Of a DNA stretch of 64,000 nucleotides, positions 1-64,000 are shown piece after piece. A program made the position numbers and the translations under genes. The notes under the pieces were generated by a model, which searched no databases, had not been told where the DNA came from, and saw only the letters and a program-made list of their open reading frames with translations. The DNA comes from Octopus bimaculoides (Eukaryota), in assembly GCF_001194135.2 (NCBI RefSeq), contig NC_068988.1:76843615-76907614 (forward strand). The letters run 5' to 3'. The stretch's first letter is position 1; every line of letters starts with the position of its first letter.

Positions 1-2142
1 AGTAAGTGATCAATGTTTGAAATTTAGAGGGAAAAATTGTTTCAGGATAGCCATTCTATAATAATTTCAATGATTTTTTTGAGAATTTTTTTAATGTTTT
101 ACAGTAACATTTACAGTTGATTGATTTTATATCTTAGTTTACTGATAGGCTTCCTTGAATATTGATTTAGGTTATTACTGTATGTATTTATGATGAGCAG
201 AAAAGTTTGTGTTAATCACCCAGACAGCAGTTATTATGTGTGTGGAAAATTTACACCAAAATATCAGAGAAATAAGATTACAAAGAGATTTTAAAATGCT
301 TACAAGCTTTACTTTGGGTGCAAAGTTGGGACCAAGATAAACTGTGGGCATCTCATGTTTGCTGCAAAAACTGCTACATAGCACTAACCCGATGGCTGAA
401 TGGTAAATGGAAAAGTATGCCATTTGCAGTACCAATGAGAAAGCGTGAACCAACAAACCAGTATATCGATTGTTATTTCTGCTTAACTAACATCTTGGGT
501 TTCTCTAAAAAGAACAAATCCAAGATTGTTTATCCAGATTGCCCTTCAGCTTTAAAACCAGTTGCACATGCTGCTGAAAGTATTCCAATTCCAGAACCCC
601 CTTCATCTTTTGGCAAAGATAGTTTAAGTGAAGAAAGTACTGCATCTACTTCAATTGAAGGTGTGCTAGTGACACAGCAGATCCCTGTGATGAACTAGGA
701 TCTTCAAAAAAATTCCTCAGTAAGTCAATTTGAGTTAAATGATTTAGTTAGGGACTTGGGTTTAACAAAAGAAAAGTCAGAACTACTGGGCTCCAGGTTG
801 AAACAATGGAATCTTTTACACGATGGTATAAAATGCTCATATTTCCGAAAACGGCATACAGAATTGCATGAATTTTTTATGGAGAAAGATGGTATTTGTG
901 TTTGTTGTGATGTTGAAGGACTCCTACATGAGATGGGGTACAGCCATAATCCTGAAGAATGGAAACTCTTCATAGATTCCAGCAAAGCAAGCCTAAAAGC
1001 TGTTTTGCTGCATAGTGGCAATCAAAAACTTTCAATACCACTAACACATGAATCAATGGATAAAATTTTTCACTTGATTAAATATTCTGAGCACAAGTGG
1101 AATATATGCAGAGACTTAAAAGTTATTGGTTTGCTTCTTGGGTTGCAAATGGGGTATAAAAAACATCAGTGATTTTTGTGCTTTTGGAACAGCAGAGATG
1201 ACAAGCATCATTATGATCAAAAGGAGTGGCCTAATAGAAGTGATTTCACTTCAGGGGGATACAACATTAAATATATCCCTTTAGTTGATCCTCAGAAAAT
1301 TTACCTTCTTCCCTTACACATTAAACTTGGCTTGTTTAAGAATTTTGTTAAGGCCATGATTGAAGACAGTGAAGGATTCAAATATCTCAGTGAAAATTTT
1401 GCTTCTAGCAAGAGTGAAGCTAAGATCAAAGCTGTGATTTTGATGCACCAGAAATTCGCACACTAATTTGTGATGAGCTTTTTCAAGAAAAATTAAACCC
1501 AGTGGAGAAAACTGCTTGGGAAAAGTTTGTTTCTCTTGTAAAAACTTTTTTGGGAAATGAGAATTCATCTAACTACGTTGCAATTGTGAATGATTTTTTG
1601 AAAGCTTATAAGCAAGAATGTCTCTAAAAATTCATTTTCTCCACTCTCATCTTGACTTTTCTTCCACCCAATATGGTGTAAGCGATGACCATGGTGAACG
1701 ATTTCATTAAGAAATCAAAGAGCTAGAAAGCTGCTACAGTAGCAGACTTACACCAAACGTGCTGACTTCTGCTGGTTTTTAAAACAAGAAACAGACATGC
1801 AACATAAGCTTAAAAGAAGACGCCAAAGCTATTTTTGAAAAATATAAAATTAATAATATTCACTTAACACTTTTGTTTTGTGTTTTATTGGTTTTAGAGA
1901 TACTTGCCTACCTAGTTGCTATTGTTCTTATACCATATAACAGTAATTTATGCTTAACATAACATTCATTTTATTTGTAATGAATTTTCACATTACTGTA
2001 ATTTTGATAGCAGTATAATAATGATAGTATAAAAACATGATGTGCAAGAGCAAAAATGATTGCAGATTCGGAATGAGTGCTCCCAAATTACCTATGAGCA
2101 CCTAATAGCATCTAATAGTAGCAAACATTTTGTTACCCATTA
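1..2142 (+). mobile_element. Chapaev3-type (CMC superfamily) DNA transposon remnant; 5' end lies outside the window
   Basis: Frameshifted transposase plus a 3' terminus (...gattcggaatgagtgctcccaaattacc...ttttgttacccat) resembling recalled Chapaev3 right ends. Confidence 0.7.
190..1852 (+). pseudogene. Chapaev3-like transposase pseudogene
   Basis: Motifs across frames: CVNHPDSSYYVCG, WDQDKLWASHVCCKNC, PFAVPMRKREP..DCYFC, LFIDSSKASLKAVLLH, LLPLHIKLGLFKNFVKAM, and DDHGERFH at ~1684; multiple stops and frameshifts. Confidence 0.8.
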
Positions 2143-2499
2143 CAATTCGTCTTGGCCTAATGGCCCTTAATGTTTGTCTTCGTCAATTGTTTACTTTATA
2201 CATCCACTCTGTTGGAGAGCCCTAACTCTCCACAAATTTTATATTTTTGAAATTTCTGGATGCTGCTATCTTATGAAGTATTCCTATCTTGTCATTAAAA
2301 GCACAAAATGAATAGTAATAAACAGTCAACAATTGACGAGGAGTTATCTTTTGATATTTTATCCCTTCCTTTTCTCTCTAGTGTTTACGTATTTTTCACT
2401 CATTGATGATGTCCTGTACTTAATGTGTATTTTTTATTTATCTATAATTGAACGCCATGCAGTGTTGTCCACAGTAAGTTCTTACATTTATATATAGGG

Positions 2500-2730
2500 T
2501 CCACAGGATTATCGCTCAGACGCAGATGCACTCTGCATCGACAGCAGATTGCATGCCCAGAATACCGAATGATGCCTTTTAGTGAGTATATTGAGAAATG
2601 CGCAAAACAAATGCTACCACAATTTATAATCTTTCCATTCTATCAATGTGCCATTAGAACACCAACACAAATAAGATTAAATAAGGAAACCTTCTTCATT
2701 CAAAAATACAAACCCAAACTTAACCATTGC
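2500..2730 (+). mobile_element. Penelope-like element, GIY-YIG endonuclease C-terminal fragment
   Basis: Translates as TGLSLRRRCTLHRQQIACPEYRMMPFSEYIEKCA..FIIFPFYQC and FFIQKYKPKLN; homologous to GIY-YIG segments at 28054-28545 and 43432-43950. Confidence 0.75.
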
Positions 2731-3166
2731 TAACACATTTAAATAAGGAAATTCATCACCCCACTGAGAGGAAAAAAATATAGAACAAAACCATGGTAAA
2801 TTAATCAAAATCTACCACCTCCTACATTTCGATTATCTCCCTTATANNNNNNNNNNNNNNNNNNNNNNNNNNNNNNNNNNNNNNNNNNNNNNNNNNNNNN
2901 NNNNNNNNNNNNNNNNNNNNNNNNNNNNNNNNNNNNNNNNNNNNNNNNNNNNNNNNNNNNNNNNNNNNNNNNNNNNNNNNNNNNNNNNNNNNNNNNNNNN
3001 NNNNNNNNNNNNNNNNNNNNNNNNNNNNNNNNNNNNNNNNNNNNNNNNNNNNNNNNNNNNNNNNNNNNNNNNNNNNNNNNNNNNNNNNNNNNNNNNNNNN
3101 NNNNNNNNNNNNNNNNNNNNNNNNNNNNNNNNNNNNNNNNNNNNNNNNNNNNNNNNNNNNNNNNNN

Positions 3167-3207
<41 letters not shown>

Positions 3208-3209
<2 letters not shown>

Positions 3210-5200
3210 AGACATTAAAAATAAGAATGGGGAATTATACATCCTCAAAAGCTTGTTTATTCTAGTACACATGGGCAAAACCAGCAATATATACCACTTG
3301 AATTATAATCTGTACCACTCTCTAATTAAAAATGAAATTCTGAAAGACTATAAAATAACATCAAAAAACAACCTCATAAATATTAACTTGTAGGCTAAGT
3401 AGTAGAAAGACTGAATTCAGAGAAAAGGATCGAACTCTACCATCATAGAACTCCTAGAATTAAACTGAAGGACCATAAGCCTATCTTCATTACTAATCCC
3501 TTGGTTAGACTTATATGCCTCTCAAAGTCAAATATAGACAGAATTAAGTTTATCATTGACAGACACATACCCAAGCTTAGAAATATAATTAAACTTAACC
3601 TATGGTTTAGTTCATATGAAGTAATTGACTGGTTCACTGACATTAAAGATAAAAAACACAGATCACACAATTAGACATTTCAAATAACAATGCATCCATT
3701 AACCTGATTCTGCTTAATAAAGCATTAATATTTGTGATGAAAAACTCTAGTTTATCTAAAGAAGAAGTAGACATTATACTGACAATCAGAAAATCCATTA
3801 TCGAATTTGATGAGTTTGACATTACCCTGAGATCTAGCAGTTCCACTCAGATAATGGACTTGGTAGGTATTTATATCCTAAAATGTATCAATAATGAATT
3901 TCCACAAATAGGTAGAGTCTAGCAATGTAAACATGGAAAAATACAGAAAAAAGCTATTTAAATTTTCTAAGGTCTATCTCCATTGGGAATGAACATAGTG
4001 ACCTTCTTAGATGTTACCTTGGGTTTGGATACAAGAGAATATCGACCATACCACAAACCCAATGATAACCTTAAATACATTAGTTTTAACTCAAATCATC
4101 CCCAAAATATTACCAGCTCTATTGTCAAAAATGTTTCTATTCATGTTTCTGGACTGCCTGAAAATAAAGCGATCTTTAGAAATATTGAAAAATAATGCCC
4201 TAATCAAAGTTGTATACAAAGATAAATTAGCATACAGGTCATTGTTGACTTACGACTACAATTGGTTCTGACGGACTAGTCGTAAGTTGATTTATTTGTA
4301 AGTCGGCCTGTAGGCCTACATAGCTTTGTTTTATATTTTTACATTCTTAAGGTACATTTTCAGGTAACAGTCACACACAACATTCTGTATTATACTATTA
4401 TACTGGCCTTAGTCAAAAATTTCAGAGTCTCAAGCAGTCACCTTATAAACAAATATGATGTTGCCTCAAAGTCTCCACGACAGGATAGTCATCCAACACA
4501 GTGGCGATTGATAACCAAACCTAGGGGAAGCATTTGTTACCTGACATCATCCATAGATGGGTTAATAAGAAATTAAACCCATTAGATTTCAACTTGACTA
4601 TTTATTGTTGCTGCTGGGAGCTGGTGCACCAATTGTCATAAAGTCGATCGGTTGTAAGTTGTATAGCTTGTAAGTCAACGACGACTTGTATATCCCTAAA
4701 AACGAGACATAGGCAAATTTGAATAGATTCTATGCTTCAAACCAAATAGTTATTAATAATAAAGATAGAAATGTAAAATGAAGAACCATGACAAGGATAT
4801 TGTGACTTGCACTCACCAGATCAAGAATTACTACAATGAAGATAGTTGCATATCAAGTAAAGATGCAAGTATAATCAATCACAATAGTAAACATGCTGAT
4901 AAACTTCTAAGCCAAACATATTCACATAAAAATAAGGCAGCTACTAAAATTAATGGCCACACCCATAAAAGAAAAAAGAAAAATCTTGATATATTATTGT
5001 ATAATACGGTTTCCAGAAAGCAAGTGGCAACAAATATACCTGCAAAAGTTTTCACTGCATTAGATAAGCACTTTCTACAATCTATTAAGTTTAACCAAAT
5101 TTTTAATCATCACATGATTAAGTTTGCATTTTTCACAAGTAATAATCAGCCCAAGTTATTGTGGTACGCAATATTAGGAGGACCAGAGAGTTCAATAATG
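3208..5200 (+). mobile_element. Decayed Penelope-like RT element interrupted by a MITE
   Basis: NPLVRLICLSKSNIDRI..LNLWFSSYEVIDWF; VTFLDVTLGLDTREYRPYHKPNDNLKYISFNSNHP; RKKKNLDILLYNT..VATNIPAKVFTALDKHF..IFNHHMIK are PLE RT/thumb-like motifs. Confidence 0.7.
4235..4688. mobile_element. Tc1/mariner-pogo type MITE
   Basis: Imperfect TIRs caggtcattgttgacttacg / gtaagtcaacgacgacttg, TA on both sides (4233-4234, 4689-4690), no coding capacity. Confidence 0.75.
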
Positions 5201-5834
5201 ACATTGTAAGAACAGATAATAAACTAATATTAATGGTAATTTTATGGCAGGTGATAACAGCAACTATGCACATACAGTGGAACATAACACAAATGAATCT
5301 GGTGGGATTGTAAACATCCAACTGGCTAATAATGCAAAAAAAAAAAACAACACTAAAACTATGATAGATAGTGGAAGGAAGATAACATAATGAACCTATT
5401 AGAATTGACTGTAGTTAATATGAAATTGAGTAATACACAAAATCTAACATATAGCCAAACTATTAACAACGGTGTAGTAATAAGTAACAATACATTGTTA
5501 CTTGATGCAGGTACCTAATCCTTCTGCCAGTAGTAGGCATTCTTTTTGCTATCTCTTTTTCATATTTCATTTTTGTCTTTATAATCATTTTCCATTTTTC
5601 ATTATCTCACTCATTCTACTTTCTGTCTTTTCATTAAATAATTTTAGGTCACCTATATATGTATTCTTTAATATGTAACAACAAATGCTATACAGCTTTG
5701 TTCAATTTGACTATTTATTTCATTTTTGACTGCCCTTGAAATGCTAGATATTTTTTATATAAATATATTTGTAAACATATGTACACTAGTTATTTAAATA
5801 AATCGTTTTAAATAATATATTATAAGTGTGAGTG

Positions 5835-8826
5835 TGTGTGTCCATGTAAGGTGATTGAGGTAGTCAGAGTATGTGACAGGGTTCTTAAGCTCAGGCTAGT
5901 TTTGCAGAATAGCACAGCAACAATCATCTCTGCTGATATCCCACAACCAAGCCTACCAAATGTACAAAAGGACTGTTTTTATAACACTCTTTTGCAGGCT
6001 ATATTGAAGAGATGTGACAGTGACCTTATCTTCATGGCTGATGATTTCAATGGACATGTTGGGCAGCATTCAGGTGTCTTTCAGTGGGTGTATGGTGGCC
6101 ATGGAATTAGTTCTTGAAACGAAGAGAGAACAAAGCTGCTGGAGTTCTGTGATGCAAATGACCTAACTATATGCAACACCAACTGGCCAGCTACCTGATA
6201 ACCTATAAATCCAGTGACCATGCTAGCCAGATCAACTACATTCTCACTAGAAAGTAGGATTTATAGTTGCTCTTGAATGCAAAGTCCTTCCCTGGTGAAG
6301 AGTCTACTCCTCAGCATAAGTTACTCATTAGTGACTTCAAACTGCAAGCACAAATGATTTCAAGATGCAAGCCAGTTTAGAAAAGAAGGATCTGGTTTAG
6401 GGACCTCCTAACCGAAGCATTTCATGGGAAAGAGTAGGTGTTGCAGACTTGCAATATAGAGGATAACTGGGAGTTCCTATGAGACAACTTACTGAGGGCC
6501 ACAGATCAAATTTATGGGTGGTGCAATGTCCCAACTAGACCTAGGGTGACATAATGATAGAACAATGTACTTGATAGGGCCATTAGAGCAAAGAAACAAG
6601 TTTGGAAAAACTGGAAAAGTGGTGGTAGGAAGGAGCTATATTAGGCAATTAGAAGGGAAGCAAGGAATTAGGTATACGAAGCCGAGGGTGAAGTAGAAAG
6701 GAAGAAGTTTACCAATGTTCTGCAGCATGAGGAACAGTGGTATGAAGTGTTTTGGTTTGCAAGACAGTGTGCCAGACACTGCGGTGTTGTGGGAGAGAAG
6801 TGTGGTCGCATGGATGATGGTTTACTTGTAGTTAGTGGCTCTGCAATGAAAGATGTGCCACTATGAAAGGCTATTAAATGTAGAGAACTCATGGGAGATG
6901 GAAAGCCTGACTAATTTTGATCCAACAGAGGGACTAGCTCTCCAAATAGATAGCAGAGTTGTAGGCAAAGTCATGACGGATATGAGCCCCTGACCCATCA
7001 AGAATCACCCCTGAGATGCTTAAAATATCTTGCAGTGTGAGTTATTGTCTAGTCACCCATATAGTTAACCAGGTAGTACACAAAAGAGTCATACCCAATG
7101 ACTAGTATAGCAGCACCATAGTCAACTGCTACAAAAGTAAAGGTGATGCCTTAGATAGAAATAATTACAGAGGTATCAAATTGTTAGATCAGGTGATGCA
7201 AGTCATGGAGAGGGTCATAACCCAACTAATTAGGGAGAGAGTTAGTCCAAATGAGATGTAGTTTGGTTTTGTGCTAGGGATAAGCACCAATGATGCTATA
7301 TTTCCAGTAAGACAGCTGCAGGAGAAATACCTAGCCAAAGATAAACCTCTGTATCTGGCTTTTGTTGACATGGAGAAAGCCTTCGACAGGATCCCCCAAT
7401 CTCTTATCTGGTATTCAATGCGGAAACTAGGAATAGCTGAGTGGTTGGTGAGAACTGTACAAGCCATGTCAAGGGATGCGGTCAGTAAGGAGAGGGTTGG
7501 CAACAAGTATAGTGATGAATTCTAGGTAAAAGTAGGAATTCACCATGGATCAGTCCTCAGCCCCCACTTGTTCGTCACAGTCCTCCAGGCAATAACAGGA
7601 GAATTTAAGACAGACTGCTTCTGGGAGCTCCTCTATACTGATGACCTTGTTCTCATAGCTGAATCACTACCAGAGCTAGAGAAGAAATTTCAGGCATGGA
7701 AGCAAGGTTTGGAATCAAAGGGCCTTGGAGTTAACCTAGCAAAAACCAAAGTCTTAGAAAGTAGGGAAGCAGACAAATCATAAATCTCTCCAGGAAGATG
7801 GCTCTGCTTGATCTGTAGAAAAGTTGTAGCTAGAAACTCCATAAGATGTACCAAGTGCAAGCTATGGACACATAAGAGGTACAGCAATATCAGAGGAAGA
7901 TTAACTGAGAAAATAGTTTTTGTGTGTGGAAGGTGCACAAATACAACAAACACTGAAAATGTACAGAAAACTGCAATCAACTGCCAGCAGGGTAAGCAAG
8001 AGTTAGTTGATAGCTTTTGTTATTTAGGTGATCAAGTCATTACAAAGGTGAATGCTCTGAAAGCATAGCTGTGAGAATAAGAATAGGCTGGGCAAAGTTC
8101 AGAGCACCTACCCCTGTTGGCAACAAAGCTCCTCCCTCAGAGTGACAGGTAGACTGTATAATGCCTGTGTGCAAACAGCTATACTACACAGCAGTGAAAC
8201 TTGAAAGAAATTAAGCTAGTATGCTTTGCTGGATGTGCAATGTCAGTGTGCATATACGACAAAGTATAAGCGTCTTGAGAGAAAAGTTGAGCACAAGAGG
8301 CATCAGGTGCAGTGTGCAAGAAAGACAAATGTGTTGGTATGGTCATGTGATACATATGGACAAGGACAGTAAAGAAGTGCCGATCTCTAACTGCAGAGGG
8401 AATTTGTGGTAGAGGTAGACCCAGAAAGACATGGGACAAGGTGGTGATCTTTGAATGTTGGGCTTCATGGAGGCAATGACTAGTGACTGAGACTTTTGGT
8501 GATGTGAAATCGTTGTTGTAACCAATGTTGGTGTCATGTAACTGGCACTCATGCCTGTGGCACGTAAAAGGCACCATTCAAGCATTGAGCCTCGTTGAGG
8601 CAATGTGGCTGATGCTGGTGTCATGCAATTGGCACCCATGCTAGTGGCATGTAAAAGCACCCATTACACTCTCAGAGTGGTTGGCATTAGGAAGGGTATC
8701 CAGCCATGGAAACCATGCCAAATAAAACTGGAGTCTGTTGCAGCCCCTCAGCTTGCCAGCCCTGATCAAACTGTCCAACCCATGCCAGCATGGGCAACAA
8801 ATATTAAATAACGATGGTGATGATGA
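5835..8826 (+). mobile_element. RTE-clade LINE, decayed (APE + RT + 3' UTR + (GAT)n tail)
   Basis: KVIEVVRVCDRVLKLRL..DDFNGHVG; FLVRQLQEKYLAKDKPLYLAFVDMEKAFDR-like; LLYTDDLVLIAE; ends catgccagcatgg...gatggtgatgat. Confidence 0.9.
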
Positions 8827-9389
8827 TTTTGGTTGTCCTGCAACTATTGTAGATGACATTTGCATGCCATGCAGTGGAACTGAACTCAATATTATGAGGT
8901 TGGGAAGCAAACTTTTTAATCACACAACAATACTGACACTTAACCACACCTGTGCTCTATGTCACCTTATGCTAATATGACACATACACATATGCAAATT
9001 TATTATATGATTTCTGTTATTGATTTATTGATCAGTTGATTTTGATTAAGACAATGGATCCATCAACCATTTGATTACATAGAAGACAGATATATTCAAC
9101 CTGCCTCTATCATTTTGTTTTTCACTGTAAAAAACTAGTGGTTAGGAGGAAGGGGGAAAGGAGAAATATCTGCATCTATGTTGCTTATCCACTGAGTCAT
9201 TTCTCTACCCGACCACCAGTGTTTTGACAATAAACATGTTATTATGACGCATCTATGGCAACAAGAACTCGATAAATTTTGGCAAGAAACTGAAGAATCA
9301 ATAACTTAAATGGAGAATGTCAGTTGATTGCATTCTTTGTTTTGTCAACTAATTGAGATTAAAATCAATTTCATTAGATTAAAAGAGAT

Positions 9390-9473
9390 GATACACACAC
9401 ACATGCGTGCACACAATGCGCATGCACACATATATACATACACATATATGTATGATGCATGTATGTATGTGTG

Positions 9474-9511
<38 letters not shown>

Positions 9512-9517
9512 TACGTG

Positions 9518-9574
<57 letters not shown>

Positions 9575-9610
9575 ACAAATATATGCTTGTATTTGCATGT
9601 ATATATGTAT
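9390..9610. repeat. Compound (CA)/(TA)/(GT) microsatellite
   Basis: Direct inspection. Confidence 0.95.
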
Positions 9611-9789
9611 AGCCAATGACTGCAGAACTTTAGCAATTTTTAATGAAGTGGTGATTATGAGTGGGGTTGTGAAATGATTAATGAAGAGGACAGGTTTGTT
9701 TCTTAAAATAATCGGAAGGCATAGTTGCACGAAATTGAAGGAAAGGAAATACATCAAGAAAAATTTATTCTGACAGTCAACAGTGAAAT

Positions 9790-10320
9790 TGGTTTGGAGT
9801 TTTGTTATTGTTGTTGTTTTTGTTATTGTTGTTTCTGTTGCTGTTGTCATTTTCTTTGTTGATGTAATGTAGCCATTACTGTTGTTATTATTTTCATAAT
9901 TGTTGTCTTTATTGTTATTGTTGTTGTAACTGTTGTCATCATTCTTGTTACTGTTGTTGTTGTTGTTGTTTTCTCTGTAACTGCTGTTGTTATTGATGCT
10001 TGCACTGCCATCAGCATTGCTGTTGTCATTGTTTTGCTGTTATACATATTTGTTGTTTGTCTGATTAGTGCCTTACTAACTGTTGAAGTTGCCATCATCG
10101 TTGTTAGTGTTGTTGATGCTGCTGTTAGCCTCAGGCCAGTCTCTATCAAAATGCATTTTAGCCATGACCATCTCATCTATTTTTCCAGAATCATTGTTTC
10201 TAGACCACAATATTGAATGATGATGGTGATGATGATGGTGGTGGAGGCAGCTATGGTTCTTGTTGGTGGCAGTGAAGATTATGATGATTATTATAATAAC
10301 AATGTTTTAAGCAGTGACAT
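9790..10320. repeat. Cryptic trinucleotide low-complexity tract (GTT/GCT/GAT)
   Basis: Direct inspection; source of spurious Thr-rich ORFs. Confidence 0.9.
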
Positions 10321-10789
10321 CAACCTTTCCACCTTTATTACTTCAAACAATAATAGTTTCATATGATTAGATATGAAACCAGTTTACATAAGACGAGAAT
10401 ATAATAGATTAGCTTCAACCCCAATATATTCCTAGTTTTCTTTAAATTGTTGTCAAAACAGAAATGCAAGTGATAATATTCAAGACAAAAAGATGCAGTA
10501 GCTGACTTGTCTACTACACAACAACAGCAACCATGAAAACAACAATTGTTTCAAGATAAATAGTCTTTCAAGTTACTAGAAATAGGAGCTAAATTTCTCT
10601 CAAACCACACTCTACTACTTTAAAAATTGAAAAGACCTGTTCAAAAGAATATAATGGTAATAGCCAGAAGAGTTTGATCATAACTAGGTTCTATTAGAGC
10701 TGAGCTAGGGATAAACAATAAAAATTATTTCCAAATTAGTTAATTTATAATTGATGGATAAGTTTAAAAATAGGTAATTTTCATTTATC

Positions 10790-11085
10790 AGTGATTTAGA
10801 GAAAAATAGGACATAAAAGAGTCAGATGTTGAGCTCAAGAGAGGAGACTGCATGTGAGGTGTATGGGGGATGAGAATTGGGTAAAGAATTAGTTGAAGGT
10901 CAAAGTAGAAGGAGTCTGTAGAAGAGGAAGACCGAGGAAGACATAGGTAGATGTGGTGGAAACTGAACACAAGAGGTTGAGCCTCATAGAGAAGATGATA
11001 AGGGATTACGTATAGTGAGATACTATGCTGGTGAAGACCCATCCAAACCTTGCAAACATGGGAAAATGGGTTTAACAAAACCCAT
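10790..11085 (+). mobile_element. RTE-like LINE 3' fragment (second family)
   Basis: VEGVCRRGRPRKT-like coding end then catccaaaccttgcaaacatggg 3' motif. Confidence 0.6.
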
Positions 11086-11340
11086 TTATGGTTCATTATG
11101 ATGAATTATTACAATAAAATACTTGTTGCAGCAACTTCCCAATAACAACTTTTATAAATATGATATTACTCTCATTCCTCACCAGCCATTTGTACCCAAA
11201 CACAATCCACAAGTTCCTACATATCTTATGCCAAATTTACAGATTCCATGAATACAGACCTCAAAACCTCTATTTGGGTCTCCTTCAACAGTAAAAAGAC
11301 ATAATTACTATTACTTCAACTATCACTGCAATTCGTTTAA

Positions 11341-11643
11341 ACATAGCCTTGTGAGTGGATTTGGTAGACGGAAATTGAAAGAAGCCCATCGTATATATGT
11401 ATATATATATATGTGTCTGTGTGTGTGTGTGTGTGTGTATGTGTGTGTGTGTTTGTGTGTCTGTGTTTGACAACCGGTGCTGGTGTGTTATGTCCCTGTC
11501 ACTTAGCGGTTTGGCAAAAGAGACCGGTAGAATAAGTACTAGGCTTACAAAGAATAAGTCCCGGGGTTGATGCGCTCGACTAAAGGTGGTGCTCCAGCAT
11601 GGCTGCAGTCAAATGACTGAAACAAGTAAGAGAGAGTAAAGAG
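11341..11643 (+). mobile_element. Octopus OK-like SINE, 3' portion
   Basis: gccttgtgagtggatttggtagacggaaa..gaagccc, internal (GT)n, ..gtcaaatgactgaaacaagtaagagag tail; matches the full-length copy at 32904-33303. Confidence 0.8.
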
Positions 11644-12179
11644 TATAGCCTTCGTTCCACTAAAATCCTCAAAAAAGCAGCTATTGCAGTCTTGTTATTA
11701 CTGACGAACTCACCTAATCATCACATGTCTTCAACATAACAACAACTGTTTCATAAAGCCTGGTGTTTCTTTTAAGAGCTAACAAATAATTTAGACTCTA
11801 ACAGATACTAGCTTTCTACTTAGATTACTTGGGAATGACTATGGAGGATTGCTTCTACATCTGAAGCAGTGTTGCTATCACACAAAGACATCTTATTCCA
11901 CCTTTAATTAAAATTCACTCATTTGACTGATGTGCTGTGTGGAGACTGGCACGCGAGAGAATAGACCCATTTCCTTTGTGTGCCATAAAAAGTGACTAAA
12001 AGAGGTTGAAGTAACATTTGCACTCTGACCTCATAAGACGCTTACCAGTAATGACAACGCCAATAGATCCATGAGTTGGAGGGTTGTTACCTGAGTGAGG
12101 CAAAGGTGTCATCTACCAAGTGTAGGGAATCACCAACAAATGGTGGTTGCAGTGATACTCTGTTACAATGCATACCTCA

Positions 12180-12320
12180 ATACTACTACTACTACTACTA
12201 TTGCTGCTGCTGCCACTACTGCTGCTGCTGCCGCCGCTGCCACTGCTGACACCACTGCCACCAGCAGCAGCAGCAGCAGCAACACCACCACCACCACCAC
12301 CACCACTACTACTACTACTG
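12180..12320. repeat. Compound trinucleotide microsatellite (ACT/GCT/CAG/CAC)
   Basis: Direct inspection. Confidence 0.9.
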
Positions 12321-13565
12321 ATGTGGTCATTAATAAGCATATTTCACCCTCAAACCTACTGATGTGTGCTGTTTACTCTCTTTCTGTCTTTCCTACCACA
12401 ACCACAATGGCCTCTGCTCTGGGAGCTCAGCTGGTTCCATGCTACCTCCACTCATATACTCCCACTCATCTCCCTCTAACTACTTAAATTTATATCTTCC
12501 ACATCCTTAGGCCTCACACTAAACAGTATCCTGGAGAAATTGATGTTGTCAAAGTTCTGCCTGACAACGCAACAATTCACTCTGGATCCTGATTCTATAG
12601 TTTTTTTCCTTTGCTGCTATGAATGTTGCAAGGTCTCTACTTCACAGAGGATGTTTAAAACACTGAAACATAACAACATTTCTTTCTGCTATTATACCAA
12701 TATGAGACCTATTTTTCACTGGATTGCCAATGCCTGAGTTTAATTCACTTTATTTTCAGCTCATGATTATCTCTCTTGCCTTTCTTGGTCAGAATTAAAC
12801 ATTTAGTTAATGACCGATCCTCTCCCTACATGTGTAACTGTAATTAACTAAACATGTCAATGCCCTCTCCATTAAACATGCAAGCACTTGGTGTGTGCAC
12901 TTAAATAGCATTAAAGATATATACTTAGCTTATACTCGTAATGTACATACACCATTGTTAGGCATATTGCTGTCATTTTTGTCCAAGAGAAAATCTCTTT
13001 GCAGACATGTTGGGTTAAAAACACAAAGTATATTAAAGTGAGATGAATATCACCCCAGCAGAGACCCATGAGAGTGTCAGATATGCTATATCTTCCTTGA
13101 AAACTTGTCGATGATGTATACTTGGTAATCACATGTCTACAATGAAATCTGTCCCTTCTGTTATTTAAGAAAGAGTGAATATTATATTCACTGATACTGT
13201 TGACAACTACCACACTGAATAAGAATTTAGTGTATGCAATTCAAATAACATTAATTAAAATAGCCATCTATATTTAATGCATACATGTAGCTGACAGGTT
13301 TGATGTTAGAGGTGTATATACTTAGTATGATACATAGTTTATACTGTTTGGTTTCATGTAGACTGTCTTTGAGTATTTTCCTCTGGTTCTTCTGTGTTGA
13401 AATATATCTGACAGAACTTTTACACATTCAGCTCTCTCACTAACCTTTGTGACATTGCTTGAGAAATTTGGCTGTGAGGATCCAGTGCTGTATTCCTAGT
13501 GAACAAGTCTATATCCATTCTATTCTTGTATTTAATTGGTGTAGACACAGTATGACTGAATGATT

Positions 13566-13785
13566 GGTTTAAAAATTTGGCATGAGGCCACCAATTTCAG
13601 GTGAGGGGGTAAGTTGATTACATAGATCCCTGTGCTCAACTGGTACTTATTTTGTTGACCCTGAAAGAATAAAAGCAAAGTTGATCCCAGTGACATTTGA
13701 ACTCAAAACATAAAGAGAAAAGGTGGATGAAATGCTGCAAAACAATTTGCCCAGCATGCTAACAATTTTGCTAGCTTACTGCCTT
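13566..13785 (-). mobile_element. tRNA-derived SINE with Nin/Deu-like central domain and a 17-bp TSD
   Basis: Minus strand ggcagtaagctagcaaaattgttagc head; gatcaactttgcttttattctttcagggtcaacaaaataagtaccag core; agtatgactgaatgatt at 13549-13565 and 13786-13802. Confidence 0.8.
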
Positions 13786-14139
13786 AGTATGACTGAATGA
13801 TTAAGAAGTTCACTTTGCAGCTGTAAGGCACCAGGATTAATCCTACTATATGATGTTTTGGACAAGTGTCATTCAGTGACAACTATATAGAATTCCACTC
13901 AATGGATTTTTACCTGTACTTCAAACATGACCTAGTCACAGTCACTGTCACATTCATTCTACCACAGAAGGATATACATGTCTGTAGAATACTTAGCCAC
14001 ATAAACTCTAATTCAATGAGTTTGGTAGTTCAGTTGATCCAACAACTGCAAAAACTCATGGTTAGAAATTTTGACTGCAGTCCATTTAATTCATACAGAA
14101 TTTAAATAGTTGTAAGTGAATGCTATAAGATGTATGACA

Positions 14140-14711
14140 TGGACTGGGGTTTGATCTGGTGCAGATGATTATCTTTAACCTTTTGGAGATGGAGCTTCAT
14201 TTGGAGTTTCAGTGCCAAGAAGGTGGAGCTGTTTATGACCTAGGGACCTCCTCTTATGCTGAATGTTCCTGAGAAAGTTGGCAGCATACTTATTGGTCTC
14301 TCTGACAAACATTTCAATGAAATTCCATGTGAAAAACAGCATAAGGTATTCCACTGGGATGTTTATGCCTTGTGACATATTTCTAGGCCCTATCTTTTCT
14401 AAGAATTCATAGGGATCATCTCTATCTAGTTCAGTATCTCTAATCGTAAGCCAAGGCTTCACAAAATTATCATCACCATCATTATTTTGATCTTCTCTAT
14501 TACTTTCTTGGTTGTTTTCACCAGTTTCAGTGTCAGATTCACTGCTAGGCTGGGCGAAATCAGACTTGCTAAGGATGTTTTTATCAGTGCCGCTGTTGGA
14601 CATGGTGAAATTTCATGATGTTCACTTGGCATACACAAAAAAAAAAAAAAAAATCGATGTAAAATCACAGAACACAGCAAATTATCATAGAAGCTGCCAT
14701 TGAAAGGTTCA
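14140..14711 (-). mobile_element. Internally deleted piggyBac-like transposon
   Basis: Acidic N-terminus then PVEYLMLFFTWNFIEMFVRETNKYA (piggyBac-type); degenerate TTAA-CCC-like end tgaa|cctttcaatggcag at ~14711. Confidence 0.65.
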
Positions 14712-14914
14712 GATGTGCAAGAAATTCAAGAAGCAATCTAATTGGTACAAAGGCCAACCAGCTAATCTTGAGGCTTGTATTATTAGGCTGATGGATTGGC
14801 CCAGTCATCTTCATCATTCAACTTTTCGGCTGATAGATTGGCCCTGTCATCTCCTAGGGGTTAATCTCTATTATACCCCAAAACATAATTTGTTATGTGT
14901 GTGGTGTGATCATG

Positions 14915-15345
14915 TCATCATCACTGTCATCATCATTTAATGTCTGTTTTCCATGCTGGCATGGGTTGGACATTTTGACCAGAGCTGCCAAACAAGAGAG
15001 CTGCACCATGTTCCAGTATGATTTGATTTATTTTCTACGGCTAAATGTCCTTCCTAATGCCAACAACTTTACAGTGTATGCTGGGTGATTTTAACATAGA
15101 ACTGACATGAGCACCTTCATGTGGCACTGGCACGAGTGCTTTTTATGTAGCACCGACACAGGGCTCTTGCAGGCCAATCCTCTTCATCTGGGGGAGTGGC
15201 ATTAACACTTCTGTTGTGGATGACTGATCTTTTCAAGAACAGCAAGGTGCCAAATATCTCAGTCCTTTGCAAGTCATACTTCAGCACTTCATCCCACATC
15301 TTCCTGGGTCTCCCACTTCCATGTTTCCATTCATATTGTATTCTG
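14915..15345 (-). mobile_element. 5'-truncated RTE LINE 3' end
   Basis: (CAT)n tail plus tttccatgctggcatgggttggac motif; GRPRKMWDEVLKYDL coding end. Confidence 0.85.
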
Positions 15346-15364
15346 TCAATGTTGTTTTATTGAT

Positions 15365-15547
<183 letters not shown>

Positions 15548-16573
15548 ATGAGCAATGTTCAATGACTTAACTGGTTATATAACCAGTGTTGATTAAGTGG
15601 TTCTCAGTTTATTACAAGTACTATGAATCCTGGAGAGATGTAAAACCATGCTGATTTTGACAGGGTTGAATGCAGAACATAGAGCCATAAATCTTAATCC
15701 AACATTCTATTTTATTTATTCACTAATTCCTCCCCTAATTTCTATTAATACCATAATCATCAATGATCAATTAAAGAATGTACAATTTGTTGTGAAGTGC
15801 CTACAGATAAACCCTGTTAACCTTCCTTCCCACTTCACTCCATTTTCATGGCTATGATGGTTTGACCTCATGTATTCATTGATTCTGATCTCTTATTATA
15901 AATAATTCAATATAATCCTCATAATTTAATAATGGTTCTGTAATGGCAATGGTGACTCCAATAACATCCACCATAAGTCTATGTTATTAGCAGAGGTTGG
16001 AAGGGACAGCAGATGAGGACATATCTAAAATTTTGACCAGATTTCTTTATTTGGCTAATTTACCTATGAAGTTAATCTTCTGACCCAAAGCTTTGATTCT
16101 TTTCATGCATTTCCATTCCAGTTTAGGGATTACATGAGCTAATGAAGGCCAAATGTAAGCACCTTTGTTGTTGTCACTGTCATCATCATCATCATTATGT
16201 AACTATCCTCCTCTTGTTTCATCTCTTCTGACTCTCTACTGTATCTTCTTTCTTGCCTGTTAATCCACATCAGAATCATTTCCATCACTGTTACCATTAT
16301 TTCGTTGCTGGGGCTCCAACACTGCTATCACTACCATCACCATCATCATATTCACTATTAACAGGAACAGCAACAATGCCAGTAGTTGTTGCAGCCATAT
16401 TACGAGCACTAATGCCATAATACCATCATAGCATCATCTTAGAATCTTTTCTATCATCATCGTCTTCATCATCGTCATCATCATCATCATCATTCTCTCA
16501 TTTTATTTTATTGTAGAGGAGGTAAAATTCTGCTGTCTCTCATTATTTTCACTTCTTTCAACTATTTTTACTC

Positions 16574-16597
16574 CTGAAGAAGGACTGTGTCCAAAAC
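16574..16597 (+). ncRNA. Degenerate minimal hammerhead ribozyme core (Penelope pLTR type)
   Basis: ctgaaga-a-ggac-tgt-gtcc-aaaac: CUGANGA box, 4-bp stem II, GAAA box mutated to AAAA. Confidence 0.45.
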
Positions 16598-16659
16598 ATT
16601 TATCTTTTCACTCTCATGCTTAGTTCACTTCACTCTTTTTATTGATTTTACTAATATAT

Positions 16660-17712
16660 CATCATCATCATCATCATCGTTTAACGTCCGCTTTCCATGC
16701 TAGCATGGGTTGGACAATTTGACTGAGGACTGGTGAAACCAGATGGCTACACCAGGCAACGATCTCGCTCGAAAAATTTCATGTGCCACCCGCACATGAG
16801 CCAGTCCAGGGGCACTGGCAACAATCTCGCTCGAAAATCCTACGATGGCCCCGCACAAGAGCCAGTCCAGGGGCACTGGCAACAATCTCGCNNNNNNNNN
16901 NNNNNNNNNNNNNNNNNNNNNNNNNNNNNNNNNNNNNNNNNNNNNNNNNNNNNNNNNNNNNNNNNNNNNNNNNNNNNNNNNNNNNNNNNNNNNNNNNNNN
17001 NNNNNNNNNNNNNNNNNNNNNNNNNNNNNNNNNNNNNNNNNNNNNNNNNNNNNNNNNNNNNNNNNNNNNNNNNNNNNNNNNNNNNNNNNNNNNNNNNNNN
17101 NNNNNNNNNNNNNNNNNNNNNNNNNNNNNNNNNNNNNNNNNNNNNNNNNNNNNNNNNNNNNNNNNNNNNNNNNNNNNNNNNNNNNNNNNNNNNNNNNNNN
17201 NNNNNNNNNNNNNNNNNNNNNNNNNNNNNNNNNNNNNNNNNNNNNNNNNNNNNNNNNNNNNNNNNNNNNNNNNNNNNNNNNNNNNNNNNNNNNNNNNNNN
17301 NNNNNNNNNNNNNNNNNNNNNNNNNNNNNNNNNNNNNNNNNNNNNNNNNNNNNNNNNNNNNNNNNNNNTCGATTTCGATTTCACTTGCCTCAACAGGTCT
17401 TCGCAAGTGGAGTTTAGTGTCCAATTTAACTCGATTTCGATTTCACTTGCCTCAACAGGTCTTCGCAAGTGGAGTTTGGTGTCCAGTGAAGGAAGGTACG
17501 CATAAGTGGACTGGCTGAGGCCATAGATTTAGGTCTCACTTGGCTTGCCGGGTCTTCTCACGCACAGCATATTTCCAAAGGTCTCGGTAAGAAATCATCG
17601 CCTCGGTGAGGCCCAATGTTCGAAGGTCGTGGCTCACCACCTCATCCCAGGTCTTCCTGGGCCTACCTCTTCCGCAGGTTCCCTCAACTGCTAAGGTGTG
17701 GCACTTTTTCAC
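16660..17712 (-). mobile_element. 5'-truncated RTE LINE 3' end with expanded 3' UTR minisatellite (spans a gap)
   Basis: (CAT)n tail, 62/61-bp tandem units at 16758-16891, coding end GRPRKTWDEVV..RTLGLTEA. Confidence 0.9.
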
Positions 17713-17759
17713 ATTATTTATAGGAAATCAATTATATAGCCAGTCATAGAGTGACCAAT

Positions 17760-18640
17760 GGTTTCCTATTCATAAATTATATGACCAGTCATAGAGTCAT
17801 GGTTTTGCATCCCTATAGAGAGCTTGTTAGACTCGAATGGCTGTGGGCATATAACCTCTTTTAAAACTGAAGATTTAAAAACGTTTGCGCATGGAGCCCC
17901 TTCATCCTTAAGGCCCCACACATGGCTAGTTAGGAATGTAACATAACGCCTTTCTGGAATCCCCAAAGAAGACCTATGGTTGTACAGGTATTACTTAAAG
18001 TTAGTTCTGGCCGAACTGATGTATCTCTGAACTTGTGTGTTGATTGTGTCATCACCCCTGGTGTTTCTTTCATTGGCCCTGGGTCTGATATTGTTACTGT
18101 TGTTATTGCTTGTGTTGTTGGCTGCTGTTGCTGCTGTTATTACAGGGCATGAGTCCAGTAATTCCATTGTTGCTGTTGCTGGCATAGTAGTCGTCTCTGG
18201 CATAGCAGTCCTCTCCAGCCGTAATGTTGGTGTTTCTGTCGTTCAATGTGTTACTGCTACTGCCCCTACCATTTTTGTCAACATTGTTGCTGAATGAGCT
18301 GCTGTTGTTATTGTTCTGATTGTTAGGGAAATTTTCTACCACAACCTCATATACGACTCCCTCAGCCTTGCATTGGCCACTCACTGGGCAGTCATTGTAC
18401 TCCCTGCGCAAGCATCTGTCTTCTGCTCATGTTTTAGGGATGCTCACTAAAATTTTTTTAATGTTGGGCATGCAACTAATGGCGACCCTTAGGTTGTGCC
18501 TATTAAACAAACGTCTGTACCCATGTGACTGCATAAAGTGCTTGTCCACTAACCTAAGTAAAATCCTTCCCACACAAGTTTTAACATTGAGAGACAAGGG
18601 TGGGGCAAAACCAAATGATCTTCCAGTGGTGCTTCCTTTT
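17760..18640 (-). mobile_element. Penelope-like fragment (RT thumb end + GIY-YIG with Asn-rich insert)
   Basis: FAPPLSLNVKTCVGRILLRLVDKHF..LFNRHNLRVAISCMPNI; DCPVSGQCKAEGVVYEV; RYISSARTNFK; YVTFLTSHVWGLKD. Confidence 0.75.
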
Positions 18641-18667
18641 GCAGGTATATATATATGTATATACACA

Positions 18668-19150
18668 TTTATCATCATCATTTAGCATCTGTTTTCCATG
18701 CCAGCTGCATGAGTGTTTGACTGGTGCTGGTAAGCTGGAGAGCTGCATCAGACTCCAGTCTGCTTTGGCTTGGTTTCTACAGCTGGATGCATTTCCTAAT
18801 GCCAACTACTTTACAGAGTGTACTGTGTATCTTTCACGTGGTACTGGCACAGCCACTTTTCATGTATCACCGGCATGGGTGCCTTTTATGTATCACTAGT
18901 ACTGGCCACAGCTACAATTTCTCTTAGCTTGACATGTCTTCTCAAGTACAGTAAATCACCACAGTTTTTGGTCACTTGTAATCACCCCCATATGATTTAA
19001 TATCTGAAGATCATACTTCACCACCTCAACCCATATCTTCTTGGCTCTTCTTCGTCCACAGGTTCCCTCCACAGTTAGAGACCAGGACTTTTTTTACACA
19101 GTTGTCCTAGTCCATATGTATCACATGACCATACCAGCGCAGTCTTCTCC
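18668..19150 (-). mobile_element. 5'-truncated RTE LINE 3' end
   Basis: Same (CAT)n tail and 3' UTR motifs as the other copies. Confidence 0.8.
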
Positions 19151-19271
19151 GTATTATTGGAAGAAAAAAGCAAAACATGTTCTATAGAAATTTGTTATTC
19201 TAAATTCAATTTATTCTTCAATCAGGAAATCAATTCTGAATTCATAATACAACAACGACAATAATAATAAA

Positions 19272-19812
19272 TGCCCTGATGCAGTACCAGGCAGTGGCTC
19301 TCATGGCTTCTGATCTTAACTGATTGGAAGTGTTATCATGTACATTGTTTTGTCTTGGTATGGAAAATGGGCTACAGCAAATATTCTGCTCCATACCACA
19401 GATCTGTTTGTCAGTTGTTCGACCCTAACCTGTTGAGCATGTCTCTTAGTGGTTGATGATATGTGCATCTCTGATCACAAGCAGAAGTAGTGGGGGGAGT
19501 GTCATAGCCATGTGTTGAGAGGAATTCTTTGGGGTTTAGATAATTCACCTCTAGAAACATGGGTGTTTTGTTCAACATCCCTTAAACAACTCTCACTCAG
19601 GGACCTTTTGAGTGGGATGGGCTACTCGACCTGAAGAAAATTCTAAGTGGACCCCACTGTTTATCTTGACATGAGATCATTATGTCACGCACATATAGCT
19701 GTGATGCAAGTGCCCGGTGTACGCTTATCTGATGGGTAGTCATGATGGGTATACTGGTCTTCATATATTTTACCCTAATGTCACTTTGATGGCATGCACT
19801 GCTCTCTCACTC
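19272..19812. mobile_element. Non-coding ~540-bp interspersed element embedded in (AAT)n
   Basis: Complex non-coding sequence flanked left by caataataataa and right by a ~150-bp (AAT)n; recalled as a high-copy octopus repeat. Confidence 0.55.
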
Positions 19813-19840
19813 AATAATAATAATAATGATAATAATGATG

Positions 19841-19877
<37 letters not shown>

Positions 19878-19918
19878 TAATAATAATAATAATAATAACA
19901 ATAATAACAATAATAATA

Positions 19919-19962
<44 letters not shown>
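19813..19962. repeat. (AAT)n microsatellite
   Basis: Direct inspection. Confidence 0.95.
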
Positions 19963-19964
<2 letters not shown>

Positions 19965-20008
19965 GAAAATACAAAATTAACCACTATGAGGGGCAATAAA
20001 TTCTATCA

Positions 20009-23000
20009 CATCATCATCATTATCGTTTAACATCTGCTTTCTATGCTAGCATGGGTTGGACGATTTGTCTAAGGACTGGTGAACTAGATGGCTGCACCAG
20101 GCTCTAATCTGATCTGGCAGAGTTTCTACAGCTGGATGCCCTTCCTAACTCCAACCACTCCAAGAGTGTAGTGAGTGCTTTTATGTGCCACCGGCATGAG
20201 GGACAGTCAGGTGGTATTGGCAACAGCCATGCTCAAATGGTGCATTTTACGTGCCACCTGCACAGGAGCCAGTCCAGCAGCACTGGCAACGACCTCACTC
20301 GAATGTTTTTTCACATGCCACCGGCACAAGTGCCAGTAAGGCAATGCTGGTAACGATCACGTGTGAATGGTACTTTTTATGTGTCACAGGCACGGAAGCC
20401 AGTCAGCTGCTCTGGCAGCTATTACGCTCGGATGGTGCCCTTAGCGCTCCACTAGCACAGGTGCCAGTCATCGAATTTGCGAATTTGATTTGATTTCAAT
20501 TTCACTTGCCTCAGCAGGTCTTTGCAAGCAGAGTTTAGTGTCCAATGAAGGAAAGGTATGCATAAGTGGGCTGGTTACACCCCTGACAGAGGCCACAGGT
20601 TATGGTCTCACTTAGTTTGCTGGGTCTTCTCATGCACAGTATATTTCCAAAGGTCTTGGTCACTAGTCATTGCTTCGGTGAGGCCTAATGTTCGAAGGTC
20701 GTGCTTTGCCACCTCATCCCAGGTCTTCCAGAGTCTACCTCTTCCACAGGTTCTCTCAACCACAAGGTTGTGGCACTTTTTCACACAGCTATCCTCATCC
20801 ATTCTCACCACATGACCATACTAGCACAGTCGTCTCTCTTGCACACCACATCTGATGCTTCTTAGGTTCAACTTTTCTCTTAAGGCACTTACACTCTGTC
20901 GAGTAAGCACACTGACATTACACATCCAACAGAACATATTGGCTTCATTCCTTGCAAGCTGACGCATGTCCTCAGTAGCCATGGCCCATGTTTTACTGCC
21001 AAGTAGCTTGGCTGTTCATACACATACTTCATACAGTCTACTTTTTACTCTGAGCGAGAGGCACTTTGACATCAGCAGAGGTAAGAGCTCTCTGAACTTT
21101 GTCCAGGCTATTCTTATTCTAGCAGCTACACTTTAAGCACACCCTCCCCCACTACTGACTTGGTTACCTAGGTAATAGAAGCTATCAACTACTTCTAGTT
21201 TTTCTCACTGGAATGTGGAGGAAGTTGTCTGCATATTTTCAGTGTTTATTGCTCCTGAACATCTGCTACATACAAAAACTATGTTCCTAGTTAGCCTTCC
21301 TTCGATATTGCTGCACCTATTATGTATCCGTAGCTTACACTGGGTACATGTAATAGCGTTTATACCCACACCTTTTCTACAGATCGAGCAGGGCCATCTA
21401 CACGAAGGGATTTGTGGTTTGGCTGCCTTCCTACTTATTACGACTTTGGTTTTAGCTAGGTTGACTCTAAGGCCCTTCGATTCTAATTCTTGTTTCCACA
21501 CCGGAAACTTCTCCTCTAGTTCTGATAGTGACTCAGCAATTAGAGCAAGGTCATCAGAATAGAGAAGCTCCCAGGGGCATCCTGTCTTGAATTCCTGTGC
21601 TATTGCCTGGAGGACTATGATAAATAGGAGGGGGCTGAGGACAGAACCTTGGTGGACCCCTACATCTACCCGGAATTCTTCCCTGTACTCGTTGCCAACG
21701 CTCACCTTACTGACAGCGTCTCTGTACATGTGCACAGCTCTCACAAACCATTCATATATACCTATTTTCCTCATTGACCACCAGATAAGGAAATGGGGGA
21801 TCCTGTCAAAGGCTTTCTCCATGTCAGCGAAAGCCAGGTACAGAAGTTTATCTTTGGCTAGGTATTTTTCCTGCAGCTGTCTTACCAGAAATATAGCATC
21901 AGTGGTGCTTTTCCCTGGAATGAACCCTAACTGCATCTCATCTAAACTGACTCTCTCCTTAATTAGTTGGACTATGACCCTCTCCGTAACTTTCATTACT
22001 TCATCCAACAACTTGTTACATCGGTAATTATTTGTATCTAAAGCGTCACCTTTACTTTTGTAATCACCTGGTTAACTATTCGGGTGACTAGGCTATAACC
22101 GACGCTGCCAGAAATTTTGAGCATCTCTGCAGTGATTCTTGATGGGCCGGGGGCTTTCCCTGTCTTCATGCTCTTAATTGCTTTATCTACCATGGTACTG
22201 TCAACTCGGATAGCTGGTCCCACTGTTGGATCGACATCCGGCAGACTCTCTTTCTCCCATTCATTTTCTTTATTGAGCAACCTTTCATAGTGGCGTCTCC
22301 AAACCTCTTTCTTTGCAACCTCGTTTAGTGCAAGTGAACCATCAGCTATGCGGACATATTTCTCTCCTATGACGTCACGATTCTCTCTCACACACTGTCT
22401 TGCAACACGAAAAACCTCAAGTCTTTGGTCCTCACAGTGCAGAACATTGGCAATTTTTTTCTTATCTGCTTCCCCTCTGGCTAAATAAACCTGTCTCCTA
22501 GCTTCCCTTCTGGCATTCTGGTACAATTCCCTGCTACCACCATTCTTCCATTTGTACCATCCACAGATCTGGTCAGTGGCCTTCAGCAGGTTGTCCCGTA
22601 AAAACCTCCAGCTGTCTTCTACATCGTGTGAAGCTATATCCCCTTTTTATTTCGTCAAAGGCTTCGAGTAATATGTCTCTAAATCTGTGTCCATTCGCAG
22701 GATCTTTAAGCTTCCAGACCCTTCTCCTCCATGCTGGTCATCTTCTGGGCATCTTCTTAGCCCTGATCCTGAAGTCACTAGCTACCAGTCTATGTTGTGA
22801 GGTACATTCTTCTCCTGGGAAGGTTTTGGCATTTATAAGCAACCATCTTTCCCTTTTTCTGGCGAGGNNNNNNNNNNCATTCTTCTCCTGGGAAGGTTTT
22901 GGCATTTATAAGCAACCATCTTTCCCTTTTTCTGGCGAGGATGTAGTCAATTTGGCTAGTGTGTCTGCCAGAACGGTAGGTGACTAGGTGACTGGCAGGT

Positions 23001-24350
23001 TTCCTGAAGTTAGTATTGCAAACCATAAGTTCATTTGCATCGCAGAACTCCAGCAGTCTGGTTCCTTCCTCACTGCAGGAACCAAAACCGTAGCCTCCAT
23101 GTACGCCACGGAAGCCTCCTGCATGTTGTCCAACATGTCCATTGAAGTCACCAGCCACAAGGAGAAGGTCTCTGTCACTCGTCAACGAGGTAGTCTGCAG
23201 GAGGGTGTCATAAAATCGGTCTTTCTGTTCATCAGGTAGCCCCGGCTGAGGGGCGTAGGCCGAGATAATGGTTGCTAACCCATGATGAAGCACTAATCTA
23301 ATCTTAAGTATTCTGTTGCATACTCTGACTACCTCGATTACCTTATCCATCCATTTCTCCACAAGAAGTATACCCACGCCCCCGACCCCGTCTGTGTTCC
23401 CTGCCCAGGAAATCTTGTACCTTTGTTCTTTGCCTATGAGGAACCTCCTCTCCACCTTACTTCTTGGAGGCAGCACATATCGACACGTCTCCGTTCAAGC
23501 ATCTCAACAATCTCATCAGACCTACCTTTCAATGTACTGACGTTGAGAGTGCCAACCATGAGGGTGTGGGAGGTATGGGCCCGTGATACCTGGGATTGTG
23601 GACAGGAGCGTCATGTACCTGAAAAAGAAAGCTCGCATTTGGCAGAATTCATAAACAAACAATAGCCTTCAGTTCAACCTGCATACACTACACTATCATA
23701 TTTTTGCACTATATGATCACTACGTTACATAGGAGGTAAACCCTAAGTAGGGGTGAGGGTGGTGTAAAGCCTTTAGAAGTGTTCATGGGAGACAACCAAA
23801 GGATGACAGAGGATAATAACTTCTGGTACAGGTGGAGGGGGCGTACCGCGAACTAGCAAATTTAGACGGGAGCATCTTCTGGATACGTATTCTTTCGTCG
23901 GAGGTATTAAAAAGATCGAGAAGGGGAATCCGAGTGCGTGCGCTAGTTTGTATTGGATGGTGGTGGTGGTGGTGGTGGAAGAAGTCTTGGTGAAGCGAGT
24001 GGTAATCGAAAGAGAGAGAGAGACAGACAGACAGATAGAGTGAGGCCAAGAGAGAGAGAGAAAGACAGACTGGCCAGAGACGGAGACAGAGAAACAGAGT
24101 GAGGTATAGAGAGAGAGAGAGGAGGTAGTGGTCAGAACACGAGGGATAAAAATATTGTTTTTGGATTTGTGTAGCATAATTTAACGAGACAGCAAATGTT
24201 GATAATAGTAAAATAGAATTGAAAAATCTGAGAGTTTTCGGTCAGCCAATCTAAGACAAAATCAGAGAAATAAGTAACTGTGTGATAAACTTTAATAAAT
24301 GAATGGATGAATATGTTGCGGTTAAGGAAGGAAATTATGTATCTGTTTTT
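20009..24350 (-). mobile_element. Near full-length RTE LINE (long 5' UTR, APE, RT with PHD insert, 3' UTR, (GAT)n tail); frameshifted
   Basis: ORF pieces 22790-23476 (APE: LLVAGDFNGHVG, TSQIDYIL), 22038-22526, 21205-22011 (RT: DMEKAFDR, VGVHQGSVLSPLLF, LYSDD) and 20608-20811. Confidence 0.92.
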
Positions 24351-24354
24351 TTTT

Positions 24355-26176
24355 TTTATACCAAAGTCATATCCATCTTGGTCAAATACACAGATTAATG
24401 GATATCGGAGTGCATCATATGATCGGCGAGTTGCATTTATGCACTGAATCTTATTTCCTCTTCCTTGAATAATAATGTCTCTCTTTCCATTCTCACCGCC
24501 TGTAATAATTGCTGCTACTTCATTTGCAGCAGGGGAATTTTAATGGCCACTGTGCTCAGTAACAGGCTATTTGTCTGCGTCAATAACTATGTTGTATTCA
24601 GTGGGTGGTGCAGATTCCAATGTATACTTGAAGCTTCTGATGTAGCTATTTTTTGCATGCAACATATCTTGCGGATCAAAGATAAATTCTTTCAAATTTG
24701 GAAGGTTAAATGACCGTTGCAAAGCCTGTTCCTTGTAATTTGCCATAAACTATAGCTGTAAAAACAGGATTTTTGCAGTCCGGTGGCAACTAGAGTACGG
24801 CGATATACTTGACCATGAACTTTTTCCCTTCTTTTATAATATTGCTACCAAAAGAAGTTATTTGGAAAGCAGAATTATAATTCTGAATGTTTTTCAAGAA
24901 ATGCATGTTCCTTAGTGTGTTTTCCAAAAGCAATATCTTCAAAGCATCTGGGGTTGTACCAAATGTCGGTAAAACAACCATTCCTCCACCACAACACCGC
25001 GGTGGTTTCTCTTTCTTATTTCTTTCTTTTACAAAAACTGCACTCTTTTGACATTACTCCAATATCAACAAATTTCTCTGTAAAATAATCATGTTTTGGA
25101 TCATAGTTGAAAGCTGATCTTTTCCAAGTCCCCGTAAAAGGTGCAACTCTTTTGTTAAATGCATTCAGCCTATCTTGATGAACTACACACAGTGAAAATA
25201 ATATAAATCCGTTTGTAAGATTTCTTTCAGGTTGCTATGTGTTAGTAGCGCTACTGGTAAACAATGTAGACTGGTACTACCTGTGGCATTCTGAAGAGAA
25301 AAATAATTTTGTGTGGAAGAAAAAGCAATAATCTAAAAGGCAAGTTTGTGTGCTTGTGAATTTGTTACTGTAACTCCTCTAAGACTATCCAACAGACGTG
25401 GGACTTATACCTATGCGGTCACTTACGCACTTGGAATTTGAAAAAAAGTTGATTCTTAATTAGCATCGATTTTTTCAGCTTATTAACAGTAATTTATTTA
25501 GCATTTCCTAATTCTTCATTTCAATGCGAATTGTTTTGATTTACTAAAACTTATTATTTCAATTCGTTCTTTTAATTTCCCAGCGTTTCGGGTTTTGATT
25601 AGGTAAGAGCATTTTATTTCTCAAGCAAAATTTAGGCATCTTGCGCATTAACCATCGTAACATCAATTTGACGAAATCTGCCTCAAAGCGTAAAATTTCA
25701 CCATTTTACACGCATGCACAAAAATGACGACGACACTGGTTCGCTACCAGACTCTGCTCATTTTTTTTTTGTCAAATTGGTCCTACCCATGAATATAGAT
25801 TTTAATTTTTTTTTTAATGCCGAAATTTGACGAAAAATGTTTCATGGCTATAAACAGACATCTTATTAACGGTAATTTATTTAACATTTGTTAATTCTGC
25901 ATTTCAATGCGAATTGTTTTGATTTGCTAAAACTTATTTCAATTCGTGGTTTTAATTCTTCAGCGTTTCAGGTTTTGATTAGGTAAGAGCATTTTATTTC
26001 TCAAGCAAAATTTAGGCATTTTGCACACTAGCCACCGTGACATCAATTTGACGAAATCTTCCCCAAAGCGTAAAATTTCGCCATTTTACGCGCATGCACA
26101 AAAATGACGACGACACAGGTTCGCTACCAGACTCTGCTCATGTTTTCGTCAAATTGGCCCTACCCATTAATATAGA
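24355..26176 (-). mobile_element. Helitron 5' half: Rep N-terminal remnant with two tandem 5' termini
   Basis: DIGVMSKECSFCK, CCGGGMVVLPT, FLKNIQNYNSAFQITSFG, NEVAAIITGGE..RDIII, RSYDALRYPL; A|TCTATATT starts at 25799 and 26176. Confidence 0.8.
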
Positions 26177-26339
26177 TTTTAAGTATCCCTAACGGAAATA
26201 TCCCTAACGGAAATAGCAGCAGAGCCATCACCAATGATACCTAGAACAGCATTTTTCTGGGAACGAATTGATTCATAGCATTGCTACTATGGAAAAATTA
26301 TTGCTCTGCTTTACGAGCAGTCTCCAGGAACAAATTAAC

Positions 26340-26590
26340 TTGTATATTGAGGCATTGCTGTATATACTGAAGCACTGCCTTTGAACGCCTCTGTCGTTAT
26401 TTTTTTCTTCACTTCTTCCACATCTGCGAATTCTGTGGAACCAGTGATGCCCTTCGAAAAAAAGTCCGGATCAACTTCCAATTGTTCTTTCAGTTCACGA
26501 CACACATTCAGTCATCAGTGCTTTTGATCAACTTCCAATTGTTCTTTCAGTTCACGACACACATTCAGTCATGAGTGCTTTTGATCGGTG
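26340..26590 (-). mobile_element. Mariner deletion-derivative fragment with a 57-bp tandem duplication
   Basis: LNVCRELKEQLEVDPDFFSKGITG|STEFADVEEVKKK, homologous to 39560-39720; direct repeat at 26469 and 26526. Confidence 0.75.
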
Positions 26591-26849
26591 TTAACGTGGC
26601 AGCGTGTCTTGTCATCTGGACTTTAAATCAGCAGCTAACGTTTACATCTCAACGTTCTATTGACAACTGACGTTTCGCCTTTCAAAACTGGCGTTGCTTC
26701 ACTGTTAGGCAGAAGTTGCTACATGTATCTTTCCACATGCTGTTCCATCGGCTTAGCCATCAAAAGTCAATGATTCTTTATTATGAATATTTACATTCGA
26801 ACATTGGGATATCTTTTTTTACATGATTCGTACAGTTCATCGTCAATAA

Positions 26850-39137: not shown

Positions 39138-39890
39138 CATGTGGTGCATCTTTGTTTTGCTGTGATTCTCCTCTGCTCAATGATGTTTGTGATGGCTGAA
39201 ATGAAGGAACAACATGCTGCTATGAAATCCTGTTTTATTTTGCTGGGTAAAACAGCTGCCAAAACAATTGTCATGCTTCAAACAGCCATGAGCAAAACAC
39301 AAGTTTACGAGTGGTTTTCACACTTTAAGAATGGTCATTTGTCACTTGAAGACCAATCTTGTTCAGGGCAACCGTCAACCTCCCGAGTGGATGAAAACAT
39401 CATGAAAATTCATGAACTGATTTGGAGGACCATCACCAAACAATTAACAAACTTGTTGATATGACTGGTGTGTCCTGGAGCTCCTGCCAATGAATTCTGA
39501 GTGAGGAATTGTGAATGAAAAGTGTTGCAGCAAAATTTGTGCTTCGCTTACTCATGGAAGATCAAAAGCAGTCACAACTGAATGCATGTCGTGGACTGAA
39601 AGAACAACTGGAAGTTGATCTGGACCTTTTTTTGAAGGTCATCACTGGTAACAAAAGCTGGTGCTATGGAAGTTGCAGATGTGGAAGAGGTGAAGAGAAA
39701 AAATGATGAAGTCATAAAAAGGCATCACTTCGCAAGAGTTCCAGCCCTGCTTTGAACAGTGAAAATAGTCTGGATCAATGCATTGCTTCAAATGGAGAAT
39801 ACTTTGAAGGTGATAAAAGTGTAAACATGTAAAACTAGGTCAATAAAATGATATTGCAAAATTCCAGTTTCTTTTGGGTATCTTCTCATA
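39138..39890 (+). mobile_element. Mariner deletion derivative lacking the DD34D core
   Basis: MKEQHAAMKSCF..LGKTAAKT..KTQVYEWFSHFKNG..SGQPSTS; ITGNKSWCYG joined directly to ADVEEVK; C-terminal ASNGEYFEGD; degenerate right TIR ending ~39890. Confidence 0.8.
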
Positions 39891-40519
39891 TATGTAACTG
39901 AAAGCACAGTAAGATTAAAATAATAACATTTTATAAAAAGCAAAATAAAAATATAATCTCTCTCATGCTTCAGTGTTAGAAAGAAAGAAATCTTGCATTT
40001 ATCATCATTATCTTTATTTTTGATATTGTCTTTATTATTATTGTCGTCAACACTGTTGTCATTGTCATCATCTTTATCATCATTGCTATTTTTACTATTC
40101 TTTTTCAATGTAATCCATTTATCAAAGAAGAGTGCTATTATATGGAAAGAAATTACCAGCAAGTTGATATTTGTGTTCTGTGTAGAACCTACTGGAAAAC
40201 AAAAATCAATAAAATCCAATCGCATAAGATATCAAATGGATTTGAGTCTCAGCTAATTTACTTTAACCTTATCACCGCTGCAGTTTATTGACTGCAATGA
40301 AAAATAAAGGAGACTTTCTTTTCATAAAGATTCTGTAAAGATTGTAAAGATTTTTATGAATGGGAAAATTGGACTGAGTTGCTTTATAAGAGTTCTGTCT
40401 GTCTCTAAGGTAAAACTAATAGTAGTTAAATGGAATGAAATTTTAGTGGTGGTCATCATATCCTCATTGGTAATACACAACAGTAAGAAGGTTGACTGGT
40501 AGTCTGCATGTTTAAGGGA

Positions 40520-40745
40520 GAATGGCCACACTATTAATAATGCAATTGAATAGGATAATGAGAGGAGAGCTCAAGAATGAGGAAGTAACCAGAAAATTGA
40601 ATGGACAATATAGGTTAGAAAAAAGAGGATAGCAAACAGTACAAGAAGAATTGTTAAAGACCAAACTGAAAAGATATGATGCTAGATGCAAAAGCTTTGA
40701 ACAGAATAGACTGTTCCAATCAAACAGAAGGTGTTTTTTTGAGGG
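40520..40745 (+). pseudogene. R4/Dong-like ORF N-terminal fragment
   Basis: QYRLEKRG..VQEELLKTKLKRYDARCKSFEQNRLFQSNRRCF resembles the R4-clade pre-RT region. Confidence 0.5.
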
Positions 40746-40748
40746 GAG

Positions 40749-41385
40749 CCAACATATATATTAAAAGTCAGAGTACAATATGCACCTGTTTGCTAGTAAG
40801 AAGAGTTAAAACTCTCCAAAGCCACACATCTCTCACTATATTTAAACATGCATGGAGAATGTAGTAAATATACTAAAAAAAAACAGTTGACCCCATTTGT
40901 AAGACTACAAAGAGGAGTGGGTAGATATCCAAGTATCAATTGATTTCGCTTTCTGTGCTGAATTGACACTTAAAGCTCATCACCTAGGCTTATTATGTAA
41001 ACTATTTAAAAAAAATATATTTACCATTCTGTGCCCGTCTGTTCAGCTGAAGGCTCTGCGACTTTGAAATGAACATGAGAGAGCAAGTACAAATTCAAAA
41101 TTCAAATTAGTTATCACTATCTTTAAAGAAATAATGATAAAGTGGTCAGGAAAACATAACCAAATAGTGTCAGTTCAGCACAGAAAGCAAAATCAATTGA
41201 TACTGGGATATTTACCCTCTTCTTTGTTGTTTTACAAATGGGGATGACTGTTGTTTTTTAAGTATATTTGCTACATTCTCCGTGTGTGTTTACATATAGT
41301 GAGAGAAGCATGGCTTTAAAAAGTTTTAACTCTTTTTTCTAGCGAATGGGTGCATATTGTATCCTGACTTTCAATATATATTTGG
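40749..41385. mobile_element. Fold-back/MITE with ~220-bp inverted arms
   Basis: Arms 40749-40970 and 41166-41385 align as reverse complements over their length. Confidence 0.8.
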
Positions 41386-41684
41386 TTATGTTTGGTTGCC
41401 ACTTCATCATTATTTTTTTAAAAGATAATGCTTATTTGAATTATCATCATTTAATGTCTTTTGTCCATGCTGTCATGGGTTGGATGGTACNNNNNNNNNN
41501 NNNNNNNNNNNNNNNNNNNNNNNNNNNNNNNNNNNNNNNNNNNNNNNNNNNNNNNNNNNNNNNNNNNNNNNNNNNNNNNNNNNNNNNNNNNNNNNNNNNN
41601 NNNNNNNNNNNNNNNNNNNNNNNNNNNNNNNNNNNNNNNNNNNNNNNNNNNNNNNNNNNNNNNNNNNNNNNNNNATATATAACA

Positions 41685-42485
41685 GAATCTTGCCACAAGG
41701 CAAGCAAACAGCAGGAGAGATCTTCAGAGGAAGATCTCCCATCCAATAAGTGTTTCGTCTCTTATACCTGATACATTACAGGAGCCAGGCTCACCCAGGT
41801 CATGACTCCTCAGTTTTGCCCTCTTGTAGAAGTGAGCAACATCATTGAGAGTTTGTGGAACACCAAGCCATTTTCTGGTGTACCTATTTATTTTGCCTCC
41901 ATTGCTCCCATTGTACACTAGCAGGGGCCATAGCAACATTGGCATCAGGATATGCTGAATGCACTAGACCTTGTATTTGCTGGGCAGAGGATATTTGTTG
42001 ATCTTGCGTAGACCCTCCTCTACTGTCTTGGCTGTTTCCTTCACCAGGTTGGTCTCTTTCAGTGTCTTGTTATATCATCTTCCAATACTTTTCTTTTGGG
42101 AATCTTCTGTCTGCCAACTTCGAAGCTAGTGTCTTCCTTCATTTTCCCTTTCCTTAGGGAGAGACTCTTAGATTTCTTGGGCGTGAAAGGCATTCTGCAC
42201 CAGACCATCAACTCATCTTGTTGGTTGAGCAAATTCTGGTCTTCTGACTCCTTGAATGCAAGGATCGTAGTGTCATCCATGTAGGCTTTCAGGGATAGCA
42301 TCTTACATCCACTGCCAAGGTTTACTGCACATGTTTTGCTTTCTATTGCCCCGAGAAGTACCTGCATCGCCATCACAAAGAGTATCAGTGATACTGCACA
42401 ACCCATTGCACTTCTAACCTCGTATCTAATCCAGGCAGTTGTGTATCTCTTGATGCTGAGTCACATCTGAAACCCTGAGAAATAG
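41685..42485 (-). mobile_element. HERO-like (R2 superfamily) non-LTR RT fragment
   Basis: MGCAVSLILFVMAM, LKAYMDDTTI, WCRMPFTPKKSKSLSLRKGK, LPSKYKV..QHILMPMLLWPLLVY, RKWLGVPQTL. Confidence 0.7.
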
Positions 42486-43219
42486 GAATATATATATATA
42501 TATATATATATANNNNNNNNNNNNNNNNNNNNNNNNNNNNNNNNNNNNNNNNNNNNNNNNNNNNNNNNNNNNNNNNNNNNNNNNNNNNNNNNNNNNNNNN
42601 NNNNNNNNNNNNNNNNNNNNNNNNNNNNNNNNNNNNNNNNNNNNNNNNNNNNNNNNNNNNNNNNNNNNNNNNNNNNNNNNNNNNNNNNNNNNNNNNNNNN
42701 NNNNNNNNNNNNNNNNNNNNNNNNNNNNNNNNNNNNNNNNNNNNNNNNNNNNNNNNNNNNNNNNNNNNNNNNNNNNNNNNNNNNNNNNNNNNNNNNNNNN
42801 NNNNNNNNNNNNNNNNNNNNNNNNNNNNNNNNNNNNNNNNNNNNNNNNNNNNNNNNNNNNNNNNNNNNNNNNNNNNNNNNNNNNNNNNNNNNNNNNNNNN
42901 NNNNNNNNNNNNNNNNNNNNNNNNNNNNNNNNNNNNNNNNNNNNNNNNNNNNNNNNNNNNNNNNNNNNNNNNNNNNNNNNNNNNNNNNNNNNNNNNNNNN
43001 NNNNNNNNNNNNNNNNNNNNNNNNNNNNNNNNNNNNNNNNNNNNNNNNNNNNNNNNNNNNNNNNNNNNNNNNNNNNNNNNNNNNNNNNNNNNNNNNNNNN
43101 NNNNNNNNNNNNNNNNNNNNNNNNNNNNNNNNNNNNNNNNNNNNNNNNNNNNNNNNNNNNNNNNNNNNNNNNNNNNNNNNNNNNNNNNNNNNNNNNNNNN
43201 NNNNNNAAAAATAAATATA

Positions 43220-44245
43220 TACATATTATATGAGTGTTGTAAAATCCAACCGGTTTTCGCTATTTAAATTAGCTTTTCAAGGGGCATTGTATAGTGATTA
43301 ATTCGCACAATGAAGGAGTTTTACCATCTTGGCTGTTTGAAAAATAAAAAAGGGTTTAGAGAGTGAACCAAGGGAGGTAATGGGTGTCAAGGGGGATAAC
43401 TGATTCCTTAGGATAGTTTTTAAGGTTGTTGTCAGATTTGAATATTGAGGTGTGGTTTATATTTTTGAATGAATAAGTTTTCTTTATTTAGTCGTTCTTG
43501 CACTGAAATTGAATCTTTGCACTGGTACAGGGTGAAGATAAGGAAATTCGGCGTTTTATCACCTGCGCATCTGTCAATATGTCCGCTCAGTTCAATTTTC
43601 CTGTACTGGGGGAAGCGAATCTGTTCCTTATGTAATGTGACTCTGCATCTCAAAGAGAGGCTCATTTGGCCTACATAGCTATGGCCACAACCTGAGTAGG
43701 TTAGGACATAGATAACGTTGTGGGAGGCACATGTGAAGTTAGTTTTGATTGAGAATTTTTGTCCTTGCTGGAATGTGAATTCTGAGCCTTCACTTAGGTG
43801 TGGGCATGTACCACAATTGGGTTGACTGCATTTTTTAACTGTTGGTATTGTATATATTGAGTACAGTTTTGCATTTGTTAGGAGTCTCTTGAGTGATTTG
43901 TCTTGTCTTTTACATTTTAGTAATTTGTGTTTATTTAGGATGCTGTTCATTTTCGGGTCTTGAGTGAGTATAGGAAGATTTTGTATAATTGTGTTGTATG
44001 CTTCGTTGTTTCTAGGGTTGTGGGTTGATATGTACGGGAGTGATTTGAGGTGTGGTGTTTGGTTTTGTTGTTCTTAGTGTGTTTGTGTCCAATTTCTTGG
44101 CACGTTCAATTCCATGTTCTATAAGTGTAGCTGGGTATTGACGTTCAATGAGTGTTATTTTGAGTTCTTGCAATTGAAGTTCCCGAGTGGTTGTGTCAGA
44201 TACAATCGTACAAATCCATTTTGCTAGATTGAATGGGATATATAT
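43220..44245 (-). mobile_element. Penelope-like element 3' part (RT end, GIY-YIG, 3' region)
   Basis: IPFNLAKWICTIVSD; CSQPNCGTCP; FTCASHNVIYVLTYSGCGHSYVGQ; RLNKENLFIQKYKPHLN. Confidence 0.88.
43246..43284 (-). ncRNA. Degenerate minimal hammerhead-like motif downstream of the Penelope ORF
   Basis: Minus strand ccccttgaaaa-gcta-atttaaa-tagc-gaaa-accggtt: perfect stem II, GAAA box, palindromic stem III; CUGANGA box degenerate. Confidence 0.45.
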
Positions 44246-44870
44246 NNNNNNNNNNNNNNNNNNNNNNNNNNNNNNNNNNNNNNNNNNNNNNNNNNNNNNN
44301 NNNNNNNNNNNNNNNNNNNNNNNNNNNNNNNNNNNNNNNNNNNNNNNNNNNNNNNNNNNNNNNNNNNNNNNNNNNNNNNNNNNNNNNNNNNNNNNNNNNN
44401 NNNNNNNNNNNNNNNNNNNNNNNNNNNNNNNNNNNNNNNNNNNNNNNNNNNNNNNNNNNNNNNNNNNNNNNNNNNNNNNNNNNNNNNNNNNNNNNNNNNN
44501 NNNNNNNNNNNNNNNNNNNNNNNNNNNNNNNNNNNNNNNNNNNNNNNNNNNNNNNNNNNNNNNNNNNNNNNNNNNNNNNNNNNNNNNNNNNNNNNNNNNN
44601 NNNNNNNNNNNNNNNNNNNNNNNNNNNNNNNNNNNNNNNNNNNNNNNNNNNNNNNNNNNNNNNNNNNNNNNNNNNNNNNNNNNNNNNNNNNNNNNNNNNN
44701 NNNNNNNNNNNNNNNNNNNNNNNNNNNNNNNNNNNNNNNNNNNNNNNNNNNNNNNNNNNNNNNNNNNNNNNNNNNNNNNNNNNNNNNNNNNNNNNNNNNN
44801 NNNNNNNNNNNNNNNNNNNNNNNNNNNNNNNNNNNNNNNNNNNNNNNNNNNNNNNNNNNNNNNNNNNNNN

Positions 44871-44904
<34 letters not shown>

Positions 44905-44905
<1 letters not shown>

Positions 44906-47580
44906 CAAAATAAGCAACAGGATATCAAGATGTGATGCACCGCAACTGTTTCAAGTGGCTCCATTTAATTGAACAATGCAATCATTACATCAATTTAAAT
45001 GCAAAGCTACCCTCAGCTGCATAAATGAATAAATGGAGGGCAGGAGTGAGTTGACAGTTTATGGTTATGTATGGTCATAAATATTGTCAGGATTTTAGAA
45101 TTTGTATAAGTAACTGTCTATAAAGGAGGCTGGGTAAGGGAAGACCCCAAATCAAGATGTTAACTACCAATTAAAGGGACAAGTCACTAATAAAACCTAT
45201 GATGTTAATACAGAGGAAATTATCATGTGTTACAATGGATGATTGTATATAAACAATATAGTTGTGTTATATAAAGATAAAATTTAAGATTACTAAAAAT
45301 CATATTATAACCAGAATAGAAAAAATATGTATATATACAACAATTTTCAACATTAGAAAGGCAAGATTACGTAGAATTAACTAGAGTTAAATATGTGCAC
45401 AACTTATTTTTCCCAATTTTTTCTGATACTTAGCTTATAATTAATATAAAGATAGCCTGAGTTATCACCCCAGTATTCCATAAGTAAATACCCAGAGCAA
45501 TAAGTAAATAATTAAGTGCAGGAATGAATATCAAACTAATTCTATGTAATCTTCCCTTTCTAATGTTGAAAATTGGTATCATCATCATTATCATCGTTTA
45601 ACGTCCTCTTTCCATGCTAGCATGGGTTGGACGATTTGACTGAGGACTGGTGAAACCGGATGGCAACACCAGGCTCCAGTCTAATTTGGCAGAGTTTCTA
45701 CAGCTGGATGCCCTTCCTAACGCCAACCACTCAGAGAGTGTAGTAGGTGCTTTAACGTGTCACCCGCACGAAGGCCAGTCAGGCGGTACTGGCAACGGCT
45801 ACACTCAAAATGGTGTCTTTTATGTGCCACCCGCACAAGTGCCAGTCCAGGGGCACTGGCAACGATCTCNNNNNNNNNNNNNNNNNNNNNNNNNNNNNNN
45901 NNNNNNNNNNNNNNNNNNNNNNNNNNNNNNNNNNNNNNNNNNNNNNNNNNNNNNNNNNNNNNNNNNNNNNNNNNNNNNNNNNNNNNNNNNNNNNNNNNNN
46001 NNNNNNNNNNNNNNNNNNNNNNNNNNNNNNNNNNNNNNNNNNNNNNNNNNNNNNNNNNNNNNNNNNNNNNNNNNNNNNNNNNNNNNNNNNNNNNNNNNNN
46101 NNNNNNNNNNNNNNNNNNNNNNNNNNNNNNNNNNNNNNNNNNNNNNNNNNNNNNNNNNNNNNNNNNNNNNNNNNNNNNNNNNNNNNNNNNNNNNNNNNNN
46201 NNNNNNNNNNNNNNNNNNNNNNNNNNNNNNNNNNNNNNNNNNNNNNNNNNNNNNNNNNNNNNNNNNNNNNNNNNNNNNNNNNNNNNNNNNNNNNNNNNNN
46301 NNNNNNNNNNNNNNNNNNNNNNNNNNNNNNNNNNNNNNNNNNNNNNNNNNNNNNNNNNNNNNNNNNNNNNNNNNNNNNNNNNNNNNNNNNNNNNNNNNNN
46401 NNNNNNNNNNNNNNNNNNNNNNNNNNNNNNNNNNNNNNNNNNNNNNNNNNNNNNNNNNNNNNNNNNNNNNNNNNNNNNNNNNNNNNNNNNNNNNNNNNNN
46501 NNNNNNNNNNNNNNNNNNNNNNNNNNNNNNNNNNNNNNNNNNNNNNNNNNNNNNNNNNNNNNNNNNNNNNNNNNNNNNNNNNNNNNNNNNNNNNNNNNNN
46601 NNNNNNNNNNNNNNNNNNNNNNNNNNNNNNNNNNNNNNNATAGAAGTTGTTTCCTGTTTGTTTACAGTGTTTATTGCACCTGAACATCTGCCACATACAA
46701 AAACTAACTTCCTAGTTAACCTGCCTTTGATATTGCTGCACCTCTTATGTGTCCATAGCTTGCACCGGGTACATCTTATAGAGTTACTACCTACTCCTTT
46801 TCTACATACCGAGCAGGGTCATCTACCTGAAGGGGTTTGTGTTTTATCTACCTTCCTACTTATTAGGATTTTGGTTTTAGCTAGGTTGACTCTAAGGCCC
46901 TTCGATTCTAGTCCTTGCTTCCATACCTGAAACTTCTCCTCCTCCTCGGTTATAATGTCATTTTTAGTAATCTTAAATTTTCATCTTTATACAACATAAC
47001 AATGTTGTTTAGATACAATCATCCATAGTACTCCATGATAATTTCCTCTGTATTAACATCACAGGTTTTATTAGCGCCTTGCCCCTTTAACTGGTAATTA
47101 ACATCTTGATTTGGGGTCTTCCCCCATTCGCTTCCTTTATAGACAGTTACTTATACAAATCCTAAAATCCTGACAATATTAATGACCATACCCAACTATA
47201 AACTGTCAACTCACTCCCGCCCTTCATTCTAAACAGACACTGTCCTCTAATCTTAGATTTGGTAGTTGATAAAAAATACTAATAAATTAAAAATGAAACA
47301 CAATCCTTTACAAGCTATGACCTTAACAAACTTCATACAGTTCTTAGAAGTGTAGTGTATTCTTAGCTACATTACTAGCAACATGGACTCTTTCCCTCTT
47401 CTTGCTCTATTAGGGAATTTGAGTAAAATTAATATGTTCAACTGATTAAAAATTCTATTTATTTATGCAGCTGAGGATAGCCCTGCATTTAAATTGATGT
47501 AAGATTGCATTGTTCAATTAAATGGAGTCACTTGAAATGGTCATAGTGCATCACCTCTTGATATCCTGTTGCCTATTTTC
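44905..47580. repeat. Inverted pair of a ~415-bp repeat (44905-45320 and 46947-47580)
   Basis: Reverse-complement homology by eye; the right copy has an extra ~190-bp insert at ~47240-47450. Confidence 0.8.
45580..46945 (-). mobile_element. RTE LINE 3' part (spans a gap)
   Basis: (CAT)n tail, 3' UTR units, and the RT PHD-insert region at 46640-46940. Confidence 0.88.
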
Positions 47581-47915
47581 TACAGCTGGATGCTCTTCCT
47601 AACGTGAACCACTCCAAGAGTGTAGTGGGTGCTTTTACATGCCACCAGCATGAAGGTCAGTCAGGCGGTACTGGCAACAGCCACGCTCAAAATGGTGTAT
47701 TTTACATGTCACCTGCACGAGAGCCAGTCCAGTGGCACTGGCAACGATCTCGCTCGAAAGTCTTTACACGTGCCCCCGGCACATGTGCCAAAAAGGCGAC
47801 ACTGGGCACAGGTGCCATCATGATTTCATTTTTGTTTGCATCAACAAGTCTTCGCAAGCCGAGTTTCGTGTCCAATGAAGGAGACAACGTTGGCATGAGT
47901 GCCAGTCATCGGATT
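47577..47915 (-). mobile_element. RTE LINE 3' UTR fragment
   Basis: ttctacagctggatgc.. and gccagtcc..gcactggcaacgatctcgc units. Confidence 0.8.
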
Positions 47916-48410
47916 NNNNNNNNNNNNNNNNNNNNNNNNNNNNNNNNNNNNNNNNNNNNNNNNNNNNNNNNNNNNNNNNNNNNNNNNNNNNNNNNNNNNN
48001 NNNNNNNNNNNNNNNNNNNNNNNNNNNNNNNNNNNNNNNNNNNNNNNNNNNNNNNNNNNNNNNNNNNNNNNNNNNNNNNNNNNNNNNNNNNNNNNNNNNN
48101 NNNNNNNNNNNNNNNNNNNNNNNNNNNNNNNNNNNNNNNNNNNNNNNNNNNNNNNNNNNNNNNNNNNNNNNNNNNNNNNNNNNNNNNNNNNNNNNNNNNN
48201 NNNNNNNNNNNNNNNNNNNNNNNNNNNNNNNNNNNNNNNNNNNNNNNNNNNNNNNNNNNNNNNNNNNNNNNNNNNNNNNNNNNNNNNNNNNNNNNNNNNN
48301 NNNNNNNNNNNNNNNNNNNNNNNNNNNNNNNNNNNNNNNNNNNNNNNNNNNNNNNNNNNNNNNNNNNNNNNNNNNNNNNNNNNNNNNNNNNNNNNNNNNN
48401 GTCTCACAGC

Positions 48411-48444
<34 letters not shown>

Positions 48445-48793
48445 TTAAGGAATGGAGAAAACGCATGTTATAATTGCATACTTTATTCCTACATATGTTT
48501 CAAAGGATTACAACCTATGTGATCCATAGGGATCGGTGATATTAAAATTGTAACCTTCTCTTCGGGGAATGCATGGGAATCATCTTAAACGTAAGACATT
48601 ATGACCGAGTATGAAAACAATAGATGGATAAGGTTATGACGTGATTCATTTGAAAAAAACCGTTAGAGAATTGGACGCTACCGGATAGTGGGTTGGACAA
48701 CACATACATATAAATGTATGAAAACATATATGCATACATAATTACATATACACCTATACACACATACATACATATATATACACATATATATAC

Positions 48794-48826
<33 letters not shown>

Positions 48827-48927
48827 CATATATATATATATATATAAATGTGTTTTATACAGGATAGTGCTACTGTTGTTTATAGCCCCAAAAAGACATC
48901 TCCTCCAGCTGACTAACAACACACAAC

Positions 48928-49316
48928 CTATGTCCGATTAGTATTTGTGAGGGAGCTCATTGCTCCCATCTGTAGTCTTATGTGATACACATGGACTCAA
49001 GTTTCTGGGTGGTTACTCATCCTCAGTGTGTGTTAATCACTAGCTAGTGATGAAAGCTCATTCCACTTGCAAATTACTACATACTTTTCTGGTGACTCAC
49101 TGTCGATGATCTCGTAAAAGAGAGAGAAATGTTATACTAAGTTTCTGAGTGAGATATAAACAGTAGCAGTACAGAATTGTAAACTATATTTGCCAACTAG
49201 CTAATGATTAATGCACACTGAGGATAGGTAACCACTCAGAAACTGGAGTCTGTGTGTATCATGTAAGGTTAGAGATGGGAGTGATGACCTCCCTCGCAAA
49301 TGCTAATTGGACACAG
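48928..49316. mobile_element. Fold-back/MITE with 121-bp inverted arms
   Basis: Arms 48928-49048 and 49196-49316; differences are mostly transitions. Confidence 0.8.
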
Positions 49317-49587
49317 ACTGTGTCGCTAGGGAATTTAAGAAGAAATTTTTTGCATAACTGTATTAATTCCATTATGCAGAAGACAAAATTGACAAAATTT
49401 TGTAAAAATTCATAAAATTAAAAAAAGTTATGAGGGGTGTTAGCACATGCTTACATCATAATGCCACCTTCCTAACATCAATCACTCTGCAGTGGAGTAC
49501 CCCTCGTTGAGTAATTATATATGTATATATGTATGTATGTATGCACACATATATATATATATATATACATATATTTATGTATGTATG

Positions 49588-52239
49588 TCATTATTCAGTT
49601 TATTTCAAGAATGTTTGCCAATAGAGAAAGAGCCGGTCTCTAACTTAGGTTCAAGGCACCTTCAATGGAATTTCAACATCAGCAACAGGGTATGTATGTA
49701 TATATGTATGTATTTATGTGTGTATTTATGCATGTATGTATTTTATCAATCAGTTTCATTTCTGTATTTCTTGTCAATAGAGAAAGAGCCGGACTCTAAC
49801 ATAGATTCAAGGCTCCTTCATTGGAACTTTTATCAACATCATCTAGGTATTTGTGCATAATGTGTGTGTGTGTGCAGTATCTGGTGTTAGTGTATGCGCA
49901 GATTTGTATGTTTGTTTTATGGATGCGTTTTTATGTATATATTTTCATGTCTAGATGCATGCATATGTATTTATGTGCTAAATTTTTGGAAAGTTTTACA
50001 TATCTTTACAACTGTAAAGATATGTAAAACTTTGATGGCTTGAATCTGATGGCTTGAATCTGTAGTCTTCTAATCAGCCTTTTTCTTTCAGGTTTTGAGA
50101 ACCCTAATTTTTCCAGGTTTTTGTTGAGGCAGTTCGTTACATATCCCAATGCCCCAACAATCACGGGTATGAATCTGAACTTGTAGTCTGGGTGGAGTAT
50201 CTGCAAATGTTTCAGTAGCTCGGCATAGTTGTTCTCTTTTTCTCTAATCTTTAATGTGATGTTGACATCCGCAGGACAGCTGATTTCTACTACTGTACAC
50301 AGTTTCTCTTCTCTGTCCCAGATTACTATATCCGGTCTATTATGTCTGCATTTTATTGAGGTTTTTATTGGGACATTCCACCAATACTCTTTCATATTGT
50401 GAGTGGTAATGGCCTCTACCTCATTATGGGTTTCCATCTCCTTAGCCCCGGGGTTATTCTGTCGGCGGATTTCATTGTACAGTGTCTTGGACACAACATC
50501 ATGTCTCATAGGTAGGTAATACCGTGATGACATTTTTGGACAGCTGCTGATACTGATTCCACAGAGTCTGCATCGGTTATTACATTGTGGCGCTTTGCCC
50601 GCCTCTCTGTCCCGTTTGTTTATTAGGAATTTGGTTGGTAGTTCTTGTTCTTGAATAGCAAAGGCATGCCCTTCAAAGTGAGAGTTGGTGACCCGATAGA
50701 CTCCATGATAGACTGCTCTGGTTGTCAATGTTGTTATCACCCTGGAGCTTTCTGTTAACGTATCCATGCATGGTCTTCTGCTGGAATGCATTCATCCTCT
50801 CCTCTGATGTTATGTTACGGTAGAGTCTTGCAATTTGTCTGGGTAAGAGTTCAGGGTTGTCGAATAAGGAATGCTTGCCAAGTAGTTGCCTTTCCAATCT
50901 CATGATGGTATTTACCTCATGTCTGCAGACTTCATCAAGGGGTGCACTTCGACACTTGGTGGTTCTGAGATGATGTCGAAGAGATATGACACGGCGTGTA
51001 TGTATGTATATGTGCAGATTTCTGTTTTGTTTTATGTATGTATTCTCGTGCCTATAGTTACATATCTAGACATGCTCATATATATTTAAATTATAAACTT
51101 CTGGAAAATTTTACAGATTTTTACAGTTCCAGTGATTGATTGAATCTATAGTATCAAATTAGATTTCTCCTTTCTGGTTTTGAGAAGCTTAATTTCTTAA
51201 GATTGGTATTTAGGCAGTATGTTACATATCCTAGGGCCCCAATAATTACAGGAATAAGTCTGAACTTGTAATCTGGATAGAGTAACTGCAGATTTCTCAA
51301 TAGTTCAGTGTAGGTATTCTCTTTTCCAGTGATCTTCAGTTTTATTTTAACATCCATTGGGCAGCTAATTTCCACAACTGTGCACAGTTTCTCTTCTCTA
51401 TTCCAAATCCTTATATCAGGTCTGTTGTGCTTACATTTTATTGAGGGTTTAACTGGGACATTCCACCAGTACTCATTTTTATTATGAGTGGCTATGGTTT
51501 CTACCATACCGTGGGTTCTTATTTCTTTGTCCTTGGGATATCCTTCCAACGGATTTCATTATATATGTCCTAGTTAGAACATCATAACTCATTGGTAGAT
51601 AATACTGTAATGACATTTTTGGACAACTGCTTATGATGTGGGTGATACCTTCAGTGTTAACTCCACAAAGTCTATATCAATTGTCATATTTTACTGCTTT
51701 TCCTGCATCTCTATCCCTTTTGTGCATCAGGTATTTGGTTAATATTTCCTGCTCCTGGATTGCAAATGCATACCCTTCAAAGTGAGAGGTAGTAATCCAG
51801 TTGCTGGTCCATGATAGACTGCCTTGATTATCAATGTGACTATCATCTTAAATCTTTCTAATGATATATGAATTATCTTCTGCTCATATATGCTTATCCT
51901 TTCATCTGATGATACATTGCAGTGGAGTCGTGCGACTTCTTTGGGCATGTATTTAAGGTTATTAGACAAGGAATGTTGCTCAAGGAGCTACCTTCTAAGT
52001 CTCATGATGTTTTCAGCCTCATGTATGCAAACTTGTTCAAGAGATCCACCTTGACACTTGGTGGTTAAAAGATGTTGCCAAAGAGATATGATATGACATT
52101 CAAAGGCATTTTGGATTGATGTTAAACCTCTGCCGCCTTGTTTACCATTTTGGTTGAGGTAGCCTACGTCATTCTTTATTTGGAAATTATGTGTAGTTGT
52201 TAGTATTTTCCAGGTTTTCACATTAATGGCCCAGATTGC
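49588..52239 (-). mobile_element. R4/Dong-like RLE retrotransposon copy B (5' truncated), split by copy A
   Basis: 3'-terminal module 49588-49689; body 50996-52239 with KQGGRGLTSIQNAFEC, CCHC finger, NRPDIRIWNREEKLCTVVEISCP, IPVIIGALG. Confidence 0.8.
49745..50995 (-). mobile_element. R4/Dong-like RLE retrotransposon copy A (divergent subfamily, 5' truncated)
   Basis: ORF 50006-50791: FEGHAFAIQEQE, CRLCG..SSCPKMSSRYYLPMRHD, RPDIVIWDREEKLCTVVEISCP (PD..E), IPVIVGALG. Confidence 0.88.
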
Positions 52240-52960
52240 ATGTATGTATGTTGCTGGCTTTGGAGCAAGAGAAAGGAGTTAAGCTGGAGGCCGGGAGGAG
52301 ATGAGGAGCTGTGATTTGGCCAACTCTCCTGACCCACCAATGGGAGGGTATTACAGTTTAGGGTCGAAACGCCCAATGAACATTGGATACTGTCTGATGA
52401 CATCAGTTCCTCCTGGCCAAGGCTCCATCCACTTTGGTGAATGAAAAAAGCACCTCCTTATAGGTGTTACATCTGTTTGTTGTTTATATGCCTATCTTCG
52501 TCTTTTGTTTTTCTGTAAATTTAAACTATATATGTATAAGTATATATGTAAAAGTAAGATCCAAGGTTCCAGGTGTAGGAAGTTAGTAAGCTTCGAGCAG
52601 TATGTAGAAGGTATAAAAAACAACTTTCAGGAACAATAGTGGGTTTTTTTGGTGTAGAAGGGTGTAAATTTTTCCCATATCGAAGTTTGATAAGCAGAAA
52701 AATGTTATTTTATAGTTCACAGTTAGCAACTAGGGTGCTAGGTATGTGAATACAAATCCAAATTTAGGGAATGGAGCAGGTAAAATTTAGGCAACATATG
52801 TTTCTCAAAAGTAGTAATTACTCAATAAGGGGTACTCCACTGACTACTCATCAAGCGAAAGATATCTTAGTTAAATGAAGGTTACATTGTCATCAAGAGA
52901 TCTCAAGTTAACTTGCAGGAAATTTGATTGAAATATGGATTTTTATGTATATGTATGTAT

Positions 52961-54231
52961 GTCATTATTCAGCTTATTTCAAGATTTCTTGCCAATAGAG
53001 AAAGAATCGGTTTCTAACCTAGATCCAGCACTCCTTCATTGGAATTTTAACATCAACAACAGGTTATTTTTGTTTGTACGTATGTCTTTTGTATGTATGT
53101 ATGTCTTTTGTATGTTCGTATGTCTTTTGTATGTTCGTATGTCTTTTGTTTGTATGTGTGTCTTTTGAGAAATCTCAAGTTGAGCATGAGAAAGTAAGGA
53201 GGGATGTCAGGAAGGGCATCACTGTTGCACTTCCAGATGGTAAGGGTCTTCCTATGATGCTGACATGCAGTGTCTGTGCAAGACCCTGCTCCAGTAAAGT
53301 TGGGCTCATGAGTCATCTTCGTAGTCATAAAGCGAGACCAATGATTGATTACCAGGCTGTTGGTGATGATGCTACACACCATACAAATCATATCTGTCAG
53401 GCATGTGGAAGGGAGTGTAATTCGATGGGAGGACTTAAATGACATGCAAAGATACATGAAGCCCAATTACAATTACAGCTGGCTATTGCCAGTAACGGTT
53501 TTAGCTGCCAATTCTGTCCAAGACATTGTAGATCTTTAGCTGGGCTAAAAGTCACATTTGATCACAGCACTGTTAACAGTTAAGCCTTGTGCATTGGCCA
53601 TACTCAATAACGAGGGGGCAGCCATCATGTATGTATGTGCAGATTTATATGTTTTATGTATGTATTCTCATGCATATAGTTACATGCTCATATATATTTA
53701 AATGATAAACTTCTGGAAAGTTTTAGAGATTTTTACAGTTCCAGTGATTGATTGAATCCATAGTATCGAATTAGATTTCTCCTTTCTGGTTTTGAGAAGC
53801 TTAATTTCTCAAGATTGGTATTTAGGCAGTGTGTTACATATCCCAGGGCCCCAATAATTACAGGTATAAACCTGAACATGTAATCTGGATAGAGTAACTG
53901 CAGATTTCTCAATAGTTCAACATGTGTTCTCTTTTTCACTGATCTTCGGTTTTATGTTAACATCCACTGGGCAGCTAATTTTCACAACTGTGCACAGTTT
54001 CTCTTCTCTATCCCAAATCATTATATCAGGTCTGTTGTGCTTGCATTTTATTGAAGTTTTCACTGGGACATTTCACCAGGATTCCTTTACATTACGAGTG
54101 GCTATAGCTTCTATCATATTCTGGGTTTTTATTTCTTTGTCCTCGGGATTATCTTTCCAATGGATTTCATTATAGAATATCCTAGCTATAATGTCATGCC
54201 TCATCGGTAGATAATACCGTAATGACATTTT
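52961..54231 (-). mobile_element. R4/Dong-like RLE retrotransposon copy C (5' truncated)
   Basis: 3'-terminal module 52961-53063; body 53627-54231 near-identical to copy B (YYLPMRHD, RPDIMIWDREEKLCTVV). Confidence 0.85.
53165..53626 (+). mobile_element. RTE-like LINE 3' fragment with three C2H2 zinc fingers, inserted in copy C
   Basis: CSVCARPCSSKVGLMSHLRSH; CQACGRECNSMGGLK*HAKIH; CQFCPRHCRSLAGLK(fs)SH; RTE-like end ctcaataacgagggggcagccatc. Confidence 0.65.
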
Positions 54232-54326
54232 ATGTATGTATATGTGTGTGTATGTATGTATGTATGTATGAATGTATGTATGTATGTATATATGTATGTA
54301 TGCATATATGTATATACACATATATA

Positions 54327-54371
<45 letters not shown>

Positions 54372-54444
54372 CAGGGAAAATGATATATTAGTGGACAGTC
54401 AATGGCACTTCTGTGCATCTGCACATTTTCATTTTTTTTTTATA

Positions 54445-54680
54445 CTAGCTGATGTACCATTCTAATTCCCAGAAAAGCGAGAAACTATTGAAAAAGTTGC
54501 AAGATGCAATGAAAATTTTAGAAAAATGAAAAACGAAATAAGTGGAAATTTTACCGGAGAGAGTGTTAAATTATAAGGCACCAAAAGAGAATGACTCTTC
54601 CCAGACATAACAGAATATGCTTCAACACACGAAATCACATAAAGAATCTTGCAAACCAAATCCAAAAGCGAAATATATTC
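54445..54680 (-). mobile_element. Helitron 3' end fragment
   Basis: a|ctagctgatgtaccattctaattcccagaaaa is homologous to the Helitron end at 55530. Confidence 0.5.
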
Positions 54681-54682
54681 AT

Positions 54683-54713
<31 letters not shown>

Positions 54714-54950
54714 CATATGCATATACATATATTCATGCACACACACATATATATGCATATATTCATACACACACACACACACACACACTCACACATATAT
54801 ATATATACACATATTCATTCATTCATACATGCATATATATATATATATATAATACGGATAAAAATTCAAATTTACAGGTGAAAACTCAATTAAATTCAAT
54901 TTATCAAAAATTAAAATTAAATTAAGTTTCACAGTATATAATATCTAAAT

Positions 54951-55506
54951 ATATAATTTAGAGAAAAGAACCAAAGTTCATGAACTTATCCATGAAAATC
55001 CACAGTCACACATAGAAAAATTTAATAAGTAAATACACTAAAAAGAACTATAATAAAATACAAAGTAATAATCATTAAAATAATAAAATAATAAAATGAC
55101 TACACGTGTTTCATAACCAAATTTTCAAATAGAAAATCAAATCAAATCAAATTGATTAAAATAGATCGATCGAAAATCAATTCTATTCAAAAATATAGCT
55201 AATTGTCTGGTCAAAATACAACACTAATAATGTATATATATCAACCAACAATAAATAACAAATGAATTTATATAAAAATACTTATTATATCAAGAAGTAA
55301 AAGTACTTTATTTTACTAATAAATAAAAGAAAAATATTTAATGATATTGTATTGCACACAACTGGACGTTTTATTATTTCAATGATTATTACTTTGTATT
55401 TTATTATCGTTCTTTGTAGTGTATTTATTTATTAAATTTTTCTATATGTGACTGTAGATTTTCATGGATAAGTTCATGAACTTTGGTTCTTTTCTCTAAA
55501 TTATAT
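54951..55506. repeat. 138-bp-arm inverted repeat (fold-back)
   Basis: Arms 54951-55088 and 55369-55506, few mismatches, AT-rich 280-bp spacer. Confidence 0.88.
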
Positions 55507-55627
55507 ATATATATACATATATTCATACACTAGCTGACATACCCGGTAATTCCCGGGAAAGCAGGGCTTATCCCTTGGTTCTGTTCTCATAATTGTTTCG
55601 CTAATCCAGTAACAACAATACAAAGTA

Positions 55628-56909
55628 TTGGGTTGTCCGGAAAGTTCATGCTGATTTTTAAAGGAAAGAAAAAGGTCAATAAATACTTGCCATTACATTT
55701 TTAATCAACCAAATATGAACCATCTTGTTGCACAGTGTGTTTCCACCTTTCCTTTAACTTGAAAATGAATACTCTTTTCCCCAAATTGAGGTGGTTTCAT
55801 GGCAAAGAATTCATCAAGGTATCTTTTTACGTCATCCAAGGAATTGAAATTTTTACCATTAAGACTATTCTGCAGAAACCTGAATAAGTGGAAATCCGAA
55901 GGAGCAATATCTGGTGAATATGGACGGTGGGGTAACACATCCCAGCCGAGCTGCAGCAATTTTTGTCTGGTTCCCAAAGAAACGTGCGGTCTTGCATTAT
56001 CATGTTGGAAAACAACACCCTTCCTGTTGACCAATTCTGGACTCTTTTGAATTGCTGCTTTTAACTCGTCCAGTTGTGTTCAGTATTTCTCAAAATTAAT
56101 TGTCTGGTTACTTGGGAGAAGCTCATAGTACAGAATTCCTTTCCAATCCCACATGACACAAAGCAAGACTTTTCTAGGGTGAAGACCCACTTTTGGGGTG
56201 GCTAAGGATGGCTCATGTCGCTTACTCTAGGATCGCTTTCTCGGAACATTTCGGTAGATAATCCATTTCTCATCACCTGTCACATTTTGCTTTAAAAAAG
56301 GCGTGTTTTCATTCCGTTTATAAAGCGAATCACTGATGGAAATGTGATCCAAAAGGTTCTTCTCACTCAACTCATGTGGTACCCAAACATCGCAGCGATT
56401 TGTGTACCCGAGCTTTACCAGGTGCTCATGAATGACGGATTTTGATAGGTTGAGGCTTTCTGCCAATTCTTGGGTTGTACAATGTGGGTTATTCTCAATT
56501 AATGACTTGATTTGGTCATTATCTGTAGTGGATGGTCTGCCTGATCGCTCTTTATCAATAAAGCTACAATCCCAGCTTGGAACCTTGCGAACCACTTCCG
56601 AACAGTTCTTTCGGATAAAGAAACACCACCGTAAATTGCGCATGTTTCTTTGGTTGCTTGTGAGGCATTTTTCCCTTTATGGAAAAAAAAGCATCAAGTG
56701 CTGAAAATGAACTTTCTTGTCTTCCATTTTAAAGGGTTACAGAATTAACACAGGTTAAAGGAACATAAACCTTCTTCCACGAAAAGATAGCTTAAACTCT
56801 GCTCTAAATGGAGGTGTAGTCAAATCCTATTTCATGGACTCAACCATGTTCTAAAATAAGTCAAAAATTTAGCTACTAAAAATCGGCATGAAATTTCCGG
56901 ACAACCCAA
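55628..56909 (-). mobile_element. Full-length mariner (mellifera-like), 1282 bp
   Basis: 33-bp TIRs (2 mismatches), TA TSD at 55626-55627 and 56910-56911. Confidence 0.95.
55705..56727 (-). pseudogene. Mariner DD34D transposase pseudogene
   Basis: RSGRP, WVPHEL, VTGDEKW, HDNARPH, YSPDIAPSDFHLF; stops and frameshifts. Confidence 0.93.
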
Positions 56910-57799
56910 TATGTAGTCCTTAAAACGGTTTTTGTGCATTTATTGAGAATACCAAACTGTCTTACACAGGATCTTGTTTTTAGCAATTCCCAATAAGTTA
57001 TGAATACCCAAATTGTGAAGTCAGTTATGTAATAACATGAAATTAAGTAAATATTAGTAAATATTCAAATAAAGTAGCTGTGAAAAGGACTTTAATACGT
57101 CCCCAGAGTGTATACAACTTAGGAGGAAATACTAATAAGGTATATATACTAAAATTGTGAAGCATGTTATGCAATAACAGGCTAATTAGATATGAAATAA
57201 TAACAATTCTAAGTAAATAACTCTGAAAAAAGCTTTTGAGCATTCGCAGAGAATATTACCCTCAGTGGCGTTAGTGTTGATATATTCGTGAATAAGTCAC
57301 TAACTGAAATAAGTGTATCTATTGTTTAGGAAAATACTATTTACTTCTTTAAGTGTTGTACTGGATAAATTGTGAAAATAACTCAAATAGTTCAAATACT
57401 AAGAAATAAGCACACTCAATTTGATTTATACAAAATAATTTACGAACATGAATGAGTTATTTCCCTTGGCTATATATAAGGATCCCTTTCATGAGTGAAT
57501 GGGTTATTTCCTTTGGATGTTCAAAAAGAATATATTAGTTATATGTAGCAGATATAAGAATCCCTTCCAGGTGCCCTATTATTGACTTTTTCAACAATCT
57601 AAGTATGTCACTAATGTTCGAGACATGAGCTCTACTCACGTGTCAATTTTCATCAAAATCACTAAAGCAATGTAAGAGGAGTTAGATAACAATGCCACAA
57701 ACACACCCACAGATTTCTCCATGTGTAGTAGATTTTTGCTACAGTTTACATGAAATTTTTTCAAACGTTTTTCCACACGCACGCGCACGCGCGCGCACA

Positions 57800-57945
57800 C
57801 ACACACACACACACAAAACGAGCTTCTTTCAATTTCTGTTTATTAAATCTACTTAAAGACTTTGGTTGCCTGGGCCTAGAGAAGAAAACATCTGCTCAAG
57901 GTGCTACACAGTAGGACTGAACCCCAAATCATAGACATGCCTTCA
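57800..57945 (-). mobile_element. OK-like SINE 5' portion, decayed
   Basis: Reverse complement ggggttcagtcctactgtgtagcaccttgagcagatg..gaaattgaaagaagctcg. Confidence 0.65.
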
Positions 57946-58329
57946 CCCCAGTACATACATATATGTGTATGAATGTAATGTATATATGTGTATGTATGTA
58001 CAATACGTATGTATGCATGTACATAGGTAGGTAGGGAGGGAGGGAGGGAAGGAAGGAGGGAGAGAGGGCAGTAACCAGCTAGGTTACGTAAGTGGGCAGA
58101 TAGGTAGGTCGGTAGGTAAATGTGTAGGCAGGTAGATAGGTCTGTAGGTAAGTAGGCAGGTAGGTGGGTAGGTGGGTATGTAGGTTGGTGGATAGATATG
58201 TATGCATGTAGGTAGGTAAAACTTACTTGGAAAAGGATGCATGGCATTTGATCATACAATAATATAAATAATATAAATATATGCATATATACATACATAT
58301 ATGTACATACCTACATATATATGTACAGG

Positions 58330-58570
58330 ACACCAAAAAAATGAAGACAGAATGAGAAATGAGAACATAAAAAACAAAAATATAGAAAACGAACATTTTT
58401 TGAACAACGAAAAAAACAGAAACGAGACATGCAACATAAAGAACATTCCCCTCATCAGTTGTCCCCTGTTTTATCTACTCTACATTTTGAAGGTAAGGAC
58501 AAGACGCATCTTCCTTAAAACAGTCCTTTCCACAAGGTAAGTTAAACAAAATTTGGGATTTTTTGTAGAG
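58330..58570 (-). repeat. Penelope-3'-type repeat module homologous to 27780-27980
   Basis: Shared ccaaatttt..actgtttta..aaaacag..acaact(g/t)atga.ggg..ttcgttgttc motifs. Confidence 0.55.
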
Positions 58571-59134
58571 GGTGAAAGTGGTAATAAAAACAGGACAGGG
58601 CGAACAAAACAGTAAAAACAAACGGTGAAGGCTGATAAACCAAGACGATGTGAAGTGGTGAACGCTGGAAAAACGAGATAGGTAGGTGGGTAGGTAGGTA
58701 TGTGTTAGTTCCAGTTCTTTGTTTTTGGTTCCCTGCAGCCTACATCTATTGTTAAACCACATCTGATGACACAGCTTGCAAGCTTCTCTGTAAATTGCAT
58801 CCAAATCTTATTTGATGGAAATAGTTGCTAATTTAATTATTGGACCCATGTTTTAATCTTTGGCAAAGCATGTTAGGAACATAATCTTTTGAAAGCTAAT
58901 TACTCAAATCGCAACAGTTTAAATGACATGGAGATGTCTCACTGAGGGAGAGGAAATCTAGCCTCTATAATTAAAGGAACGTTTTAGTTTTGGAAACTTA
59001 AAGTTATGCATTTGAATCTCACAATATTCAACTAATAAAATCACAACAATAACAACATTTTCATCTTTCCTGCAACACTCCTACTCAGATGAAAAAGTAT
59101 TGTGTGAGACAGGCAACTACTATGTTATAAACTA

Positions 59135-59560
59135 TTAATTCAACTCCATGACAGCTCTGTAAATATTGCATGTAAGACAAGGTATTACTGGATAATAAAT
59201 TGTTGGGTGAAATCTATGACAACTTCGTGAAATAGTTGTGTGTGTAAGATAGGAGAGGGCATGGAAGAATCTTACAAACCTGCATTGAAATTTCCAACTG
59301 TCTGACAGATACTCTCCAGAATTCTCCAGATGCACCAATGTGGACATAGACAAACTGCACCAGATCATCCAGATCATATCTAGAGTGTTCTGTAGACTAG
59401 TAGATAGGGATAGCATAGGCTGTTTAAAGTGGACAGCTACACAAACTATAAATTTGTGATCTGTGCAGTAGATCTAGATAGGCATTGTAGGTGGCACTAC
59501 CAAGAGGCATTGCTTTCTTTGGCCAGGAAGGGCAGGCCGTGTTTACCTATCTAGCGGCCA
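59135..59560 (+). mobile_element. Tx1/L1-like APE endonuclease fragment
   Basis: Reverse-complement homology to 63690-63850 (FQLSDRY, SRxYLDRV). Confidence 0.65.
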
Positions 59561-61365
59561 AAAAGTTTGTGTCATGAATCAGACTGAAAGGGCTAAAGAT
59601 ACTTTCCTTTTTGGCCCAGTCCTCATCAACTTATTCATGTTCTACTTGAAAAAAAAACCTGGGACCAATGGAGTGAAGTGTCTGCTTGTAAATTCATTGA
59701 AAGGCTGATGCAGGTGATGAATATGGTAAAATGAATGGGTCTGCACTGAGCACGTGAGTTTGAATTGGAGGAACACTGAATGAAAAGGCACTCATCTAAA
59801 CGGTCAGAGTGACCATACTTTTGTGGGGTTGTCAAAGGTAGTCCTTGGAGACTTGTCACCCTGAGGAATCTTTTCATTATTATCTTCTTGTTGTAAATCC
59901 GTGTACTCATACAGACCCCTCTGTGTTTAACTGTTTTGTACAAATGTTCTTTGCACCTTTTATGTAGGCCCTTATGGCCAATAAAGAAACGATTATCATT
60001 GATACTGTTGTTGTTGTTGTTGTTGTTACTATTATTATTATAAGCATTATCATCAGCATTGCCATATTTGTAAAATCTGTGTCTTTGGGTTCTTGTGCCA
60101 TATTACTGATCTTTTCCCTCCAAGCTGTTTGATAACTGAAATGTAATGTTATAAATATTAGGTCTCAGCCAGATTTAAATATATTCCCCATGGGAGACAC
60201 CAAAAGACTTGCAGGAACTCACCAATATCTTAAAACTGTCAGGATTTTAATATTTCATTTATAATTATTCTATAGAACTGTTCACAACAACAACAGCTGC
60301 AATAGTGTCCACTGCAGTGGAAGAATCAGCAATATACAATAAAATTTAAAATAGTAAAATCAATTTTTAAAATATTGAAATAGTAAAATTAATTTTAAAA
60401 AAAATACATCAAAATAGTTTGTTTTTATAAATTTTACATTTGGTCATATTCTGAAGCTATTTACCATTTAGTTCTGAAAGTAGCCGCATAATAATGAATC
60501 AATTGTTAATACAAAGAGAAAAGAGGATTTATTTCTTATTGGCTTCATCAAAGAATTTGCCAAATCTTTTCACATGAAAAGTAAAGAATACAATTAAAAG
60601 ACAAAAAAAAAGCCAAAAAACTCAAAGAATAGGAAGTCTATTTTGATGTTAATCTTCTTTATTTATTTGGAACCAAAACCATAAATTATTCAACCTTCAC
60701 TAATACAAGAGACAAGAAACAAAGATACATAGAATTGATATTCTTTGGAATTTTAATTTTCTGTTTTCATATGCATGGTTAAATTTGTATTCTAGTTTTA
60801 TATCTGCTGGTTTTTCAGTATTTTCAATAATCTGCATCAAAAATTCTTTAAGTTTCTTTTTTGCCATTTTTACCAAACAAATACCAGATGAATTCAAAGC
60901 ATTTTTTAAAAGAATTGATGAAAAAAATTAACTTCATCATGACTGAGGAAAGGAAAAAGAAAAGTCATTAAGGAAAACATAAAAAATTTGACATTTTAAG
61001 AAGGAAAGTGATTGTATGACCTTAATGCCTTTCCCACATGAATTAAAAATAGTAGTGAAAATGGGTCACACACACTCATCATGCTAGGATAATAAAGTGC
61101 AACAATAAATATTTCTCGCAGAAACAGAGGACCACAGCTGAAAAAAAAAGGTGATCATGTAGTACTCATGATTATCTTAGGAACATAGGTGATACAAGCA
61201 AAGAGTAATGACTACAACAGGGAAACATAGATAATGTAAGGTTTTACAAACCTTATATTGTTATTGTTACAAGAGCAGTAGCAGATGCAGCAGATGCAGC
61301 AGAAGCAGCAGAAGCAGCAGAAGCAGTAATAGTAACAACAACAATAAAAGCTGTCAACATTACAG

Positions 61366-61507
61366 AGGCACAGTCATGGTTGTGTGGTAACAAACTAGCT
61401 TCCCAACCACGTGGCTCTAGGTTCAGTCCCACTGCATGGCACCTTGAGCAAGTGTCTTTTACTACAACCTCAGGTTGATCAAAGCTTTGTGAGTGGACTT
61501 GGTAGCA
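61366..61507 (+). mobile_element. OK-like SINE 5' portion
   Basis: tggttgtgtggt, ggttcagtcccactgcatggcaccttgagcaagtg, gctttgtgagtggacttggtag. Confidence 0.75.
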
Positions 61508-61789
61508 ACAAGGGAGTACAAGATGACAGTCAGCCAAAACTTTCGTTATGCTGTCTCTCTTCTTTCACCTCTTTGTGGGGTTAATAATCTTAATCTTTAG
61601 TTACAATTTCTCATTCAAACTACATAATAGGCAGAATTGTTGGATTAAGACAGTAGGGTGTTTTGAGGGAGATTTGGCTGCTATTTCTACCAGGTCCAGC
61701 TACCATGAAGAAGTCTGAATTCAATTTTCATTCACATATTTGCATTTCAAAAATTTAACATAATCTTTTCCATAAATCAACTCACATTT

Positions 61790-63230
61790 TCTATGAATAG
61801 CTCTAGTATTGTTTTCGTCTTCAGATTCCACATTTTGTTAATTTCTATTTCAAGATCTTTATATTTGCTCAGTTTTTGGTAGGTCTTGACAGATACGTTT
61901 ATATCAATTGGGACAGTCATATCGATGAGGAGGCATGATTTTTGTCTGAAGTCTTTCAGTATGATGTCTGGCCTATTTGCGTCTATCTTTCTGTCAGTTT
62001 GAATGGTGAAGTTCCAGAGGAGTGCAATGTGATCATTTTCAAGTACTGGGGGTGGTTTGTGTTCCCACCAGTTTTTATCATGGAGCAAGTCCAGGTTTTT
62101 GCATATTACCCAGTGAATATATTGTGCAGCTCTATCATGCCTGTTGAGATACTCTGTAGGCACAAGCAGACTGCACATGGAGACAACATGATCGATGGTC
62201 TCATTTTGTNNNNNNNNNNNNNNNNNNNNNNNNNNNNNNNNNNNNNNNNNNNNNNNNNNNNNNNNNNNNNNNNNNNNNNNNNNNNNNNNNNNNNNNNNNN
62301 NNNNNNNNNNNNNNNNNNNNNNNNNNNNNNNNNNNNNNNNNNNNNNNNNNNNNNNNNNNNNNNNNNNNNNNNNNNNNNNNNNNNNNNNNNNNNNNNNNNN
62401 NNNNNNNNNNNNNNNNNNNNNNNNNNNNNNNNNNNNNNNNNNNNNNNNNNNNNNNNNNNNNNNNNNNNNNNNNNNNNNNNNNNNNNNNNNNNNNNNNNNN
62501 NNNNNNNNNNNNNNNNNNNNNNNNNNNNNNNNNNNNNNNNNNNNNNNNNNNNNNNNNNNNNNNNNNNNNNNNNNNNNNNNNNNNNNNNNNNNNNNNNNNN
62601 NNNNNNNNNNNNNNNNNNNNNNNNNNNNNNNNNNNNNNNNNNNNNNNNNNNNNNNNNNNNNNNNNNNNNNNNNNNNNNNNNNNNNNNNNNNNNNNNNNNN
62701 NNNNNNNNNNNNNNNNNNNNNNNNNNNNNNNNNNNNNNNNNNNNNNNNNNNNNNNNNNNNNNNNNNNNNNNNNNNNNNNNNNNNNNNNNNNNNNNNNNNN
62801 NNNNNNNNNNNNNNNNNNNNNNNNNNNNNNNNNNNNNNNNNNNNNNNNNNNNNNNNNNNNNNNNNNNNNNNNNNNNNNNNNNNNNNNNNNNNNNNNNNNN
62901 NNNNNNNNNNNNNNNNNNNNNNNNNNNNNNNNNNNNNNNNNNNNNNNNNNNNNNNNNNNNNNNNNNNNNNNNNNNNNNNNNNNNNNNNNNNNNNNNNNNN
63001 NNNNNNNNNNNNNGCTCCTTTCCCTCATCACTGAGTGCTTGATATTGTCCCCTTCATTATCAAGGCCAAATTGCATCCTGATGTCATCACTGAATTGTTT
63101 AAAAATCGCTAGTAGGCCTTTGAGCTGTTGGTCATTTTTTGCAAAGAGCTTTAAATCATCCATGTAAATGAGATGATTTATATTTTTATCAAATATTTTA
63201 TAACCATACTGTGCATCATTGAGCAATTTT
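61790..63230 (-). mobile_element. R4/Dong-like RLE retrotransposon, second family (spans a gap)
   Basis: INHLIYMDDLKLFAK (RT); CSLLVPTEYLNRHD, NRPDIILKD..LLIDMTVP, KLSKYKDLEIEI (RLE). Confidence 0.88.
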
Positions 63231-64000
63231 GAGTGCGGTATTAGGGCTAGACAGAAGAAGACTCACACATCTGTCCTGGATCAGTTATCATTTGCCTTTC
63301 ATGGTTTAGCAAGGATCAAATCGTGGATTCATTGCCACACTGTGCCTCTGTTACCCGGGCCCACTGAATGGTTTTCATCCCTTCATGTCCAAGTGCTTGC
63401 GCCTTAGCTCTGACAATACAACCTTCATGTTTCGTGTTGAAGAATTGGTCGAATGCCAATCTCGCTGTGAGCACATCGGTCATGATGCCTTTTCTAAAAG
63501 TCTTGCCTAACTTCTTGACTAGCTCTGTCTCTACTCTGTTTTGTTCTACTGCTAGTCCTTTGCTAAACCTTATTGATTCGATTATAATTGCCTTTTTAAG
63601 TGTGAACCACCATTTGCTGTTGATTATTGCTCCTGTCAATGCCCTCTTAACTAGTTCTCTAATCCAGTTTCTGAAATCTTTATCTGCTACTCTACAAACT
63701 ACCCTATCTAGATACAACCTGGATGACCTGATGCGGTTTGACCAGTCCTGCACTGACACATCCAGGAAATTCGATCGATATCTGTCAGACAGCTGAAATC
63801 GTCTAAGCAGGTTTGCAAGGATTTTGCACCCTCCTTTCCTATCTACTAAACCTACACAGTCTCACTTTACACTTAAATTCCATTTCAATCTCCCACTCTC
63901 AGACTAAAGCATGAGATGTTCATAGGAAAGTTTCCAGATGTCTGAAGAAATCTGGTCATTCTGCCCCTATCGGGGCATAGACAGAAACTAGCCTAAAAAT
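63231..64000 (-). mobile_element. Tx1/L1-like LINE ORF2 fragment (APE + linker)
   Basis: FRLVSVYAP, DFFRHLETFL, FQLSDRY, WSNRIRSSRLYLDRVVCR, KWWFTLKKAI, HEGCIVRAK. Confidence 0.75.

Follow-up and report, generated by a model that had tools for sequence, protein, structure and literature searches.

RLE LINEs specific for microsatellites are already known. In the literature cited here, Dong of the R4 clade (Bombyx, Anopheles, Biomphalaria) is described as an RLE LINE specific for (TAA)n (PMC3812793; PMC4640811), and HERO of leech and Togen of fish are described as microsatellite-specific RLE LINEs as well, the target of Togen being (TG)n (PMC4640811). Waldo, a member of the R1 clade, is specific for ACAY repeats (PMC3812793). 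The Zepp LINEs of Chlorella and Coccomyxa insert preferentially into themselves and form nested clusters (PMC3446292). In addition, RepeatMasker-type surveys of octopus repeats report abundant, recently active 'Dong-R4' LINEs, with Hero annotated too (PMC13282606).

The element analysed here lies in a 64,000-nt stretch of Octopus bimaculoides DNA (the window). It resembles Dong in its single ORF, in which the reverse transcriptase (RT) is followed by a CCHC motif and a restriction-like endonuclease (RLE), and in its orientation-specific insertion into microsatellites; however, the target of Dong is (TAA)n, whereas the lineage described here uses a tetranucleotide, (ACAT)n or (ACTT)n. We know of no description of an internal target copy in the 3' UTR of Dong. 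HERO and Togen share the combination of an RLE with microsatellite specificity, and HERO comes from leech, another lophotrochozoan, and is annotated in octopus; Togen differs in its (TG)n target. The target motif of Waldo, ACAY microsatellites, is essentially equal, but Waldo has an N-terminal APE, whereas in the present lineage the endonuclease is a C-terminal RLE and an APE is missing, which points to convergence on a common target. R2 provides the nearest solved structures for the RT and the CCHC/RLE region and also has a conserved structured 3' terminal RNA; it differs in its 28S rDNA target, which is not that of the lineage described here, and in its N-terminal ZF/Myb, which was not detected in a full-length relative. 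Like Zepp, the element would be a LINE inserting in its own copies and forming nested clusters, with the nesting here amounting to one or two events; in contrast, Zepp belongs to another clade, is centromere/telomere associated and, to our knowledge, does not act via a microsatellite in its own UTR.

By its sequence, the element is an RLE-type non-LTR retrotransposon, whose single ORF ends with a predicted CCHC knuckle and PD-(D/E)xK endonuclease. The best PDB matches of the C-terminal profile A1 are R2 proteins (9nl3 and 9dou, E 0.002), the alignment to R2 covering the CxxC...H...C and PD / D-E / K...KY motifs (KPD...D...K..KY region), and the CCHC/RLE motifs are nearly invariant in 21 homologues. 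The evidence for the RT comes from relatives, the window copies being cut off downstream of the RT core (copy B starts near aa 654). RVT_1 is present (E 8.5e-25) in relatives that have the same C-terminal domain, and the RT of one of them, L004, is nearest to R2 (1e-27; PDB best matches). With Pfam, the relatives gave RVT_1 and zf-RVT only, and an APE (Exo_endo_phos) match was absent from both the 1038-aa ORF of L004 and the N-terminal ORF of the L006 copy that is full-length. The N-terminal 291 aa of this copy likewise gave no ZF or Myb match. The RLE type had been proposed in a first-pass annotation of this DNA, and the match of profile A1 to the R2 CCHC/RLE, the R2-nearest RT and the lack of an APE all agree with it. 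Two other assignments were considered and rejected, R2 because the full-length relative has no N-terminal ZF/Myb and the flanks are microsatellite rather than 28S rDNA, and Waldo because there is an RLE and no APE and the RT is nearest to R2. Within the RLE group, the lineage may belong to R4, as the first-pass annotation had it, or equally to HERO.

The minus strand of the window carries three 5'-truncated copies of the element (A, B and C) at 49.6-54.2 kb, all of them dead copies of one kind of non-LTR retrotransposon. The features of this block are as follows.

49516-49587, no strand: microsatellite composed of (TA)n and (ATGT)n, following M0 in element sense; target remnant and/or tail
49588-49689, minus: module M0, an orphan LINE 3' end of ~102 nt, ending ...AATAATGA/CATACAT; hairpin at ~49632-49657
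49690-49741, minus: ACAT-rich tract between MA and M0; if A is nested in B, the rest of the B internal tract plus the A tail
49742-49849, minus: module MA, 3' terminal, contiguous with copy A; second-best window match of the six-end profile
49850-49905, minus: internal tract of copy A, degenerate ACAY with (CA)7, between proximal UTR and MA
49906-50995, minus: copy A, consisting of a coding remnant and the proximal 3' UTR (49906-50005), 5'-truncated at 50995
50996-51015, minus: remnant of the copy B internal tract (ACATATACATACATACAC), joined directly to the 5' end of A
51016-52239, minus: copy B, proximal UTR and coding remnant, reaching ~aa 654 of a 1038-aa relative, 5'-truncated at 52239
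52240-52251, no strand: (ATGT)3, abutting copy B on its upstream side (element sense)
52944-52961, no strand: ATGT-type tract, downstream (element sense) of MC
52962-53065, minus: module MC, a LINE 3' end, not contiguous with copy C, which lies upstream of it
53068-53167, minus: 19-mer array (unit TTTTGTATGTACGTATGTC on the plus strand, 5.3 copies), ATGT-derived, adjoining MC
53161-53626 (~460 bp), plus: fragment from the 3' end of an unrelated LINE that lacks its 5' part and has C2H2 fingers at the C-terminus; its 3' terminus ...GGCAGCCATC is at 53626
53627-53638, no strand: (ATGT)3 between the foreign LINE 3' end and the proximal UTR of copy C
53639-54231, minus: copy C, proximal UTR and coding remnant with at least one frameshift, 5'-truncated at 54231
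54232-54371, no strand: array (ATGT)n-(TG)n-(TA)n, preceding copy C in element sense

The first-pass annotation had described three copies of the same orientation, and blastn placed all three on the minus strand, with no further copy in the rest of the window. It had also stated that all six junctions abut ATGT repeats, which read (ACAT)n in element sense, and this is the case both for the 3' ends (M0 at 49588, MA at 49742, MC at 52962) and for the 5' truncation points (A at 50995/6, B at 52239/40, C at 54231/2). Perfect (ATGT)n tracts of at least three units, every one of them on the plus strand, occupy 104 of 4,900 bases inside the region and 12 of 54,147 outside, a density far above the window background, which here means the non-N bases of the rest of the same window only. 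Both the M0-A-B locus and the MC-C locus are flanked by same-strand repeats on either side. The proposed succession of body, tract and module is contiguous in copy A only; in C, the body is split from MC by the 19-mer array and the foreign LINE fragment. In addition, the tract of A, which had been described as ATGT-rich, turned out to be a degenerate ACAY/(CA)7 stretch and not (ATGT)n.

Copies B and C are 87.5% identical over 622 nt, whereas A shares 70.2% identity with B over 1126 nt and 71.9% with C over 612 nt (blastn), the divergence among copies being 11-30%. Across ~590 nt of the body, 112 informative sites pair B with C and 22 and 28 support the other two pairings (branches of 28, 22 and 112 changes per ~590 nt), so that the earlier statement that body B is nearer to C than to A stands. 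At ~74% identity, A and B can be assigned to different subfamilies, and insertion of the element 'into itself' would accordingly mean into a related family. The ORF of copy A (50006-50791, 261 aa) retains an intact PD-(D/E)xK part (NRPDIVIWD...VVEISCP...K), while its CCHC motif is partly deleted, the His-bearing segment being gone and RPD...E(I)S...K kept. Copy A maintains a single frame across 219 aa and copy B has at least three frameshifts, suggesting that A is the younger copy.

In octopus-type copies, the module is preceded by an ACAY tract and, closer to the ORF, by an additional UTR segment (...AAATCTGCRC). Among the loci compared, an ACAY tract between ORF-proximal UTR and module was found in octopus-type copies only; it is known from the three window copies, with A, whose tract is degenerate, as the one contiguous body-tract-module case, and its position is equivalent in A, B and C. 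The break points of B and C coincide in the UTR: each reads AAATCTGCAC and then 12-18 nt of ACAT, at the place occupied by the tract in A. The break is followed by copy A in the case of B and by the foreign LINE in the case of C, and then by a same-orientation module downstream of each; no module adjoins the body of B, as had been noted before. Orphans account for only one of seven modules in the relatives (~150 kb), and therefore two chance pairs of a module-less body with an orphan module are unlikely. The most economical reading, which we consider somewhat probable, is nesting into the internal tract. The tract would then serve as an insertion site in its own right: copy A, younger, of a related subfamily and bearing its own module MA, would have integrated into the tract of B and left the module of B as the orphan M0, and an unrelated LINE fragment would have integrated into the tract of C, displacing MC. 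The candidate events are one self-insertion (A in B) and one foreign insertion at the same UTR position in C.

The insertion of A into the UTR tract of B had been proposed from the first, and position, order, orientation and the lesser decay of A fit it; the module comparison, however, is non-significant. When the flanking microsatellite is left aside, the modules are 83.3% (M0-MC), 80.0% (M0-MA) and 79.4% (MA-MC) identical. M0 is nominally nearer to MC than to MA, as the first-pass annotation had it, but the informative sites (11 for M0-MC, 8 and 8 for the other pairings, p = 0.65; branches of 8, 8 and 11 changes per ~100 nt) do not make the difference significant, and the comparison of modules with bodies, which was expected to pair M0 with body B, gave no significant M0-MC pairing. 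The module distances fail to mirror the body distances, and a rough Poisson estimate made by hand (p ~0.01) suggests that the divergence between M0 and MC exceeds what cognate ends of B and C should show.

Both the flat module distances and this excess divergence of M0 and MC over B and C would be accounted for if five independent (ACAT)n-targeted insertions had piled up in two pre-existing arrays, with no nesting at all. B and C would then lack modules because the (ATGT)n primer strand, once nicked, paired with the internal (ACAU)n tract of the RNA and not with its 3' end, and M0 and MC would be ~100-nt copies, microhomology at that tract having linked their cDNA to the target. Both classes of product are expected from an internal tract that matches the target exactly, and there is a precedent in L006, where two copies in one (ACTT)n array enclose a 100-nt orphan, the 3' end of a different family, indicating that independent truncated insertions can accumulate in a single array. 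However, three events per locus are needed instead of two, each locus would have to show one particular order out of six plus matching orientation, orphans are as rare in the relatives as stated above, and conservation of the hairpin module suggests that it is needed in retrotransposition, so module-less priming should be rare. We therefore regard such a pile-up as possible, though not likely.

The ~105-nt module had been ascribed to the element itself, and its homology to the contiguous 3' UTR end of relatives bears this out. In L002, L004, L005, L009 and L011, a homologous hairpin-bearing end is contiguous with the ORF, with no microsatellite between. An nhmmer profile built from six non-octopus 3' ends, with the microsatellite left out, has M0 (E 0.0028) and MA as its two top matches in the window, and model R1 places two held-out LINE ends exactly (L011, E 9e-4; L006 copy 2, E 0.06). 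By contrast, a model built solely from non-octopus ends recovers M0 and MA no better than at E ~5, in second and fourth rank, and a profile of the three octopus modules had no match in the other loci. The hairpin is 85% paired and shows double changes at 8 of 10 pairs; none of 500 shuffles reaches the observed values, and slid controls pair to at most 50%. These comparisons identify the module as the conserved 3' end of the lineage across species, with a predicted hairpin kept by compensatory changes. The hairpin may be the RNA handle bound by the reverse transcriptase; the endonuclease would nick the (ATGT)n strand, and the nick would prime reverse transcription at the 3' end of the RNA (target-primed reverse transcription). 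The contiguity of module and ORF in the relatives also makes it very doubtful that two elements are involved, namely a LINE whose end is ...AAATCTGCAC(ACAT)n and the module, as a short non-autonomous element of its own with the same microsatellite target. B and C do stop at the tract without a module, ACAT-type repeats lie on both sides of every module, and module and body distances are decoupled, as two elements would have it; yet MA is only 56 nt from the proximal UTR of A, and all three modules lie downstream of a body of the same orientation.

A false M0-MA-A-B order, produced by short-read joins at shared ATGT k-mers, is more improbable still. The window does have 12 N runs in a gappy scaffold of short-read type, with repeats and microsatellite packed closely at the locus; but the block is gap-free from 48401 to 62209, several junction tracts are 12-20 nt and thus below usual assembly k-mers, the copies are distinguishable at their level of divergence, and a like architecture is found in long-read-style contigs of other species.

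The relative loci were picked by protein only, from other animal-derived assemblies, and their flanks agree with the specificity for (CATA)n, or (ACAT)n, that had been suggested for the octopus copies. L002 has (CATA)142 upstream and (TACA)110 downstream, L004 is a 3.35-kb copy with (ACAT)n on either side, L005 has (ACAT)50 upstream and (ACAT)3 downstream, and L009, seen on its 3' side only, passes into ACATACAT, i.e. (ACAT)n. Meanwhile, L006 (two copies) and L011 represent sister families with (ACTT)n on both sides. In L002, L004, L005, L006 and L011, the repeats on the two sides are on the same strand as one another. These flanks show that insertion of the lineage has a fixed orientation and takes place in tetranucleotide microsatellites, which are (ACAT)n in octopus and several further animals and (ACTT)n in sister families. 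Simple-repeat 3' ends are common in LINEs, the foreign LINE at 53161-53626 being an example, but the notion of an element that has no site preference and brings along or generates an (ACAT)n tail, expanded later, is already contradicted by the same-strand (ACAT)n at the 5' flanks, by arrays far longer upstream than downstream in L005 (50 vs 3 units) and L011 (20 vs 5), by the full-length L006 copy starting directly after its (ACTT)n array, and by the sequence upstream of the L005 array, which is not an element 3' end.

What is new here is the tetranucleotide target, which is common to several animal groups, the conserved covarying 3' module, and the internal ACAY tract of the octopus-type copies. 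The homologous 3' ends in (ACAT)n and (ACTT)n form a natural pair for R2-like site choice, and DNA site choice is relevant to present work on retargeting R2-type enzymes; the covarying hairpin is a concrete RNA element and a candidate for RT binding. A wider reading, which we offer tentatively and as a whole, is that every insertion plants a new target, the tract between ORF-proximal UTR and hairpin module; that the tract is an internal priming or joining site shedding orphan modules and module-less bodies; that read-through of head-to-tail pile-ups re-assorts bodies and modules between subfamilies, which would explain the decoupled module and body distances; and that microsatellite and retrotransposon form a self-propagating system building nested arrays in a genome with highly active LINEs. 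If the internal tract is indeed a target, the transposon would multiply its own landing sites and spread the microsatellite, and repeat annotation would split such elements into 'LINE', 'simple repeat' and 'unknown short repeat'. This would matter for octopus genomes, which count 'Dong-R4' LINEs among their most recently active elements.

The foreign LINE fragment and the 19-mer array beside copy C were both absent from the first-pass annotation. The tail of this LINE is (ATGT)3 in the window and (AT)n in L008.

Although the scaffold is gappy (12 N runs), 48401-62209 has no gaps, and the element block lies within this interval. As the first-pass annotation had described, three co-oriented homologous bodies are present, belonging to minus-strand, 5'-truncated LINE copies A, B and C (a body is the proximal 3' UTR plus the coding remnant). 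By blastn, B and C share 87.5% identity over 622 nt, A and B 70.2% over 1126 nt, and A and C 71.9% over 612 nt; no fourth copy was found by blastn within the 64-kb window. Three 3'-terminal segments of ~105 nt, the modules, accompany them: MA is contiguous with A, MC is separated from C, and M0 is an orphan.

Features of the element block in element-sense order; (ACAT)n in this sense is ATGT on the plus strand
54371-54232, element sense, (TA)n(CA)n(ACAT)n array upstream of C
54231-53639, minus strand, body of copy C
53638-53627, element sense, (ACAT)3 after the C body
53626 to ~53161, plus strand (opposite to the element), foreign LINE fragment
53167-53068, 19-mer array between the foreign LINE and MC
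53065-52962, minus strand, module MC, then a short ACAT tail
between the ACAT tail of MC and the (ACAT)3 upstream of B, other sequence of ~690 nt
52251-52240, element sense, (ACAT)3 upstream of B
52239-51016, minus strand, body of copy B
51015-50996, element sense, ACAT tract of 18-20 nt at the B/A joint
50995-49906, minus strand, body of copy A
49905-49850, element sense, degenerate ACAY/(CA)7 tract of A
49849-49742, minus strand, module MA
49741-49690, element sense, ACAT-rich tract from MA to M0
49689-49588, minus strand, module M0
49587-49516, element sense, compound (ACAT)/(TA) microsatellite past M0

ATGT-type repeats adjoin all six junctions, just where they had first been noticed. Perfect (ATGT)n of at least three units occupies 104 of 4,900 bases in the block versus 12 of 54,147 non-N bases outside it, always on the plus strand. 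The proposed order of body, tract and module holds in part: in C, the 19-mer array and the foreign LINE separate the body from MC, in place of a simple tract. This array (53068-53167; 5.3 copies of a 19-nt unit, 90% matches) adjoins MC, and its unit is ATGT-derived.

Several other repeats surround the block. A 28-nt inverted pair, CAGTGGAGTACCCCTYRTTGAGTAATTA (26/28 matching; 49490-49517 and 52815-52842), encloses the whole M0-A-B part and resembles the terminal inverted repeats of a putative MITE or DNA transposon that would have taken up the LINE in its internal microsatellite; no clear target-site duplication for the pair was seen at the locus. Two longer inverted repeats flank the block, one at 48921-49048/49196-49323 (128-nt arms, 82% identity) and the other at 54957-55088/55369-55500 (132-nt arms, 95% identity, 280-nt spacer), and both look like foldback or MITE elements. 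Rfam searches of 48.4-55.5 kb returned only sub-threshold miRNA models on microsatellite (mir-3149, mir-297 and others at 48744-48843, 49517-49585 and 54248-54363), which are spurious and far under the gathering scores. A hammerhead suspected at ~52.37 kb (GAAAC...CTGATGA) was unsupported by Rfam.

Copy A retains an ORF of 261 aa, which alone gave no significant Pfam match; among its 82 homologues, some carry RVT_1 or zf-RVT. A relative at locus L004, with 1038 aa in two frames, matches RVT_1 (E 8.5e-25), and among solved structures R2 proteins come closest to it (1e-27). R2 proteins (9nl3 and 9dou, E 0.002) are also the top PDB matches of a C-terminal-domain profile built from 21 sequences, in which CRLC...H...C aligns over the CCHC knuckle of R2, and RPD / E-I-S / K..Y over KPD / D-V-T / K..KY. 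An APE domain was not found in the element or the relatives searched. In the full-length relative, L006 copy 1, the 5' end follows directly after the array and an ATG lies at 4696; neither a ZF nor a Myb motif was found at its N-terminus. The R2-like RT and the CCHC/RLE match, with no APE, show that the element is an RLE-type LINE, in agreement with this part of its initial classification; it may belong to the R4 clade, as first proposed, or to HERO. Octopus repeat surveys annotate Dong-R4 and HERO, with Dong-R4 among the most recently active LINEs (PMC13282606). Another RLE-type LINE, unrelated to the first, has left fragments (NRPDIILKD...IDMTVP...KYKDLEIEI) at 61852-63262 on the minus strand, split by an N gap at 62210-63013; they are 33-44% identical in amino acids to the L004 ORF and have no ACAT flanks.

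Neither the loci fetched nor the metagenome scans yielded a further octopus copy that includes its 3' end. The best named relatives come from Octopus bimaculoides; the single octopus homologue that bears a name, P0058 (O. bimaculoides CM046628; L001), covers an internal part of the element and lies in a region where 6.7 kb are N. At L003 and L010, the contigs are no longer than 704 nt and do not include a 3' end, and the Hydractinia locus (L007) contains an internal piece with no repeats on either side. In the metagenome scan, the module core CCGGCTCTTTCTCTATTGRCAA gave no match, and the coding 17-mer TAYTGGTGGAATGTCCC hit 106 loci; as protein homology was lacking at every one of them, all were chance matches.

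The relatives' loci were picked on protein identity alone, and therefore their flanks are unselected. The (CATA)n specificity suggested by the window is borne out by same-strand (ACAT)n flanks at L002, where an RT-truncated copy has (CATA)142 on one side and (TACA)110 on the other; at L004, where a 3.35-kb copy lies between arrays of ~700 and ~800 nt; at L005, with (ACAT)50 upstream and (ACAT)3 downstream; and on the 3' side of L009, which reads ...TAATGA and then ACATACAT. Meanwhile, both copies at L006, one of them full-length, and the copy at L011 have (ACTT)n on both sides. At all of these loci the repeat runs in element sense. Since the upstream array is much longer than the downstream one in L005 and L011, the repeats cannot be just a 3' tail that has expanded. 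The 3' ends of these two (L005 10960-11059 and L011 10854-10953; TTTAGAAYCGG...TAATAATGGAATATAT) are clearly homologous yet are followed by different repeats, (ACAT)n and (ACTT)n, so that repeat choice has recently switched within the lineage. The specificity of the lineage for (ACAT)n/(ACTT)n is well supported.

Microsatellite-specific LINEs are already established, and the present lineage adds to a known kind. Dong is specific for (TAA)n, Togen targets (TG)n, and some HERO families are microsatellite-specific; Kibi and Koshi insert into TC and TTC repeats, respectively, and Waldo targets ACAY repeats with an APE endonuclease (PMC3812793, PMC4640811). Dong, HERO and Togen are, like the lineage described here, RLE LINEs with a microsatellite target, whereas the likeness of Waldo's target is convergent and its endonuclease differs.

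In the relatives at L002, L004, L005, L009 and L011, the last ~100 nt ahead of the repeat are contiguous with the ORF and lack an internal microsatellite. When an nhmmer profile of six non-octopus 3' ends, with the microsatellite left out, was run against both strands of the whole window, M0 ranked first (E 0.0028) and MA second (E 1.4), followed by a third match at E = 6. An alignment combining five foreign ends with the three modules predicted a single hairpin (GCC..GAACCTA / TAGAGAC..GGC in M0, ~49632-49657), 85% paired and with changes on both sides in 8 of 10 pairs; none of 500 shuffles matched the observed values, slid controls were at most 50% paired, and the non-octopus sequences alone predict the same hairpin. 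A covariance model including the octopus modules recovered both held-out LINE ends at their exact positions, that of L011 at E 9e-4 and that of L006 copy 2 at E 0.06, with no further site in 212 kb. With non-octopus ends only, M0 and MA scored at E ~5, window ranks 2 and 4. When the three octopus modules were made into a profile, it had no match in the other loci, and pairwise comparison of the L009 UTR was marginal (shuffles reaching the score: 3/500 for M0, 1/500 for MA, 72/500 for MC). The conserved 3' hairpin is well supported, and we consider the module to represent the true 3' end of the lineage; judging from R2, the RT most likely binds the RNA at this hairpin.

The 460-bp plus-strand fragment between the C body and MC (53161-53626) derives from an unrelated LINE, of which a 3' end truncated on its 5' side is present; it encodes three C-terminal C2H2 fingers and shares 60% identity with P0083 and 83% with a UniRef entry from O. 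bimaculoides. At 53626 it terminates in ...GGCAGCCATC, in agreement with the end of the copy at L008, and the simple-repeat tail that follows is (ATGT)3 in the window and (AT)n in L008; this LINE may seed or prefer AT/ATGT repeats. A target-site duplication around MC (ATCTCAAGTT at ~52.90 and 53.17 kb) was rejected because the right copy is foreign-LINE coding sequence, the left copy is 35 nt off the tail, and the sequence from B to MC has no homology to the foreign LINE.

The ORF-proximal UTR common to A, B and C ends in ...AAATCTGC(A/G)C and is followed in all three by an ACAY-type repeat, so the tract position is conserved in two subfamilies. In A, ~55 nt of degenerate ACAY/(CA)7 lead to MA; in B, ACATATACATACATACAC is followed by the 5' end of A; and in C, ATACATACAT is followed by the 3' end of the foreign LINE. 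Both B/C-type copies are thus interrupted at the tract, each by one element with a same-orientation module after it. Copy A keeps one frame over 219 aa, while B has at least three frameshifts and C at least one; nesting demands that A be less decayed than B.

The B body is indeed far closer to C than to A (112 versus 22 and 28 informative sites), but the claim that M0 is nearer to MC than to MA is not clearly upheld. With the flanking microsatellite removed, identities are 83.3% (M0-MC), 80.0% (M0-MA) and 79.4% (MA-MC), and informative sites number 11, 8 and 8 (p = 0.65), a nominal difference; the blastn values of 82% versus 76% were inflated by microsatellite shared in the alignment. Branches are flatter for modules (8, 8 and 11 changes per ~100 nt) than for bodies (28, 22 and 112 per ~590 nt), and the M0-MC divergence is about twice that expected for cognate ends of B and C (p ~0.01, our Poisson estimate from these counts).

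An internal tract that is itself target sequence would also yield module-less copies by internal priming and ~100-nt copies by microhomology joining, so that bodies and modules would have arrived independently. The flat module distances, the over-diverged M0-MC pair, and the array at L006, in which an orphan 3' end of another family separates two copies, fit this reading. However, it needs three events per locus, in one specific order, whereas nesting needs two; and orphan modules are rare in the relatives (1/7), which makes it unlikely that bodies lacking a module would twice have come to lie upstream of an orphan one by chance. On balance, we find it rather probable that A is nested in the tract of B and the foreign LINE in that of C. 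For A in B, position, order, orientation and the lesser decay of A favor the original proposal, and the module comparison is not significant. The candidate self-insertion at this locus would be into a related subfamily. The idea of an element that has a built-in target and inserts into its own copies is a reasonable, testable hypothesis, based on this one candidate self-insertion and on one foreign insertion at the corresponding position. Since insertion in a microsatellite always leaves two half-arrays as fresh targets, the internal tract adds to an existing process rather than creating it. The candidate self-nesting recalls Zepp (PMC3446292), the route here being a microsatellite carried in the UTR.

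At L006 8125-9170, the UTR of copy 1 is followed by (TAAG)51 (the target repeat in opposite orientation), a 100-nt module (9042-9141), (ACTT)6 and copy 2. The module there represents a foreign orphan end, or else the series is a second body-microsatellite-module architecture, in which case copy 1 may be body-(TAAG)51-module. The arrangement hints at recombination of bodies and modules through arrays, for example by read-through, which, speculatively, would account for the decoupled distances.
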